A stretch of DNA of 64,000 nucleotides. It comes from an uncultured Candidatus Rokubacteria bacterium. GTDB taxonomy: Bacteria > Methylomirabilota > Methylomirabilia > Rokubacteriales > DASRDR01. Shown in pieces: positions 1 to 64,000 of the stretch (position 1 is the first letter of the stretch; the number at the start of each line of letters is the position of its first letter). The notes beneath the pieces were generated by a model. The model did not search any database, was not told the origin of the DNA, and saw only the letters and a program-made list of their open reading frames with translations. A program made the position numbers and the translations under genes. The stretch is from NCBI GenBank assembly GCA_963805625.1, contig CAWDVE010000016.1, positions 384,001 through 448,000 of the forward strand, read 5' to 3'.

Positions 1-161
1 CGGCCGGCGAGCGGCGGCCGAGTCTCGAGCCCGTTCAGGCGGTGGAGGCCCTTGCGCTCAGGATGAAGGAAGTATATGAAACCCATCACAAACATGCGTG
101 GTCTGTCAAGCGGACGTCGAGCGCTCAGGCGCGAAAGCGCGCGAGAACGAGGAGGCGGAGG

Positions 162-1208
162 GTGGCACGGTTCAAGGTGGTGACGCCAGAGGGCGTGAGC
201 TTCGGCCCGCCGAGTGTGGGCTACGAGGGCGAGATGGAGGCGCTCGGGCCCATCGGGGCGGAGATCGTCGACATCCCGCCGGGCACCGAGGACGACTTCA
301 TCCGGGCCGCCCGTGACGCCGACGCGGTCTACGCCAAGGTCCGTCGCATCACGAAGCGCATGATCGATGGGCTGGAGCGATGCCGGGTGATCTCGCTGGG
401 GATGGTCGGCGTGGACTCCGTCGACGTGGCCGCGGCGACCGCGCGTGGCATCCCAGTGACCAACGTGCCCGACACGTTCATCGAGGAGGTCGCTGACCAC
501 GCGCTCATGCTCATCCTCGCCGCGTACCGTCGGCTGACCCAAATGGACCGGTATGTCCGCGCCGGCCGCTGGGCCGAGGGGCGGCCGTATCTCTCGCAGT
601 TCCCCCGACTGTGGGGTCAGACCCTCGGGCTCATCTCCTTCGGGCACGTGGCCCGGGCGGTGGCGACCCGGGCGCGGCCGTTCGGCGTCCGGATCCTCGC
701 CTACGATCCGTACGTCGACGAGACGGTCATGACCCAGCACGACGTCGAGCCGGTGGGGCTGACGGACCTCCTGCGCCGCTCGGACATCGTCTCCATGCAC
801 GCGCCCGCGACCGCAGACGCCTTCCACCTCCTGACCGAGGAGCACTTCCGGCTGATGAAGCGGGAGGCGCTGTTCGTCAACACCGGCCGGGGACCGACAG
901 TTGACGAGGCCGCGCTCGTCAAGGCGCTCGAGGAGGGCTGGATCGCCGGGGCCGGGCTCGACGTGTTCGAGCAGGAGCCGGCGCTCACGACCAACCCGCT
1001 GCTCCACATGGACAACGTCATCCTCACGCCGCACGTCGCCTCGGCGTCCGCGCGCATGGATCCCGAGCGGCGCCGACGCGTGGGACGCGAGATCGCGCTC
1101 GTGCTGACGGGGCGCTGGCCGATGAGCTGCGTCAATCCGACGGTCCTCGAGAAGACATCGCTCCGGCGCTGGCAGCCGTACTCGATGGAGCGCGGACCGG
1201 GCATCTAG
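162..1208 (+). CDS. D-isomer-specific 2-hydroxyacid dehydrogenase (SerA/CtBP-like)
   Basis: Motifs GIPVTNVPD, degenerate Rossmann LISFGHVA, VNTGRG, AGLDVFEQEP, ILTPHVAS; GTG at 162 follows a GGAGG-like RBS. Confidence 0.85.
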   Translation: MARFKVVTPEGVSFGPPSVGYEGEMEALGPIGAEIVDIPPGTEDDFIRAARDADAVYAKVRRITKRMIDGLERCRVISLGMVGVDSVDVAAATARGIPVTNVPDTFIEEVADHALMLILAAYRRLTQMDRYVRAGRWAEGRPYLSQFPRLWGQTLGLISFGHVARAVATRARPFGVRILAYDPYVDETVMTQHDVEPVGLTDLLRRSDIVSMHAPATADAFHLLTEEHFRLMKREALFVNTGRGPTVDEAALVKALEEGWIAGAGLDVFEQEPALTTNPLLHMDNVILTPHVASASARMDPERRRRVGREIALVLTGRWPMSCVNPTVLEKTSLRRWQPYSMERGPGI

Positions 1209-1236
1209 CCTCCCCGGTCGAAGGCGCGCCCCCTCG

Positions 1237-4146
1237 TCAGGGGACGACGACGAGGGATCCGAGCGAGGCCGTGCGGCGCACCTGAGGCACGTCCGACGCC
1301 AGGATGTGGAGGCGCCGGCCCGTGGACGGGAGCCACACCCCGACGCGTAGCGGATAAGTGCCCGGTGCCGTGTCCGGAGGGACCGTGATCGTGACGGTCT
1401 GGCGGACCCGCTCGCCCGGGGCCCAGTGGGAAGACCCGTAGTTGCCCACGAGGTCGTCGTGGTTCCCGCCGCGGGGCAGTAGTCCCGCGACGTGGAGGAA
1501 GGCCCAGTAGTCGTAGGAGGTGGGCTCCAGGAGCCGCCAGTAGTAGGTGAGGCGCACCGTCTCCCCCGGTCGGGCCTCGGATGGCACGTCGACGCCAAAC
1601 AGCTCGAGCTCCTTGCCGAAGAGGATCCGAACGGACCGGCTCGGGATTGGCTCCGGCCGGGCGCGGACCGCGGCGGCCTCCGCTGGCCGTCCCAATTGCT
1701 CGAGTGCCTCAGCCCAGGCGGCCAGGCGTTCGGCGCGCCACGTGGCATCCGGCTGGGCGTCAATCAGCTCGGCCACGCGGATCACCTCGAGCCAGGCGCC
1801 ATCGCTTCGGGCCCGGTCGACCGTGTGCTCGAGTCCCTGGCCCCAGATGGCCCGCGCGAGGGCCCATCCGTAGAGTGCGTGCGCCCCCTCCCACTCCGGC
1901 GCCGCAGCGAGCGCTTGGTTCGTTGCGGCGAAGGCCGAGCGCCAACGAACCTGGGCGCGACGGTGCTCGTAGGTGGACGGCGCGCGCAGCGGATGCGGCC
2001 CCGTGGGGTCGTCCATCCAGTGGTCCAGCTCGCGGGCCGCCGCGTCCAGCGCCGCCGCGGCCGCCGGCGGTGGCAGCCACGGGGAGGCGGCGGTCTCGTA
2101 GACGAAGAGCTCCGTGATGCCCCACTGCCCGCCCGGCCGCTCGCTTCCGATGTGCGTGAGCCGCACGTAGCGACCCTGACGTGGGGCGAAGCGGACGACG
2201 ACTCGCCCGCTGTCGTCGATGCGGGGATGGCCCTTCCACCAGTGCAGGCCGGCGAGCAGATCTGGCTCCGTTGCAACCGCCTCCCAGCTCTGGCCATCCG
2301 CGGAGGTCTCGATACGAAGGCCGGCGGGCGCGTCGGCCGACCACGGGGCCGAGAGGAGGCTCACCTGCGTGATCGGGCGGGGCCGGCCGAGGTCGAGCTC
2401 GAACCACTCACCCGGGCGCTTTGGGGCCGCCCAGCGCGTCCACGCCTGGCGGTCGTAGGCCCGCGCGACCACCTCCGGGTCGAACGACGCCCGCGCGCGC
2501 CAGCCGGTCGTGGGAACCGGGTGCACGCGTGGATCGGGCGGGACGAAGTGGTGGAAGATCACGTAGTGGCCGGCGTCGGTTTGCTCCCAGGTCGCGCCGA
2601 TGCGCGCGAGCGCCGCGACCATCTGACGTGGCTCGGGACTCCTCATCACGCGGTCCGTGACGATCGCGACCGTCTCTGGGGCCTCCACGCGGTCGACCGT
2701 GCGGAGCGCGGCGTAGTTTCGAAGACCATTGTAGTCCGCGCAGACAACCCGCTCGGTCGACTCGAAGCTGATCACCTGGGCGATCCGGCTGTCCGCGTAA
2801 CACGCCGTAACGCCGAGCGCGTCGAGCTTCGCGATGACCGAGTCGACGGGTCGCACCGGCATGCCCGCGCCCGCCTGGACGAAGGCAACGTGCGTGACCA
2901 CGTTGAAGACGATCAGCGCTCCCGCCAGCGCGATCGCCGCGCCGCGACCGACGCGCCCGACGCTCGCCAGGCGCGCCAGCACGGCCGCGACGAGGAGCGG
3001 GAGGGGGCCGAAGAAGGTGAGCGAGTAGCGGATGACGCCGGAGGTCCCGAACCACGTGAGTAGCTGGAGCGCTACGGTGAACCAGAACGCCAGGACGACC
3101 AGGTCGAGAGGCTCGCGCCAGGGCCGATTCCGGTGACCGAGACGCCAGCCCCAGACGATGAGGCGCCACATGGCGAGCCCGATCGCCGGCACGTACACGG
3201 CGCCGACGACGATCCAGCCCAGCTTGCTGGCCCACGGCGGCAGCGGCACCGCACGGCCGTCCCAGTAGGTGTCGCGGAGCGACTTGACGAGGGCGCCCGC
3301 CACGTTCTGAATCCGCCCCGCGAAGTCGGGCAGCGGGCCCCCCCACTCGAGGAGGTGGCGGAACGTTGCCCACTCGTGTTGCACGTTCCACGCCCAGAAC
3401 GGCAGGCTCGCCAGGCCGAACAAGCCGAGAGCCGCGTAGGGGCCGGGCCCCGCCAGGACGCCGGGGCGGGCGACGAGGAGCCCCAGGGCGGCAGCCCCGA
3501 TGAGCATCGTCGCGATCTGGCTTGTCCACCATGCGAGCCCGGCGGTGAGACCCAGCAGCACCCAGGCCCACTCCTGGCGCTGCCCCGGAAGCGGGTCGAC
3601 CAGGCGCACCGCGGTCGCGAGCGTGACCGTCCCCAGTGCGAGCGCCACGCCCTCCGCATGGTTAGAGAGCTGCATGAAGGTCAGGAAGATGGGCGGCACC
3701 GCCAACTGGAGTCCGGCCAGGAGTCCCCATCTCTCACCGGCGATGCGCCGACCGATGCGCCATCCGGCCCACACCCAGAATAGCGACACCCAAGCTGTTC
3801 CCAGCCGGAGCGCGAATGTGGACGGACCGAAGACACGGAACGCCGCGGCGGCAACGTACGCGTCGACCGCTCCCAGGTAGGGCTGCCCCCAGTAGAAGAC
3901 CTGCGGGACGCCGCGCAGGATCGCGAGGCTCATCAGGCCCGTGAGGGCCTCGTCGTAGTAGGTCTCGCGGAGCGGTGGGCTCAGGGCGACCATCACCCGT
4001 GCGAGGAGGAACAGCGCGCCGAGAGCGACGGCCGGGGCAATCGTGCCGAGCCCGACCCGGCCGAGACTGAGTGCCTGCCGCGGGGTCAGAGCCCGGGGAG
4101 GGGCCACCTTCTCCCCCACCGCACCTCGGATCGACACGCTTGCCAT
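1237..4146 (-). CDS. Multi-TM GT-C/ArnT-PMT-like glycosyltransferase with F5/8 type C (discoidin) domain and C-terminal Ig-like domain
   Basis: YYDEA motif after TM1, many TM helices, discoidin signature WFELDLGRPRPITQV...RYVRL, C-terminal TVTITVPPDTAPGTYPLRVGVW. Confidence 0.65.
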   Translation of the reverse strand: MASVSIRGAVGEKVAPPRALTPRQALSLGRVGLGTIAPAVALGALFLLARVMVALSPPLRETYYDEALTGLMSLAILRGVPQVFYWGQPYLGAVDAYVAAAAFRVFGPSTFALRLGTAWVSLFWVWAGWRIGRRIAGERWGLLAGLQLAVPPIFLTFMQLSNHAEGVALALGTVTLATAVRLVDPLPGQRQEWAWVLLGLTAGLAWWTSQIATMLIGAAALGLLVARPGVLAGPGPYAALGLFGLASLPFWAWNVQHEWATFRHLLEWGGPLPDFAGRIQNVAGALVKSLRDTYWDGRAVPLPPWASKLGWIVVGAVYVPAIGLAMWRLIVWGWRLGHRNRPWREPLDLVVLAFWFTVALQLLTWFGTSGVIRYSLTFFGPLPLLVAAVLARLASVGRVGRGAAIALAGALIVFNVVTHVAFVQAGAGMPVRPVDSVIAKLDALGVTACYADSRIAQVISFESTERVVCADYNGLRNYAALRTVDRVEAPETVAIVTDRVMRSPEPRQMVAALARIGATWEQTDAGHYVIFHHFVPPDPRVHPVPTTGWRARASFDPEVVARAYDRQAWTRWAAPKRPGEWFELDLGRPRPITQVSLLSAPWSADAPAGLRIETSADGQSWEAVATEPDLLAGLHWWKGHPRIDDSGRVVVRFAPRQGRYVRLTHIGSERPGGQWGITELFVYETAASPWLPPPAAAAALDAAARELDHWMDDPTGPHPLRAPSTYEHRRAQVRWRSAFAATNQALAAAPEWEGAHALYGWALARAIWGQGLEHTVDRARSDGAWLEVIRVAELIDAQPDATWRAERLAAWAEALEQLGRPAEAAAVRARPEPIPSRSVRILFGKELELFGVDVPSEARPGETVRLTYYWRLLEPTSYDYWAFLHVAGLLPRGGNHDDLVGNYGSSHWAPGERVRQTVTITVPPDTAPGTYPLRVGVWLPSTGRRLHILASDVPQVRRTASLGSLVVVP

Positions 4147-4227
4147 CGTCGAAGCATGGTAGAGGGCGCGACGAGAGTTCGGGAGCGGTGGAACCCCGCG
4201 TGATGTCGGGGAATACCCGCATGTCCT

Positions 4228-4896
4228 CTAGGGCGTGGACCCTGTCTCGCCGCCGAAGAGGCCGCTGTCCAGCGCGTACCGCACGAGCTCGGCGCGGCTC
4301 TGGAGGCCGAGCTTTTCGACGAGGCGGGCGCGGTAGGTCTCGACGGTCTTGACCGAGAGCCCCAGGTGATCCGCGATCTGCTGGTTCGTGTAGCCCTGGG
4401 CCACCAGCTCCAGGACCTCCCGCTCCCGCTGGCTCAGGGGCGTCGCGGGGCTGGTGCCGGCCGTGCCTCGCCGGCGCAGCCCGTTCTGCACGACGCTCGC
4501 CGCGAGCGCGGGATCCAGCACCGTCCGCCCGCGGTACACGTCACGAATGGCGGCCAGAAGCGCCGAGTCCGCCGCGCGCTTGACGACGTATCCCGACGCC
4601 CCGGCGGCGAGCGCCGCGCGAAGATAGGCCGGCATGTCGTGCATCGTCAGGACGAGCACGCGCGTCGTCGGCGCGGCCTCACGGATGCGCTCGATTGCCT
4701 TGATGCCGCTGGATCCGGGCATGCTGATGTCCATGAGCGCCACGTCGGGCCGGAGCGCCGCTGCTTTCCGCACGGCCTCGTCGCCGTCGCTCGCCTCGCC
4801 GACCACCTCCAGGTCCCGCTGGCTGCTGATGAGCATGCGCAGCCCCGTCCGGAGGACGGCGTGGTCATCCGCGATGAGGATCCGGATCCTTCCCAT
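4228..4896 (-). CDS. NarL/LuxR-family DNA-binding response regulator
   Basis: ILIADDH, PDVALMDISMPG, LSQREREVLELVAQGYTNQQIA..LSVKTVETYR; start trimmed to MGRIRIL. Confidence 0.93.
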   Translation of the reverse strand: MGRIRILIADDHAVLRTGLRMLISSQRDLEVVGEASDGDEAVRKAAALRPDVALMDISMPGSSGIKAIERIREAAPTTRVLVLTMHDMPAYLRAALAAGASGYVVKRAADSALLAAIRDVYRGRTVLDPALAASVVQNGLRRRGTAGTSPATPLSQREREVLELVAQGYTNQQIADHLGLSVKTVETYRARLVEKLGLQSRAELVRYALDSGLFGGETGSTP

Positions 4897-6895
4897 CAGA
4901 GCCTCCAAAGACCGGCACCCGGGCGTAGATCGTGGTGCCCTCACCAGGAGTCGACTCGATCGTGACCGTTCCGTCAAGCAGGGCCGCGCGCTCCCGCATC
5001 CCGTGGAGCCCCAGGTGCGCACGGGCGGCGGGCGTGCGAAGAGTCCCCTCGACGTCGAATCCGCAGCCGTCGTCCGACACGATGGCCTGGACCACCTCCC
5101 GGCGCCGCTGGAGCACCACGTTCGCGGTTCGGGCGCCCGAGTGCTTCGCCGCGTTCGTCAGGGCCTCCTGGATGATGCGGTAGAGGGCGGTCTCGACGGC
5201 GGGCGGCAGCCGCTCGAGACCGAAGCCCACCGCGCTCACCTCGACGGCGATGCTGCGCATCTGAGTGTGGTCGGTCGCCAGCTGGTCGACGGCCGGCACG
5301 AGGCCGAGCTCGTCGAGAACGCCTGGCCGTAGGCCGCGGGCAAGGCGACGGACCTCGTCGAGGGTCCGCGCCGTCACCCGGCGCAGCTCGGCCACCTGCT
5401 CGCGCACGGCGGCGAGACTCGGCGCCTCCGCGAGAGTGCGGAGCCCCACCAGGAGCGAGGTCAGCGACTGCCCCGTCTCGTCGTGGAGCTCCCGCGCGAG
5501 GCGGCGCTGCTCCTCCTCCTGGGCGGCGGTCACCTGCTCGAGGAGGCGCGCGCGGACCTCGGCATGACGGCGGCGCTCGGTGACGTCGTGGGTCACGACG
5601 GAGTACCCCACGAACCGTCCCTCCGAGTCGCGAACGGCCGTGGTGAGGCCCTCCGCCCAGAATCGGCTCCCGTCCTTGCGCACGCGCCAGCCCTCTTCGA
5701 CCGCGCGACCCTCGGTCGCCGCCCGCTCGAGCGTGCGCGCGGGGGCACCCTGACGGGCTTCCTCGGGGGGGTAAAAGCACGCCACGTGCTGGCCGACGAT
5801 CTCGTCCGCGGTGTAGCCCTTGAGGCGCTCGGCGCCGGCGTTCCAGCTCTCGACCCGCCCGGCGCGGTCGAGCATGTAGAAGGCGTAGTCACGCACGCCG
5901 TCGACGAGCAGGCGGAACCGCCCCTCCGCCGTCTCCGCGTCGTGTCGCGCGCGCTGCTCGGCTCCGAAGAGCCGCGCCCGGCCGATGGCGGTCGCGATCC
6001 GGTCCGCCACGAGCTCGAGGAGGCGGGCGTCGTCCGGGGTGAAGCGGCGCGGGGACAGGCTGCCGACGTGGACGACGCCGATCCCGCGGCCGTCGAGCAC
6101 CAGCGGGGTACCGAGGAGGGTATGGAGCCCCTTGGCCCGGAGGATCGGGCTCACCACCTCCGCCTTGCTGACGTCCTCGATTACCATCGTGGCGCCGCGG
6201 GCCGCGATCGTGCCCGCGATCCCGCGCGCGAACGGGATCCGCATGTCGAGCCTCACTTCCTCTTCGAGGCCGTGCGCCGCGCGCACGGCCAGCTCCGTCC
6301 CCTCATCGTTGAGCAGGAGGATGACGACCGTGTCGGCGGCCAGAGCCTCCCGGACCCGTCCAAGGAGCTCCGGGAGGAGGTCGTCCAGCCGCAGGTGCGT
6401 GAGGGCCGTGTCCGTCACGCTTTGCACGGCCCGGACCTGGTGCGCCGCCGCCTCGAGCGCCCGGCGCGCCCCCTGCTCGCTGGCGGCCAGGGTCTGCGCG
6501 CGCGACTCCGTGCGGCGGAGAACCTCGCACACGACGCAGATGACCAGCGCCTCCAGCACGAAGACCCCGAGGCGGGTGACGACCGCCGCGCTCAGCTGAG
6601 CGCTGTCGGCTCCCGCCCCCACGAGGGCCCTCACCCCGACGAACGCCCCCACGAGGGTGGTCAGGAGTCCGGGCCCGAGCCCTCCGTACCATGCGCTGAG
6701 CATGACCGCGCCGAGATAGAGCGGGAAATCGCCCCGGTCAACGTACGGCTCGAGGGGGTAGGACAGGAGCCAGGCGAGGCCGGAGGCCGTCGCGGCGAGC
6801 AGGTACTCGCGGGCGGTCTGCGAGGGCGTGCGCGCCCCCGGCCCCCCGTCGGAAGGAGGCGCCGCAGCTACCGGGGGACGTAAATATCCGGCCAC
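4865..6895 (-). CDS. Membrane sensor histidine kinase (TM-GAF-PAS-HisKA_3-HATPase)
   Basis: RRLARELHDETGQSL H-box, QEALTNAAKHS, DDGCGF, PAS WNAGAERLKGY...RKDGSRFW; start uncertain. Confidence 0.9.
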   Translation of the reverse strand: MAGYLRPPVAAAPPSDGGPGARTPSQTAREYLLAATASGLAWLLSYPLEPYVDRGDFPLYLGAVMLSAWYGGLGPGLLTTLVGAFVGVRALVGAGADSAQLSAAVVTRLGVFVLEALVICVVCEVLRRTESRAQTLAASEQGARRALEAAAHQVRAVQSVTDTALTHLRLDDLLPELLGRVREALAADTVVILLLNDEGTELAVRAAHGLEEEVRLDMRIPFARGIAGTIAARGATMVIEDVSKAEVVSPILRAKGLHTLLGTPLVLDGRGIGVVHVGSLSPRRFTPDDARLLELVADRIATAIGRARLFGAEQRARHDAETAEGRFRLLVDGVRDYAFYMLDRAGRVESWNAGAERLKGYTADEIVGQHVACFYPPEEARQGAPARTLERAATEGRAVEEGWRVRKDGSRFWAEGLTTAVRDSEGRFVGYSVVTHDVTERRRHAEVRARLLEQVTAAQEEEQRRLARELHDETGQSLTSLLVGLRTLAEAPSLAAVREQVAELRRVTARTLDEVRRLARGLRPGVLDELGLVPAVDQLATDHTQMRSIAVEVSAVGFGLERLPPAVETALYRIIQEALTNAAKHSGARTANVVLQRRREVVQAIVSDDGCGFDVEGTLRTPAARAHLGLHGMRERAALLDGTVTIESTPGEGTTIYARVPVFGGSDGKDPDPHRG

Positions 6896-7959
6896 TGGTC
6901 GTTCCCTGGATGATGAGTCAGGCGGACGGCCTCGCTGACCGGACGGCCTATCTGCCAAACGAAGATCTCGTAGTCGGCGCGATCGTGCTCGTGGCCGCTC
7001 GCGGCCGCGCCCCAGACGAGCCAACGCCCGTCGTTCGAGACCCTCGGGAAGTACTCATGACTGTAGGCGCCCGGGAGATCCATGAACACGCCACGCGGAC
7101 GGCCGGGACCTCCGGTCACGATCTGGGTACCGCCATTCCCCTGGGCTTCCATCCACAGAAGCGCGTCCGTTCCCGGCACCCAGGTGATCTGGCAGGCCTG
7201 GCCCGGGGACAGACGGGTGACGGCCCGCGTGGCGAGGTCGACGACCGCCACACCGCCGTACTGGCGACTGCGGACGGTCACAGCCAGCCGCGCGCCGTCG
7301 GGGGAGAGCTCCGGGGTCTCCATGCCGCCCGCGATGCCCTCGGTCGTCGGGCCGTCCAGGAGGACGGATTCGCGGCCCGGGCTCCCGCCGCCCTCCCCGC
7401 TAAGGTCGAGCCGGATCACCTGCGCGCCTCGCAGGAAGATGATCGCGTCCCCGCCGGGGGTCCACTGGGGCGAGTATCCGTTCCGGGCGAGCAGCCGCTC
7501 GCCGGTACCGTCCACGTTGATGACGTACACGTCCCAAGCGGTGGGGTCACGCGGGGTAACGTAGTCCCGCTGGCTCCGCGTGAAGAGGATCCGCCGCCCG
7601 TCCGGCGAGAACCGCGAGAAGAACTCCACCTGCGGCGTGTTCGTGAGCCGCCGCACGGCCTGGGTCCGAAGGTCCAAGAGGTAGAGCTCATGGTTGCCGG
7701 TCCGATTCGAGGACCACACCACGAGCCCGCGGACCTGACGCGCGAGCGTGTCGACCGCGCCCCGCTCCGCTTGGGTCAGATCGGCCAGCCGGACCTTGCG
7801 GGGCACGCGGGGCGGGAACACGCTGGCCAGGAGCCGCTCCGGCAGGTTGGTCACCGTGGCCAACGAATGCGGCAGGTGCGGACTCATTGGGGGCAGGGCC
7901 AGCGCGCCACCGACGAGTGCGGCGATGGCGAGGCCGGCGACGATCAGCCGACGACGCAT
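6868..7959 (-). CDS. Secreted TolB-like beta-propeller (PD40 repeat) protein
   Basis: Signal peptide MRRRLIVAGLAIAA; repeats FSPDGRRILF, LSPDGARLA, VSNDGRWLVW. Confidence 0.75.
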   Translation of the reverse strand: MRRRLIVAGLAIAALVGGALALPPMSPHLPHSLATVTNLPERLLASVFPPRVPRKVRLADLTQAERGAVDTLARQVRGLVVWSSNRTGNHELYLLDLRTQAVRRLTNTPQVEFFSRFSPDGRRILFTRSQRDYVTPRDPTAWDVYVINVDGTGERLLARNGYSPQWTPGGDAIIFLRGAQVIRLDLSGEGGGSPGRESVLLDGPTTEGIAGGMETPELSPDGARLAVTVRSRQYGGVAVVDLATRAVTRLSPGQACQITWVPGTDALLWMEAQGNGGTQIVTGGPGRPRGVFMDLPGAYSHEYFPRVSNDGRWLVWGAAASGHEHDRADYEIFVWQIGRPVSEAVRLTHHPGNDQWPDIYVPR

Positions 7960-8090
7960 CCTTCTGCCAGTATCGCACGGGTACGAAGCGGGACTCGGCC
8001 GTGGCGCCGGCGGCATGGCCGAGGGACGTCGTGCGGCGCCCAGCCGCTCGGGAAGGCCGGAGGCGCCAGGGAACAGAGGCGACGATGCGC

Positions 8091-8591
8091 TCAGCTGGCC
8101 GGGCGGCGATAGTGTCGGCCGAGCTTGCCTTCATCGGCGACGGCGACGGGCTGCCAGTCCACCCACCGTTCGAGGTACTCCTCCACCGTTCGCGCCCCGG
8201 CCCAGAGCCGATACTCCGCGTCCGCGATGACCGACTCCGCCAGGCACGCATACTCCACGTACCCGTCCGAGCGAGCGAGGTCGAGCTCCATGAAATCGAC
8301 CGGCCGGAACGCGCGGACGTGGAGCACGGTCTCGCTCTCCGGCCCGAACCGGAACGCCTTCGCGATGTGGGGGAACGCGCAGACGAACCCGACGCCCTCG
8401 ACGCCGGTCCGCTTGAGCCCGGTGAGGACGGAGTCCCGTTCGCGACCGCACCGGTCCCACTCGTAGCGCTCGGGATGCTGCCGGCCCGTGATGTCGATGA
8501 GGTAGACCTTGAAGGCGTGCGGCCCGTTCTCGTAGACGGCGCGGCCCGCGGGCCGCGCGGCGTAGCCCTGGCAGGACTCGATGGGGTGCAT
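8091..8591 (-). CDS. Hypothetical protein, probably co-transcribed with thrC-metB
   Basis: Starts 3 bp after the metB stop; globular composition and typical codon bias. Confidence 0.6.
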   Translation of the reverse strand: MHPIESCQGYAARPAGRAVYENGPHAFKVYLIDITGRQHPERYEWDRCGRERDSVLTGLKRTGVEGVGFVCAFPHIAKAFRFGPESETVLHVRAFRPVDFMELDLARSDGYVEYACLAESVIADAEYRLWAGARTVEEYLERWVDWQPVAVADEGKLGRHYRRPAS

Positions 8592-8594
8592 CGC

Positions 8595-9848
8595 CTACAC
8601 CCGGTCCAGGGCCTGGTCGAGGTCGGCGATGAGGTCGTCGGCGTCCTCGACCCCCACCGCGTAACGCACCAGCGAGTCCCGGATCCCGATCTGGAGCCGC
8701 TCCTCGGTGGTCAGCTCGTAGAAGCTCATCAGCGCGGGCTGCTCGATCAGGCTTTCGACGCCGCCGAGCGACGGAGCGATCCGCGGGATCCGGCAGGCGT
8801 CCACCAGGCGGGACGCGGCGGCGAGGTCGCCCCGCACCTCGAAGGAGACGACGCCCCCGAAGCCCTTCATCTGGCGTCGCGCGAGGTCGTGCTCGGGGTG
8901 GCTCTTGAGCCCGGGGTAGTGCACGCGCTCGATCTTCGGGTGGGCCTCGAGGAAGTCGGCCACTCGCTGCGCGTTCTCGTTCTGGCGGGCCACGCGAAGT
9001 GCGAGGGTCTTGATTCCCCGGATGAGCAGATAGGTTCCGAGGGGGTCGGGGACGGCGCCGGTCACCGAGTGGAGGTCGCGGATCGCCCCCACCAGGTTGC
9101 GGTTTCCCAGGACGACGCCGGCCATCAGGTCGTTGTGGCCGCCGAGGTACTTGGTCGCGGAGTGGATCACGAGGTCGACGCCGAAGTCGAGCGGCCGCTG
9201 GTTGATCGGCGTCGCGAAGGTGGCGTCGATGACCGTCTTCACACGGTGACGGCGCCCGATCTCGGCGAGCCGCTCGAGGTCGACGACGCGGTTGTAGGGG
9301 TTCGTCGGCGACTCGCTGAAGACGAGGCGCGTCGTCCGGCGGATCGCCTCCTCCATCCGCTCGTAGTCACCTGCGCGCACCGTGGTGACCTCGACGCCAT
9401 ACCGGCGCAGCACCTGGTTGAGGAACTGCCGGGTTCGCCGGTACGCGTCGTCGGTCACGACGACGTGGGCCCCTTTGGAGAGCATCGCGAAGAGCGTCGT
9501 GGTGATGGCGGCCATGCCGCTCGCGAACAGGAGGCCCTCCTGGGCGCCTTCCAGGGCCGCGAGCTTCCGCTCCGCCACGCGCTGGGTGGGGTTGCCGTAC
9601 CGGCCGTACTCGTCACGCTCGACCCGGCCCTCGAAGTGGTCCGCGATCTCCCGGCTGTCCCGGAACGCGTACGTCGCGGTCTGGACGATCGGTGCCGTCA
9701 GCGCGCTGGCGAGCTTCTGGCGCGGCTCGCCGCCATGGACCGCCTGGGTGCTCGGGCCCGGCTCGCGGGCGAGCGCGGCGGCGGCCGGGGGCGCCGGCGC
9801 AGGCGGGGGAGGCGGAGCGGGATCCCGACGCTGTCGCGAGCTGGCCAA
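8595..9848 (-). CDS. metB: Cystathionine gamma-synthase (plant-like Cys/Met PLP enzyme)
   Basis: EYGRYGNPT, ESPTNP, HSATKYLGGHND (PLP Lys), IAPSLGGVES; TTG start at 9848 after GGAGG. Confidence 0.85.
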   Translation of the reverse strand: MASSRQRRDPAPPPPPAPAPPAAAALAREPGPSTQAVHGGEPRQKLASALTAPIVQTATYAFRDSREIADHFEGRVERDEYGRYGNPTQRVAERKLAALEGAQEGLLFASGMAAITTTLFAMLSKGAHVVVTDDAYRRTRQFLNQVLRRYGVEVTTVRAGDYERMEEAIRRTTRLVFSESPTNPYNRVVDLERLAEIGRRHRVKTVIDATFATPINQRPLDFGVDLVIHSATKYLGGHNDLMAGVVLGNRNLVGAIRDLHSVTGAVPDPLGTYLLIRGIKTLALRVARQNENAQRVADFLEAHPKIERVHYPGLKSHPEHDLARRQMKGFGGVVSFEVRGDLAAASRLVDACRIPRIAPSLGGVESLIEQPALMSFYELTTEERLQIGIRDSLVRYAVGVEDADDLIADLDQALDRV

Positions 9849-9849
9849 A

Positions 9850-11199
9850 TCAGGCCTCCATGAGCCGCATCTTGTCCGCGTGCCGGCGGATCGCATCGTG
9901 CACGAGCCTGGCGTCGGGGCCGATCTCCAGGGGCCGGTTGGCGTGCGTGGACGGGAGCCCCGGAATCAGCCCCAGGTGGTATGCCGTCTTCTGCTCGGCG
10001 AACTTCAGCCCGTGGGCGGTCGAGATCACGACAACGCGCTCATTCGAGCGGATGACCTTCCGCTCTACCAGCTTCCGGAGGGCGGCCAGGGCGACGCCGG
10101 TGTGCGGGCAGTTGAACATCCCGGTCCGGTCGGCGCGGGCTGCCTCGTCGGCGAGCTCGGACTCGCTGGCCTGTTCGACGACCCCGTTGAACTGGCGCAG
10201 CACCTTGACGGCACGCTTGTAGCTGACGGGGTTGCCGATCTGGATCGCGCTGGCGAGCGTCCTCTCCGCGTGCACCGGGCGGAACGTCTCGAAGCCCGTC
10301 AGAGACGCCAGGTATAGGGGATTGGCGTTTTCGGCCTGGGCCACCGCGATACGGGGAAGCTTCTGGATGAGTCCAAGCGCCTTCATCATGAGGAAGCCCT
10401 TGCCGAGCGCGCTCGTGTTCCCGAGATTGCCGCCCGGGATGACGATCCAGTCCGGAACCTCCCAGTCGAACTGCTGCACGAGCTCGATGGAGACGGTCTT
10501 CTGGCCCTCGATGCGGAGACTGTTCATCGAGTTGGCGAGATAGATGGTGCGCTCCTTGGTGATCTCCTGGACCAGCGCCATGCACCCGTCGAAGTCCGTG
10601 TCCAGTGCGAGGACGAGCGCCCCGTTCGCCAGCGGCTGCACGAGCTGCGCGGGCGAGACCTTGTTGCGGGGCAGCAGAACCACGGCGGGGATCCCGGCGG
10701 CGGCGCAGTAGTTTGCCAGCGCGGCCGACGTGTCCCCGGTGGACGCGCAGGCGATTGCAGTGATTGAGTCCCCCTCCTTGATCATCTGCTTGACTACCGA
10801 GACCAGCACGGTCATCCCCAGGTCCTTGAAGGACCCGGTGTGGGAGTTGCCGCACTGCTTGACCCAGAGGTCCTCGACTCCGAGCATCTTGCCGTAGCGG
10901 TCCGCCCACAGGAGGTTCGTGCCTCCCTCGTAGGTCGAGACGATGCTCTCGTTGTCGATGAAGGGGACCACCCACTCCTTCTTGCCCCACACGCCGGACC
11001 CGTAGGGGAACATGTTGCGCCGGTAGCGGTCGTCGAACAGCTGCATCCATGCCGCGGCCGACCGGCGCCGGAGAGGCTCGAGGTCGTGGACCACGTCGAG
11101 GAGGTCGTTGCACGTGGGACAGCGGTAGATGATCTCCAGCAGGCTGTACCGGCCGGGGCAACCGTTGACGCACTCGAACCAGGCGCTGTACTCGCTCAT
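9850..11199 (-). CDS. thrC: Threonine synthase (plant-type)
   Basis: [23 protein letters not shown] (PLP Lys), [17 protein letters not shown]; start MSEYSAW. Confidence 0.92.
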
Positions 11200-11384
11200 G
11201 ACACACCCTCTCGGGAATCGTCGAACTGTCCTATCGTCCCACGGGGGGGTGGGCTGGCTCAACCGTCGCCAGGTGTCCGGCGCCCGTCCGCTGGCCGGGG
11301 GGGCCTGTGTTGCCCGACCCTGGGGTGGGCGGTAGACTTTACCCGCCGAATAGAGCCTTGCCCGCCAGGGTCTAACGGAACGCG

Positions 11385-11948
11385 ATGATAAGCCCATATT
11401 GCTGGCTGATCCGCCGCCAACTGGATGCCTACCAGGACGGCGAGCTCCCCGCCGAGGCCCGGATCCGTGTCGGAGCGCATCTCCCGGGCTGCGAGCCGTG
11501 CAGCCGGCAGGTCGAGGCGTTAGCCCGGCTCCGGACCGCCTTGGCGCTCGACGCGGCCGACCCCTCCGAGGCCATGTGGACGGCCTTCTGGCCCCAGGTG
11601 CGTGCCCGGATCGCCGCGCCCACTCCTGCCCCGGAGTCGGTCTGGAAACGGGTCTGGGGGGCAGTGCGGGTCCGACCCCGGCTGGGACTGGCTCCGGCGC
11701 TGGCAGCGGCCGCCCTCGCCGTCCTCGCGATGGTGGCCCCCTGGCAGCGAGCACCCCAGCACACGCCCTCCCCAGCATCTGTCGCCGGTGGGCTGGAAAC
11801 GGCGAGTATCCAGCCGGCTGGCCTGGATCACGTGGTCATCCAGTCGATCGAGACCGAGGATCCCGACCTCCCGGTCATGGTCTACGCGAGCCCGGAGTCG
11901 GACGTCACCGTGCTCTGGGTCTTCGGACTCCCTCGGACCGACACCTAG
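11385..11948 (+). CDS. Zinc-binding (zf-HC2) membrane anti-sigma factor-like protein
   Basis: [10 protein letters not shown]...HLPGCEPC (HxxxCxxC) followed by one TM helix. Confidence 0.75.
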
Positions 11949-11978
11949 AGGGGCCGAGGCCCCCTCCCCAGCCGGACT

Positions 11979-12827
11979 TCAGCGCTTCCGGATCCGGGCC
12001 AGCTCGTCTTTGGCCTGGGCCGCCTCTTCCGTGGACGGGAACTGGTCCACTAGGAACTGGAGGCGGGCCTCGGCCAGCTCCAGCTGGCCGAGCTCACCCA
12101 GGGCCAAGGCCTCCTTGTAGATCGCGGCCGGAACCCGGTCGCCCCGGGGATAGACGATCACCACCCTGCGGAACTCCTGGACCGCTCGCTCGAGCTCCTG
12201 GACCGCTCGGTCCGCTTCACCTCGGGCCTGGTGGGCTCGCGCCAAGCTGAAGTGGGACTCGCCGATCCAGTACTGGGCCTTCTCGGTGAGGGCGGTGCCG
12301 GGGTAAAGCCGCACGTACTCCCGGAACGCCGCGATCGCCAGGTTGTAGTGCCCCCGCGTGAAGTCAATGTAGGCGGTTTGGTAGAGGTCACTTGCCTGGC
12401 CGCCGGGCGTGGTCGGGCGCTGGGCGATCGTCGCGGGCGCGGGCACCGGCTGGGCGCCGCCGCTGCCCACCGGGGTCCCGACCGCCTCGAACTGGAGCGC
12501 CAGCGTGTCGATGCGGCGCCGCAGCTCGTCGACCCGGCCCTGAAGCTGTCCCGCCTCGCGCCCGAGGTCGTCGAGGCGCGTGCCCAGTCGCGCCACGCTC
12601 CTCTGGACCTCGGTCAGGGTCTGGATTGTCCGGCGATCGGTCGCCTGGATCTCGGTCAGGAGAGCGGAGCGGCTTCCCTGAACCTCCTGCTCCACGCGCA
12701 GGAGATCAACCCGGAGCCGGTCAAAATCCTCGTGGAGGAGGGGGGCGGCCTCCGGAGCGCACCCTACGAGCAGGGCGATCGCCCCGGCCACGGTGGTCAG
12801 CCGGCCCCCCGGCCTCCACGACGTCAC
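11979..12827 (-). CDS. cpoB: Tol-Pal system protein CpoB/YbgF (coiled coil + TPR lipoprotein)
   Basis: Lipobox LVGC, coiled coil, TPR AQYWIGESHF; last gene of the tol-pal operon. Confidence 0.85.
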   Translation of the reverse strand: MTSWRPGGRLTTVAGAIALLVGCAPEAAPLLHEDFDRLRVDLLRVEQEVQGSRSALLTEIQATDRRTIQTLTEVQRSVARLGTRLDDLGREAGQLQGRVDELRRRIDTLALQFEAVGTPVGSGGAQPVPAPATIAQRPTTPGGQASDLYQTAYIDFTRGHYNLAIAAFREYVRLYPGTALTEKAQYWIGESHFSLARAHQARGEADRAVQELERAVQEFRRVVIVYPRGDRVPAAIYKEALALGELGQLELAEARLQFLVDQFPSTEEAAQAKDELARIRKR

Positions 12828-12835
12828 TCGGCAGG

Positions 12836-13549
12836 CTACTGCTTGACGAGGAAGTGGGCCCGGCGGTTCTTAGACCAGCAGCCTTCGACCTTCTCCGTGC
12901 AGGTCGGCCGCTCCTCGCCGTAGCTGATGACCGTGATCCGACCCGCATCGATGCCGACCGACACAAGATAGTCGCGGGTCGCCTTCGCCCGCCGCTCCCC
13001 GAGCGCGAGGTTGTACTCGTTGGTTCCGCGCTCGTCCGCGTGCCCTTCGATCAGGAGCAGCGCGCTCTCGTTGCTCTTCAGCCACTTGGCGTTCTCGTCG
13101 AGGGTGCCCTTGTCGCCGGTCCGGATGTCGTACCGATCGAAGTCGAAGTAGACGTCGCGGAGCGCAGCGCTCTCCACGAACTCCTTCGGTGACGGCAGAG
13201 ACGGGATCGTCGTGCCGGTCGCTGCCGCGCCGCCGGCGCCCGCTCCGCCCGCCCCGGCGCCCGCGCCGGCCGCGCCCGCGCCACCGGCGCCCGTGCCGCC
13301 CGCCCCGGCGCCCAGGCTGCCGGCCGAGCCGGGCCCGCTACCCATCGCGCCGCCCGCGCCCGCGCCGCCGGCCCCGGTGCCGGCGCCGCCCGCCCCGCTA
13401 CCCGTCCCGCCCGACACGGTCGGGCCCGCTCCACCGCCGGGTCCGGTCCCGGCCTGTGGCGCCGGCTTCTTCGGACACCCCGTCAAGACCACGGATGCGG
13501 CGAACAGCGCGAGCACGGTGAACGTCGTCTGCCAGGGTCTCCGAGTCAT
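12836..13549 (-). CDS. pal: Peptidoglycan-associated lipoprotein Pal with long Gly/Ala linker
   Basis: Lipobox LTGC; OmpA domain VYFDFD, IEGHADERGTNEYNLALGERRA, NRRAHF. Confidence 0.95.
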   Translation of the reverse strand: MTRRPWQTTFTVLALFAASVVLTGCPKKPAPQAGTGPGGGAGPTVSGGTGSGAGGAGTGAGGAGAGGAMGSGPGSAGSLGAGAGGTGAGGAGAAGAGAGAGGAGAGGAAATGTTIPSLPSPKEFVESAALRDVYFDFDRYDIRTGDKGTLDENAKWLKSNESALLLIEGHADERGTNEYNLALGERRAKATRDYLVSVGIDAGRITVISYGEERPTCTEKVEGCWSKNRRAHFLVKQ

Positions 13550-13586
13550 ACCACGCTCCTTTCGCTAGGGGGGGTCCGTCGAGGCC

Positions 13587-14930
13587 TCATTGTGGGCGCG
13601 GCGACCACGTTGGGCTGGACGCCTCACCCCGGTCTCGGGTGAGAGGCTGCTGCTCGGTGCCGTCGGCCAACATCGTGTAGAGCTGAGTCCGGCCGCCGCG
13701 GGACGACGAGAACACGATGTGGCGACCGTTGGGCGCCCAGGAGGCCGCCTCGTTGCTGCCGTTGCCCTGAGTCAGGGCGCGGGCGTTTGAACCGTCGGGG
13801 CTGATGGCCCAGAGGTCGAACCCACCGGACGTCCGGCGGGTGAAGAGGATGGTGTCCCCCCGGGGCGACCACCGCGGCTGCGTGTCATACGAGCCTCCGA
13901 ACGAGAGCCGCCGCGCATTCGTGCCCTCGGCGCTCATCACCCAGATCTGGGGCGATCCGGAGCGATCCGAGGTGAAGGCGATCTCGCGACCGGTGGGCGA
14001 CCAGGACGGGTCCGTCTCGATTCCACGGTTGTTCGTGAGCTGCCGGAAGTCCGAGGTGCCAACGCGCAGTGAGTAGATGTCCGGATTTCCACCCTTGGAG
14101 AGGGTGAGCGCGATGAGGCGACCATCCGGTGCCCACGCGGGGGCCGTATTGATCCCCGGCCAGGCGGACATGAGCTCGGGCTCCTGCCCGCGCCGCCGCG
14201 GGTTGAATGGGTGGAGCCGGAAGAGGTACGGGTACCCCTTGAAGAACGAGGTGAACGCCACCGATGAGTCCGTGGGGCTCCACGCCGGCGACAGGGACGT
14301 GCTGCGGAGGTTCGTGAGCTGGGCCTGGTTGAATCCATCGTAGTCGATCATCACGAGCTCTTTGTTCGCGCCGACCTGTGACACGTACGCGATCTTCGTC
14401 TCGGCGATGCCCCGCTCGCCGGTGAACTGGTACACGACCTCGTCGGCGATCCGGTGTGCGAGCCGCCGGTGATCAGCCAGGGGCTCCACCCAGAACATCT
14501 TGGAGGCGATCAGTCGGAACTCGGGGTTCGTGAGGTCGTAGAGGCGGAACTCGATGGTGAGGCGCTGGCCGTCGATCCGCATGAGCCCGTGCATTGCGGC
14601 GTGAGCCCCGGCCTGCTGGAGGCGCGCGAACTCCTGCTTGATGCCGTCCTGCGCCGCAGGCAGGGCAGGAGTGTTGGCGACCGCGAAGAGCGCCGAGAAC
14701 CTGAGGTCGTTGCCGATGATCTCCGGCACGCCCCGCGCGAAGTTCCCCTCGTCCGGCACCGACGTGAGCCGGGTGAACTCGGGAATCGCGATGCCCAGCT
14801 TCTTCGACCCGCCCTGGGTGACGTTGAGGAAGACCTCGACTCCCTGGGACTGGAGACGCGCGGGCGCTGCCAGCAGGGCGAGCCCGAAGGCCGCCAGCAA
14901 GAGCAGTAGCGCGCATCCCGGCCTTCTCAT
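13587..14930 (-). CDS. tolB: Tol-Pal beta-propeller protein TolB
   Basis: Signal peptide, AHRIADEVVYQFTGERG, KIAYV, PD40 repeats; operon context. Confidence 0.93.
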   Translation of the reverse strand: MRRPGCALLLLLAAFGLALLAAPARLQSQGVEVFLNVTQGGSKKLGIAIPEFTRLTSVPDEGNFARGVPEIIGNDLRFSALFAVANTPALPAAQDGIKQEFARLQQAGAHAAMHGLMRIDGQRLTIEFRLYDLTNPEFRLIASKMFWVEPLADHRRLAHRIADEVVYQFTGERGIAETKIAYVSQVGANKELVMIDYDGFNQAQLTNLRSTSLSPAWSPTDSSVAFTSFFKGYPYLFRLHPFNPRRRGQEPELMSAWPGINTAPAWAPDGRLIALTLSKGGNPDIYSLRVGTSDFRQLTNNRGIETDPSWSPTGREIAFTSDRSGSPQIWVMSAEGTNARRLSFGGSYDTQPRWSPRGDTILFTRRTSGGFDLWAISPDGSNARALTQGNGSNEAASWAPNGRHIVFSSSRGGRTQLYTMLADGTEQQPLTRDRGEASSPTWSPRPQ

Positions 14931-14931
14931 G

Positions 14932-15954
14932 TCAGCCCCGGTTGAGCCCTGGATCGAAGCCAAAGTTCACCTTCAGATACTGCCCAGGAAACTCCCGGGG
15001 CAGAGGCGGGAAGGGCAGGGATTCGACGACCGCGCGCAGTGCGGACTGGTCGTAGAGCTCGTTCCCCGAGCTTTGCTTGATCTTCGGCTCGCCTCGAAGC
15101 TGGCCCTCCCGGTCGATCTCGAAGTAGACCACCGCCGAGACTTGCTCGGATGCGACGAGGACCGGGCGCCGCCATCGCTCGGACACCTTCGCATGCAGCT
15201 GGCGGAGGTAGTACGTGAAGGGGAAGTCGCTGGCGTCTACCGAGAGATTGCTCCCGGAGACGGAGGGAGCGTTGGGCCGGCCTGTCCGCATCGGTTCCAC
15301 TGCCGCCCGGCTCGGAGCCGGAGTCGCCGGCGGTGAGGCCGGGGCCGTGGGAGCCGCGGGCGGCGCCGCGATCCGCGGGGGCTCGGGCAGCTGCGGCGGG
15401 GAGGTCGGGAGCACGGGCGCCGCGGCCGGCGGGGTCACGGCCGGCGGCGGCGGCAGGCTTCGCTCGATCACCCGGGGGGGCGGCGGCAGAAGGGCGGGGT
15501 TCTCCTTCTCGGCGCGCCGGGGCAGGGCGAGCTCCGAGGGCTCGAGTGTCTTCGGCCGGGCGGCGGCGACTTCAGGCGCGCGCGGCGGCGGCGGCTCGAC
15601 GACCCGCTCCGGGGGCCGTTCCGGCCGGGGCGGCTCGGGGCGCGCCGCCTTCGGCGGAGCCTTCTCCTCGGCCTTGGGCGCGGGCGGGGTGGGTCGTGGC
15701 GACTCCGGCGCCCGCACGGTCCGCGCCGGCGGATCGGCCGCGGGGCTCCCGAGCGCGGGGGTGGCCGGGACGAGGTTGACGATGTAGACCTTCGACTGGT
15801 CCATGCGGGAGCCGAGGAATGCGGAGAGGGCCAGAGCGGCTCCGAAGCACGCCATGTGTGCGAGGAAGGACACGGCCAGAAACCCGTAGGGCGGCGGGTC
15901 TTCGGGGAAGGTGATGAAGCGGCGAGGAACCCGGTAGACGACCGGCGCAGCCAT
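14932..15954 (-). CDS. tolA: TolA/TonB-family energy transducer
   Basis: N-terminal TM with S..AH motif, Pro-rich linker, TonB_C domain SSGNELYDQSALRAV. Confidence 0.8.
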   Translation of the reverse strand: MAAPVVYRVPRRFITFPEDPPPYGFLAVSFLAHMACFGAALALSAFLGSRMDQSKVYIVNLVPATPALGSPAADPPARTVRAPESPRPTPPAPKAEEKAPPKAARPEPPRPERPPERVVEPPPPRAPEVAAARPKTLEPSELALPRRAEKENPALLPPPPRVIERSLPPPPAVTPPAAAPVLPTSPPQLPEPPRIAAPPAAPTAPASPPATPAPSRAAVEPMRTGRPNAPSVSGSNLSVDASDFPFTYYLRQLHAKVSERWRRPVLVASEQVSAVVYFEIDREGQLRGEPKIKQSSGNELYDQSALRAVVESLPFPPLPREFPGQYLKVNFGFDPGLNRG

Positions 15955-15957
15955 CGC

Positions 15958-16389
15958 CTACTCCCGCCTCGGCAGGGGCTCGGTGACCATTCCGACCCGC
16001 TCGACCCCGGCCCGGCGGACCCGGTCCATGGTCTCCACGACGTGCCCGTAGGCGAGGTCCTTGTCGGCCTTGATGAAGAGCGTCCGGTCCGTCCGGTCCC
16101 GCAGGAGATCCCGCAGGCGGGTCTCCAGGTTGGCGAGAGGGAGCGGGCGCTCGTTGAGATAGAGGAGGCGGTCCTTGGTGATGGTCAGCACCAGGCGCTC
16201 CTCGACCGCCGTGGGCTTCCCCCCGCTCCGCGGGAGGTTCACGTCGATGCCGCGGTACATCATGGGCGCCGTCAGCATGAAGATGAGCAGCAGCACGAGG
16301 ACAACGTCGACGAGAGGAATGACGTTGATCTCGGCCAGTGTGCTGCGGGTGCCGGCACCCTCCGCGCCGGCGTCGGCCTTGATCGCCAT
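15958..16389 (-). CDS. tolR: TolR/ExbD
   Basis: EINVIPLVDVVLVLLLIFM, IKADKDLAYGHV. Confidence 0.92.
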   Translation of the reverse strand: MAIKADAGAEGAGTRSTLAEINVIPLVDVVLVLLLIFMLTAPMMYRGIDVNLPRSGGKPTAVEERLVLTITKDRLLYLNERPLPLANLETRLRDLLRDRTDRTLFIKADKDLAYGHVVETMDRVRRAGVERVGMVTEPLPRRE

Positions 16390-16390
16390 C

Positions 16391-17149
16391 CTAGAAGGGC
16401 TTCGTGCTCCGTACGAGCCGGCGCTCGATTAGGTTGGCCAGCTCGAGCGCGAAGTTGTCCATCTCGGTTGTCCAGTGGCGCACCCGCCCGACGAAGTAGT
16501 TGTACCCGACGACGGCCGGGATCGCAGCGGCCAGTCCGGCCGCGGTGGCGACCAGCGCGCCCGAGATGCCCGGCGCGACCACGGCCAGGCTCGCCGATCC
16601 CTGCGTGCCGATCGCCTGGAAGGAGTTCATGATGCCGATGACCGTGCCGAGGAGACCGATGAAGGGGCCGGAGCTGGCGGTCGTCGCCAGGAACGCGAGA
16701 TAGCGCTCCATCCGCTCGATCTCGCTCGCGTGCACGCGCCGCGTCGCACGCTGGACCGATTCGAGACGATCCGGCGAGATGCCCTCCTCGGCCGGCTCCG
16801 GGGGACCATCCATCACGTCTGGCGGCGGCGCGCCGCTTGCCGAGAGCTCCTGGTACGCCGCGAGGTAGACACGGCCGAGCGGGCTCTGGCGGAGCCGCTT
16901 GGCACCCGAAGCCACCAGCGAGAACCGGCGCGACTCGCGGTACGTCTTGAGGAAGCGCGCGCTCTCGCTGCTGACCATGCGGAACTGGAGCGCCTTGTGC
17001 AGGATGATCGCCCATGAGATCACCGACATCGCGAGGAGGACGACCAGAACGACCTTCTCGAGAGGACCGACATCGGCGATGATCTCGCCGAAACTACCGA
17101 GACTGGAAAGCCCGAGCACGACGCTCAGACCCTCGAATCCGTCCAGCAC
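16391..17149 (-). CDS. tolQ: TolQ/ExbB proton channel
   Basis: PFIGLLGTVIGIM, VAPGISGALVATAAGL. Confidence 0.92.
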   Translation of the reverse strand: MLDGFEGLSVVLGLSSLGSFGEIIADVGPLEKVVLVVLLAMSVISWAIILHKALQFRMVSSESARFLKTYRESRRFSLVASGAKRLRQSPLGRVYLAAYQELSASGAPPPDVMDGPPEPAEEGISPDRLESVQRATRRVHASEIERMERYLAFLATTASSGPFIGLLGTVIGIMNSFQAIGTQGSASLAVVAPGISGALVATAAGLAAAIPAVVGYNYFVGRVRHWTTEMDNFALELANLIERRLVRSTKPF

Positions 17150-17185
17150 GCTCTGAGCAATAAGACCTCCTGCAACGTTTCCGCC

Positions 17186-17215
17186 ATCATACCCAGCGGC
17201 TCAGAAGAGTGTCAA
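17186..17215 (-). promoter_or_regulatory. Sigma70-type promoter for the tol-pal operon
   Basis: TTGACA-18 nt-TATGAT on the minus strand, with GGAGG downstream. Confidence 0.6.
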
Positions 17216-17265
17216 ACAAATTTCCGATTTTGCGAGTGCTTCCGACGCGCGCGACGGCTTTTCGT

Positions 17266-17295
17266 TTGACACCCCGGAGCGCCGTGGGGTAATAG
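17266..17295 (+). promoter_or_regulatory. Sigma70-type promoter for lgt (probably leaderless)
   Basis: TTGACA-18 nt-TAATAG, ending just upstream of the GTG at 17302. Confidence 0.45.
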
Positions 17296-17301
17296 GAAGC
17301 C

Positions 17302-18117
17302 GTGTTCCGGTCGCCCGGGCCCATTGCCCTCGCGTTTCGCCTTCCGGCCGACCTCCCGCTGGTGGGCGGACTGTCCGTGTCGATCCGGTGGTACGGCGTG
17401 CTCATCGCGTCGTCGATGGCATTCGGACTCTGGCTCTCCGCCCGTGAGGCTGCTCGTCGTGGCGAGTCTCCCGACGACCTTCTCAAGGCGGCGGAGATCG
17501 CCCTGATCGGCGGCCTGATCGGCGCCCGGCTGTACTACGTCCTCTTCAACCTCGACTACTACCAGACGCAGCCGTGGTGGCGGATGTTCGCGGTCTGGGA
17601 GGGTGGCCTGGCGATCCACGGGGGCCTCATCGCGGGGTTGCTCACGGGCGGTGCCTACGTCTGGGCCAAGGGGCTGCCGCTTCTCGCGTATCTGGACATC
17701 GTGGCGCCGTCCCTCCTGCTCGCGCAGGCGATCGGCCGGTGGGGCAACTTCTTCAACGAGGAGGCGTTCGGGAGGCCGACCGACCTGCCGTGGAAGCTCT
17801 ACATCTCGGAGCCGCGCCGGCCGCCAGCCTTCGTGGATCACCAGTACTTCCATCCCACCTTCCTCTACGAGTCGCTCTGGAACGCCGCGACCTTCCTCCT
17901 CCTGTACTTCGTCCTCCGGCGACGGTTCGAGCGGGCGCCGGGCGCCCTGTTTCTCGCGTACCTCGGGTTCTACTCGCTCGGACGCTTCTGGGTCGAGGGG
18001 CTCCGGACCGACAGCCTCATGCTCGGCTCGTTCCGGGTCGCGCAGCTCGTGAGCGTCGCGGCGGTCATCGTGGCTGCCGTCGGCATCCCGATCCTGCTGC
18101 GCCGCCGTCGGACCTGA
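17302..18117 (+). CDS. lgt: Prolipoprotein diacylglyceryl transferase
   Basis: IRWYG, GARLYYV, GGLAIHGG, GRWGNFFNEEAFG, HPTFLYES. Confidence 0.96.
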   Translation: MFRSPGPIALAFRLPADLPLVGGLSVSIRWYGVLIASSMAFGLWLSAREAARRGESPDDLLKAAEIALIGGLIGARLYYVLFNLDYYQTQPWWRMFAVWEGGLAIHGGLIAGLLTGGAYVWAKGLPLLAYLDIVAPSLLLAQAIGRWGNFFNEEAFGRPTDLPWKLYISEPRRPPAFVDHQYFHPTFLYESLWNAATFLLLYFVLRRRFERAPGALFLAYLGFYSLGRFWVEGLRTDSLMLGSFRVAQLVSVAAVIVAAVGIPILLRRRRT

Positions 18118-18240
18118 GGGCTGCCCGGGGCGGCCACGCGCCATGGGACCGAGCCGACCGGCCCAGGCTTCCCGGCGGAGGCGGGTGGGCGCGCGGCGCG
18201 GCCCCGCTCGCCGCGTCAGGGCTGCGTCTGGCCGGCCCGC

Positions 18241-18795
18241 CGCGGGCCTCTCGTTTGCCTGCCTGGGCGACCGGCCCTGCTACCCGTCCACTGCCGGGTC
18301 GAGCACGTCGGCCTGGTGGAGCGGCTCCTCGGGCTGTTCGGACTCGCGGACGAGGGGCTGGAGGTGCCGGTCGTGCCCGTCGTGCCCGTCGAGCCGCAGG
18401 AGGGCCTGCGCGTGCTCGCGACGGCGGATCTCGTGATGACGGCGTCGCCGAACCTGCACGGGAGCATGCCCAACCTGGCGGTTCGCCTGGACGCGGGGGG
18501 GCGGAGCCTCGTCGACTCGTCGGACACCCGGCCGTGTGCCGAGGTCGAGGCGCTATCCCAGAACGCCACGGCGCTGGTCCACGAGGCGACGTTCGCCCGG
18601 CCCAATCCTGCTGAGTGGCCTTCGACCGCGCGGGAGGCGGGTGCGGTCGCCCGCGCTGCCGGGGTCGGCCGGCTGTACCTGGCCCACGTCGGCTACACGG
18701 TCCACGGGACGCTCCGGGATCACGTGGCCGCCGCTCGCGCGGGTTTCGGGGGGACGGTGAGCATGGCGGAGGAGCTCCGCTGGTATCGGGTCTAG
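18241..18795 (+). pseudogene. Truncated RNase Z/BN-like metallo-beta-lactamase (C-terminal half only)
   Basis: SDTRPC, LVHEATF, LYLAHV present; N-terminal HxHxDH motif and a plausible start are missing. Confidence 0.55.
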
Positions 18796-18959
18796 GGCTT
18801 CTCGGCCGGCTGGGCCGGATTGGGCGGTTCGGCCAGCTCAGGGGGCGGCCGGCGCCCGAGGCGGTCCCAGCGCGCCGCGGCCACGTCGACGCCGGCGCGG
18901 CGCGCCTGTCAGCCCTCGTCGGCCGGCTCGGCATCGGCTTCCTGGCCGCCGCGGGGTGC

Positions 18960-19790
18960 ATGATCCTCACGCTCGACCGCCGCGCGGGCGCCGACGTCAC
19001 GCTGGCGCTCATCCATATGACGATCGTCGCCATCACCAGCTGGCGCTTCCGTCCGGCCGGTCGCTGGGCGACCGTCGGTCTCGCCACCGCCGGCTGGAGT
19101 GCCACGCAGCTGATGGCGGCGGGCACGGCCGTCACCGACACGCCGACGGAGGCGCTGGCCTGGCACGTGGGGCTGCGGCTGGCGGCGCTCGCGAGCGTGG
19201 CCGCGACCGTGGGCGCCGGGCGCGCCGCCGTCCGGCGGCTCCTCCGGACGGAAGATGCGCTCGCGCTCTCCCTCCTCCGCGAGCGCGACTCGGCCCGTCG
19301 CGATCGGCTGACGCGGCTCTGGAACTCCCGCTACCTCCATGAGGCGCTCGAGCGCGAGATCTACCGCTGCCGGCGCTATGGGCGCCCGTTCGGCCTTCTG
19401 GTGGTCGACCTCGACGGGTTCAAGGCCGTGAACGACACGGCCGGCCACGAGGCCGGCGACCGCGTGCTCCAGGCGGTCGGGCGCGTGATCCGCGAGAACT
19501 GCCGGACGACTGACATCCCCGCGCGCCTCGGGGGTGACGAGTTCGCGGTCATCCTGGCCGAGGCCTCGCGTCTCACGGTGCCGCGCTATGCGCTAAAGCT
19601 CGTGGACCTCATCGCGCGCCTGCCGTTCCCACCGGAGCTCCCGCGGGTCACCGCGAGCGTCGGCGCGGTCGCGTTCGAGCGCGCCCCGGAGTCGGTGGAG
19701 GCCGCGCTCGGCGCGGCCGACGAGGCGATGTACGCGGCCAAGCGTGAGGGGAAGAACCGCGTGGTGGTTCACGAGGCGGGGGGGCCATGA
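18960..19790 (+). CDS. Membrane-anchored diguanylate cyclase (GGDEF)
   Basis: DRLTRLWN, DLDGFKAVNDTAGHEAGD, RLGGDEF, AMYAAK; true start may lie up to about 180 bp upstream. Confidence 0.88.
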   Translation: MILTLDRRAGADVTLALIHMTIVAITSWRFRPAGRWATVGLATAGWSATQLMAAGTAVTDTPTEALAWHVGLRLAALASVAATVGAGRAAVRRLLRTEDALALSLLRERDSARRDRLTRLWNSRYLHEALEREIYRCRRYGRPFGLLVVDLDGFKAVNDTAGHEAGDRVLQAVGRVIRENCRTTDIPARLGGDEFAVILAEASRLTVPRYALKLVDLIARLPFPPELPRVTASVGAVAFERAPESVEAALGAADEAMYAAKREGKNRVVVHEAGGP

Positions 19791-20488
19791 ACTTCGTCCT
19801 GGACATCGAGACGATTCCCCGGGACCTCCGGGCGGAGCCCCGCAAGATCCAGGAGTACGTCTGGGAACGGGTCGTCCGGCGGGCGGACCCGGAGGGCGGC
19901 GGGCCTGGTCTGGACGAGTTCCTGGCGGGGATGGAGGCCGAGACGTTCGCCGGCCTTCGGCGCGAACTCGAGCGCTACATGGCGCTCCGCCCGGAGTTCG
20001 GCCACGTGATCTGCATCGGTATGGGCCACGATGGGCGGGGACGCGGCGAGCTCGAGACGAAGGCGCTGACGGCGCGGGCCATCGAGGACGAGCGGCGCAT
20101 CCTCGAGGCGTTCTGGGAGGTGGTCCGGAGCGCCCGCGACTGGCGGTTCGTCACCTACAACGGCCTCGCCTTCGATCTGCCGTATCTCATCCGCCGCTCC
20201 ATCTATGTGGGCGTGCCGCCAAGCTCGGGCCTTCCCCTCCGGCCCTACGCCCCGGACAGCCACTTCGACGTGATGCGCATCCTTTCGAACTGGGAGCGGG
20301 CGGACACCGTGCGGCTCGACGTCGTCGCCGAGCTGCTGGGGCTCCAGAAGTGGCCGCCCGGCATGGAGGGCTCCCAGGTGCTCGGGCTCTGGCGCGCGGG
20401 GCGGGTCGACGACATCGAGGCCTACTGCCTGGGAGACGTCCGGCTGGCGTACGACGTCTTTCTCCGCGTCGAGCCCTACTTCCGGTAG
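19787..20488 (+). CDS. PolB-related 3'-5' exonuclease (RNase H-like, DEDD)
   Basis: LDIET, VTYNGLAFDLPY, YCLGDV. Confidence 0.82.
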   Translation: MNFVLDIETIPRDLRAEPRKIQEYVWERVVRRADPEGGGPGLDEFLAGMEAETFAGLRRELERYMALRPEFGHVICIGMGHDGRGRGELETKALTARAIEDERRILEAFWEVVRSARDWRFVTYNGLAFDLPYLIRRSIYVGVPPSSGLPLRPYAPDSHFDVMRILSNWERADTVRLDVVAELLGLQKWPPGMEGSQVLGLWRAGRVDDIEAYCLGDVRLAYDVFLRVEPYFR

Positions 20489-20528
20489 CGGCGGGGCGGG
20501 GCGCGGCCGCGTTTCCCGCAGCCCGAGG

Positions 20529-21764
20529 TCAGGGAGCGGCGAGGCGCTCCCTGACGAGCGCGACGAGGCGATCGTACGTCAACGCCTCGCCGGCCCGGGA
20601 TTCGACCCGGGCCTCGCTCTTGAGGCCAGTCTCGGTGATCACGCAGCAGATCGTGCTCGCCGGGTCGAGGGCGCCCTCGGCCAGGAGCCGGCGCATGGCC
20701 GCGAGCGTCGCGACCCCGGTCGGCCCGGCGTAGAGCCCCTCGGTGCGGGCCAGGAGACGCTGCGCGTCCAGGACGGCTTCGTCCCCGACGTCGGTCGCGA
20801 GACCCTGGCCGTCCCGGAGCAGGCGCAGCACCCACGCGCCCTTCGCGCCGGGGTCGCCGACCGCGAGCCCCTCGGCGACGGTGTAGGCGAGGGGGACCGG
20901 CCGGAGATCCGTGCCCGCCCGCCACGCCGTTGCGACGGGGTTCGCCCTGGCCGACTGCGCGGCCACCAGGAGCGGAGGCTCCCGGATCCAACCGAGCGTG
21001 CGCATCTCGTTGAACGCGCGCCAGCCGGAGATGAACGCCTCCCCGACGGCCACCGGGTAGACGACGACGTCCGGCAGCCGGTACCCGCAGTCCTCCGCGA
21101 TCTCCCACGCGAGCGTCTTCTTTCCTTCCTGCTTGAAGGCGTTCCGCGAGGCGCCGCCGTCGAAGACCGGCTGCTCCTCGATCATCCGATCCCAGATTTG
21201 GATGAGGTCGTCGTAGAAGCCCTGATAGAGGACGAGGTCGGAGGCCACCAGGCTCATGTGGGCGAGCTTCGGGGCCGAGGCCTGCTCGTAGCAGAAGATG
21301 AGCGCCCGCAAGCCGGCCCGGGTTGCATAGCCCGCGAGCGAGGACCCCGCGTTCCCGGTCGACACCACGGAGATGGCGCGATATCCGAACTGGAGTGCTG
21401 CGGCGACGGCCGTGGCCGACGAGCGGTCCTTGATGGTGCCCGTCGGATTGGTCCCCTCGAACTTGAGGAGGAGTCGCCGCACGCCGAGGACGCGGGCCAG
21501 GGTGGGGGCATCGAGGAGCGGTGTACTTCCCTCGCCGAGCGAGACGAAGTGCGCCGGGTCGCGGATGGGAAGGACCGGGTGGTATCGCCACACGCCTCGC
21601 CCGGCGAAGGCCGCGCCCGGGCCCGCGCGACGCAACGGCTCGAGGTCATAGACGGGCTCGAGGAGGCCCCCGCACCCGGGGCACGCGAGGCGATACTCGA
21701 GCGGTAGCTCGCCCCGGCAGTCGATGCACCGGAGGCCCAGCGCGCACGAGCCAGGCCCGCTCAC
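20529..21764 (-). CDS. Threonine synthase-like PLP-dependent enzyme (second paralog)
   Basis: N-terminal CxxC..CxxC, SLGEGSTP, NPTGTIKDR, STGNAG, EGKKT. Confidence 0.82.
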   Translation of the reverse strand: MSGPGSCALGLRCIDCRGELPLEYRLACPGCGGLLEPVYDLEPLRRAGPGAAFAGRGVWRYHPVLPIRDPAHFVSLGEGSTPLLDAPTLARVLGVRRLLLKFEGTNPTGTIKDRSSATAVAAALQFGYRAISVVSTGNAGSSLAGYATRAGLRALIFCYEQASAPKLAHMSLVASDLVLYQGFYDDLIQIWDRMIEEQPVFDGGASRNAFKQEGKKTLAWEIAEDCGYRLPDVVVYPVAVGEAFISGWRAFNEMRTLGWIREPPLLVAAQSARANPVATAWRAGTDLRPVPLAYTVAEGLAVGDPGAKGAWVLRLLRDGQGLATDVGDEAVLDAQRLLARTEGLYAGPTGVATLAAMRRLLAEGALDPASTICCVITETGLKSEARVESRAGEALTYDRLVALVRERLAAP

Positions 21765-21821
21765 GTGGCCAAACCTATGGCGCACCCCGGGACGTGTCAA
21801 CGCCCGGGCCGACTGAGCCCG

Positions 21822-22721
21822 TCAGGCCCGGTGCGCGAGGGCCACGCCGCCCAGGACGGCGACCGCGCCCAGGGCGAGGGACGGGGTGAGTGTCTCCTGG
21901 CCGGCCAGGACCGCGATCGTGGTGGCAATCAGGGGGATGAGGAACGAGAACGCCACGACGCGGGCGGTGGCGGCGCGAGCGAGCGCCATGTACCAGAGGA
22001 GGTTCGCCAGGGCGATCGTTCCGGCGGAGAGGTACGCGAGGAGCAGCCACTGACCGGAGGTGAGCAGAGCCCAGCGCACGTCGCGGAGCCCCGGCCCGCC
22101 GAACGGCAGAAGCGCGATCACGCCGACGAGGGTGGCCCAGGTCGTGACAGCCAGCGGCGTGGCCCGTGCGAGCAGTCGCTTCCCGACCACGGTGTAGAGG
22201 GCCCAGGACAGGCTCGCGCCGAGGCTCAGCAGGTCCCCCAGCGCGGAGGCCGCCCCGTGGCTGCCGCGCAGCACGATCAGCGCGACCCCGAGGAAGCCGA
22301 GCGCGATGCCGCTCGTGCGGCGCGCTCCGACCGGCTCCCCGTACAGCAGGCGGGCCAGGAGCGCCGCCAGCACCGGGCTCAGCGCGACCAGGATCGCCGC
22401 ATGCCCGGGCGAGGTGCGATGGACCCCCATGATGAGGAGGCTGTGGAAGAGCGTGTTGCCGAACAGGCCCAGCAGCACGACGACGCCCCAGTCGCGGGGC
22501 CGAAGGGTGGAGCGGAGCGCGCCGGTGGCCAGGCCCACCGCGACCAGGATGACGGCCGCCACCCCGCAGCGGAAGGTGGCGAACGCGATCGGCGGGAAGA
22601 ACGGCTGCGTCGCCTTGATCGCGGAGTAGCTCCCGCCCCAGATCAGGACGACGAAGAGGAGGATCGGGACGACGGCGGCGTCGGCCGGCCGGCGTCCCGC
22701 GGCCCGGCCCGGGTCCGTCAG
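21822..22721 (-). CDS. EamA/DMT family transporter
   Basis: About 10 TM helices, LIWGG, GDLLSLGASLSWALYTV; start unclear because the frame is continuous with the upstream lipoprotein. Confidence 0.85.
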   Translation of the reverse strand: MTDPGRAAGRRPADAAVVPILLFVVLIWGGSYSAIKATQPFFPPIAFATFRCGVAAVILVAVGLATGALRSTLRPRDWGVVVLLGLFGNTLFHSLLIMGVHRTSPGHAAILVALSPVLAALLARLLYGEPVGARRTSGIALGFLGVALIVLRGSHGAASALGDLLSLGASLSWALYTVVGKRLLARATPLAVTTWATLVGVIALLPFGGPGLRDVRWALLTSGQWLLLAYLSAGTIALANLLWYMALARAATARVVAFSFLIPLIATTIAVLAGQETLTPSLALGAVAVLGGVALAHRA

Positions 22722-23060
22722 CGGGTCTTCATGTCCTCCGGGAAAGTTGGAGGAGAAGGAATAGGACTTGACGATGCCCTGGGCATTGAACGTGACCTCG
22801 AGCTGCTTCGAGAGGTCACCTTCCTTACCCGAGCCCTTCTTCCAGAAGTACCAGGTCCAGGTCTGGTCTCCGTCCTTCATGCCCACCTGGGTCGGATCGC
22901 CGTACATCTTCAGGAGATCGGCCTTCGTCGTGACGCCGTTCTTGATCTCCGCGCCCGGCTTGGGCGACGGGAAGTCGCGGCCCGTGCTGAACGCCGCGCA
23001 CGCAGCGAGCGAGACGGCGAACACGAGGACGGTCGTGAGCGCGGCCAGACGGTATCGCAT
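22718..23060 (-). CDS. BamE/SmpA-like outer-membrane lipoprotein (probable 1-bp indel near its 3' end)
   Basis: Lipobox LAAC, GVTTKADLLKMYGDP..WTW, LEVTFNAQGIVKSY; removing one base at about 22744 gives NFPEDMKTR-stop. Confidence 0.65.
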
Positions 23061-23111
23061 CGCGGGCCTCCTGGTCTGAGTTTGAACGGCGCCCACTGTA
23101 GCCGAGCAGCG

Positions 23112-23171
23112 CGAGGGGTGTCAACGCGCACGCGCCGTCCACCGATCGGACCGCCGCCTTGACACCCCTCG
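23112..23171. repeat. Perfect 13-bp inverted repeat containing the -35 boxes of back-to-back promoters
   Basis: CGAGGGGTGTCAA (23112-23124) and TTGACACCCCTCG (23159-23171); each TTGACA is followed after 18 nt by TACAGT (-) or TAGCGT (+). Confidence 0.6.
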
Positions 23172-23376
23172 GGGGCCCCCACTAGCGTGGACTTCTCCCC
23201 TGTACGGCCGCGGATCCTCCGACGGGGCGCGAGAACCGGCTGCCGTCGGGCAGCTCCCGGCCGGCTCGGGATGAGGTCCGCATGTGCGGACGCGGCGCTC
23301 CGAGGTATGAGACCGGGCGCGGGTCGAGGCCTCCCGGGGCCGCTCCCCGCGCCTACCAGATCGAGAGGAGACGACC

Positions 23377-24505
23377 ATGCAGAGTGGCTGGCTGGACCAG
23401 TTCTACCGTCGCGTTGCCGCCGCGCCCAGGGCGGAGCCCGAGACCACCGCGCCCCCAGAGGCGCCGAGCGACGTGTCCCGGCGGGCGTTCATCCAGAGCG
23501 GCCTGGCCACGGGCGTCACGGCCGGCATGGCGGCCGGCAGTCATGCTCGCCCAGACGCAGGTCGCGCAGGCGCAGGCGGCGGGCGACACGCCGATCGGGC
23601 CGAAGTGGTGGCCGTCGCGATGGGGCCCGCAGGACGAGGCCGGCGCGTCCAACTGGATCACGCCCGCCAAGGTGCTCGAGGCTGCGCGGCTCATCAAGAC
23701 CGGGAAGATCTACGAGCTCGGGCGCGTCTACGAGGCCGAAATGCCGCTCTTCGGAGCCCGCGTGTTCGCGCTCCGGATCCCCGGCACGCCGACCGGCGGG
23801 CCGTTCGGCAAGAACAAGCTCGTCTACCACGACGAGTTCGTCTGCGACGGAGATCGGCCAGGTCGGCACCCAGTTCGATGGACTCGGCCACATCGGCTGC
23901 ATCACCGGCAAGGACGGCGACATGACCGAGATGCGGTACTACAATGGCTTCACCGAGGCCGAGATGGCCAACGCCTACGGGCTCCAGAAGCTCGGCATCG
24001 AGAAGATGCAAGCCGTTCTTCACCCGCGGAGTCCTGGTCGATGTGGCGGGGCTCAAGGGGCGCATGCTCAACATGGGTGAGGAGATCAGGTCGCCGACGT
24101 CCAGGCCGCGCTCCAGCGCCAGGGCATCGCCGAGTCGAGCATCCAGCCGGGCGACGGGGTGTTCTTCAATACCGGGTGGAGCAGTCTCTGGATGAAGGAC
24201 AACGCCAAGTTCAACGAGGGCGAGCCCGGGATCGGGCTGGACGTCGCGCGCTGGTGCGCGGCCAAGCAGCTCGCCCTGGTCGGCGCGGACACCTGGGCGA
24301 CCGAGGTCGTGCCCAACCCGAATCCGGACCTCGCGTTCGTCGTGCACAACGAGCTGCTCACGAAGAACGGGATCTTCAACCACGAGAACCTGGACTTCAC
24401 CGACCTGATCAAGGACAAGGTCTCCGAGTTCGTCTACGTGTTCGCCCCGCTCCGCATCAAGGGCGCGAACGGGCTCGCCCGGGACGCCCGATCGCGATCG
24501 TGTAA
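23377..24505 (+). pseudogene. Tat-exported cyclase-family (kynurenine formamidase-like) metallohydrolase, frameshifted
   Basis: SRRAFIQ Tat motif; WWPSRWG..DEAGASN, GTQFDGLGH, FTRGVLVD, VGADTW, ENL, PGRPIAI spread over several frames. Confidence 0.75.
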
Positions 24506-24681
24506 CGTCGGACCAAGTGACGCCCGGTCAGCGGGCTCCGGATCGCGCGCGGCTCGATCGTCGGACCCGAGCTCTGATCCGCGAGACTGCCGGTCGCGCC
24601 GTCAGGGCGACGTTGCGGAACGGCTGGGATCACGGCATATCATCCGGTGTGACCACTCGCCCGTCCGCTCCCTCCTCGCTG

Positions 24682-25467
24682 ATGGGAGACGCTCCGCTGA
24701 GCTCCGGCGCACCGGCGGCCCGCGGCCCGGCCGCGGCGCGCGCCGAGGCCTGGGCGGGCGGGCGTGACGCGCTGACCACGGTCGTCCCGAGCATCGTGGC
24801 CTACGGGGTCGTGTGGGGCGGCCTCGCTCGCCAGGCGGGCCTGTCCCTGGGGGAGCTGGTGGCGATGTGCCTCCTCGTCACCGCCGGGACCGCGCAGTTC
24901 GTCGCGCTGCCCATGCTGCAATCCGGCGCGCCGGCGTGGCTCCTGGTGGTGACGACCTACATCGTCAACCTCCGCCACTACCTGATGGCCGCGAGCCTGG
25001 CGCCATACTTCGCGCACCTCTCGCGAGGGCGCCTGGCGCTTCTCGCCCACGGCATCACGGACGAGTCGTACGCCCTCACGACGGCGCGCTTCGCGCGGCA
25101 GCCGGCCCACCCGGCCTACTTTGCCGGCTCGGCGGCCGCGACCTACGTCGCCTGGTACCTGGGCGCTGCCGCCGGCGGCGTTCTCGGCGGCCGCATCCCC
25201 GACCCTCACCGGTACGGGCTCGACTTCGTGTTCCCGGCCGTGTTCATCGCGATCCTCGCGCGGACGATCCACGCACCGTGGCAATGGGCGGTGGCGGGGG
25301 TCGCGGCCCTCGTGGCGTTGGCCGTGAAGGGCGCGGTCGGGGGCACCTGGCACATCGCGGTGGCCGGTCTCGGCGCCTCCGCCCTCGGCATCTGGCTCGC
25401 GCCGCGCGCCGCCCTCGGGAGCGCGGCGCCGACCCCGGATCCCCGCCGCCGGACGGCGCCGCGATGA
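24682..25467 (+). CDS. azlC: AzlC-family branched-chain amino acid exporter, large subunit
   Basis: AGTAQF, VNLRHYLM, ITDESYA, GLDFVFPAVFIA. Confidence 0.88.
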   Translation: MGDAPLSSGAPAARGPAAARAEAWAGGRDALTTVVPSIVAYGVVWGGLARQAGLSLGELVAMCLLVTAGTAQFVALPMLQSGAPAWLLVVTTYIVNLRHYLMAASLAPYFAHLSRGRLALLAHGITDESYALTTARFARQPAHPAYFAGSAAATYVAWYLGAAAGGVLGGRIPDPHRYGLDFVFPAVFIAILARTIHAPWQWAVAGVAALVALAVKGAVGGTWHIAVAGLGASALGIWLAPRAALGSAAPTPDPRRRTAPR

Positions 25468-25787
25468 TCAGGCCCGGGCTCCTGCTCACGTTCGCCGCCA
25501 TGGGCGCGGCGACCTATCTGACGCGCGCCCCGTTGCTCCTCGCGCTGGCGCGGCGGCGGCTGCCGGGCTGGGTCGAGCGGTACTTCGCGGCGCTCCCGAT
25601 CGCCTTGCTCACGGCCCTCGCGCTGCCCCTGGTCATTCTCGGCTCCGGGGACGGCGCGCCGGCGTGGGTGACCGATCTCCCGGCGGCCGCGGCCGTCGCC
25701 GTCCTCGCCCGCGGCACGGGGCATCTCCTGGTGGCCGTCGCGGGCGGCGTGGTCCTCGCCGCCGCGCTGCGCGCCCTGCTAGGATAG
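25464..25787 (+). CDS. azlD: AzlD-family small subunit
   Basis: ATGA overlap with azlC; MGAATYLTRAP, LPIALLTAL. Confidence 0.8.
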   Translation: MIRPGLLLTFAAMGAATYLTRAPLLLALARRRLPGWVERYFAALPIALLTALALPLVILGSGDGAPAWVTDLPAAAAVAVLARGTGHLLVAVAGGVVLAAALRALLG

Positions 25788-25847
25788 ACGCGTGGAATCG
25801 GGCGTGAGGGTAGTTCACTGAGCGTCGGCGCGGCCGAGTCGTTCACG

Positions 25848-27452
25848 GTGGAGGAGCGGGCGAAGCTGGCCCCGTACTTCACCAGCGTCGACACCCCGGT
25901 CTTCGCGCTCGTCAACCTTCCCGAGGTCGTCAAGGGCGCCCTCTTCGCGCGCTACTCACGCTCCCCCAAGTCTCTTCGCCGGCTGTTCCTCGACGAGTTC
26001 GCGGGCACGGCGGCGCTGGCGGGGGAGGGGACCGCCCCCGCCGGGGACGTTGGCATCGCGCGAGCGGAGAGCCTCTTCGAGCGCGTCTTCGTCGAGTACG
26101 GGGACGACTCGGTGGCGCAGCTAGGGGGCGTCCACCTCGCGTGCGAGGGCGTTTCCAACGTCCTCACGAAGCTCCTCGAGTGGGGCCGTCTCATGGCCTA
26201 CCTCGAGCAGTCGACCCGCTACGTCCCCTACGCGGACCGGCCCGGCGGGCACTGGCGCTACCACGTGCCGGCGGAGGTCCGCGGGACACCGCTCGAGCGC
26301 GAGTTCGGGGCGACGCTCGACCTCATGTTCGAAACGTACGCTCGGTGGCTCGAGCCGATGCAGGAGCACTTCCGCCGGCGCCACCCGCCTCAGCCGTCGG
26401 ACTCCGAGGTCGTCTACCGGAACACCATACGGGCGAAGGCGCTCGACACCCTCCGCGGGCTCCTTCCGGCCGCGACGCGGTCGAACGTGGGACTCTACGG
26501 CACGGGCCAGGCGTACGAGGCCCTCCTCCTGCGCCTTCGCGCGTCGCCGCTCGCCGAGGCGCGCGCGTGCGCGGACCTCATGCTGACCGAGCTGCGCAAG
26601 ATGATTCCGGCTTTCCTTCGGCGCGTGGATGCCCCCGACCGCGGCGGCGCCTGGTCGGCCTACCTCGCGGCCACGAGTGCGGCCGCGGAGTCGGCGGCCG
26701 CCGCCGCGCTCGGCCAGATCGCTCCGGAGCCGCGCCCGGAGGTGGTGCTCGCGGACTTCGATCCCGAGGGCGAGGTGAAGGTCGTGGCCGCCGCGCTCTA
26801 CGCCGTCTCGGGCCACCCCGACGACCAGCTCCTCGCGCTCGCCCGCCGGATGACCACCCAGGAGCGGGCGGCGGTCCTGCGCGCGTACGTGGGCGAGCGT
26901 GCGAACCGGCGGCACAAGCCGGGACGCGCCTTCGAGCGGACGAGCTACCGGTTCGACATCCTCACGGACTACGGCGCGTTCCGCGACCTCCAGCGGCACC
27001 GGCTCCTGTCGCTCGAGTGGCAGCCGCTCGGTCCCCGGCACGGCTACGCCATTCCCGAGGCGGTGGAGGAGAGCGGCGGCGGCACCGATTGGCGACGGGT
27101 CATGGAAGCCTCGGCCGCGCTCCACGACGCGGTGTCCGCCGTGGGCCTCGCCCCGGCGGCGCCCTACGCCGTGTGCATGGCCTACCGGATCCGCTTCTAC
27201 ATGGAGATGAACGCTCGCGAGGCGATGCACGTGCTCGAGCTCCGGACCGCACCCCAGGGCCACCCTGCCTACCGGCGCGTCTGCCAGGCGATGCATCGCC
27301 TCATCGCGGAGCAGGCCGGCCACCACGGGCTCGCGGCGGCCATGCGCTTCGTCGACCACTCGGCCGTCGAGCTGGAGCGGCTCGAGGCGGAGCGCCGCAC
27401 CGACGCCCGGCGGCGCGCGCTATCGGAGGCGGGGCCGACCGAGCGCGGGTGA
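25848..27452 (+). CDS. thyX: FAD-dependent thymidylate synthase (long two-domain ThyX)
   Basis: ALFARYSRS, YGDDSVAQL, YLEQSTRY, FRDLQRHR, ELRTAPQGHPAYR. Confidence 0.85.
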   Translation: MEERAKLAPYFTSVDTPVFALVNLPEVVKGALFARYSRSPKSLRRLFLDEFAGTAALAGEGTAPAGDVGIARAESLFERVFVEYGDDSVAQLGGVHLACEGVSNVLTKLLEWGRLMAYLEQSTRYVPYADRPGGHWRYHVPAEVRGTPLEREFGATLDLMFETYARWLEPMQEHFRRRHPPQPSDSEVVYRNTIRAKALDTLRGLLPAATRSNVGLYGTGQAYEALLLRLRASPLAEARACADLMLTELRKMIPAFLRRVDAPDRGGAWSAYLAATSAAAESAAAAALGQIAPEPRPEVVLADFDPEGEVKVVAAALYAVSGHPDDQLLALARRMTTQERAAVLRAYVGERANRRHKPGRAFERTSYRFDILTDYGAFRDLQRHRLLSLEWQPLGPRHGYAIPEAVEESGGGTDWRRVMEASAALHDAVSAVGLAPAAPYAVCMAYRIRFYMEMNAREAMHVLELRTAPQGHPAYRRVCQAMHRLIAEQAGHHGLAAAMRFVDHSAVELERLEAERRTDARRRALSEAGPTERG

Positions 27453-27481
27453 ACCGTGCGAGCGGCTCGGGCGGCTCGAGC

Positions 27482-28384
27482 TCAGGCCCGAGCACCCCGG
27501 GGTACCGCGCCCGAGTCGGCCTCGATGAGGGCAGCCAGCTCCCCGAGCCCCGCGAGGCACCGCGGCCGCCGGAGGCGACGAATGGGCACTGCCGCGGCGA
27601 GCCGCGCGCACTGGGCGAGGAAGCTCGGCGAGCCGAGCAGCTCGAGCGCCGGCGCGACATAGGTGTGCTGGAGCAGCTCGAAGACCGCCGCGTGGCCGCT
27701 GAGGGGCTCGAGCCCCAGCGATTCGGTCTCGGTCAGCACGTAGACCCGCCGTAGGGGTCGCGGTGCCGTCGCCACGGTGTCCGCGACTCGCGCCCGCTTC
27801 TCCTCGCTCGCGTGTAGGCGCGGCAGGTCCTCCGGGCTCTCCCCCAGCGCCATTACCGCATCGGGCCACAGCTTGAGCAAGGGGAACCCCGGCAGGGCGG
27901 CCGGTCCGCCCGAGGCCGCCAGGTCCAGGGCGACCACGTCGTCCGCAACGATGGCCCCGCCCCGCGCGTGCAGCGTTGCGGCCGTGGTCGATTTTCCGTG
28001 GCCGGAGTGGCCGAGGAACGCCACCACGCCGCCGTCGAGGCTCACGGCACTTGCGTGGAGGACCAGGAATCCACGCTGGTGGAGGAGGAGCGCGAGCACC
28101 GGTCCCAGCAGATAGAGGCGCAGCAGGTCGAGAGCCGACTCGGGCTGCGGGTCGAGGGTGATCTCGCGCCCGTGACGCAGGAGGACCGCGCCAACGTCCG
28201 GCCAGTAGAGACAGATCTCGTCGGCGTTCGCGCGGAGGAGGCAATCGCCCACCGGCGGGTCGCTTGGGACGCCGGGGACGTGCCCGAGACGAACCACCAC
28301 GTCGGGTGGGGCTCGTCCCGGGATGAGCTCGGGAAGCTCCAGGGCCGAGTGGATGCTCAGGCCGTACGCGACGTAGGTGAACAC
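27482..28384 (-). CDS. HPr-kinase-like Ser/Thr kinase of the lasso cluster (PadeK-like)
   Basis: YVAYGLSIHS, LHASAV, Walker A GHSGHGKST, IVADDV, LKLWPDA; lies directly downstream of the precursors. Confidence 0.85.
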   Translation of the reverse strand: MFTYVAYGLSIHSALELPELIPGRAPPDVVVRLGHVPGVPSDPPVGDCLLRANADEICLYWPDVGAVLLRHGREITLDPQPESALDLLRLYLLGPVLALLLHQRGFLVLHASAVSLDGGVVAFLGHSGHGKSTTAATLHARGGAIVADDVVALDLAASGGPAALPGFPLLKLWPDAVMALGESPEDLPRLHASEEKRARVADTVATAPRPLRRVYVLTETESLGLEPLSGHAAVFELLQHTYVAPALELLGSPSFLAQCARLAAAVPIRRLRRPRCLAGLGELAALIEADSGAVPRGARA

Positions 28385-28425
28385 GGGCGGCCGGCTCGGC
28401 GGCTGAGTCTCGGGAAGCCTGACCG

Positions 28426-28959
28426 TCAGGCCACGGGCGCGCCCTCGCGCACCGCGAGCTCGACGTGGAGGGCGGCGGTTTCCCCGCGGAGCGCCGTCAG
28501 CTCGCGCTCGAGAGCCTCGAGCCGGGCCGTCTGGGTCTGGACCAGGCCGTGGAGGCCCTGGAGGGCCGCGAGGGCAACGCCGGCGGCGTCGAGGGGGAAG
28601 ATGTGCCGGTCGTCCGCGCCCAGGCCGAAGGCGGCGGCGAAGTCCTGGGCCATCGGGCCGAGATGGCGAACGGTCTCACCTTTGTAGGACCACCGCTCGA
28701 TCGGCAGTGCCGCGACCGCGGCCAAGATCTCGCGGAGATCGACCGACTCGAAGCCTTCCTTGACGTTCCGGTCGCTGTCGTCTGCCGGACTGATCTGGGC
28801 GAAGGTGAGGGCGGGCACGCGCCCGTGTTCGGTGAGACGCGGGCGCGTGTACGGCTTCAGCGCGCTCGCGGGCGCCTGCTTCGCGGGCCCGGCTGCCGGC
28901 TGTCCATCCGTGAGGTCCGGCTCGTTCGTCGGTGTCTGGTCCGAGATGCTCAGTTCCAT
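28426..28959 (-). CDS. Lasso-type precursor (copy 2) fused to a Peptidase_S74-like autocleaving chaperone domain
   Basis: Leader KPYTRPRLTEHGRVPALT-F, core AQISPADD, then SDRNVK...LPIERWSYK...HLGPMAQDF and a coiled coil; AGGAGG RBS. Confidence 0.8.
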   Translation of the reverse strand: MELSISDQTPTNEPDLTDGQPAAGPAKQAPASALKPYTRPRLTEHGRVPALTFAQISPADDSDRNVKEGFESVDLREILAAVAALPIERWSYKGETVRHLGPMAQDFAAAFGLGADDRHIFPLDAAGVALAALQGLHGLVQTQTARLEALERELTALRGETAALHVELAVREGAPVA

Positions 28960-29441
28960 GGCGCCCCTCCTGAGAGTCGGTGGATCAGGCTGACGACACC
29001 GCCCACCGCAAGCATGGGGTGAGGGAAGCGGATGCGCTGCCGGGGCCCATCATGCGCGAACGCGGGCATCGGTGCCACCGGCTCTGGCCGTTAGGCCACG
29101 GGCTCGCCCTCGCGCAGGGCGAGTTCGAGCCGGAGGGCAGCGGCCTCCCCGCGGAGCGCCGCCAACTCGCGCTCGAGAGCCTCGAGCCGGGCCGTCTGGG
29201 TCTGCACCAGACTGTGGAGGCCCTGGAGGGCCGCGAGGGCGACGCCGGCGGCGTCGAGGGGAAAGATGTGGCGGTCGTCCGCCCCGAGGCCGAAGGCGGC
29301 GGCGAAGTCCTGGGCCATCGGGCCGAGATGGCGAACCGCCTCCCCCTGGTAGGACCACCGCTCGATCGGCAGCGCCGCGACCGCAGCCAGGACCGCCCGC
29401 GAATCAACCGGCGCGAAGCCATCCTTCAGGCTTCGATCGCT
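28426..29441 (-). repeat. Direct duplication of the 351-nt S74-coding segment (28426-28776 and 29091-29441)
   Basis: Equal length, no gaps, 99/116 identical residues by manual alignment, long identical DNA runs. Confidence 0.9.
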
Positions 29442-29579
29442 CGGTGTCGACAAGTCCGCCAGTGTTGCCTGCGCGATCTTCCCGTGCTCGGTGAGCCGAG
29501 GCGTGACGTAGGGCTTCCGCTCCGACTCCGGCCGTCGCGGTTCCGGGGACTTCATCTTCTCTGCGGGTTTGGGCTCCAT
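29091..29579 (-). CDS. Lasso-type precursor (copy 1) fused to a Peptidase_S74-like autocleaving chaperone domain
   Basis: Leader KPYVTPRLTEHGKIAQAT-L, core ADLSTP, then SDRSLK...HLGPMAQDF and a coiled coil; GGAGAGGAG RBS before the ATG at 29579. Confidence 0.8.
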   Translation of the reverse strand: MEPKPAEKMKSPEPRRPESERKPYVTPRLTEHGKIAQATLADLSTPSDRSLKDGFAPVDSRAVLAAVAALPIERWSYQGEAVRHLGPMAQDFAAAFGLGADDRHIFPLDAAGVALAALQGLHSLVQTQTARLEALERELAALRGEAAALRLELALREGEPVA

Positions 29580-29638
29580 CGGGTGTGCTCCTCTCCACGA
29601 GGTTGAGGGGGAATCCGGATCCTGGGCCCGCCTGCGTC

Positions 29639-31519
29639 TTACCGGATGGCGCGCCGAAGCCAGAGAGTGAGCATGGCGAGCCGCCACACGCGGCGCACGT
29701 CCGTCGGCGCGCCTCTGTGGAGGTACCCGCGGTGCGCGCGGCGGATGGAATCCGCCGGCACGTACGGCGCGAGCACGCTGAGCGCCTCCTTCATGAGGCG
29801 CCCGAGTCGCTCCCGTCCGTAGACGGCGAGCGCCGAGCCGAGCATCAGGTCGAGGGGGGCTTTCCCCGGGCGGTCCCGGATCTCCGGGGGCAGGAGTGAG
29901 CCCAGCGCGTGACGCGCCACCACGCGCGTGCGCCCTTGTCGGATCTTCTGGGATGCCGGGAGCGCGAGACAGAACTCCATGACGCGGCGGTCGAGAAAGG
30001 GGTCGCGCACGTCGACGCCCGCGGTCGCGCCCAACGCGGCAACCGTCTCCAGGATGGCGGCGAGCCGGGCCGAGGTCAGGAGACGCCAGTGCTCGTGCCG
30101 CGCGCCCTCGACGTTTCCACCGCTCCAGTGGGGCGCCGCAGCACGAAGACGCTCGTTGAGATGGATCCGTCGAGCGAAGTCGGCGCGGATCAGCGGCGGC
30201 GCGAGGAACCCCCGGTAACGCAGGTGTCGCCAGGCCCGACGGAACAGCGGCGGAGCCACGGCGCCCGCGACCCCGCGCAGCGTCCGCCAGCTCGGTCGCT
30301 GGAACGAGCGCGAGAGCTGCTGGACCTCACGGCCGAGTGCCAGCCAGCGTCCCTGGCGGGCGAGGTCGTGGAGATACCCCGTTCCATGCGAGACGACGAG
30401 GTCGCCCCCAGTTCCCTCCAGGAAGACCCGCGCGCCGTCGGACCGCGCTGCGCGGTACAGAGCTCCGTGCATGTAGTAGCCGGGAGCGTGAAACGTCTCG
30501 TCCTCCCGGCCCGGCAACCCCTCGAGATCGCCCAGCGGGTCGAGCGTGTCGCCGGGCAGATGCCGGGGCGCGAGCCCGCCCTGGGCCTCGACGGCGGCGA
30601 CGTAGGCGCCCTCGTCGCAGCGCGGGATCGTCGGGAAGCGCGCGGTGTAGGTCGCCAGCGGTCCCGTCCCCGCCGCTTCCTGGACCGCCCGGGCGACGCA
30701 CACCACGGACGACGAGTCGAGCCCGCCGCTCAGCGCGGCGGCGGCCGGGGAGACACTTCGCAGGCGCCACCGCACCGCGTCGGTGAACAGCTCCCGGAAC
30801 TGCTCCGCGTACTCGGCGTCCGACGCCGGGCGGAGCTCGCGGGTCGGATCGAGCTGCCAGTAGGCGCGTGCGGCGGCACCGCCGGTGGTCACGGTGAGGC
30901 AATGGCCCGCCGGGAGGCGGAGGATGCCCTCGTAGAACGTCGCCGCCCGGTCGTCGAGGCCGGGGACGAGGCAGGCGGCGATCCTGATCTCGTCGAGCCG
31001 GCGCGGGACGTCCGGAACCGCGAGCAGGGCTTTGGTCTCCGAGGCGACCGCGACCACCCGGGATCCGAGGTGATAGTAGAAAGGCTTGACGCCCGCCGGG
31101 TCGCGCGCGCAGAAGAGCACGCGCCGCCGGGCGTCCCAGAGCGCGAACGCGAAGTCACCCAGCAGGTGCGCCGGGCACTCCTTGCCCCAGCGCTCCCAGG
31201 CGCGGAGGACGAGCTCCCCGTCGCTGACCCCGTCGGCGGCTCGATGGACGAGCCCCAGGGTCGACATGAGCTCCGCCCGGTTGTCGAGACGCACGTCGGC
31301 GGTCACGACGACCTCGCCGGTGTCGCCGGCCAGCGGGAGCTTCTGCTGGAGCGACTCGGGCGTCGCATGGAGCATCCGGTGGCCGAGGCCGACCGGACCG
31401 TCCAGCCACGTGCCCACCGCGTCGGCGACGCGGGGAGCCAGGCGCTCGATCATCCGGTCGAGCGTCGCCTGATGAAGTGGCGCACCGTCGAGGCGCCAGA
31501 CCGCGGCGATGCTGCTCAC
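29639..31519 (-). CDS. Lasso peptide cyclase (asparagine synthetase homolog, C protein)
   Basis: GDFAFALWD, ARDPAGVKPFYY, PP-loop LSGGLDSS, GTGGD, RDPFLDRR; begins MSSIAAV with no catalytic Cys; GTGA overlap with B2. Confidence 0.9.
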   Translation of the reverse strand: MSSIAAVWRLDGAPLHQATLDRMIERLAPRVADAVGTWLDGPVGLGHRMLHATPESLQQKLPLAGDTGEVVVTADVRLDNRAELMSTLGLVHRAADGVSDGELVLRAWERWGKECPAHLLGDFAFALWDARRRVLFCARDPAGVKPFYYHLGSRVVAVASETKALLAVPDVPRRLDEIRIAACLVPGLDDRAATFYEGILRLPAGHCLTVTTGGAAARAYWQLDPTRELRPASDAEYAEQFRELFTDAVRWRLRSVSPAAAALSGGLDSSSVVCVARAVQEAAGTGPLATYTARFPTIPRCDEGAYVAAVEAQGGLAPRHLPGDTLDPLGDLEGLPGREDETFHAPGYYMHGALYRAARSDGARVFLEGTGGDLVVSHGTGYLHDLARQGRWLALGREVQQLSRSFQRPSWRTLRGVAGAVAPPLFRRAWRHLRYRGFLAPPLIRADFARRIHLNERLRAAAPHWSGGNVEGARHEHWRLLTSARLAAILETVAALGATAGVDVRDPFLDRRVMEFCLALPASQKIRQGRTRVVARHALGSLLPPEIRDRPGKAPLDLMLGSALAVYGRERLGRLMKEALSVLAPYVPADSIRRAHRGYLHRGAPTDVRRVWRLAMLTLWLRRAIR

Positions 31520-31947
31520 CGATGAGGATCCAGCACCGGCAAGGGAACGTAGCGCGCTTCGACGGGGCCGCCGATCAGGATCCGCCCGTCCCGCTCGAGC
31601 CACGCGTGTGCCTCGAAGGCCCGGCCGGAGCCGCCGGCGACGCCGAGCCGAAGCTGACTCGCGTGCCCGCGCCGCGCGAGCAGTGCCTGCGCCGCGAGCG
31701 CTCGGACGAGGCACGTCGTCCGCGGCACGAGCCGGTCGGCCGCTCCCACCGCCCAGACGATGCGCTCGACCGATGGTTCGCCGCCTCGAGGCCGAGGGCG
31801 ATTCGCGAGGGCGCCGCTCGCTCGGTGAACCCACCGGAAGGGCAGCATCCACAGCCCGACACGGGTCGCCGCCAGGAGCCCGGTCGCGGCCACGATCAGG
31901 CGCCGCTCGGCTGGCGGCAGGGCGATGAACCTAGCGAGGCTTCCCAT
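31516..31947 (-). CDS. Lasso peptide leader peptidase B2 (transglutaminase-like)
   Basis: TCLVRALA, LRLGV, FEAHAWLE-DG catalytic Cys/His motifs. Confidence 0.92.
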   Translation of the reverse strand: MGSLARFIALPPAERRLIVAATGLLAATRVGLWMLPFRWVHRASGALANRPRPRGGEPSVERIVWAVGAADRLVPRTTCLVRALAAQALLARRGHASQLRLGVAGGSGRAFEAHAWLERDGRILIGGPVEARYVPLPVLDPHR

Positions 31948-32230
31948 CGGAGACCTCGACGAGCCCAGCCTCGGCCATCGTTTGGAGCAGCGTGACGAGG
32001 TCGCTCTCGCAGCGCGCCGAATCCACCTCGTATTCCGCCAGGAGCACGTCCCGGACGGCCCGGACGCTCCGGGGTGTCTTGAGCAGCTCCCAGATGCGGG
32101 CGCCGACCGGGTCCAGACCGTAGTAGACGCCAGCCTTCAGATGGACGATCGCGACCTCGTCCTCCAGGCTGCAGGACGCCTGGTCCTGCGAGGCCACGAC
32201 GACCGTGTCCAGCGAGATGGCAGCATCCAT
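31931..32230 (-). CDS. PqqD-family RiPP recognition element (lasso B1)
   Basis: EVAIVHLKAGVYYGLDPVGARIWELL...EYEVD...DLVTLLQTMAEAGLV. Confidence 0.92.
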   Translation of the reverse strand: MDAAISLDTVVVASQDQASCSLEDEVAIVHLKAGVYYGLDPVGARIWELLKTPRSVRAVRDVLLAEYEVDSARCESDLVTLLQTMAEAGLVEVSDGKPR

Positions 32231-32297
32231 GGCGTCACGCGCCCCCCGGCGTGACGAGAGCTCGGCTCGCCCGCCGGCCGGAGCCGGTCCGGGTCCG

Positions 32298-32326
32298 ATC
32301 CTACTCGACACGCCCGCCCGCGACAA
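32298..32326 (-). promoter_or_regulatory. Candidate promoter of the lasso operon
   Basis: TTGTCG-17 nt-TAGGAT about 70 bp upstream of B1. Confidence 0.4.
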
Positions 32327-32367
32327 TCATCCGCGCGCCGGAAGCGGGGCAGGGACGACCCGAGGGC

Positions 32368-33570
32368 TCAGGCCGTGCGGTGGAACTCTTCCTTTGCCGC
32401 CCGGAGCGCGGCCGGCTCGGCGAGGAGATCGAGGGCGGTCAGGGCCAGCGCCTTGGCGCCGGCCACCATGCCCGCGCGCGCCAGCGGCGTGGCATTGTGC
32501 TCCGCAAACTCGCGTGAGTGGCCCGGAACGCCGTCGGGCGCGGTGCGGATGTAGGGATGGATCGTGGGGATCGCGTGACTCACGTTGCCGGCGTCGGTCG
32601 AGCCGTAGCCCGCCTGCCCGTCGTCGGGGTCCTCGGGGAAGTCGATGCGCCCGAGGTTCTGCTCGAAGAGCGCCGCCATCGCGGCGTTCGGCTTGAGCGG
32701 ATCGTGGATCCGCGGATCGATGGTCACCTGGGCGCGGCACCCCGTGGCCGTGGCGACGCCTTCCACGGCCGCCTCAAAGCGGCGCCGCACCTCCTGGAGG
32801 TAGACCTTGTCGAGCGAGCGCAGGTAGAAGTCCGCCGCGGTGTACTCGGGAATGATATTGGGCTGCTGGCCGCCGACCGTGATCACGCCGTGGATCCGGG
32901 CGTCCGGGCGGAGCTGCTGGCGCATCGCGTCGAGCGCGTTGAAGAGCCCGATGACGGCGTTCAGGGCGTTGACGCCCCGCCACGGCCAGGACGACGCGTG
33001 CGCGGCCTTGCCGAAGTACTCGACCTTGGCCTTCATGAGACCGAGCGTCGGCCGCCAGACCTGCGTCCCGCAGCGCGGGTGGATCATCATCGCGGCGTCG
33101 ACGTCGCGGAACACACCGGCGTCCAGGAGCTTGACCTTGCCCGCGCCGCCTTCCTCCGCGGGCGTCCCCACCACGGTGATCCGACCGTTGAAGGGGAGAC
33201 GTGCCCCGGCGAGGCTCCTGGCGACGACCGCGAGCGCGGCGCCCGCCCCCGCCCCCGCCGTCGCGATGACGTTGTGGCCGCACGCGTGGCCGATGCCGGG
33301 GAGCGCGTCGTACTCCGCCATCACCGCGATCGTCGGGCCGTCCCCCGCCCCGGGCACCTCGGCGCGAAACGCGGTCGGCAAGCCACCCACACCACGCTCG
33401 ACGCGGCATCCCCGGCGCTCGAGGAACTCGGTCAGCCAGGCCGCCGCCTGCTCCTCCTTGAAGGCCAGCTCCGGGTGGGCGTGGATCCGGAGCGCGAGGC
33501 TCCACAGATCCTCGGCCATCCGATCGACGGCCTCGGTCACCTGAATCTTGAGGCGGTCCAGGTCACTCAT
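32368..33570 (-). CDS. M20 family amidohydrolase (ACY1L2/AbgB-like)
   Basis: HAHPELAFKE, AEYDALPGIGHACGHN, GTPAEEGG, GSTDAGNVS. Confidence 0.9.
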   Translation of the reverse strand: MSDLDRLKIQVTEAVDRMAEDLWSLALRIHAHPELAFKEEQAAAWLTEFLERRGCRVERGVGGLPTAFRAEVPGAGDGPTIAVMAEYDALPGIGHACGHNVIATAGAGAGAALAVVARSLAGARLPFNGRITVVGTPAEEGGAGKVKLLDAGVFRDVDAAMMIHPRCGTQVWRPTLGLMKAKVEYFGKAAHASSWPWRGVNALNAVIGLFNALDAMRQQLRPDARIHGVITVGGQQPNIIPEYTAADFYLRSLDKVYLQEVRRRFEAAVEGVATATGCRAQVTIDPRIHDPLKPNAAMAALFEQNLGRIDFPEDPDDGQAGYGSTDAGNVSHAIPTIHPYIRTAPDGVPGHSREFAEHNATPLARAGMVAGAKALALTALDLLAEPAALRAAKEEFHRTA

Positions 33571-33684
33571 CGCGAGCCTCCAGGGGAAACGGTCAGGCGA
33601 CGGCGCGATCATGGGGCCACCGCGGGGGCAGGCTCCCATGCCCATCGCGGAGGTGTCAAGGCAGCCGGTGGCGCGCGACGCTCG

Positions 33685-34842
33685 TCACGGAGCGGCGGCG
33701 AGCCGCGCCCCCGCAGCGCGCCCGGTGGCGATCCTTGCCTCGAGGGAGGGGTGCGTCGCGAAGAGGAGCTCCCGCAGGCGGCCCGGGCGCCGTTCGGCGA
33801 GATTGAGCCGGCCGAGCCGCTCCATGGCGGCGACGAAGGCATCGGGCGCGCCGCTGACGTCGAGGGCCACGCGATCGGCCTCGCGCTCGAGTCGGCGCGA
33901 CCATGCCGCGACGATGGGCGTGGTGAGTAGCCCGACGGCGGTCAGGACCAGGGCCAGAAGGGGGAGGCCGGCGGGATCCGCGGACCCGGCGAGACCGAGG
34001 ACGCCCGCACCCGCGCGGAGGGCCCGATCGGCGACCCACAGCGCGCCCACGATGAGGATACTCTGGAGCAGAAGCCCCTTCGCCACGTGGCTCCTGGCGT
34101 GGTGCCCGAGCTCGTGCGCGAGGACCACCTCGACCTCCTCGACCGGGAACTCGCGGAGGAGCGTGTCACTCACGAGGATCCGCCGGGTGCGCCCGAGGCC
34201 GACGACGGCCGCGTTCGCGACGCGCCCCTTGCGCGAGAAGTCCGCGACGACGACCTCGGCCGCCCGCACCCCCATGCGGGCGGCGAGGGCGAGGATCCGG
34301 GCGCGCAGCGCCGGGTCCTCGAGCGGCGTCAACCGGTAGAAGAGCGGGACGAGCCAGATCGGGACCACGGCGGCCAGGACCACGATCCCCGCCGTCAGGA
34401 CACCGCTCGCCCAGAGCCACCACCGGTCCGGACTCCACCGGAGGAGACCGTAGACGATCTCGACCGAGAGTAGCCCGAGGAGGCCCCCGATGGCGAGCGC
34501 CTTCGCGCGATCGCCGAGCCAGCTACCGAGGCTCTGGGTGAGCAAGCCCGCTCGGCGGGGGAGGACGAAGCCGGCCACGACGTCGAGCGGAACAGTCAGG
34601 AGAATCTGCGAGGCGCCGATCGCCAGGGTGATGGCCGCGAGGACCGCCGCGGGGGAGTGAAGCCGCGTTTCGAGGACCGCGGCCAGGCCCGCCGCGGCGC
34701 CGCTCCAGCTCCACCACGCCAGGAGGACGACGCCGAGAGTGAGGTCGACGAGCGTCAGCGCGAACTGGCGTCGGTGGTACCGCCGGGCTCGATCCTCGTC
34801 CCCGTCGGTCGCGTGCATCGCTTCCAGCGTATCGCGGGCCAT
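33685..34842 (-). CDS. M48 family (Ste24-like) membrane zinc metalloprotease
   Basis: ANAAVVGLG, AHELGH, EREAD, THPS..ARI; several TM helices. Confidence 0.9.
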   Translation of the reverse strand: MARDTLEAMHATDGDEDRARRYHRRQFALTLVDLTLGVVLLAWWSWSGAAAGLAAVLETRLHSPAAVLAAITLAIGASQILLTVPLDVVAGFVLPRRAGLLTQSLGSWLGDRAKALAIGGLLGLLSVEIVYGLLRWSPDRWWLWASGVLTAGIVVLAAVVPIWLVPLFYRLTPLEDPALRARILALAARMGVRAAEVVVADFSRKGRVANAAVVGLGRTRRILVSDTLLREFPVEEVEVVLAHELGHHARSHVAKGLLLQSILIVGALWVADRALRAGAGVLGLAGSADPAGLPLLALVLTAVGLLTTPIVAAWSRRLEREADRVALDVSGAPDAFVAAMERLGRLNLAERRPGRLRELLFATHPSLEARIATGRAAGARLAAAP

Positions 34843-34938
34843 CGAGCGCGACCACCGCGGCCTCCCGCGCCGGGTGTGCGGGTAGGGCTGCCGATCCGCC
34901 CCCGATCCGCCCAAGGTGTCCGAAACCCCGGTGGTACG

Positions 34939-36186
34939 ATGGCTCGCGTGACTCGACCGCCTCCCGCCGAGCCCCGGGCGCCCGACGTGGCCGACACGCT
35001 CCCGGCCGGCGGCGCCGCCGCAGCGCGGGTCCTCCCCAACACCCGCGTGCTTGGCCTCCTGGCGCTGGGTCACCTCGTCGTCGACATGAATCAGGGGTCA
35101 CTGGCCCCCCTGCTCCCGTTCCTCAAGGCTGTCTTCGGTCTGTCCTACGCCACGTCCGGGGCGATCCTGCTCGTCGCCACCATGACGTCGTCGGTCGTCC
35201 AGCCGGTGTTCGGTTACCTGGCGGACCGGGCGACGCGGCGGTGGCTCTTGCCGTGGGCGGTGCTGCTGTCGGCCACGGGGGTGGCCCTGGCCGGTCTCGC
35301 GCCCTCGTACTGGGGACTGCTCGCGCTGGTCGTCGTATCGGGCCTCGGCGTTGCCGCCTACCACCCGGAAGGCTACCGGACCGCGAATCAGGTCGCCGGA
35401 GATCGGAAGGCGACGGGCCTCTCGCTGTTCTCGATCGGCGGGAACATCGGGATCGCCCTGGGGCCTCCCGCCGTGACCTTTCTCGTGCCTCGCTTCGGCC
35501 TTCCCGGAACCCTGGGCCTTCTGGGCCCCGGTCTGCTCGTGGCCGCGCTGCTCGCGACCGTTCTGCCGACGCTCATCACGACGCCGGCCAAGGGCGCGGC
35601 GGCGCGCGTGGCGCGAGAGGGCGGCCGGGACATGGACATGCGCGGGGCGATGGCGCTCCTGATCGGGGTCGTGACCGTGCGGTCGTGGACGCAGCTCGGC
35701 CTCGTGACCTACGTGCCCTTCCTGTACGTCGACCTTCTGGGCAAGGATCCGCGCCTCGTCGGACCGCTCCTGTTCCTCTTCCTCGGGGCCGGCGCCGTGG
35801 GCACGCTCGCAGGTGGTCCGATCGCCGATCGCTGGGGGTCTCGCCGCTACATCGTCGCGAGCTTTCTCCTTTCCGCCCCGCTCATCGCGATCTTCCTCTG
35901 GCGCCCGGGGGGCTGGCTCGCCGTGGCGGCGCTGGCCGCGACCGGCTTCGTGCTGGTCTCGTCGTTCTCGATCACCGTCGCTCTCGGCCAGGCGTACCTC
36001 CCACGAAGCCTGGGCATGGCCGCCGGGCTGATCGTGGGCCTGGCCATCGGCACGGGGGGCATCGGCGTGACGATTCTCGGCTGGGTTGCGGACCACTGGG
36101 GCCTGTACGCCGCTCTCCACCTGATCGCGGTCCTGCCGATCGCCGGGCTTGCCGTCGCGCTCTGCCTGCCCGAGCCGCGCGCGTGA
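34939..36186 (+). CDS. MFS transporter (Fsr-like)
   Basis: QPVFGYLADR, AAYHPEG, FSIGGNIG; about 12 TM helices. Confidence 0.88.
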   Translation: MARVTRPPPAEPRAPDVADTLPAGGAAAARVLPNTRVLGLLALGHLVVDMNQGSLAPLLPFLKAVFGLSYATSGAILLVATMTSSVVQPVFGYLADRATRRWLLPWAVLLSATGVALAGLAPSYWGLLALVVVSGLGVAAYHPEGYRTANQVAGDRKATGLSLFSIGGNIGIALGPPAVTFLVPRFGLPGTLGLLGPGLLVAALLATVLPTLITTPAKGAAARVAREGGRDMDMRGAMALLIGVVTVRSWTQLGLVTYVPFLYVDLLGKDPRLVGPLLFLFLGAGAVGTLAGGPIADRWGSRRYIVASFLLSAPLIAIFLWRPGGWLAVAALAATGFVLVSSFSITVALGQAYLPRSLGMAAGLIVGLAIGTGGIGVTILGWVADHWGLYAALHLIAVLPIAGLAVALCLPEPRA

Positions 36187-36300
36187 GGTATCATGTGGGC
36201 TCGTGCCGGAGGCCGCGGGTCGCGTGAGGGCGACCCCGTCGGGGACGCCGCCGGCCAGGCGGGCCCCGGGGCCACAGCCCCAATAGCTGAGGAGAAGGGC

Positions 36301-37212
36301 ATGTTCGCGTCCGTCGAAGAGGTCCAGGAGCGGTTCCGCGCGAGCCGGTACATCGCGAGCCGCCGCATCGCCACCGTCTTCTATCTCGCGAGCCGCATGA
36401 ACCGGCCGGTCCTCGTGGAAGGCCCGGCGGGGGTCGGGAAGACCGAGCTCGCCAAGGTGCTGGCCGAGACCACGGGACGCCCGCTGGTGCGGCTCCAGTG
36501 CTACGAGGGGCTGGACGAGGCCAAGGCGCTCTACGAGTGGAAGTACGCGAAGCAGCTCCTGTACACGCAGATGCTCCGGGAGCGGATCGGTGAGCTGATC
36601 TCCGACGCGCCCACCCTGCTCGAAGCCGTCGACCGCATCGCCCGGCAGGAGGACGCCTTCTTCTCGCGCCGGTTCCTCTCGCCGCGTCCCCTTCTCGGAG
36701 CGATCCTGGCCGACGAGCCCGTCGTGCTCCTGGTCGACGAGATCGACAAGGCGGAGGTCGAGTTCGAAGCCTTCCTGCTGGAGGTGCTGTCCGACTGGCA
36801 GGTCTCGGTGCCGGAGCTCGGCACCATCAAGGCGCGCCACATCCCGCTCGTCGTGCTGACCTCCAACAACGCGCGCGAGCTGACCGACGGGCTCAAGCGC
36901 CGGTGCCTGCATCTGTTCATCGACTTCCCGAGCGTCGGCGAGGAGCTGGCGATCATCCGGCTCAAGGTGCCCGAGGCGTCGGAGCAGCTCGCCCGGCAGG
37001 TCGTGAGCGCGGTGCAGAAGATCCGGGCGCTCGAGCTCCGGAAGGCGCCGTCGATCTCGGAGAGCCTCGACTGGGCGCGGGCGCTCGTGATCCTGAACGC
37101 CGACCGGCTCGATGCTGCCCTCGTCGAGTCGACTCTCACGCTCGTCGTCAAGCACGAGCGCGATCTCGAGCGGGTGAAGGCGAGCCTCGACAAGGTCCTG
37201 GCCGACTCGTAG
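36301..37212 (+). CDS. MoxR/CoxD-type AAA+ ATPase
   Basis: EGPAGVGKT, RLQCYEGLD, LLVDEIDK, LTSNNARELTDGLKRRC. Confidence 0.92.
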   Translation: MFASVEEVQERFRASRYIASRRIATVFYLASRMNRPVLVEGPAGVGKTELAKVLAETTGRPLVRLQCYEGLDEAKALYEWKYAKQLLYTQMLRERIGELISDAPTLLEAVDRIARQEDAFFSRRFLSPRPLLGAILADEPVVLLVDEIDKAEVEFEAFLLEVLSDWQVSVPELGTIKARHIPLVVLTSNNARELTDGLKRRCLHLFIDFPSVGEELAIIRLKVPEASEQLARQVVSAVQKIRALELRKAPSISESLDWARALVILNADRLDAALVESTLTLVVKHERDLERVKASLDKVLADS

Positions 37213-37452
37213 CCCCACCGCCCGGATTCGTCGTGGCGCTGCTCTCGCCCGCCGAACTTGTCGCTGGGGTCCGGTTTGCCGCGCGCTTGCCCGGCCTGCT
37301 CCACGGCCTCTGGATCTCGAAGCCGCCCGATCCACCCTCGATAGGCGGCTGCGCGAGCGCGAGGCTGACTTTCTTGCGCGCGTGCGGGACGCCGCCCTTG
37401 GCCAACCCACCCGCTCGGGCCGGGATCGACGGGCCTCTGATAGGCTGGAGGG

Positions 37453-38874
37453 GTGGACGACCGGATCCTCGAGTTCATCGGCGACCTCAGACGGGCGGAG
37501 GTGCGCGTCTCGACCACCGAGGCGCTCGACGCGCTCCAGGCCGCCCAGGCGGTCGGGCTTCATGACCGCGACGACTTCCGTCACGCGCTCGCCGCGACCC
37601 TCGTCAAGGAGACGCGCGACCTCGTCACGTTCGAACGGATCTTCGACCTCTACTTCTTCGACCTGAAGGGGCTCGGGGCGGAGGCCGCCAAGGCCCTCGG
37701 TCGCGAGGATCCGTGGGCGCGGGCGCTCCTCGAGCGTCTGCTCGAGCAGGACAGCGACCTCGATGTGGACCCCCTGGCGGAGATGCTGCTCCTGTCCGAT
37801 GCGTCCTCACTCGAGCTGGCGGTGCGACAGGGCGGGCGGGGCATCGGGCTCGAGCGCCTCTTCTACTTCCTCCAGGTCGGCTACTTCACCCGCAAGATCT
37901 GGGATCAGTTCCCGTGGCAGGAGATCGAGGCGGATCTCGAGGCCCTGCTGCGCGCCGCGGAAGAGCAGGGGATGGACCCGGGCGCGCTCGCTCGTCTCCG
38001 CACCTACATGGAGCTCCGGCTCGAGGCGTTCCGGCGGCTCGTCCGCCAGCACGTCGAGCGGGAGCTGGCGCGCCGGGGACACGGCCAGGCCGACCGCCTC
38101 CGGCGGGACCTCCTGGCCGAGAAGCCGCTCTTCACGCTGTCGGCCGACGAGGTCGCCCAGATGCAGGCCGTGGTCGCCCGGCTCGCCCGGCGGATCAAGG
38201 ATGCGCTCGCCCTCCGGCAGCGGCGGGAGCAGCAGGGCAAGCTCCACATGCAGCGCACCCTGCGCGCGAGCCTCCCGTACGGCGGGGTACCGATCGAGCT
38301 CCGGTGGCGCCGCCGGCGCCGGGAGAAGCCGCGTCTGGTCACGCTCTGCGACGTGTCCGACTCCGTGCGGAACGCCTCGCGCTTCATGCTCCAGCTCGTC
38401 TGGAACCTGCAGGAATGCTTCTCCAAGGTGCAGAGCTTCGCCTTCGTCTCGGAGATCGCCGAGGTGTCCGAGTCGTTCCGGACGCTCCCCGTGGAGCGCG
38501 CCGTCGAGTACGCGCTCGGGCACGCGCCGATCGACTACCATAGCCGCTCGGACTTCGGCTACGCGTTCGCGCGGTTCTGCCGGGAGTCGCTCGATCGGCT
38601 CGACCGGAAGACGACACTCCTGATCCTGGGGGACGCGCGAAACAACTACAACGACCCGCAGGCCTGGGCGCTCCGGCTCATGCGCGAGCGCGTGAAGGGG
38701 ATCATCTGGCTGAACCCCGAGGGGCAGTGGGGGTGGGGGGTGGGCGACTCCGTGATGCCGCTCTACGCGCCCCACTGCGACCTCGTGCGCGAGTGCCGCA
38801 CGCTCACCCAGCTGGCGGAGGTCGTCGACGGCCTCGTCCAGGGGTGGTGGCGCCGCCGCGGCGCCGTGCGGTAG
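37453..38874 (+). CDS. CoxE-like VWA domain protein
   Basis: MIDAS-like CDVSDSV, ILGDARNNY, WLNPE. Confidence 0.88.
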   Translation: MDDRILEFIGDLRRAEVRVSTTEALDALQAAQAVGLHDRDDFRHALAATLVKETRDLVTFERIFDLYFFDLKGLGAEAAKALGREDPWARALLERLLEQDSDLDVDPLAEMLLLSDASSLELAVRQGGRGIGLERLFYFLQVGYFTRKIWDQFPWQEIEADLEALLRAAEEQGMDPGALARLRTYMELRLEAFRRLVRQHVERELARRGHGQADRLRRDLLAEKPLFTLSADEVAQMQAVVARLARRIKDALALRQRREQQGKLHMQRTLRASLPYGGVPIELRWRRRRREKPRLVTLCDVSDSVRNASRFMLQLVWNLQECFSKVQSFAFVSEIAEVSESFRTLPVERAVEYALGHAPIDYHSRSDFGYAFARFCRESLDRLDRKTTLLILGDARNNYNDPQAWALRLMRERVKGIIWLNPEGQWGWGVGDSVMPLYAPHCDLVRECRTLTQLAEVVDGLVQGWWRRRGAVR

Positions 38875-38895
38875 CCACCTCTGCCGCTCCCGCGC

Positions 38896-40005
38896 TCAGC
38901 GCAGGACGGCGATCTTGCGACGCTCGATCAACTCGGAGTCGATCCGGGCCCCGAGTCCCGGGCCCCTCGGGGCGTGGACGAGGCCCTGGCCGTCGACCTC
39001 GACGTCCTCGACCAGCCCGTACTTCTGGGCGCCGGCGGGCAGCAGCACCTCGAAGAACTCACAGTTCCGGATCGCCATGATGACGTGGAGGTTCGCCACA
39101 TTGTTGAGCGAGTTGCCGCCGTGGTGCACCTCGTAGTTCATGTGGAAGGCTTCCGCGAGGTGGGCGGCCTTGACGCACGCCGTGATCCCGCCCTTGACCG
39201 CCACGTCGCCCCGGAGGAAGTCCGTCGCCCGCGCGAGGAGCCACGGGGCGTAGGCGGTGAAGCCGCCCGGCGAGTACTCGGTGGCGAGGATGGGGATGCG
39301 GAGGTGCTGCTTGAGTTTGACGTAACTGTAGAGATCGTCGTCGGCGAGCGGATCCTCGTACCAGTGGTACCCGAGCGCCTCGATGGCCTCGCCGACCCTG
39401 AGCGCAGTCGGGTAGTCGTAGGCCCAGCTCCCGTCCAGCATCACCGTGAACCCGTCCCCGACCGCACGACGTACGGCGCGGCACACCGCGATGTCCGTCG
39501 CTGGATCAGTCGGCGGATGGATCTTGTACGCGGTCCAGCCGTCGGCCTTGAAGCGTTCGGCCTCGTCGCCGTAGGCCTCGGGTGAACTGAGCACGGCGGA
39601 ACTGGCGTACGCGCGGACGCGGTCGCGGTACGAGCCGAGCAGGCGATGGACCGGCAGCCCCGCGATCTTGCCGGCAAGGTCCCAGAGCGCCACGTCCACG
39701 GCGCCGATGGCCCGCGCCGTGGTCGACCGGCTCCGCTGCCAGAGGGCGTGGTAGAGCCGCTCGCGCTCGAGCGGATCCTGGCCCAAGACGACGGGCTTCA
39801 GCACCTCGACCAGGGAGACCGCGTCGAGGTGCGCGCCGCGCATCGCGGAGCCCAGGAAGGCCTGCCCCTCGACACCGTCATCCGTCGCGAGCGTGAGAAG
39901 GCCGAGCTGGCTCTCGCCGCCGAACCGGCCGGTGTGACGGCCGTAGGTCGTCGGGGGAATGCCCGGCCAGGCGAACAGCGTGAGTGTGATGTCGGTGATC
40001 TTCAT
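38896..40005 (-). CDS. Mandelate racemase/muconate lactonizing (enolase superfamily) enzyme
   Basis: AVDVALWDLAGK, YKIH, MLD, WYEDP, PGLG. Confidence 0.88.
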   Translation of the reverse strand: MKITDITLTLFAWPGIPPTTYGRHTGRFGGESQLGLLTLATDDGVEGQAFLGSAMRGAHLDAVSLVEVLKPVVLGQDPLERERLYHALWQRSRSTTARAIGAVDVALWDLAGKIAGLPVHRLLGSYRDRVRAYASSAVLSSPEAYGDEAERFKADGWTAYKIHPPTDPATDIAVCRAVRRAVGDGFTVMLDGSWAYDYPTALRVGEAIEALGYHWYEDPLADDDLYSYVKLKQHLRIPILATEYSPGGFTAYAPWLLARATDFLRGDVAVKGGITACVKAAHLAEAFHMNYEVHHGGNSLNNVANLHVIMAIRNCEFFEVLLPAGAQKYGLVEDVEVDGQGLVHAPRGPGLGARIDSELIERRKIAVLR

Positions 40006-40281
40006 CGCTCGCCTCGGGCTCGGGGTATCGGCGAGCCGGGCACCCGACACACCGCGGGAACGCCCGGCGGCGCCCGGGGAGATCGTACACCGCCCCGATC
40101 CCGCCCGCCGCCGTCCGCTACAATGGCGATGCTGGAGCGCCGTTGTGGCGCCGTTGGCGGTGACGCTCGCCCGTGCTGTTTGCCCTCGAGACTCTAGAGT
40201 ATCGAGGGAGGGCGGTCAAACCACGGCGGCCCCGCTGGTGCCGGGGGCCCGTTCGGGGAGCATCCGCCCGGCGTGGCTGAC

Positions 40282-40977
40282 TCAGACCGCCAGCAGCGTC
40301 CCGGTCACGTCCGCGGCGGCGTCGCTCGCCAGGAACAGGATCGCTCGCGCCACCGACTCCGGCGTCACCCAGCCGCGCCGGTCCGCGGTCGGCATGGCGC
40401 GCCGGTTCGCCTCGGTGTCCATCGTGCTGGGCAAGACCGCGTTGACGGTGACGCCGCGTCCCCGGACCTCCTCGGCGAGCGCCTGGGTCAGCGCGATCAC
40501 GCCGGTCTTCGCCACGGTGTAGGCGAGAAAGCCCCCGGCGGGCGGGACGACGGAGCGGGACGCGACATTGACGATGCGGCCACGGCCGGCGGTCAGCATC
40601 GCGGGGAGCGCCGCGCGGCAGCAGAGGTAGGCGCTGCGGAGGTTCACGGTGAGCATGGCGTCCCAGGCGCGCTCGTCGGTGGCCAGGAGATCGCCCGCGG
40701 CGAACGCGCCGACAGCGTTCACGAGGGCGTCGAGCCGCCGGTGGCGCGCCGTCACCTCGTCGACGAGCCGGCGGACGCTCTCCCCATCGGTCACGTCGGC
40801 CTGGACTCCGTGGAGGCGTTCCCGAGCCGACAGGGAAGCGCGCCCGGCCAGGGCGTCCCGGTCGCGCGCGTCGCGGTAGGTCACGACGGTCGTCGCACCA
40901 GTCTCGAGGGCGCCGAGCGCGACGGCGACGCCCAGCGCGCCCGTTCCCCCCGTCACGAGCACCACGCGGTCTCGCAT
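40282..40977 (-). CDS. SDR family oxidoreductase
   Basis: TGGTGALG, YTVAK, VNAVLP. Confidence 0.9.
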   Translation of the reverse strand: MRDRVVLVTGGTGALGVAVALGALETGATTVVTYRDARDRDALAGRASLSARERLHGVQADVTDGESVRRLVDEVTARHRRLDALVNAVGAFAAGDLLATDERAWDAMLTVNLRSAYLCCRAALPAMLTAGRGRIVNVASRSVVPPAGGFLAYTVAKTGVIALTQALAEEVRGRGVTVNAVLPSTMDTEANRRAMPTADRRGWVTPESVARAILFLASDAAADVTGTLLAV

Positions 40978-40996
40978 CGCGTCCTCCAGGCGGCAC

Positions 40997-41503
40997 TCAG
41001 GCCGGGAGCCGCCAGAGCGGCGCCGCCGATGGCTCCCCCGTGAGGCGGAACTGCGGAAGGGCCCCGTCGGGGCCGAGGCGCTGGAAGCAGACCTCGACCC
41101 GCGCGCCGATCGCCACGCGCTCCTCCCGCTCGGGCTGGAAGTCGTGGGTCACGAGGTTCGTGACGAGCCGGATCCCGTCGTCGGGCGTCGGCGCCCCGCG
41201 CTGCTCGTCGAGCTCGACCACGACGACCGGATAGGGGGCCCAGTCCCGGAAACCGGGCTGGATCGCCTGAACGACGATCACGTACGAGTGGATCACGCCG
41301 CGCCCGCTCACCGCCGTCCATGTCCAGGCCAGCGAGGCGCACCACGGGCAGCCCGCACCGGGCGGATAGCGGAATCGCCGGCAGTCCGCGCACCTACGGA
41401 TCACGAGCCGCCCTTCCTGCGCGGCCTGGAAGTAGCCGTGCCATTCCGAGTCGGTCTCCGGCACGTTCAGCGCCATGCCGCGGTAGACGACGGGCTCAGG
41501 CAC
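40997..41503 (-). CDS. DUF35 Zn-ribbon/OB-fold protein
   Basis: CADC..RYPP..CPWC, SGRGVIHSY; adjacent to a thiolase-like gene. Confidence 0.88.
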   Translation of the reverse strand: MPEPVVYRGMALNVPETDSEWHGYFQAAQEGRLVIRRCADCRRFRYPPGAGCPWCASLAWTWTAVSGRGVIHSYVIVVQAIQPGFRDWAPYPVVVVELDEQRGAPTPDDGIRLVTNLVTHDFQPEREERVAIGARVEVCFQRLGPDGALPQFRLTGEPSAAPLWRLPA

Positions 41504-42716
41504 GGTGGGACCCGAGGATGAGGGCGCTTCCGGTGGCGGGAGAGGCCCAGCCCATGTTCATGGCGATCCGGGCATCGCGCACCTGGCGGCAGCGCCCCGG
41601 CCGGTAGTCGTACGTGTGGACGCCCTCGCTTCCTCGCGGGCAGTAGTCGTCTACCGTCCCCCGGAGCTGGCGCACGTTCTCGATCACCATGCTCATGCCG
41701 TGGGTATAGCCCTCGCACAGGTGGCCACCGCTGGTGTTGTTCGGCCGCCGGCCGCCGAGCTCGATGGCGCCGCTCGACACGTAGTGGCCGCCGGCCCCTT
41801 GCTCGCAGAACCCGAAGGCCTCGAGCTGGAGCATCGCGGTGAAGGTGAAGGCGTCGTACGCACCGGTCACGTCGACGTCCTCGGGCCCGATCCCGGCGGC
41901 CGGGAAGACGAGCTCCCGGGCGTGGACGCCCGCGACGGTCGTGTAGCGCCCCTGGTAGAAGTAGTCGGGGCGCTCCCGGTTCACGCGCCCGGCGGCGGCC
42001 AGGATGCGGACCGGAGGATGGCGACCGTCCCGGGCCCGGTCGGCCGAGGTGACGACGAGCGCCGTCGCGTTGTCCGTCTCGAGGCAGCAGTCGAGGAGGT
42101 GGAGGGGCTTGACCACCCAGCGTGACGCGAGGACCTCCTCCACGCTCACGGGCGTCCTGACGAGGGCCTTGGGATTTGCCGCCGCATGCCGGGAGTGCGC
42201 GGCCTTGACGTGGGCCACCTGGGCCGAGGTCGTCCCGTACTCGAACATGTGGCGCATGAAGACCGGGGCGAAGCGTTGGCCGGCGCTCAGCATACCATAG
42301 GGCCGGTCGGCCAGCTCGAGGCCCCGCACCGGCGTCGCCGCGCGGGCGCCGGTGCCACCGATCCGGAACTCGCTGTATCCGTTCATCGCCCGGAAGATCA
42401 CGACAGCGCGGCAGAGCCCGATCTCGAGGAGGCCCATGGCGTAGGCCACGAGCCCCTCCGTGCTGCTCCCGCCGCCGATGACGTCGGCGTACGTGTTGAG
42501 GCGGATCCCGAGGTCGGCGGCGATGGCGACGGACGGCGTGGAGTCGTTCGAGTGATACGAGAGCATGCCGTCGATGTCGCGGGGGCTGAGCCCGGCGTCC
42601 ATGATGGCGAGACGCACCGCCTCGACACCCAGCGCCCGGGTCGACCGGCCGGACGCGCGGCTGTACTCCGTCTCGCCGACGCCCACGATGGCGTGACGTC
42701 CGCGGAGGTCGCGCAC
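41496..42716 (-). CDS. Thiolase-like (SCP2/Ltp2-type) protein
   Basis: AIVGVGET, LLDCCLETD, YDAFT, NTSGGHLCEGY; GGGSS at the usual Cys position. Confidence 0.85.
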   Translation of the reverse strand: MRDLRGRHAIVGVGETEYSRASGRSTRALGVEAVRLAIMDAGLSPRDIDGMLSYHSNDSTPSVAIAADLGIRLNTYADVIGGGSSTEGLVAYAMGLLEIGLCRAVVIFRAMNGYSEFRIGGTGARAATPVRGLELADRPYGMLSAGQRFAPVFMRHMFEYGTTSAQVAHVKAAHSRHAAANPKALVRTPVSVEEVLASRWVVKPLHLLDCCLETDNATALVVTSADRARDGRHPPVRILAAAGRVNRERPDYFYQGRYTTVAGVHARELVFPAAGIGPEDVDVTGAYDAFTFTAMLQLEAFGFCEQGAGGHYVSSGAIELGGRRPNNTSGGHLCEGYTHGMSMVIENVRQLRGTVDDYCPRGSEGVHTYDYRPGRCRQVRDARIAMNMGWASPATGSALILGSHRA

Positions 42717-42749
42717 GTCAGGCCGCGCCGGAGGCCCGCTGGCGCACGG

Positions 42750-44480
42750 TCAGCGCCGGAAGAGGTCGAACGCCTGGACCCGCCGGGCGCGGGCCAGGGC
42801 GTTGGGTGACCGATCGGCCAGGATATTTGCGAGGTGCTCGGCGCTCAGCACCGACGGCACCATCACGTAGTCGGCGCCGGCGACGTAGAGCTCCCGCGCG
42901 CCCTCGGCCGTGTCGCCGGTCACGATGATGCGAGCGGTCGGCGCGAGCGAGCGCACCAGGCGCAGGATCTGCAGGTTGCTCGTGCCCTTGAGGAACCAGT
43001 CGGAGATCCCGGAGATCACGATGGCGGCCCGCCCGATGCCCGCGTGCTCGAGCGTCGCCATGTTGGCGATGTCACCGTAGTGATGCTCGACGCCCTCGGT
43101 GCGGAGCCGCTCCAGCATCTCCGGGTTGAAGTCGACCGCCACGATCCGGTCCTTCAGGGCGGGCGCCGTGCGGGCGACGTGTTGCACGAACGCGAGCCCT
43201 TCGCGCGACACGCCCAGCAGGAAGACGTCGCGGCCCGACTCCTCGTCCTTCTCCGCGCCCGACTCGGCGGCTCCACCGGCGGGTGCCGCGGGCGCGACCC
43301 CGAACCACCGCCGGAGGCCCAGCGCGCTCAGCAGGCCCGCCAGCCACGTCGCGATCGCGTGGTTGTAGAGGATCCCGTAGGTCGAGATGACCGCGGTCAG
43401 GAGCACCGTGTACAGGATCATCGAGTTCGCCGCCGGACTGATGTGCTTGTAGGTCACGCCGAGCGAGAAGATGACGAGCGCGAACTCGCTGATCTGCGCC
43501 AGGTTGATTGCCACCACGCCGGCCGTCCGCGTGTCGAGCCGCAGGAACGCGAAGAGCGGGTACATGGCGAGGAACCGGCTCAGGACGACGAACACAACCC
43601 CGCCGAGCGCCGCCAGCACGGCGGGCCCCGACGGCTCCGGGATCTTGAGGCCGAGCGCCACGAAGAAGAGGGTGAGGAAGAAGTCCCGGACGCCACCCAC
43701 CCGCGAGATGACCTCGGTGCCGTACGGATAGGACGCGATGACGACCCCCGCGATCAGGGCGCCCATCTCCTTCGAAAGACCCGCCCATCCCGCGACCCCG
43801 GCCACCAGGAAGCACCACGCCATCGCGCTGACCACCACGAGCTCGGAGGACTTCGCGATGACGCGAAAGTAGGCGGGCAGGACGAAGCGCGCCATGAGCC
43901 AGGCCCCGCCCACGAGGCCCACGCCGGCCACCAGCGAGCGCAGCAGGAGCATCGCCTGCAGGTTCTGAAGGTTGGGCTGGATGGCCAAAAAGGCGATGGC
44001 GTAGAGATCCTGGAAGATCAGCACTCCCAGCGTGACCCGCCCGCCGAAGGTGCTCAGCTCGAACTTGTCGGACAGAAGCTTCACCACGATGAGCGTCGAC
44101 GACAGCGCGCTCGCGAAGGCGAGGTAGAGGCGGTCGAACTGGCCGCCGGTCGACGCCACGACGGGGCCGAGCACCAGCCAGGCCAGCCCGGCGCAGATCG
44201 GGACCTGGAGGAGGCCCGTGGCCGTGATCGCGCGACCGGCTTGCAGGAGGCGGGGGAGGCTGATCTCGAGGCCGATCAGGAACAGGAGCAGGATCAGCCC
44301 GATCTCGGCGATCAGCTCGATGCTCGCCTCGTCCGCAACCACATGGAAGCCGACGTGGGGGCCGAGGACGGCGCCCGCCAGGATGTAGCCGAGGATCAGC
44401 GGCTGGTTCAGGCGGCGCGCGAGGAAGGCAAGGATGGCGGCAACGATGATGCTGAAGCCGATCGAGGTCAGCAGGTCCAT
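42750..44480 (-). CDS. CPA2 cation:proton antiporter (KefC-like) with TrkA-N-like domain
   Basis: GYILAG, LFLIGLE, LIFQD, QISEF, HYGD. Confidence 0.88.
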   Translation of the reverse strand: MDLLTSIGFSIIVAAILAFLARRLNQPLILGYILAGAVLGPHVGFHVVADEASIELIAEIGLILLLFLIGLEISLPRLLQAGRAITATGLLQVPICAGLAWLVLGPVVASTGGQFDRLYLAFASALSSTLIVVKLLSDKFELSTFGGRVTLGVLIFQDLYAIAFLAIQPNLQNLQAMLLLRSLVAGVGLVGGAWLMARFVLPAYFRVIAKSSELVVVSAMAWCFLVAGVAGWAGLSKEMGALIAGVVIASYPYGTEVISRVGGVRDFFLTLFFVALGLKIPEPSGPAVLAALGGVVFVVLSRFLAMYPLFAFLRLDTRTAGVVAINLAQISEFALVIFSLGVTYKHISPAANSMILYTVLLTAVISTYGILYNHAIATWLAGLLSALGLRRWFGVAPAAPAGGAAESGAEKDEESGRDVFLLGVSREGLAFVQHVARTAPALKDRIVAVDFNPEMLERLRTEGVEHHYGDIANMATLEHAGIGRAAIVISGISDWFLKGTSNLQILRLVRSLAPTARIIVTGDTAEGARELYVAGADYVMVPSVLSAEHLANILADRSPNALARARRVQAFDLFRR

Positions 44481-44584
44481 GAGGCTCCGTCAGTATAGCA
44501 TCGCGCTTTTTGCGGATTTCGGCGGCGCGACGGTGCCGATGATGGAACCGATGCCAGTAAGAGCATCGTGAGGCCTGCCTCCGT

Positions 44585-46537
44585 TCATCGAGGATCGTCC
44601 TCCGCGGCGCTGGCCGTGACCAGCGCGTCGATCTGGGCGGGGAGCCCGAACACCCGCAGACGGTCGCCCGCCCGCAGGATGGTGTTGGCCGGCGGGTTGA
44701 CAACGAGGGAGCCGTCGAGGCGCGTGGTCGCCACGACGGTCACGCCGAAGCGCTCCCGGATGTGGGTGTCGCGCAGCGTGACGCCATCGAGGAGCCCTGC
44801 GGGGAGCTGCACCTCGCGCACCTCCGGGAGGCCAGGCTCGGACCCCGGGTGCGGCGGGCTGCCGGCACTCATCGCCTCGCGGAATCGCTCGAGGTACACG
44901 GTGAGCCGCTCGTCCGGCAGCGCGAGATGGTGGAGGGCGTGCCGGATGAACGTGGCCGCCGCCTCCAGCTCGGGCTCGACGACGACCGTGGCGCCGGCCG
45001 CGCGCAGCGCGTCTCCGATGGCGCGGCGGTGCGCGCGGGCGAGGACCGGCACACGCGGGTTGATTGCCCGGACGCGCGCCACGGCCAGCCGGGCATGGTC
45101 GGCGTCCGGGACGGTCATCACGACCAGCGCGGCATCGGCGGCCCCGGCCGCCCCCAGGAGGTGCGGGTGGGCGGCGTCGCCGTAGAGGCATGGCACTCCG
45201 CGGGCGCGCAGCGCGCGCACGACGTCCGGATCGGTCTCCACGGCCACGTAGCGAATGCCGAACGTCTCCAGGGCCTCGCCGACCGCGCTGCCGATCCGCC
45301 CGAACCCGCACAGGACCACGTGGGCGGCCCCGCCGTCCCGCGGGCCGTCGATCTGGCCCAGCGCGCGGTCCGGGGCCGCGCGGCTCAGCCAGCGCGGCGC
45401 GAACCGGACCAGGGCGGCGTTGGCGAGGATCGTCACGAGCGCGGTCGCCAGGGTGGCGTTGTAGACGTCGGCGCCGACCAGCCCGGCGTCGCGGGCGGCC
45501 TGGACGAGGATGAACGAGAACTCACCGATCTGCGTGAGGCCGACGCCGACCAGGAGCGCCGTCCACAGGGAATAGCCGAAGAGCGCGACGACCCCCGTCC
45601 AGAGGATCAGCTTGCCCACGAGCACGAGCCCGATCATGACGGCCAGCAACGGCAGGTTGGACAGGGCGACGCGCGGATCGATGAGAGCGCCGAGAGTGAC
45701 GAAGAAGAGGGCGACGAAGGCATCCCGGAGGGGCAGCACCCGAGCAAGCGTCTCGTGCGCGTAGTCCGATTCGCTCACGAGCAGCCCGGCCAGGAATGCG
45801 CCGAGCGCCAGCGACAGCCCGGCCGCCTGGGTGAGCGCGGCGGTCCCGATCGCGATCGCCAGCACGACGAGAAGGAACAGCTCGGGGCTCCGCGTGCGCG
45901 CCACCCAGGTGAGCACGCGCGGCATCACGCGTGACGCGAGCAGCCAGAACGGCACCAGGATGGCACCGGCCCGGAGCAGGGCGAGGCCGACCGCGCCGAG
46001 GCCCTCTGTCCCTGGCGCGGCCAGCGCGGGCATCAGCACGATCAGGATCACGACGGCGAGGTCCTCGACGAGGGTGATCCCGATCATCACGCGGCCGTGG
46101 CGCGTGTGCAGCTCGCCCCGGTCGATCAGGAGCCGGGCCAGGACCATCGTGCTCGCGACGGAGATCAGGATGCCGACGACCAGCCCCTGGCTTGGCGGCC
46201 ATCCGAGAGCCCAACCCGCGGCCAGGCCGAGGCCGATCGACAGGAGAATGCCGATCGGCGCGCCCAGCAGGGCGACACGCCGGACCTGGAGCAGGTCGCG
46301 AAGGGAAAACTCGAGCCCGATCGAGAACATCAGAAGGACGACCCCGATCTCGGCGAACAGCTCGAACGTGTGCAGGTCGGACACCGAGGGCCCGGGCGTG
46401 AGGGGGCTGACCAGGATCCCCCCGAGGACGTAGCCGAGGATCAGAGGCTGGCGCGTGAGCCAGGCCAGACCGCCGCCGAGGACGGCGGCGGCGAACACGT
46501 AGGCCAGGTCACGGAATACCAGCGGCTCGGTCACCAC
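44585..46537 (-). CDS. CPA2 cation:proton antiporter (YbaL/RosB-like) with TrkA-N and TrkA-C domains
   Basis: LMFSIGLEFS, LVEDL, QIGEFSF, CGFGRIG, NPPANTILRAGD. Confidence 0.9.
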   Translation of the reverse strand: MVTEPLVFRDLAYVFAAAVLGGGLAWLTRQPLILGYVLGGILVSPLTPGPSVSDLHTFELFAEIGVVLLMFSIGLEFSLRDLLQVRRVALLGAPIGILLSIGLGLAAGWALGWPPSQGLVVGILISVASTMVLARLLIDRGELHTRHGRVMIGITLVEDLAVVILIVLMPALAAPGTEGLGAVGLALLRAGAILVPFWLLASRVMPRVLTWVARTRSPELFLLVVLAIAIGTAALTQAAGLSLALGAFLAGLLVSESDYAHETLARVLPLRDAFVALFFVTLGALIDPRVALSNLPLLAVMIGLVLVGKLILWTGVVALFGYSLWTALLVGVGLTQIGEFSFILVQAARDAGLVGADVYNATLATALVTILANAALVRFAPRWLSRAAPDRALGQIDGPRDGGAAHVVLCGFGRIGSAVGEALETFGIRYVAVETDPDVVRALRARGVPCLYGDAAHPHLLGAAGAADAALVVMTVPDADHARLAVARVRAINPRVPVLARAHRRAIGDALRAAGATVVVEPELEAAATFIRHALHHLALPDERLTVYLERFREAMSAGSPPHPGSEPGLPEVREVQLPAGLLDGVTLRDTHIRERFGVTVVATTRLDGSLVVNPPANTILRAGDRLRVFGLPAQIDALVTASAAEDDPR

Positions 46538-46652
46538 GGTCGAGCTCCCTCATCGAAAGGTGCCGGCTCCGGGCGGGAGTCCTGCCCTCGTCGGATGCCG
46601 ATGCGAGACTTGACGGACGCGCGACCCGCCGGGTCGCACGGAGGGACGCGGG

Positions 46653-46967
46653 CTAGTGGTCCTCGGCGGCGCTCGTCGCGCCCCGGAGCGTGTCGATCGA
46701 ACCGCGCGGGCGACCCGCTGCCGACCGGGGGGATGAGCGGTCGAAGCTCTCCGTCGTTGGGCGCGGCGGCGTCAAGGCGACCTCGGCGAAGCGCGCCGGT
46801 TCGGGCGGCCGGGGCAGGGTGCGGGTGGGCCGCTCGTCGGTCCGGGAGCGCTCGGCCCTCAGCGCGTGAACCGACTCCTCCTCACCGAAGCGGACGACAC
46901 CCGGCAAGAGGGGATTGGAGAAGTCGATGCCGAGACACGTGAGGAGAGCCAGGGTGAGCGCCCACAC
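46653..46967 (-). CDS. Small hypothetical protein
   Basis: Hydrophobic N-terminus then DFSNPLLPGVVRF; fills an intergenic gap; TACAGT just upstream of the GTG. Confidence 0.35.
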   Translation of the reverse strand: MWALTLALLTCLGIDFSNPLLPGVVRFGEEESVHALRAERSRTDERPTRTLPRPPEPARFAEVALTPPRPTTESFDRSSPRSAAGRPRGSIDTLRGATSAAEDH

Positions 46968-47105
46968 GCGAATACTGTATCCCGGGTCGCGGGCGACGGA
47001 AAGCGTCCTTCCACCCGGGTGCCACCCGCTGGCCACCGCTGGCGATGCCGCGAGCGACCCCGCTGGCGATCCAGCCGGGCCGTGGTGGAGACTGCCACGG
47101 CCCGG

Positions 47106-48308
47106 TCAGCGCGGGCGGGATGCCGGAGAGCGGGCCAGGAGGGCAAAGACCAACGCCAGGAGATTCAAACCGGCGCCGAGTCCGAACGCGGCCACGTAGG
47201 AGCCGGTCGTGTCGAAGAGCCAGCCGGCGAGGACCGGGCCGAGCCCCCCGGCCGGACCCGCGAGACCGAAGATCAGTCCCACCAGGCTGCCGGCGTGCGC
47301 GGGGCCGTAGAAGTCCGTGACGAGCGCCGGCATGAGGGCCGAGATCGCGCCGTAGGCGAAACCGAACGCGGCCGCCGCGGCGAAGAGGGTCGCGGTTCCG
47401 GCGGCCCCGGCCAGGCCGAGGAAGGAGAGCGTCTGGAACCCGAGCGCGATCATCAGCGTGGGCCGGCGACCGATCGCATCGGAGACCGCGCCCATCCCGA
47501 GGCGGCCCACCAGCGACCCGGCGCCGAGCGCGGAGAGCGCGGTCGCGCCCACCACGGGGGAGAGACCCAGGTCGCGGGCGAGGGGCACCAGATGGACGGG
47601 CGGCATGAAGACCGGAATCCACGTCGTCGTGTAGACCGCGACCAGGAGCGCGAACGAGGGATGGCGAACGACACGCCGGATCGGCCAGCCCTCCAGGAGT
47701 GCCACCGCCGACGCGGTGCGCGGGACGGCGCCGTACGGGAGGAGGTCCCGGTCCCGGGGATCGCGCACGAAGAGACCGGCGAGGAGCCCGAGCGCAATGG
47801 CGAGGCCCGCGCCGAGTAGCACGTATGCGCGCCGCCAGCCGACCTCCGCGATGAGCAGCGCGACGAGGGGCGGCCCGGCGAACGTTCCGGCGCTCGCGCC
47901 GCTGAGCCCGAGGCCGACGGCGAGGCCGCGGCGGGCCTCGAACCAGCGGGCCACCGTCGCGTTGCACGGCACGTACGCCGAGCTCATGCCGACGGCCGCC
48001 AGGAGGTACGTCGCATAGAGGGGCGGGAGAGCCCGGATGCCTCCCGACAGCGCGAGTCCGAGGCCGAGGAAGGCGCCGCCGAGCGCGATGACTGCCCGCG
48101 GTCCCCAGCGGTCGGTGAGCCGGCCGGCAAAGAGACCGAGGAAGGAATAGGCCGCGGCGTAGAGGGAGAAGACGCCGGACAGGCTGGCCCGGCTCCAGCC
48201 GAACTCCTCCGTCAGCGCGGTGAAGAAGAGACCGAAGGAGTACTGGACCCCGTAGGCGAGAAAGAGGACGGTGAACGCCGCCCCGACCACGATCCAACCG
48301 TAGTGCAA
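47106..48308 (-). CDS. MFS transporter (OFA/MCT-like)
   Basis: HYGWIVV, GRLTDRWGPR, SDAIGRR; about 12 TM helices. Confidence 0.88.
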   Translation of the reverse strand: MHYGWIVVGAAFTVLFLAYGVQYSFGLFFTALTEEFGWSRASLSGVFSLYAAAYSFLGLFAGRLTDRWGPRAVIALGGAFLGLGLALSGGIRALPPLYATYLLAAVGMSSAYVPCNATVARWFEARRGLAVGLGLSGASAGTFAGPPLVALLIAEVGWRRAYVLLGAGLAIALGLLAGLFVRDPRDRDLLPYGAVPRTASAVALLEGWPIRRVVRHPSFALLVAVYTTTWIPVFMPPVHLVPLARDLGLSPVVGATALSALGAGSLVGRLGMGAVSDAIGRRPTLMIALGFQTLSFLGLAGAAGTATLFAAAAAFGFAYGAISALMPALVTDFYGPAHAGSLVGLIFGLAGPAGGLGPVLAGWLFDTTGSYVAAFGLGAGLNLLALVFALLARSPASRPR

Positions 48309-48372
48309 GGGCGATCCGTCGATCTCGATGGAGCCGGCGCCGGGCTCGGCGGCCGCGGCAGCCGGCGGCGCG

Positions 48373-51207
48373 TCAGCCCCGGGCCCGCCGCGGGGCGGGC
48401 CGCTCGCTCGCGCGACCGTCCTTGAGGAAGTCCTGGAGGTACTTGCCAGTGTACGAGGCCGCGACCTGCGCGACGGCCTCGGGCGGTCCCTCGGCCACGA
48501 GCTCCCCGCCCGCGTCGCCGCCCTCGGGCCCGAGGTCCAGGATCCAGTCCGCGCACTTGATCACGTCGAGGTGATGCTCGACCACGAGCACGGTGTTGCC
48601 GGCGTCGACCAGGCGCTGGAGCACGCCGAGGAGCCGCCGCACGTCGTCCAGATGGAGCCCGGTGGTGGGCTCGTCGAGGATGTAGAGGACGTTATGGCCC
48701 AAGCGGGCACCCAGCTCCGCGGCGATCTTGAGGCGCTGGGCCTCGCCGCCCGAGAGGGTGGTCGCGGGCTGGCCGAGGCGGAGGTAGCCGAGTCCCACGT
48801 CCTGGAGCACCTGGAGCCGCCGCATCAACCCCGCCGTGGCCGCGAAGAACGGGATGGCCTCGTCGACCGTCATCTGGAGCACCTGGCTGATATCGCGCCC
48901 CTGGTAGGCGACCTGCCGGACGTCCGGACGATAGCGGCGCCCCTCGCACTCGCGGCAGGTGACGTAGACGTCCTCGAAGAAGTACATCTCGAGCTTCTCG
49001 AAGCCGTCACCCTGGCAGGTCTCGCAGCGGCCCCCGGGGACGTTGAACGAGAAGTGGCCCGGCCCGAGCCCGAGGGTCTTTGCCCTCGGCAGGCCCGCGA
49101 ACAGGCGCCGGACGTCGTCGAACGCCTTGATGTACGTGACCGGGTTCGACCGCGGGGTCCGGCCGATCGGCTCCTGGTCGATGAGCCGCACTCCGCGCAG
49201 ATGCTCGAGCCCCAGGAGCGCATCGTGGGCGCCCGGCACCTCGAAGGCGGTCTTGAACGCGCGCGCCACTGCCCGGTAGAGCGTGTCGTGAACCAGCGTC
49301 GACTTCCCCGAGCCGGAGACGCCCGTGACGCAAGTGAGCGTCCCGAGCGGAATGCGCGCCCTGACGTTCCGGAGGTTGTGCTCGCGCGCCCCGACCACGG
49401 TGAGCCATCGCCCGTCGCCCTCGCGCCGCCCGGCCGGCAGCGGAATGCTCTCGCGGCCCGAGAGGTAGCGTGCGGTGAGCGTGCGCATGTCCCGGAGGAA
49501 CTCGTCGCGCGGCGCCGCGAGCACGATCTCGCCCCCACGCTCGCCCGAGCCGGGCCCGAGCTCCACGCAGTAATCAGCGGCCTCGATGAAGGTCCGGTCG
49601 TGCTCCACCACCACGACCGTGTTGCCCGCGTGGGCCAGCTCCCGGCACAGCTCGGCCAGCCGCGTGACGTCGCGCGCGTGGAGCCCGATCGATGGCTCGT
49701 CCAGGACGTAGAGGGTGCCGACCAGCTGAGCGCCGAGCTGGGTTGCAAGCGCGATGCGCTGGGCCTCGCCGCCGGAGAGCGTCCGCATCTGCCGCTCGAC
49801 CGTCAGGTAGCCGAGGCCCACGCGGCGGAGGAACGAGACCTTCGCGGAGAGACGCTCCAGAACCTCGCGCCCGACCTCGGCCTCCCACGCCGTGAGCGGC
49901 AGCTCGGCGAGCCATCCGGCGAGGTCCTCGATGGCCAGGCGAGCGACCTCCGCGATGCTCCGCCCGGCCACCGTGACGGCGAGCGCCTCGGGCTTGAGGC
50001 GGGCGCCGCCGCAGGTCGGACAAGGGACCTGGCTTCGGTAGCGCGAGAGGAAGACCCGCACGTGGAGCTTATACCGGTAGCCCTCGACTTCCTCGAAGAA
50101 GCCTCGGATACCGCAGAAGTCCTTGTCCCCATCGGATACCCAGCGCCGGACCGTCTCGGGCAGCTCCGCATAGGGCCGGTGCACGTCGATCTTGCGGCGG
50201 CGGGCGACCCGGAGCAGCTCCTTCTGGTACCACTCGCCGGACGGGTGCCGCCAGGGCTCGACGGCGCCGCCGGCGAGCGAGGCCCCGGGATCCGGGATCA
50301 CGCGCCCCTCGTCGTAGCGCAGGAGGTTTCCGAACCCCTTGCACTCCGGACATGCCCCGAGCGGGTGGTTGAAGGAGAAGAGCAAGGGCTGGGGTCGCTC
50401 AAGCGCCGTCCCGCAAGCCTGGCAGCCGAACTGCTCGCCGTAGCGGCGCACCTCGGAGGGACGGCCTTCCCGCTGGATCTCCACCACCGCCCGGCCACCG
50501 CCCTCGCGAAAGGCCTGCTCGAAGGAGCCGGCCAGCCGCGTCTGGGCGTCGGGGCGCAGCAGGAGGCGGTCGAGGATCACGTCGATCGTCTCGCGCCCGG
50601 CGAGATCCAGGTCCGGAAGCGGGGACAGCGGAAGCACGTCGTCCCCGACCTTGACGCGGGCAAAGCCGCGGGCGACCAGCCGGGCGAGCAGGTCCCCGAC
50701 CCGGTCGGCGGCGGGCACCGGCAGCGGGAACCCGACCAGCACGCGGGTGCCGGCCGCCTCGGCGAGCAGGGCGTCGGCTACGCGATCCGGCGCCGCCGAG
50801 CCGGCCGGGCGGCCGCAGCGCGGGCAATGGACGCGGCCGATCTTGGCGTACAGCAGCCGCAGGTAGTCGGCGAGCTCGGTGGCGGTGCCGACCGTCGAGC
50901 GGGCCGTCCGCACGGGGTTCTTCTGCTCGAGCGCGATCGCGGGCCGGATGTGCTCGACGAGATCGACGTCGGGCCGGTCGATCCGCTCGAGGAACATCCG
51001 CGCGTAGCTCGACAGCGACTCGATGAAACGCCATTGGCCTTCGGCGAAGATCGTGTCGAACGCGAGGGAGGACTTCCCGGAGCCCGACACGCCCGTGACG
51101 ACCGTGACGCGGTCGTGAGGGATGGCGACCGAGACGTTCTTGAGGTTGTTCTGCCGGGCTCCGTGGATGCGGAGCCAGTCAGGGCGCGGCACGGGACGAG
51201 GCTTCAC
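48373..51207 (-). CDS. uvrA: Excinuclease ABC subunit A (UvrA-family paralog)
   Basis: GARQNNLKN, two GVSGSGKS Walker A motifs, two LSGGEAQR motifs, CxxC Zn fingers. Confidence 0.93.
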   Translation of the reverse strand: MKPRPVPRPDWLRIHGARQNNLKNVSVAIPHDRVTVVTGVSGSGKSSLAFDTIFAEGQWRFIESLSSYARMFLERIDRPDVDLVEHIRPAIALEQKNPVRTARSTVGTATELADYLRLLYAKIGRVHCPRCGRPAGSAAPDRVADALLAEAAGTRVLVGFPLPVPAADRVGDLLARLVARGFARVKVGDDVLPLSPLPDLDLAGRETIDVILDRLLLRPDAQTRLAGSFEQAFREGGGRAVVEIQREGRPSEVRRYGEQFGCQACGTALERPQPLLFSFNHPLGACPECKGFGNLLRYDEGRVIPDPGASLAGGAVEPWRHPSGEWYQKELLRVARRRKIDVHRPYAELPETVRRWVSDGDKDFCGIRGFFEEVEGYRYKLHVRVFLSRYRSQVPCPTCGGARLKPEALAVTVAGRSIAEVARLAIEDLAGWLAELPLTAWEAEVGREVLERLSAKVSFLRRVGLGYLTVERQMRTLSGGEAQRIALATQLGAQLVGTLYVLDEPSIGLHARDVTRLAELCRELAHAGNTVVVVEHDRTFIEAADYCVELGPGSGERGGEIVLAAPRDEFLRDMRTLTARYLSGRESIPLPAGRREGDGRWLTVVGAREHNLRNVRARIPLGTLTCVTGVSGSGKSTLVHDTLYRAVARAFKTAFEVPGAHDALLGLEHLRGVRLIDQEPIGRTPRSNPVTYIKAFDDVRRLFAGLPRAKTLGLGPGHFSFNVPGGRCETCQGDGFEKLEMYFFEDVYVTCRECEGRRYRPDVRQVAYQGRDISQVLQMTVDEAIPFFAATAGLMRRLQVLQDVGLGYLRLGQPATTLSGGEAQRLKIAAELGARLGHNVLYILDEPTTGLHLDDVRRLLGVLQRLVDAGNTVLVVEHHLDVIKCADWILDLGPEGGDAGGELVAEGPPEAVAQVAASYTGKYLQDFLKDGRASERPAPRRARG

Positions 51208-51351
51208 AATCTACCATTCTACCGCGGGGATTGCGGGTCGTGCTTGACAGCCTCCCGGCTGTCGGGAACGATGGCCCCGCAACCGCGCGCGGCTGCGCGC
51301 GGCGATCGTGCCCGCGGACCGTCGGCCCGCGGCGGCCGGCCGGGAGGTCCC

Positions 51352-51675
51352 ATGCTCGACCACCGTAGTCTCGCCGTGATCGCACTCGCCGCCGCCCTGA
51401 CCGGCTGCTCCGGTCAGGGGAGCTCCTTGAGCCCCGAGGCCGAGCGCGGCCGCCAGGTGTTCGTCGCCCAGTGCACCTCGTGCCACTCGAGCGATCCGAC
51501 GCAGAACGGCCCGCTCGGTCCTGCGGTGAAGGGCGCGTCCCGGGAGCTCCTCGAGGCCCGGCTGCTCCGGGGCGCGTATCCCCCTGGCTACACGCCCAAG
51601 CGCCCGAGCGCGATCATGCAGCCGATGCCGCATCTCGCGGGGAGTCTGGACGACCTCGCGGCCTACCTCCGGTAG
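51352..51675 (+). CDS. Monoheme cytochrome c lipoprotein
   Basis: Lipobox LTGC, CTSCH heme motif, distal Met (MQPM); GGAGG RBS. Confidence 0.85.
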   Translation: MLDHRSLAVIALAAALTGCSGQGSSLSPEAERGRQVFVAQCTSCHSSDPTQNGPLGPAVKGASRELLEARLLRGAYPPGYTPKRPSAIMQPMPHLAGSLDDLAAYLR

Positions 51676-51809
51676 GCCGGTCCTGGCGCCGGAGACTGAT
51701 CGCGGCGCTCCGGCGATGGGGTCCGCGGGGCTGACCTCGGCTCGACGCGCGTCGGGCCCGGGAAGGCCCGGGCCCGACGGCGAACGGTGTGCGAGTCGAT
51801 TCCGGCCGG

Positions 51810-52508
51810 CTAGCGCATCCCCTCGAACCACGCGTAGTAGACGACGGCGAGGATGAAGCCTGCCCAGAGCGTGCCCTTCACCGTGGCCAGCGGCTTGGCC
51901 AGACCCTGCCCGGGCATCCCCTTGAGCGCGTTCACCTCGATCACGAACATCACCAGCAGCGCGACGACCCAGAACGCGAGTCCATTGCGAGGCACGGGCA
52001 GGGTGAGGTGGCTCGCCGCGCCCATGAAGAACAGCATCGGGATCGAGAGCAGCGTGTTCGTGCGGGAGGCGAGGCCCCCGCGCGCGCCGGCGCCGGCCGC
52101 GGCCGGGTTCGCGGGGCGCCCGGCGGCCGTATCGATCGCGTTCTGGATGACTACCTTCTGGTTGGGCCAGATCACGAACCAGACGTTGGCCCACATGAGG
52201 GTTCCGAGGAGGCCGCCGAGGAGGATCGCCCAGCCGTACGAGCCGGCGAAGAACCCGCCCTGCCCCCATCGGTGGAGGATGATGAGCCAGCCAGAGAGGA
52301 AGGTGAACATCGCGCCCCAGCGGAACCACCAGAGCGCCCGGGGCACGAGCTTCTGGATCGCGCCGCTTCGCACCGGGGCCTCGGTCTCGGCGAAGAACGG
52401 GGTCTGGACGAAATTGAAGTAGTAGAGCAGGCCAATCCAGGTGATCCCGGCCAGGAAGTGAATCCACCGCAAGAGGAACAGCCAGCCTTCACTACTTGCC
52501 AGCGCCAT
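51810..52508 (-). CDS. Membrane protein resembling the urate oxidase PuuD N-terminal domain
   Basis: RWIHFLAGITWIGLLYYFNFVQ, WWFRWGA, MWANVWFVIWPNQK, SRTNTLLSIPMLFFM. Confidence 0.72.
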   Translation of the reverse strand: MALASSEGWLFLLRWIHFLAGITWIGLLYYFNFVQTPFFAETEAPVRSGAIQKLVPRALWWFRWGAMFTFLSGWLIILHRWGQGGFFAGSYGWAILLGGLLGTLMWANVWFVIWPNQKVVIQNAIDTAAGRPANPAAAGAGARGGLASRTNTLLSIPMLFFMGAASHLTLPVPRNGLAFWVVALLVMFVIEVNALKGMPGQGLAKPLATVKGTLWAGFILAVVYYAWFEGMR

Positions 52509-52671
52509 ACCGTGCCTCCCTGTAGGTGTGGGTCAGACGCGGAAGCAGACGGACTCTGGCGGCCACCCCCATGGGCCCACGGGCGGCCGCGCCCCGAGAA
52601 ACGACCGAGCTGCCCGAAGCCCGCATGCCCTGCTCCCGCGGGACGGCGCGATTGCCTTGCCGGCCAGGTCG

Positions 52672-52701
52672 ATTAGATCCGGCCCCTCTGGGCAGTGTCA
52701 A
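52672..52701 (-). promoter_or_regulatory. Candidate sigma70 promoter upstream of the PuuD-like gene
   Basis: TTGACA-18 nt-TCTAAT. Confidence 0.4.
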
Positions 52702-52827
52702 GCCCGGTCCGGGACGGCGTACGAATGCGGGCAAGGCCGTGAGCGATCGGGAGGTCCGCGGTGACCGGGTCCAGCAGCCTTCACGCTCGGACTGAGCGAC
52801 GGACCGCGTGGCCTTCGTGGAGCCTTC

Positions 52828-53253
52828 TCACCCAAGCTCTCGCCAGCAACACACCTCGATTCGTGTCACGGGATGAACCTCCCATGGGGCGCTCCGGCCC
52901 TCGTCATCCTGGTGGGGTGAGTCGTAGAACAACCAGCCAGTCAGGCGGATCTGCGTCGCCGCCCCACAGAGGTGGACCAACGCCTCCCACGTGTAGTTGG
53001 GTCTGCGAGATCGAACACCCGGGGTCAGCTCCGTAATGAGCCGGTCGGGGGTATCGCCTCCGAGGCACCGCGCCGGCGCGCCGGCGGTGATCTGGATGTG
53101 GTAGTCGCCGTCGCCCATCTGAAGAAGGCGCGCCACGTAGCCGACGACGACTGCCCCCCGCGACTCGATGGCCGTGATCTCGTCGAGCTGGGCTCGCGTA
53201 ATAAGGCCGCGGCCGCGCGCATGGTGGCGCCGTATCGCCGCAAAGTCAGCCAC
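52828..53253 (-). CDS. Hypothetical OB-fold-like protein, possibly 5'-truncated
   Basis: GDGDYHIQI, ITELTP, RLTGWLFYD, WEVHPVTRIE; lies immediately 3' of the tRNA. Confidence 0.45.
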   Translation of the reverse strand: MADFAAIRRHHARGRGLITRAQLDEITAIESRGAVVVGYVARLLQMGDGDYHIQITAGAPARCLGGDTPDRLITELTPGVRSRRPNYTWEALVHLCGAATQIRLTGWLFYDSPHQDDEGRSAPWEVHPVTRIEVCCWRELG

Positions 53254-53302
53254 ACTCCGCGCGGCGGGCGGAGAATGACGACCCGTAAGTCCGGATAAGA
53301 AA

Positions 53303-53377
53303 TGGTGGCGGTGGGAGGAATTGAACCTCCGACACGGGGCTTATGAGACCCCTGCTCTGCCGCTGAGCTACACCGCC
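53303..53377 (-). tRNA. tRNA-Met (CAT), elongator type
   Basis: Cloverleaf with GGCGGTG/CACCGCC acceptor stem, D arm GCTC/GAGC, anticodon loop CTCATAA, T loop TTCAATT, encoded CCA; G1-C72 is paired. Confidence 0.92.
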
Positions 53378-53507
53378 CGAGCATCCGCCATGGTAGGGCC
53401 TGCCTCCACGAGCGTCAAGCAACGGACCCCCCGGCCACGTCCCCCGTGACACCGGAAGGCTCGGCGACGTTTGGCCGCGTGACCCGATCTTGCGCGTCCG
53501 ACCCCTC

Positions 53508-53516
53508 TGCTATAAT
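53508..53516 (+). promoter_or_regulatory. Extended -10 promoter (TGnTATAAT)
   Basis: TGCTATAAT upstream of the AGGGAGG RBS and the ATG at 53553. Confidence 0.55.
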
Positions 53517-53552
53517 CGCCACCGTTCGAGCATCATCCGTCAGGGAGGTCGT

Positions 53553-53759
53553 ATGGATCTGGAGCCGCGCTCGAAGATCGACGACGAAGAGAATCCGCAC
53601 TACGTCGACGACGACGAAGAGGACGAGGACGAGCTCGAGGACGCCGACGACGAAGACGAGGTCATCGAAGCCGACGTCGAGGAGGATGACCTCGACGACG
53701 ACGATGACGACGACCTCGACGACGACGACCTCGACGAGGACGACGACGACGACGACTGA
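53553..53759 (+). CDS. Small hyper-acidic protein (68 aa, 47 Asp/Glu)
   Basis: Has its own extended -10 and RBS; MDLEPRSKIDDEENPHY followed by poly-D/E. Confidence 0.65.
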   Translation: MDLEPRSKIDDEENPHYVDDDEEDEDELEDADDEDEVIEADVEEDDLDDDDDDDLDDDDLDEDDDDDD

Positions 53760-53959
53760 GACCCCGGTCTCGGTCCCCCCGTTCTCGGATACGTCGCCGC
53801 GCTCGGTTCACCTCCGCGGGCTGGGCGCCGCCGGGGACGGGATCGGCCGGCTGTAGGCGGGATGGTTACCGGATGGGACTCGACTCGCGGACCGGGGGCG
53901 ATCCAACCACGGGCCGAATGCCGTCCACAGGACAGGCCGGAGGACGGAAAGGCGGCCCA

Positions 53960-54745
53960 GTGAGCGACGAGATCCTGGTCGAGCGGCACGGCCACATCGC
54001 AACGGTCGTGTTCAACCGCCCGCAGGTGCGGAACGCCTTCAACCTCGCGATGTGGAGTGCGCTGCCCGGGGTGGTGGAGGGACTGGTCCGCGACCCGGGA
54101 GTGCGCGCGATCGTATTCCGCGGGGCGGGCGAAGAGGCATTCGCGTCGGGGGCCGACATCTCCGAGTTCCGGGAGAACCGGAAGGACCGTGCCTCGGCGG
54201 AGGCCTACAACGCTCGCACGGCAGCGGCGGCCCACGCGATGGAGACCTGCCCCAAGCCGACGGTCGCGATGATCTACGGCTACTGCATGGGCGGGGCGGT
54301 CGCGACCGCAATGGCGTGTGACCTCAGGTTCTCGGCGGATACGGGCAAGTTCGGGATCCCGGCGGGTCGACTCGGCATCATCTATGGTCTCCACGCCGTT
54401 AAGCGGCTGGTGAGCCTGGTCGGCCCGGCGACCGCCAAGGACATCCTGTTCTCCGCGCGGCTCCTGGACGCCCAGGAGGCGCTTCGCGTGGGATTCGTCC
54501 AGCGGGTGGTGCCGGCCGCCGAGCTTTCGGCCTACACCTACGACTATCTCGGCCGCGTCGCCGACAACGCGCCGCTGACCGTTCAGGGCGCGAAGATGAT
54601 CGTCGAGGCCATCGTGGAGGACGGGGGCGTCGCGAAGCAGGACGACATCGCGCAGCTCCAGCTCCGGGCCTTCGAGAGCGAAGACTACAAGGAAGGTACG
54701 GCCGCGTTCCTCGAGAAGCGGCGGCCCCGGTTCGTCGGCCGGTAA
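53960..54745 (+). CDS. Enoyl-CoA hydratase/isomerase family protein
   Basis: FNRPQVRNA, FASGADISEF, GYCMGG, CDLRF, EGTAAFLEKR. Confidence 0.92.
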   Translation: MSDEILVERHGHIATVVFNRPQVRNAFNLAMWSALPGVVEGLVRDPGVRAIVFRGAGEEAFASGADISEFRENRKDRASAEAYNARTAAAAHAMETCPKPTVAMIYGYCMGGAVATAMACDLRFSADTGKFGIPAGRLGIIYGLHAVKRLVSLVGPATAKDILFSARLLDAQEALRVGFVQRVVPAAELSAYTYDYLGRVADNAPLTVQGAKMIVEAIVEDGGVAKQDDIAQLQLRAFESEDYKEGTAAFLEKRRPRFVGR

Positions 54746-54753
54746 TCCCGCGC

Positions 54754-55896
54754 GTGGTCGCGGGGCTCGCTCTCCCCGCCGCGCTCTTCCTCGCTCCCGC
54801 GCTGTGGCGTCTCGGGCGTGTGGTGGCGGTCCTCCGCGGGCGCGCCCGCCTTCCCCGTGCGAGCGACGCACCAGTGTCCCGCGGGCAGGCCCTCGTCAGC
54901 GTGCTCGTTCCGGCCCGCAACGAGGAGCGCAACGTCGGCGCCTGCCTCGCCTCCCTGTCGGCGCAGACCTGCGCCAGCCTCGAGATCATCGTCGTGGACG
55001 ACGGCTCGACGGACGGGACGCCGGCGATCCTCGCTGACGCCGCCCGGCGGGACCCGCGGGTGCGGATGCTCCGTGTGGATGGTCCGCCGGCGGGGTGGAC
55101 CGGCAAGAGCTTCGCCCTCGATGCCGGCGTGTCCGTCGCACGCGGAAGCTGGCTCTGTTTCACGGACGCCGACACGGTTCACGCCCCCGAGTCGATCGCG
55201 CGCGCGGTGGGATTCGCGGAGACGCATGGCATCGCGCTCCTGTCGCTGACGAGCCGGCAGCTCACGCGCTCGTTCTGGGAGCGCGTGGTTCAGCCAGTCG
55301 TCTTCGGCCTCCTCGATCAGTGGTTCCCGCTGGCGACGGTGAACGACCCCGCGTCCCCGCTCGCCGCCGCAAACGGGATCTTCATTCTGGTCGCGCGTGA
55401 CGCCTACCAGGTCGCGGGTGGTCACCGTGCGGTGGCCGGCGAGATTCTCGAGGACGTCGCGCTCGCGCGACGGGTGAGGGCGGGCGGTGGGCGGATTGCG
55501 TTCGTCGACGGGGCCGACCTCGTCGCCGCCCGGATGTACACGGACCTCGCGGCGATCCGACGCGGTTGGACGAAGAACCTCTACCGCCTCCGCGGCCGGC
55601 GGCCGCTCGCCGCGCTGGCCTCGCTCCTCGAGCTCGGGGTGACCCTGGTCTGGCCGGCGGTGGGCTGCGTCGTGGCGCCGCTCGGGGGCGCGGCCGGGTC
55701 CGGCTGGCTGGCCGCCCTTGGCCTCGGGCTGGTCCTCGGGGCGGAGGTCCCCTTCCGGGCCTGGCGGGGGGAGGACCCCCGCTGGAGCCCCACCGTGCCG
55801 CTCGGCGCCGCGCTGGTGGCCCTTTTCCTTCTGGAATCGGCCGTTCGCGACTGGCTGGGGCTGGGCGTCCGCTGGAAGGACCGCCGGTATACTTGA
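54754..55896 (+). CDS. Family 2 glycosyltransferase (HpnB/CrtQ-like, membrane)
   Basis: VPARNEE, VDDGSTDGT, GWTGK, FTDAD, EDVALA, GWTKN. Confidence 0.88.
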   Translation: MVAGLALPAALFLAPALWRLGRVVAVLRGRARLPRASDAPVSRGQALVSVLVPARNEERNVGACLASLSAQTCASLEIIVVDDGSTDGTPAILADAARRDPRVRMLRVDGPPAGWTGKSFALDAGVSVARGSWLCFTDADTVHAPESIARAVGFAETHGIALLSLTSRQLTRSFWERVVQPVVFGLLDQWFPLATVNDPASPLAAANGIFILVARDAYQVAGGHRAVAGEILEDVALARRVRAGGGRIAFVDGADLVAARMYTDLAAIRRGWTKNLYRLRGRRPLAALASLLELGVTLVWPAVGCVVAPLGGAAGSGWLAALGLGLVLGAEVPFRAWRGEDPRWSPTVPLGAALVALFLLESAVRDWLGLGVRWKDRRYT

Positions 55897-55948
55897 GGCT
55901 GCGACCCTGCCGGGTCGCGACCCCTCTAAAGATGAGATGCCCGAGGCT

Positions 55949-56374
55949 ATGAAGACGCCAGGCTCCCCCCCGGTTGCCGTCACGCGGCGGTTCACCTTCT
56001 CGGCGGCGCACCGCTACGCGCGTCCCGAATGGTCTGACGCCGAGAACCGCGCTCACTTCGGCCCACTCGCATCGATCCACGGGCACACCTATACCCTGGA
56101 GGTGACCGTCCGCGGGCCGGTCGATGCCCGAACGGGCATGGTCGTCGATCTCGAGGAGCTCAAGCGGGTCGTCGGCGAGACCGTGCTCGCGCGCTTCGAC
56201 CACACCTTCGTCAACGACGATCCCGCATTCCCGCCCGGCGTCCTGCCGACCACGGAGAATCTCGTGCGCGTCGCGTGGGACCTGCTGGTCGCGAAGCTCG
56301 GCGCCGAGCGGCTCGCGAGCCTCCGCCTCTGGGAGGACCCGACGCTCTACGTCGACTACCGGGGCGAGGCCTGA
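55949..56374 (+). CDS. 6-pyruvoyl-tetrahydropterin synthase-family protein 1
   Basis: FSAAHRY, ENRAHFG, HGHTY, FDH, PTTENL; no Cys before HGH. Confidence 0.85.
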
Positions 56375-56383
56375 GGGCTGGCC

Positions 56384-56797
56384 GTGGCGACGATGGAGCT
56401 GACCAAGGTCCTCCGTTTCTCGGCGGCCCACCGTCTGATGAGCCCGGCGCTCTCCCGGGCGGAGAATCGCCGGCTCTACGGCGCGTGCGTCCGCAGCCAC
56501 GGTCACAACTACGCGCTCGAGGCGACCGTGCGGGGAGTGGTGGATCGGGACGGGATGGTGATGGATGCCGTCGTTCTCGAGCAGGCGATGCGGACGGTCA
56601 TCGACCTCGTGGACCACCGGGATCTCACCCGGGACGTCCCCGCGCTTGTCGGCACGGTCACGACGGGCGAGAACCTGGCCGCGACGTTCTACCGAATGAT
56701 CGACCGGGCCTTGTCCCCGGGGCGACTCGTCCGGGTGGCCGTCGTCGAGACGGAGAACAACCGCTTCGAGTACGAAGCGACGGGGGAGGCGCCATGA
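56384..56797 (+). CDS. 6-pyruvoyl-tetrahydropterin synthase-family protein 2
   Basis: [36 protein letters not shown]. Confidence 0.85.
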
Positions 56798-57354
56798 AGG
56801 AGCTGATCGAGGGCATCCTGCGCGAGCTCGGGGAGGATCCGAAACGCGAGGGACTCGAGAAGACCCCGGCGCGTGTGGAGTCGATGCTGCAGTTCCTCAC
56901 GTCCGGATACCAGCAGGACGTCGAGGAGGTCCTGAACGGTGCGGTCTTCGCCGAGGACCACTACGACCAGATGGTGCTGGTGAAGGACATCGACTTCTAC
57001 TCGCTGTGCGAGCACCACCTGCTGCCGTTCTTCGGCAAGGCGCACGTTGCGTACGTCCCGGATCGGAAGATCCTGGGGCTGTCGAAGCTCGCGCGTCTCG
57101 TCGAGATGTTCAGCCGCCGGCTCCAGGTCCAGGAGCGGCTCACGACCCAGGTCGCGCAGGCGCTCCACGACGCACTCCTGCCGAAGGGTGTCGGCGTGGT
57201 GATGGAGGCGACCCACCTCTGCATGCTGATGCGGGGGGTCGAGAAGCAGAACTCGAAGGCCGTGACCTCCGCGATGCTCGGAAGCTTCCGGGACTGTCCG
57301 ATGACGCGCAGTGAGTTCGTGGAGCTGCTCAAGGGCCGGAGCTCCCTCATTTGA
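56794..57354 (+). CDS. folE: GTP cyclohydrolase I
   Basis: [42 protein letters not shown]. Confidence 0.95.
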
Positions 57355-58067
57355 GGCTCGCCGGCCAGGTCGCGCTCGTCAGCGGGGCGAGCCGCGGCAT
57401 CGGGCGGGCCGTGGCGCTCGCCTTCGCCCGGGAGGGTGCCCGGGTGGCCCTCCTGGCTCGCGGGCGCGGAGATCTCGAGCTGGTGGCCCGGGCGATCGAG
57501 AGTAGCGGAGGCTCGGCACTGGTGGAGCCGGGCGATGCCGCGGAGGAGGACACCGCGCGCCGGGCGGTCGAAAATGCCCTCGCGCGGTTCGGACGCCTGG
57601 ACTGCCTCGTCACGGCGCAGGGCGCGGGCGCGTTCGGGCCCCTCGAGGCGTCTCGCGTCCAGGACTGGGACGCGATGCTGCGGGCCAACCTGACCGCGAC
57701 GTATCTCCTGTGCCGGGCGGCGCTCCCGGCGATGCTGGCGGCGGGTCAGGGGACCATCGTCGCCCTGGTGTCGCTGGCGGCCGTGCGGGCGATCCCCGGG
57801 TGCGCGGCGTACACCGCGTCGAAGGCGGGTGTGCTCGGGCTGGTGCGAGCCCTTGCCGCCGAGGTGCGAGGTCGGGGGGTGCGGGTGGCCGCGCTGTCCC
57901 CGGGGGCCGTGGACACCTCCTTTTGGGACCAGATCCCGAGCTCGCCGGACCGTAGCCGGATGCTCAGGCCCGAAGCCGTCGCCGAGGCCGCCCTCCTGAT
58001 CGCCGCCCAGCCCCCCGGGGCGTTCGTCGAGGAGATCGTCCTCGCTCCCACGCCGGGGGTGCTGTGA
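57351..58067 (+). CDS. SDR oxidoreductase (candidate pterin reductase by context)
   Basis: [13 protein letters not shown]; TTG start overlaps the folE stop. Confidence 0.85.
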
Positions 58068-58110
58068 TTCTTGGTTCTGAGGAGCCCGGCCCGGCAGGCG
58101 CCCGTCCATT

Positions 58111-58119
58111 TGCTATAAT
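58111..58119 (+). promoter_or_regulatory. Extended -10 promoter for iscA-moaD-moaE-tilS
   Basis: TGCTATAAT, with AGGAGG RBS before the ATG at 58184. Confidence 0.5.
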
Positions 58120-58183
58120 GCAACCTGATCACCGCGATTGCCGTGTGGCGCGGGTTCGCGTAACAACTAGAGGAGGCCTTGGA

Positions 58184-58507
58184 ATGGTCACGTTGACGGA
58201 AACAGCCGCCAAGAAGGTCGAGACGCTCCGACTCGAGGAGGGCAAGCCCGAGTGGGGCCTGCGGCTTCGCGTAGTGGGGGGCGGGTGCTCGGGCTTCTCG
58301 TACGAGCTCGGGTGGGAGGATGCCGCCCAGGAGGGCGACCAGGTCGTCGAGGCCAGCGGCGTTAAGGTCTACGTCGATCCCAACAGCGTGCAGTACGTGG
58401 GCGGGGCCCAGATCGACTACGTCGACAGCCTGTACGGCTCCGGCTTCTCGATCAACAACCCCAACTCGAAGGGCAGCTGCGGCTGCGGGCACTCCTTCCA
58501 GGCCTGA
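58184..58507 (+). CDS. A-type Fe-S cluster carrier (IscA/ErpA/HesB)
   Basis: GGGCSGFSY, NPN..GSCGCGHSF. Confidence 0.93.
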   Translation: MVTLTETAAKKVETLRLEEGKPEWGLRLRVVGGGCSGFSYELGWEDAAQEGDQVVEASGVKVYVDPNSVQYVGGAQIDYVDSLYGSGFSINNPNSKGSCGCGHSFQA

Positions 58508-58549
58508 TCGCCCTTCGCGGGAATTTAGCGGAAGTAGACGGGAGGCGGT

Positions 58550-58801
58550 GTGCGGGTCCCGGTCGCGCTCTTCGCGCGATACCGTGAGGCGGTCGGCCGC
58601 GGTCGGATCGAGGTGGAGGTGGCCGACGGCGCGACTGTCGAGGACGTCTGGACCGCCCTCGCTGCCGCGCATCCCACGCTGACCCCCTACCGGCCGCACA
58701 CCCTCTTCGCGGTCGGCACCGACTACGTCGAGGCGAGCCACCCCGTGCACGCCGGGGAAGAGGTCGCGTGCTTTCCCCCCGTCAGCGGCGGGGCGGCCTG
58801 A
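58550..58801 (+). CDS. moaD: Molybdopterin synthase sulfur carrier subunit
   Basis: LFARYRE..G, FPPVSGG(AA); directly upstream of moaE. Confidence 0.88.
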   Translation: MRVPVALFARYREAVGRGRIEVEVADGATVEDVWTALAAAHPTLTPYRPHTLFAVGTDYVEASHPVHAGEEVACFPPVSGGAA

Positions 58802-59253
58802 TGTACCGGATCGTCGAGGAGCCGCTCTCGGCCGACGCGGTCGCCCGCGCGGTCACCCTTCCCGAGGCGGGTGGCGTCGCTGTCTTCCTCGGCGTCGTGC
58901 GAAACCAGACAGCCGGCCGCCGGGTCATGGCGCTCGAGTACGAGGCGCACGTCCCGATGGCCGAGGCCAAGCTCAAGGAGATCGGCGAGGCGGTCTACGG
59001 GCGGTGGCCCGGGGTGCGGCAGGTGGTGATCCTGCACCGGATCGGGCGCCTCCTCGTTGGCGAGGCGAGCGTGGCGATCGGCGTCTCGGCCGCGCACCGC
59101 CAGGACGCCTTCGAGGCCTGCCAGTACGCGATCGACACGGTCAAGCGGATCGTCCCCATCTGGAAGCGGGAGCTGTTCGAGGATGGATCCGCCTGGGTCG
59201 GGCTTCAAGGCGAATCACCGCCGCCGGGGTGGAACGCCGGCGATGGTCGATGA
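58801..59253 (+). CDS. moaE: Molybdopterin synthase catalytic subunit
   Basis: FLGVVR, LEYEA, HRIG, AHR..AFEAC, VPIWKRE. Confidence 0.93.
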   Translation: MYRIVEEPLSADAVARAVTLPEAGGVAVFLGVVRNQTAGRRVMALEYEAHVPMAEAKLKEIGEAVYGRWPGVRQVVILHRIGRLLVGEASVAIGVSAAHRQDAFEACQYAIDTVKRIVPIWKRELFEDGSAWVGLQGESPPPGWNAGDGR

Positions 59254-60709
59254 CGGACGAGAACCGGAACCCTCGCCGTCGCTCCTGGTCACCGCCGTGC
59301 GAGACGTGGTGGTTGGCCGGCGGCTCCTCGATCCGGGAGACCACGTCCTCGTAGGCGTCTCGGGCGGCCCTGACTCGGTCGCCCTCCTGCACGCGCTCGT
59401 CCTCCTCCGCACCGACCACGCGCTCCGGCTCACGGTCTGCCACGTCCATCACGGGCTCCGGCCGGAAGCGGACCGCGATGCCGTCTTCGTCGAGGCGCTG
59501 GCCGCCCGGCTGGGTTGCGCCGCGCGCGTCGTCCGGGTCGAGGTACCGCGAGGCGGCGGCCGGTCCCCCGAGGAGGCCGCCCGCCTCGCCCGTCACGCGG
59601 CGCTGGCGCGCATCGCGCGAATGACCGGGGCGCGCCGCATCGCGCTCGGCCACACCGCGGATGACCAGGTCGAGACCGTCTTCATGCGGATCCTCGAGGG
59701 GGCCGGGCCCCGTGGCCTCGCGGGCATCCCGGTGCGCCGGGGCCGAATCGTCCGGCCTCTTCTCGACGTCGACCGCGCGACGGTCCAGGCGCACCTCGTT
59801 GCCCATGGGCTCGAGTCCGTCGATGACGCAACGAACCGCGATACGAAGTTCGTCCGGAACCGGGTGCGCCACGAGCTCCTGCCCCTCCTCGCCGCGCAGG
59901 CGGGCTTGCGCGTGCCCGCCGCGCTTCGCCGCGTGGCTCGGGCCTCGCGTGAAGCCGTGGAGGCGCTTGATGCGCTCGTGAGACCCCGGCTGGCCGGGCA
60001 CCTCACGCGGACCCCCGTGGGCTGGCGGCTCGCTCTCGCTCCGCTCGTCGGTCTCCCCGTCGGCGCGGTGAAGGCGGCGGTGCGCCTTGCCCTCGTGGAG
60101 GTCGCGGCGGCCGACCGGCTCGGAAGCGGGCTGCGCGCGATCCACCTCGACGCGCTGGCCGCGCTGCTGGCCGCGGGGACCGGGGCGCGGGTGCGGCTGC
60201 CCCGCGGTGTCGTCGTCGAGCGCGGCCGGGATGCGCTCTGGGTACTCCGCCCGGCGGCGTCCCTCGAGCTGGCCGCGCTCACGGTCCCGGGACACCTGCA
60301 GGTGGGGGACATGGTCGGCGTGACGGCGGCGATCGAAGCCCCGCGGCCGGGTCGGCCGGACGATCCGGCCTGGGAAGCCTGGTTCGACGCCGAAGCGCTC
60401 GGCCTCGGCGCGGTCGCCCTCGGGTCACCCGCGGCGACCCTTCTGGTCCGGCCGCGCCGGCCCGGGGAGCGCATGGTCCCCTTCGGCGGCGCCGATCCCG
60501 TGCGACTCACGAAGCTCCTGGGCGCGGCCGGCGTGCCCCGGCAGGCGCGCGCCCGGTGGCCGGTCATCGCCCGCGAGGACGAGGTCCTGTGGCTCCTGGG
60601 CGTGCGACGGGGCGCCACCGCGCCGCTCACGGCGACGACGCGGACGATGCTTCGCCTCCATGCGGCGCCGGAGCGGCCCCCTGGTCTTCCGGACAGTGAC
60701 GCCGTATGA
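59243..60709 (+). CDS. tilS: tRNA(Ile)-lysidine synthetase
   Basis: VSGGPDS, HVHHGLR, GHTADDQVET, RPLL, RNRVRH, C-terminal RPRRPGERM. Confidence 0.93.
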   Translation: MVDDGREPEPSPSLLVTAVRDVVVGRRLLDPGDHVLVGVSGGPDSVALLHALVLLRTDHALRLTVCHVHHGLRPEADRDAVFVEALAARLGCAARVVRVEVPRGGGRSPEEAARLARHAALARIARMTGARRIALGHTADDQVETVFMRILEGAGPRGLAGIPVRRGRIVRPLLDVDRATVQAHLVAHGLESVDDATNRDTKFVRNRVRHELLPLLAAQAGLRVPAALRRVARASREAVEALDALVRPRLAGHLTRTPVGWRLALAPLVGLPVGAVKAAVRLALVEVAAADRLGSGLRAIHLDALAALLAAGTGARVRLPRGVVVERGRDALWVLRPAASLELAALTVPGHLQVGDMVGVTAAIEAPRPGRPDDPAWEAWFDAEALGLGAVALGSPAATLLVRPRRPGERMVPFGGADPVRLTKLLGAAGVPRQARARWPVIAREDEVLWLLGVRRGATAPLTATTRTMLRLHAAPERPPGLPDSDAV

Positions 60710-62240
60710 TACGGTCCCGTTTCCCCGGGGAGCTCCAGGCGTTCGAGTCCACCCACTCGCCGTAGGAGGGGCCTGGCGTGCACGCTTCCGTCGTGCTCGG
60801 CACCCGCTAGCGCCCGCCGGCCGTCCGCGTCCCTTGCCTCCCCGTTCCGATCCTCGCCCCGTTGTGCTCGTTGTCGACGACGAGCCCGGGGTCCGCACGT
60901 CCGTGAAGATGGTGCTCGATGGCGTTTGTGACGTGGTGGAGGCCCCCGACGGACCCGCCGCGATCGAGAGCGTCAGGAGCGGTGACGTGGACGTGTGCCT
61001 CCTCGACGTGCGGCTCCCCGGGATGGAAGGGATCGAGGTGCTGGAGCGGATCAAGCGCCTCGACGCCGGCCTGGAAGTGGTGCTCGTCACTGCGGTCCGC
61101 ACCGTCCGGACGGCGGTGGAGGCGATGAAGCTCGGGGCCTCCGACTACCTGACCAAGCCGTTCGCGGCGGACGACCTGCGGGGCGTGGTCAATCGTGCCC
61201 TGGAGCGCCGCGCGCTCCAGCGGGAGGTACGGTATCTCCGGGACGAGCTCGCACGGCACGAGGGCTTCGATCAGCTGGTCGGCCGATCTCCCGCGATGCG
61301 CCGCGTCTACGACCTCGTACGTCAGATCGCCGACACCACGGCCACCGTCCTCATCACCGGGGAGTCTGGCACCGGGAAGGAGCTGATCGCGCGCGCGATC
61401 CACCGGCAGGGCACCCGCCGCGACCGCCCCTTCGTGGCCGTGAACTGCGCCGCGTTGCCGGCCGAGCTACTCGAGTCGGAGCTGTTCGGGCACGAGCGAG
61501 GCGCGTTCACGGGCGCCCACGCGCGGAAGCTCGGGAAGTTCGAGGTGGCGCACACCGGGACGCTGCTTCTGGACGAGGTCGGGACGCTCCGGCTCGACCT
61601 CCAGCCCAAGCTCCTGCGAGCCCTCCAGGAGCGCGAGATCGAACGGGTAGGGGGAAGTCGCGCGATCCGGGTCGACGTCCGCATCGTCGCTGCCAGCAAC
61701 ACGGATCTGCGGCAGGCCGTGGCCGCGGGCCGGTTCCGGGAGGACCTGTTCTATCGGCTCCATGTGGTGCCGATCGCCGTGCCGGCCCTCCGCGAGCGCC
61801 GCGAGGATGTGGCGCCGCTCGCGCGACACTTCCTGGCGAAGTACGCTCGCCAGTTCGGGAAGGCGGTGACGGACCTCTCGCCGGGCGCGCTGGACGCTCT
61901 CGAGCGCTACCACTGGCCCGGCAACGTTCGCGAGCTCGAGAACATCATGGCACGCTCCGTCGCGCTCACGAGTGAGCCGGTGGTGCAGCTCGACCAGATC
62001 CGCCTCGACGTGGCCCTGGCCCCGGCCGAGGCCCCGGCCGAGGACCAGCTCAACCTCAGAGAGGCCCGGCACGAGGTCGAGCGGCTCCTCATCCTGCGCG
62101 CCCTCGACCGGGCCGGCGGCAACCAGACGGTCGCCGCGCGCCTCCTGGGGATGCATCGCAACACGCTGCTCGTGAAGCTCGCCCAGCTCGGGCTCCGCGC
62201 TCCCGAGCCGGGCGGCGCTCAGCCGGCCAGTAACTCGTAG
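60696..62240 (+). CDS. Sigma-54-dependent response regulator (NtrC family)
   Basis: Receiver VVDDE/LLDVRLP, GESGTGKE, ESELFGHERGAFTGA, WPGNVRELEN, Fis HTH; start uncertain. Confidence 0.92.
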   Translation: MTPYDTVPFPRGAPGVRVHPLAVGGAWRARFRRARHPLAPAGRPRPLPPRSDPRPVVLVVDDEPGVRTSVKMVLDGVCDVVEAPDGPAAIESVRSGDVDVCLLDVRLPGMEGIEVLERIKRLDAGLEVVLVTAVRTVRTAVEAMKLGASDYLTKPFAADDLRGVVNRALERRALQREVRYLRDELARHEGFDQLVGRSPAMRRVYDLVRQIADTTATVLITGESGTGKELIARAIHRQGTRRDRPFVAVNCAALPAELLESELFGHERGAFTGAHARKLGKFEVAHTGTLLLDEVGTLRLDLQPKLLRALQEREIERVGGSRAIRVDVRIVAASNTDLRQAVAAGRFREDLFYRLHVVPIAVPALRERREDVAPLARHFLAKYARQFGKAVTDLSPGALDALERYHWPGNVRELENIMARSVALTSEPVVQLDQIRLDVALAPAEAPAEDQLNLREARHEVERLLILRALDRAGGNQTVAARLLGMHRNTLLVKLAQLGLRAPEPGGAQPASNS

Positions 62241-63343
62241 CAGACGCTCCAGAGGCGCATCAGGTCGACCAGCCGATGCCAGGCCGGAGCCTGGCCCTCC
62301 ACGTGGCCAATCAGGTCCACGAGCACCAGCCGGGATCGGTCCGGGGCCGCGGCGGCCAGCCGTAGGCTCTCCGTGAACGGAATGGCGGGGTCCTCCTTGC
62401 CGTGGACAACGAGGAGCCGGGCTCGCGTGCGCCCGAGATGCCGCGCGGGTGAGAGCGCCTCGAGGAGGGCTCGCGTCTCCGGTGGGAGGGCGTCGAGCAG
62501 GGCATCCACGCGCGCGGGGTCGCGGTTCTCGAGGAGGGCCAGCACTGCTCGGGCCCCGGGGCCGGCGTCGGGGCCGGCGGGGCGACCTTCGAGCACACCT
62601 CCGACGGCGGTGCGGTCCCGCAGGTCGGGCACGAGGTCGAGGTTCCGGGCGAGGAAGCTCCCGGCGAGAGCCGGATCCACGACCGCCCGTCCCCCGGTCC
62701 CGTGGAAGGCGTACGCGCCGGTCGTGAAGTACCGGATCAGCTCCCGCGCATCCGCGTAGCCACCGAGCGCCAGCACGACGCGGACCCGCTCCGCCAGCGC
62801 GGGCTCATCGAGAGCCAGCGCGACCGGCGCGAGTCCCACGCTCACCGCGATGACCGCGACCGGCCCGGGCTGCACAGACGGGTGGGCGGCGAGGCGCTCG
62901 AGCGCGTCGCGGACCACCCGGGCGTCGTCCGGTCGGAGGCGCTGAGCCCGGAGGGCCGGAAGCTCGGGGACGGCCACCGCGAACCCAGCCCGGGCGAGGC
63001 GGTCCGCGGTCCAGGCGAGCCGGGCGTCGCGCTTCCCGTCGGGCGTGAGGCCGTGGATCAGGACGAGCCCGGGCCATGGGGCGTGCATCCTGTACCCGGG
63101 GCGCCAGAGGTCCGGCGGCGTGGCGTCGGGCACGCCCGGGCCCACGAGGGGCTCGACGACGGGCGGCGGTGTCGCGCGAGACAGCCAGGGGCGCCGGCCT
63201 TCGGTCAGGAACTCGACGAGGAAGCAGAGCCCGGTCACGCCCGCCCTGACGCGGATCCCCACCGGGCCTGCCAGGAGGATGACGAGCGCCGCCAGCGCCC
63301 AGGCGCTGAGGAGCCGGCCGACAGGCCGTCGGAGCGTCGTCAC
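62219..63343 (-). CDS. Alpha/beta-hydrolase-fold hypothetical protein with N-terminal TM
   Basis: LVLIHG, AVSVG nucleophile-elbow-like motif, VVHGKEDPAIP, terminal His. Confidence 0.55.
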   Translation of the reverse strand: MTTLRRPVGRLLSAWALAALVILLAGPVGIRVRAGVTGLCFLVEFLTEGRRPWLSRATPPPVVEPLVGPGVPDATPPDLWRPGYRMHAPWPGLVLIHGLTPDGKRDARLAWTADRLARAGFAVAVPELPALRAQRLRPDDARVVRDALERLAAHPSVQPGPVAVIAVSVGLAPVALALDEPALAERVRVVLALGGYADARELIRYFTTGAYAFHGTGGRAVVDPALAGSFLARNLDLVPDLRDRTAVGGVLEGRPAGPDAGPGARAVLALLENRDPARVDALLDALPPETRALLEALSPARHLGRTRARLLVVHGKEDPAIPFTESLRLAAAAPDRSRLVLVDLIGHVEGQAPAWHRLVDLMRLWSVCYELLAG

Positions 63344-63424
63344 GCGAAGGGGCGGGCAGGATGCAGGCCCGCGCCGCGCGTCAGGCGGGATGGCCTCGTC
63401 GGGGGAAGTTGGCGCCCGGCGCGG

Positions 63425-64000
63425 TTATTGCGCCGGGTTGACGCACTTGACGAGGTGCCATCCGCGCAGCATGTTGACGCGGCGAACCACCTCGGGCGTG
63501 AGGCCGACGGTCTTCAGGAGCGGGGCCAGGGCGAGGTTGGTCTTCCAGCCGAGGTGTGCGCACACCGGCGCGAGCGCATCCTCGATCCGGCGCATCACGG
63601 GGTTCTGGCTCCGGAAGTGGTTCAGGATGACGATCGTGCCCCCGGGCTTCGTGACACGCCGCATCTCTCGGAGCACCGCCACGGGATCGGGGACCGCGCT
63701 GATCACGTAGGTCGCGAGCGTGGCGTCAAACTCCCCGTCCCCGAAGTCGAGCGCCGAGGCGTCCATCACCTTCAGGGTCACGCTGCCCATCCGGAGCTCC
63801 TGGACCTTGTCCTCTGCCTTACGGAGCATGCCCTCCGACAGGTCGATCCCGACGAGGTTGATGTCGCGCGGATAGAGCGGCAGGTTGAGGCCCGTGCCGA
63901 TCCCGACCTCGAGCACCCGCCCTCTGAGCTCCGGACCGACCATCCGCATCCCGGCGATCCGGCCCGGCTCGAAGATCTTCTTGAAGAGGAAGTCGTAGAC
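63425..64000 (-). CDS. Class I SAM methyltransferase (PmtA-like phospholipid N-methyltransferase), 5' end outside window
   Basis: VLEVGIGTGLNL, GIDLSEGML, YVISAVPDP, ILNHF. Confidence 0.8.
   Translation of the reverse strand, partial: VYDFLFKKIFEPGRIAGMRMVGPELRGRVLEVGIGTGLNLPLYPRDINLVGIDLSEGMLRKAEDKVQELRMGSVTLKVMDASALDFGDGEFDATLATYVISAVPDPVAVLREMRRVTKPGGTIVILNHFRSQNPVMRRIEDALAPVCAHLGWKTNLALAPLLKTVGLTPEVVRRVNMLRGWHLVKCVNPAQ

Follow-up and report, generated by a model that had tools for sequence, protein, structure and literature searches.

A lasso-type RiPP gene cluster with precursors fused to a Peptidase_S74 domain, a putative self-removing follower

Six minus-strand genes in the 64,000-nucleotide stretch of DNA analysed here (the window) encode the enzymes of a lasso-type RiPP pathway together with two precursors, in each of which a leader and a short predicted core are followed by a Peptidase_S74 (S74) domain that, judging from sequence comparison, very probably serves as a self-removing follower. 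This is the most likely role of the domain because its Ser-Lys dyad is invariant, the cores ahead of it are hypervariable, sibling precursors without it end at its boundary, and it stands behind varied leader types. An earlier note on this DNA had proposed that the two are RiPP precursors carrying their own autoproteolytic follower, and the S74 match, the invariance of the dyad, the conserved-variable-conserved pattern of the precursors and the siblings ending at the boundary all support that proposal; where it could be put at risk it also held, as the S74 match was found, the fusion occurs in other genomes, and no separate precursor emerged.

Organization of the cluster

The earlier note placed six open reading frames on the minus strand, and all six are found there. 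The RRE/B1 protein of the PqqD family (31931..32230, minus strand; 99 aa) matches PF05402 (E 9.7e-18) and also NF033536, the latter at 62 bits and under the cut-off of 80; the transglutaminase-like leader peptidase B2 (31516..31947, minus strand; 143 aa) matches NF033537 at 89 bits with a cut-off of 33, and contains TCL at 78 (Cys78) and HAW at 114 (His114); and the Asn-synthetase-like lasso-type cyclase C (29639..31519, minus strand; 626 aa), which has a GTG start and no N-terminal Cys, matches NF033535 at 630 bits with a cut-off of 525. The proposed identities of all three are thus borne out by PF05402, NF033537 and NF033535 matches over cut-off, as are their overlaps, which measure 17 nt between RRE and B2 and 4 nt between B2 and C. 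Precursors A1 (29091..29579, minus strand; 162 aa) and A2 (28426..28959, minus strand; 177 aa) each consist of leader, core and S74 domain, and are preceded by GAGGAG and AGGAGG, respectively, 5' of the ATG. The last gene encodes an HPr-kinase-like protein, K (27482..28384, minus strand; 300 aa), and has the same position in related clusters; the kinase assignment stands as far as the P-loop, which is intact at 125, but the matches to the HPr-kinase profiles PF07475 (23.8 bits, cut-off 33.3) and TIGR04352 are weak and under cut-off.

The locus is not a product of chance or of assembly, because there are 652 homologues, the gene order of the cluster is repeated in other genomes and in metagenome contigs, and contigs from four public DNA runs belonging to four studies cover 21–30 of the stretch's 30 bins. 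RiPP and housekeeping genes surround the cluster, and just 137 nt separate an M20 gene from the RRE start. There is no exporter gene in the window's cluster, no sigma-70 promoter-like or terminator-like site between 27000 and 34000, and no RNA data set listed as carrying the stretch. A1 and A2 are the sole S74 matches in the genome; a whole-genome scan for the leader motif gave many chance matches and, on inspection by eye, no other convincing precursor, so that none of the separate conventional kind was found in the window's genome.

The S74 domain and its position in the precursors

The domain had been described as 116 aa from SDRxxK onward, and this is its length both in A1 (29091..29441, minus strand; Ser47/Lys52, HLGPMAQDF and a putative C-terminal coiled coil) and in A2 (28426..28776, minus strand; Ser62/Lys67). 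The PF13884 profile, for which the cut-off is 22 bits, recognizes both, at 38.7 bits (E 1.3e-9) and 38.6 bits (E 1.4e-9), as the earlier note had anticipated. The two S74 domains share 88–93% nucleotide identity beyond the first 60 nt, and the leaders 26 of 51 nt. S47, D48, R49 and K52 are invariant in all of the 121 close homologues, while the positions between them reach only 63% and 40%, and the Ser-Lys dyad, five residues apart, is present in 121/121 of these and in 41/41 members of the A3 set.

Structural comparisons are consistent with this assignment, in that the top ESM Atlas clusters are all PF13884, and the best PDB match of the family profile, a weak one (E 0.028) that came from a wider alignment, is MyRF (7DC3), with the Ser and Lys aligned to 587 and 592. 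A PDB sequence search with alignment A1 gave no matches, and one with the A1 protein gave coiled-coil and chance matches only; the AlphaFold monomer has a long C-terminal helix with pLDDT >90 in part, and is mediocre overall (pLDDT 70, pTM 0.40). Ser-Lys autocleavage of MyRF and endoNF depends on the trimer. According to PMC8326128, MyRF is cut at P586|S587 through a site threaded through the trimer core, and needs the trimer but perhaps not the upstream stalk. In A1 and A2 the stretch ahead of the S74 Ser is just 46 or 61 residues long, with no upstream beta-helix or fibre body, and with RiPP and housekeeping genes as neighbours we reject both a phage tailspike and a cellular fibre protein as explanations. 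The source databases label homologues 'hypothetical', 'endosialidase-like' or 'Chaperone of endosialidase', close to the tail-fibre mislabelling that had been predicted.

Sibling genes without the domain mark its boundary. In L103, where three fused genes stand in tandem with a free sibling ending in GGSLTDA and a stop, that sibling terminates where S74 would begin, and in L006 a free sibling, QVPLPGNSNQLRF and then a stop, is immediately upstream of QVPRGGSSQQLE-SD. Three loci with a cyclase of this clade (L004, L100 and L103) contain six free precursors, none of which has an Asp or Glu at 7–10, and in a 14-member free family Ser occurs at 5–7 in every member and Asp or Glu at 7–9 in one. A complete lasso core, with its own Asp8 and a tail of 7–11 aa, precedes the SD in 4 of 17 lasso-leader representatives, and P0122 has five repeats of leader-core-SDxxxK but a single whole S74. 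Several further candidates were discarded as free precursors: an ORF in L120 has no in-frame start, P0278 ends inside the SD on a 1.3-kb contig, P0297 looks frameshifted, and P0294, P0296, P0298 and P0299 are of other or conventional types.

Leaders and predicted cores

The leader motif YxxPxLxxxGxxxxxTx spans Y24–L40 in A1 (29460..29510, minus strand) and Y37–F53 in A2 (28801..28851, minus strand), and its Y, P, L, G and Thr(-2) are 99–100% conserved among the 121 close homologues. The claim of a textbook lasso leader thus stands for the motif and its conservation, but not for the NCBIfam lasso-leader models, with which the window's leaders score under the cut-offs (12.9 against 33, and 12.4 against 19); the NF033521 cut-off is reached or passed by 4 of the 17 lasso-leader representatives. 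Leader cleavage in lasso pathways falls after Thr(-2)-x, and the segment from there to the S74 Ser gives a predicted core of ADLSTP in A1 (6 aa; 29442..29459, minus strand; up to Ser47) and of AQISPADD in A2 (8 aa; 28777..28800, minus strand), both ends of each core being predicted cut sites.

Reading the cores of the 121 close homologues in one fixed register, we find them to be hypervariable, with lengths of 5–11 aa and 107 distinct sequences, and mean column identity is 0.74 in the leader, 0.35 in the core and 0.89 in S74. The sole near-universal core residue is Ser, present in 118 of the 121 and at positions 2–4 in 107; Pro is present in 108 and directly precedes the S74 Ser in 46. Seventy-five cores lack any Asp or Glu, 17 have one at 7–9, and only ten have any residue beyond that one. 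The A1 core has neither Asp nor Glu, and the A2 core has Asp7 and Asp8 with at most one residue beyond, such that neither would have a ring Asp/Glu at 7–9 followed by the loop and threading tail of a lasso if S74 cleaves; that layout would arise only with the Asp of S74 as acceptor (83 of 121). Among conventional precursors beside more distant cyclases, all 19 distinct ones have an Asp or Glu at 8–10 in a count made by eye. Because of their insufficient length, and because most have no ring Asp or Glu, these cores probably do not yield a lasso.

The cyclase and a proposed maturation pathway

The cyclases beside fusions in the genus form one clade (support 100) in a quick tree of 32 rows built from matches >400 aa only; clade members stand at 59–93% identity and have an intact ATP motif, and the window's enzyme is full-length. 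SGGLDS at 264–269, D373 and R505-P-F-x-D are kept in 8/8 clade cyclases, position 3 is Ser or Gly in 7/8, and the nearest relatives of the clade work with ordinary lasso precursors. Asn-synthetase-like enzymes adenylate carboxylates, and we looked for clade-specific residues as a sign of a changed acceptor; these were rejected as such a sign, and nothing marks a changed acceptor site, because the synthetase domain has few clade-specific changes (W443, and E503, in 4/8).

We propose, tentatively and with less than even confidence in the scheme as a whole, that maturation involves self-release of S74, phosphorylation of an internal Ser by K and head-to-tail closure of the core by the cyclase. 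The S74 domain would likely trimerise and cut itself off before its Ser (Ser47 or Ser62), freeing the C-terminal carboxylate of the core; K would then phosphorylate a core Ser, which is likely to be Ser4, RRE and B2 would remove the leader after Thr(-2)-x, and the cyclase would probably join the new N-terminus to the freed carboxylate, so that a small ring closed head-to-tail, and not a lasso, results. Given cleavage, we regard this carboxylate as having about an even chance of being the acceptor. The predicted monoisotopic products are cyclo-ADL(pS)TP (664.25 Da) and cyclo-AQI(pS)PADD (877.32 Da), the latter mass being identical for head-to-tail closure and for a lactam to the core's own Asp7 or Asp8. 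LppK phosphorylates Ser3 of its core (PMC13381572), and the C-terminal carboxylate is the site of action of FzmA, TsrC and ScdTA (PMC13622209, PMC13060819); among the papers listed in a literature search, we found no precedent for a lasso cyclase that closes its substrate head-to-tail. Maturation may not require the cyclase, because in Phycisphaerae there are RRE-B2-K pathways whose loci contain S74 fusions but lack a cyclase, and a same-genus cluster (L101) has lost most of C.

Alternative explanations

These Phycisphaerae loci also favour a linear, singly or multiply phosphorylated peptide of the LPP type, formed after S74 self-removal with the cyclase idle or making a C-terminal amide or other derivative. 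They combine RRE, B2, A, K and a nucleotidyltransferase with cores free of Asp and Glu and with S74-fused paralogues, and none of the three such genomes (of unstated completeness) has an over-cut-off NF033535 match; the near-universal Ser, the LPP precedent (PMC13381572) and the modification of C-termini by TsrC, ScdTA and PesC point the same way. We nonetheless consider it unlikely, though worth serious attention, since the cyclase is full-length and keeps its catalytic motifs in 8/8 clade members at 59–93% identity, the N-terminal Cys of Gln-dependent amidotransferases is missing from the window's enzyme (with Ser or Gly at position 3 in 7/8), and the retained B2 frees the amine that a cyclase needs. 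Normal lasso cyclisation onto the Asp of the SD motif in S74 would instead give a lasso-capped or branched protein, with a lactam that spans the scissile bond and blocks, times or survives autocleavage. Counted from the start of the core this Asp falls at 7–9 in 83 of 121 homologues and at 7–10 in 106, with a mode of 8 and a minimum of 7, which are lasso ring sizes, and the A1 ring would have 8 residues; precursors of sister cyclases have Asp at 10, several conventional rings end in SD (GGSPGVSD, for example, resembles a core plus SD), and PMC13352647 describes some lasso pathways that mature cores carrying a C-terminal fused protein. The same study, however, reports that lasso yield drops on a one-residue change of ring size, and spacing varies within clusters (8/10 in the window, 8/11 in L001, 9/13 in L103 and 11/14 in L004); in 28 of 121 neither route offers an acceptor at 7–9, the Asp is just as invariant behind non-lasso leaders (41/41 in A3), the MyRF cleavage site is described in PMC8326128 as threaded through the trimer core, and the free siblings lack the Asp of S74 altogether. 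Use of this Asp thus seems to us a rather unlikely, if substantial, alternative.

The remaining explanations carry much less weight. Autocleavage might leave only cores with their own Asp or Glu, such as A2 with Asp7 and Asp8, to become tail-less side-chain lactams, the rest being phosphorylated only; ordinary cyclase chemistry would be enough for A2 and the 17 of 121 cores with such a residue at 7–9, but a residue follows it in only ten, and in L106 the cyclase is intact yet all three precursors are free of Asp and Glu, making this improbable. It is very improbable that an accidental recombination with a cellular fibre gene left an unprocessed fusion in a decaying cluster: partial clusters of the same genus (L145, L146 and L101) have the cyclase alone, no precursor or a deleted cyclase, and of 14 further genomes in the genus no more than 6 have the fusion, but there are 652 homologues, an invariant leader and dyad, repeated duplication with diversification of cores, and representatives in several phyla behind several leader types. 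We give equally little credence to alignment of three cores by an S74 trimer followed by ligation between chains to cyclic dimers or trimers. Trimer-dependent cleavage, as reported in PMC8326128, would explain why a trimerising domain is retained where a stop codon gives the same C-terminus, and cores of 5–6 aa would presumably be strained as monomer rings; the free siblings, however, have no trimerising domain.

Comparison with known systems

Kinase-bearing lasso clusters with split B1 and B2 are, we take it, of the paeninodin/pseudomycoidin type. They share with the window the RRE, B2, NF033535 cyclase, HPr-like kinase and a YxxPxL...G...T(-2) leader, but here the precursors are 162–177 aa with S74, the cores are 5–11 aa and mostly without ring Asp/Glu or tail, and the conserved Ser is internal rather than C-terminal. 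The name paeninodin/pseudomycoidin is used in PMC13381572. The LPP system described there (LppA/B/K/S/N) likewise has a YxxP leader, an RRE and an HprK-like kinase acting near the core N-terminus (Ser3), but its protease is signal-peptidase-like, its core is 45 aa long and it has no cyclase, where the window has B2 and C; the term S74 is absent from the main text of that paper.

The S74 domains of tailspikes and MyRF have in common with those of A1 and A2 a PF13884 match over cut-off, the S-D-x-x-x-K dyad, GPMAQ and, putatively, a C-terminal coiled coil, but here there is no upstream beta-helix or fibre to fold, and the part predicted to be released is a leader-core of 46–61 aa. MAT fibres (PMC10769870) appear to be a further related system. 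FzmA, PesC, TsrC and ScdTA belong to the fold family of the window cyclase, and FzmA has as its substrate a short YxxP peptide, on whose C-terminal carboxylate it acts; hydrazine or ammonia is added by FzmA, TsrC and ScdTA, while PesC makes a nitrile, and no member of this group closes a ring on the core's own amine, whereas the window enzyme scores as a lasso cyclase and adjoins B2. Bottromycin and the cyanobactins, as follower RiPPs, also have conserved sequence C-terminal of the core; cyanobactins are head-to-tail rings, and borosins and BURP-domain cyclases are enzyme-fused precursors. To our knowledge, known RiPP followers are short peptides taken off by separate proteases. For bottromycin a distinct hydrolase takes the follower off (PMC10885120), unlike the present follower, which is itself the predicted protease, and the main text of that review makes no mention of S74.

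Distribution of S74-fused precursors

The S74 domains of these fusions group in a lineage of their own, which follows Nif11, double-Gly/YcaO and PqqD-fused leaders and complete lasso cores, in several phyla; the YcaO locus of Nostoc carneum NIES-2107 (BAY30049.1) belongs to a cultured strain. The description of a lasso-type cluster with S74 precursors thus fits the enzymes and the leader motif of the window, but the fusion extends beyond lasso-type leaders, and a lasso is probably not what the cluster makes. The earlier author had not seen this architecture described, and we found no description of S74-fused RiPP precursors in the literature either. We suggest, as a tentative reading in which our confidence falls short of even, that the lineage is a class-independent follower (of lasso-type, Nif11, double-Gly/YcaO, PqqD-fused and Tat-like precursors and of a five-core polyprotein), that a lasso cyclase has been repurposed for head-to-tail closure of phosphoserine cores of 5–11 residues, and that a new RiPP class lies under 'endosialidase chaperone' labels.

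If true, a precursor carrying its own protease as follower represents a new maturation logic, and head-to-tail closure of short cores a new reaction of the lasso-cyclase family and a possible small cyclic peptide tool. Such fusions would account for seemingly precursor-less clusters, because 'tail-fibre chaperone' proteins of 150–200 aa escape short-ORF searches, and a leader joined to S74 would provide a class-independent handle for mining, with both core ends set by sequence. A regex search for precursors beside four cyclases (L145, L146, L151 and L153) found none, and two weak class matches (G247 and G094) have no leader. Scanning metagenomes with the cyclase gave 27 loci, three of which have fusions.

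A lasso-type gene cluster with fused precursors

The window carries the six minus-strand open reading frames described in the earlier note, and its assignments are supported for the RRE (a PF05402 match), the leader peptidase B2 (NF033537, 89 bits against a cut-off of 33), and the lasso-type cyclase (NF033535, 630 bits against 525); matches of the HPr-kinase-like gene to its family are present but weak. Both middle frames contain a Peptidase_S74 (PF13884) domain (about 38.6 bits each, cut-off 22), which starts at Ser47 in A1 (29091..29579, minus strand; 162 aa) and at Ser62 in A2 (28426..28959, minus strand; 177 aa). These are the sole S74 matches in the 7.3-Mb genome, and a leader-motif scan of that genome, judged by eye, brought up no further convincing precursor of lasso type. 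Reading the leader as YxxPxLxxxGxxxxxTx gives predicted cores of ADLSTP and AQISPADD. The proposed lasso leader holds in that its motif columns are conserved in homologues, but the window leaders themselves lie under the NCBIfam lasso cut-offs.

An M20 amidohydrolase gene lies upstream (32368-33645, minus strand) and a ThyX-like gene downstream (25848-27452, plus strand); because the related locus L003 has both flanks and L004 has the M20 gene, the cluster occupies a fixed chromosomal site. A metal-dependent hydrolase/cyclase-like gene (23282-24505) is apparently broken across several frames, possibly by sequencing frameshifts.

A1 has 652 homologues, and we analyzed the best 120 listed together with A2. 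In this set SDRxxK never varies at its Ser, Asp, Arg, and Lys positions, and conservation of the leader motif residues (Y, P, L, G, and Thr(-2)) is 99–100%. Mean column identity is 0.74 in the leader, 0.35 in the core, and 0.89 in S74, where selection by likeness to A1 inflates the S74 value but not its contrast with the core. The cores are 5–11 aa long with 107 distinct sequences; Ser is present in 118 of the 121 (at positions 2–4 in 107) and Pro in 108, while 75 lack Asp/Glu, which is found at positions 7–9 in 17. Within the class, A1 is matched in 10 of 251 genomes, seven of them in the window's genus. The fusion recurs beside lasso enzymes in other genomes, in the order RRE-B2-C-A(n)-K with two to three fused precursors. 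Among 77 genome loci drawn from the best 80 of 166 relatives, a lasso-type leader precedes S74 in at least 10 (Rokubacteria 4, Phycisphaerae 5, Chloroflexota 1), with pathway genes inside the locus for six of these.

From these comparisons the architecture is real and conserved, and it is apparently undescribed, as had been supposed: we found no account linking lasso peptides, RiPPs, or Rokubacteria with S74, an endosialidase chaperone, or an autoproteolytic follower among the papers listed, in literature lying mostly outside subscription journals, although genome-mining supplements could list such precursors, and S74 is absent from the available main text of a RiPP-protease review (PMC10885120).

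S74 as a probable follower domain

We consider it very probable, judging from sequence, that S74 is a self-removing follower of RiPP precursors. The reading of a built-in follower gains from sibling precursors that end where S74 would start, and from the occurrence of S74 after several leader types. The tandem array at L103 joins three fused genes and a free one, which has a ribosome-binding site of its own and terminates in GGSLTDA*; at L006 QVPLPGNSNQLRF* immediately precedes QVPRGGSSQQLE-SDRNIK. Free precursors also occur at L100 (four) and L004 (one), accompanied in both loci by a methyltransferase gene in the stretch that separates M20 from the RRE; these precursors (L100:12780-13560 and L004:4123-4296) are Asp-rich with an S-G-[IL] motif, and the window has neither them nor the methyltransferase. 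A leader-core profile search returned 22 short proteins, 14 of the free type, which, read without genomic context, have cores of 9–12 aa with Ser at positions 5–7 in all 14 and D/E at 7–9 in one. In a wider survey of the best 150 representatives of 18,352 matches, a lasso-type leader is present in 17, whose cores range from 3 to about 22 aa, and four of the 17 have a complete lasso core (its own Asp8 plus tail) before SD.

In a FastTree phylogeny of 150 S74 domains, one clade (support 0.86) takes 42 of 46 leader-bearing rows and five of 65 long proteins, with eight label changes against 35 in shuffles; labels were assigned by eye, 39 rows are unlabelled, and the row set is biased by the query. 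The best PDB match of the family profile is the structure of MyRF, weak (E 0.028) but with the dyad in register; its dyad is reported as S587/K592 with cleavage at P586|S587, requiring a trimer, while the upstream stalk may be dispensable (PMC8326128). A monomer model has mediocre overall scores (pLDDT 70, pTM 0.40); its long C-terminal helix is predicted with confidence.

Predicted product

The window cluster resembles a kinase-bearing lasso pathway as far as predicted leader removal, but its cores are unlike those of lasso peptides. Conventional precursors beside more distant cyclases have D/E at position 8 (14), 9 (1), or 10 (4) followed by a tail in 19 of 19 distinct cases, scored by eye, and the fused cores have no such conserved D/E plus tail. 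Cyclases beside fusions in the window's genus form one clade in a quick tree (eight such rows and two without a precursor, support 100) with intact ATP-binding residues; the cyclase beside the Chloroflexota fusion falls outside it. Some conventional precursors (L149, L150, L152, L154) would, with cleavage after Thr(-2)-x, have the ring Asp at position 10 rather than the usual 7–9, and the lasso-type clusters L159, L161, and L163 pair a single precursor with two cyclase genes in tandem.

We tentatively propose, with rather less than even confidence in the whole chain, head-to-tail closure of the core with phosphorylation of an internal Ser. Self-cleavage of S74 would create a new C-terminus, the only carboxylate that all cores have in common, B2 would free the core amine, and Asn-synthetase-like enzymes act at such ends, as reported for FzmA, whose substrate is a short peptide of the YxxP type (PMC13622209), and for TsrC, ScdTA, and PesC (PMC13060819); hence our proposal that the cyclase joins the two. 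The kinase would modify Ser on the model of LppK of linear polyphosphorylated peptides, reported to phosphorylate Ser3 (PMC13381572). A stop codon would give the same end, and our guesses as to why S74 is kept are timing, stabilization, or trimer avidity. Counting against head-to-tail closure, some clusters of the genus are partial.

The S74 Asp could instead be the cyclase acceptor, yielding a lasso-capped or branched protein. It lies at core position 7–9 in 83 of 121 homologues and 7–10 in 106 (mode 8, minimum 7), conventional rings such as GGSPGVSD look like a core plus SD, and some lasso pathways are reported to mature C-terminal protein fusions (PMC13352647). However, the spacing varies by 2–4 residues inside single clusters, lasso yield reportedly falls with one-residue changes (PMC13352647), and non-lasso leaders, too, are followed by an S74 domain in which this Asp never varies; we regard this outcome as unlikely. 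A linear phosphopeptide we rate just as likely as this S74-Asp lactam, since the RRE-B2-A-K loci of some Phycisphaerae lack a cyclase and encode D/E-free cores; NF033535 exceeds its cut-off in none of three such genomes (completeness not given).

S74 after other leader types

Beyond lasso-type leaders, S74 follows a Nif11 leader, above cut-off, in the representative protein P0205, and PqqD-fused, Tat-like, and double-Gly leaders among the best 150 of 18,352 and in the loci. P0122 (382 aa) repeats leader-core-SDxxxK five times with a single whole S74 at its end, which suggests that it may be cut at the internal SDxxxK sites.

Nostocales have tandem double-Gly-leader proteins (L054:7752-11812 and L076:7761-11670; also L055, L064-L066, L071, and L075), including one from a cultured strain (BAY30049.1), with cores ending YDP[ND/E]GS-x-R-[YF]-x ahead of S74; a 745-aa YcaO/TOMM cyclodehydratase then follows in the two loci read. 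A Dadabacteria locus (L013:1237-6864) encodes two CxxC-core plus S74 proteins. Their neighbors are a PqqD-PGA_cap fusion, which is similar to MslH, a C-terminal epimerase (314 bits, under the cut-off of 700), together with an HTTM protein and an oxygenase of the 2OG-Fe(II) type. At L104:1-2200 (class genome G135), two copies of a Tat-like leader, short core, and S74 surround an HPr-kinase-like gene, and a glycosyltransferase-like gene comes after the Tat-like leader and S74 pair. Long proteins have CTCNKICTCIPV(P) immediately before S74 at L011, L018, L032, L033, and L040, and Cys-rich stretches occupy that position in Myxococcota and Chloroflexota (L025, L028, L056, L062, L050, L063, L069, and L070).
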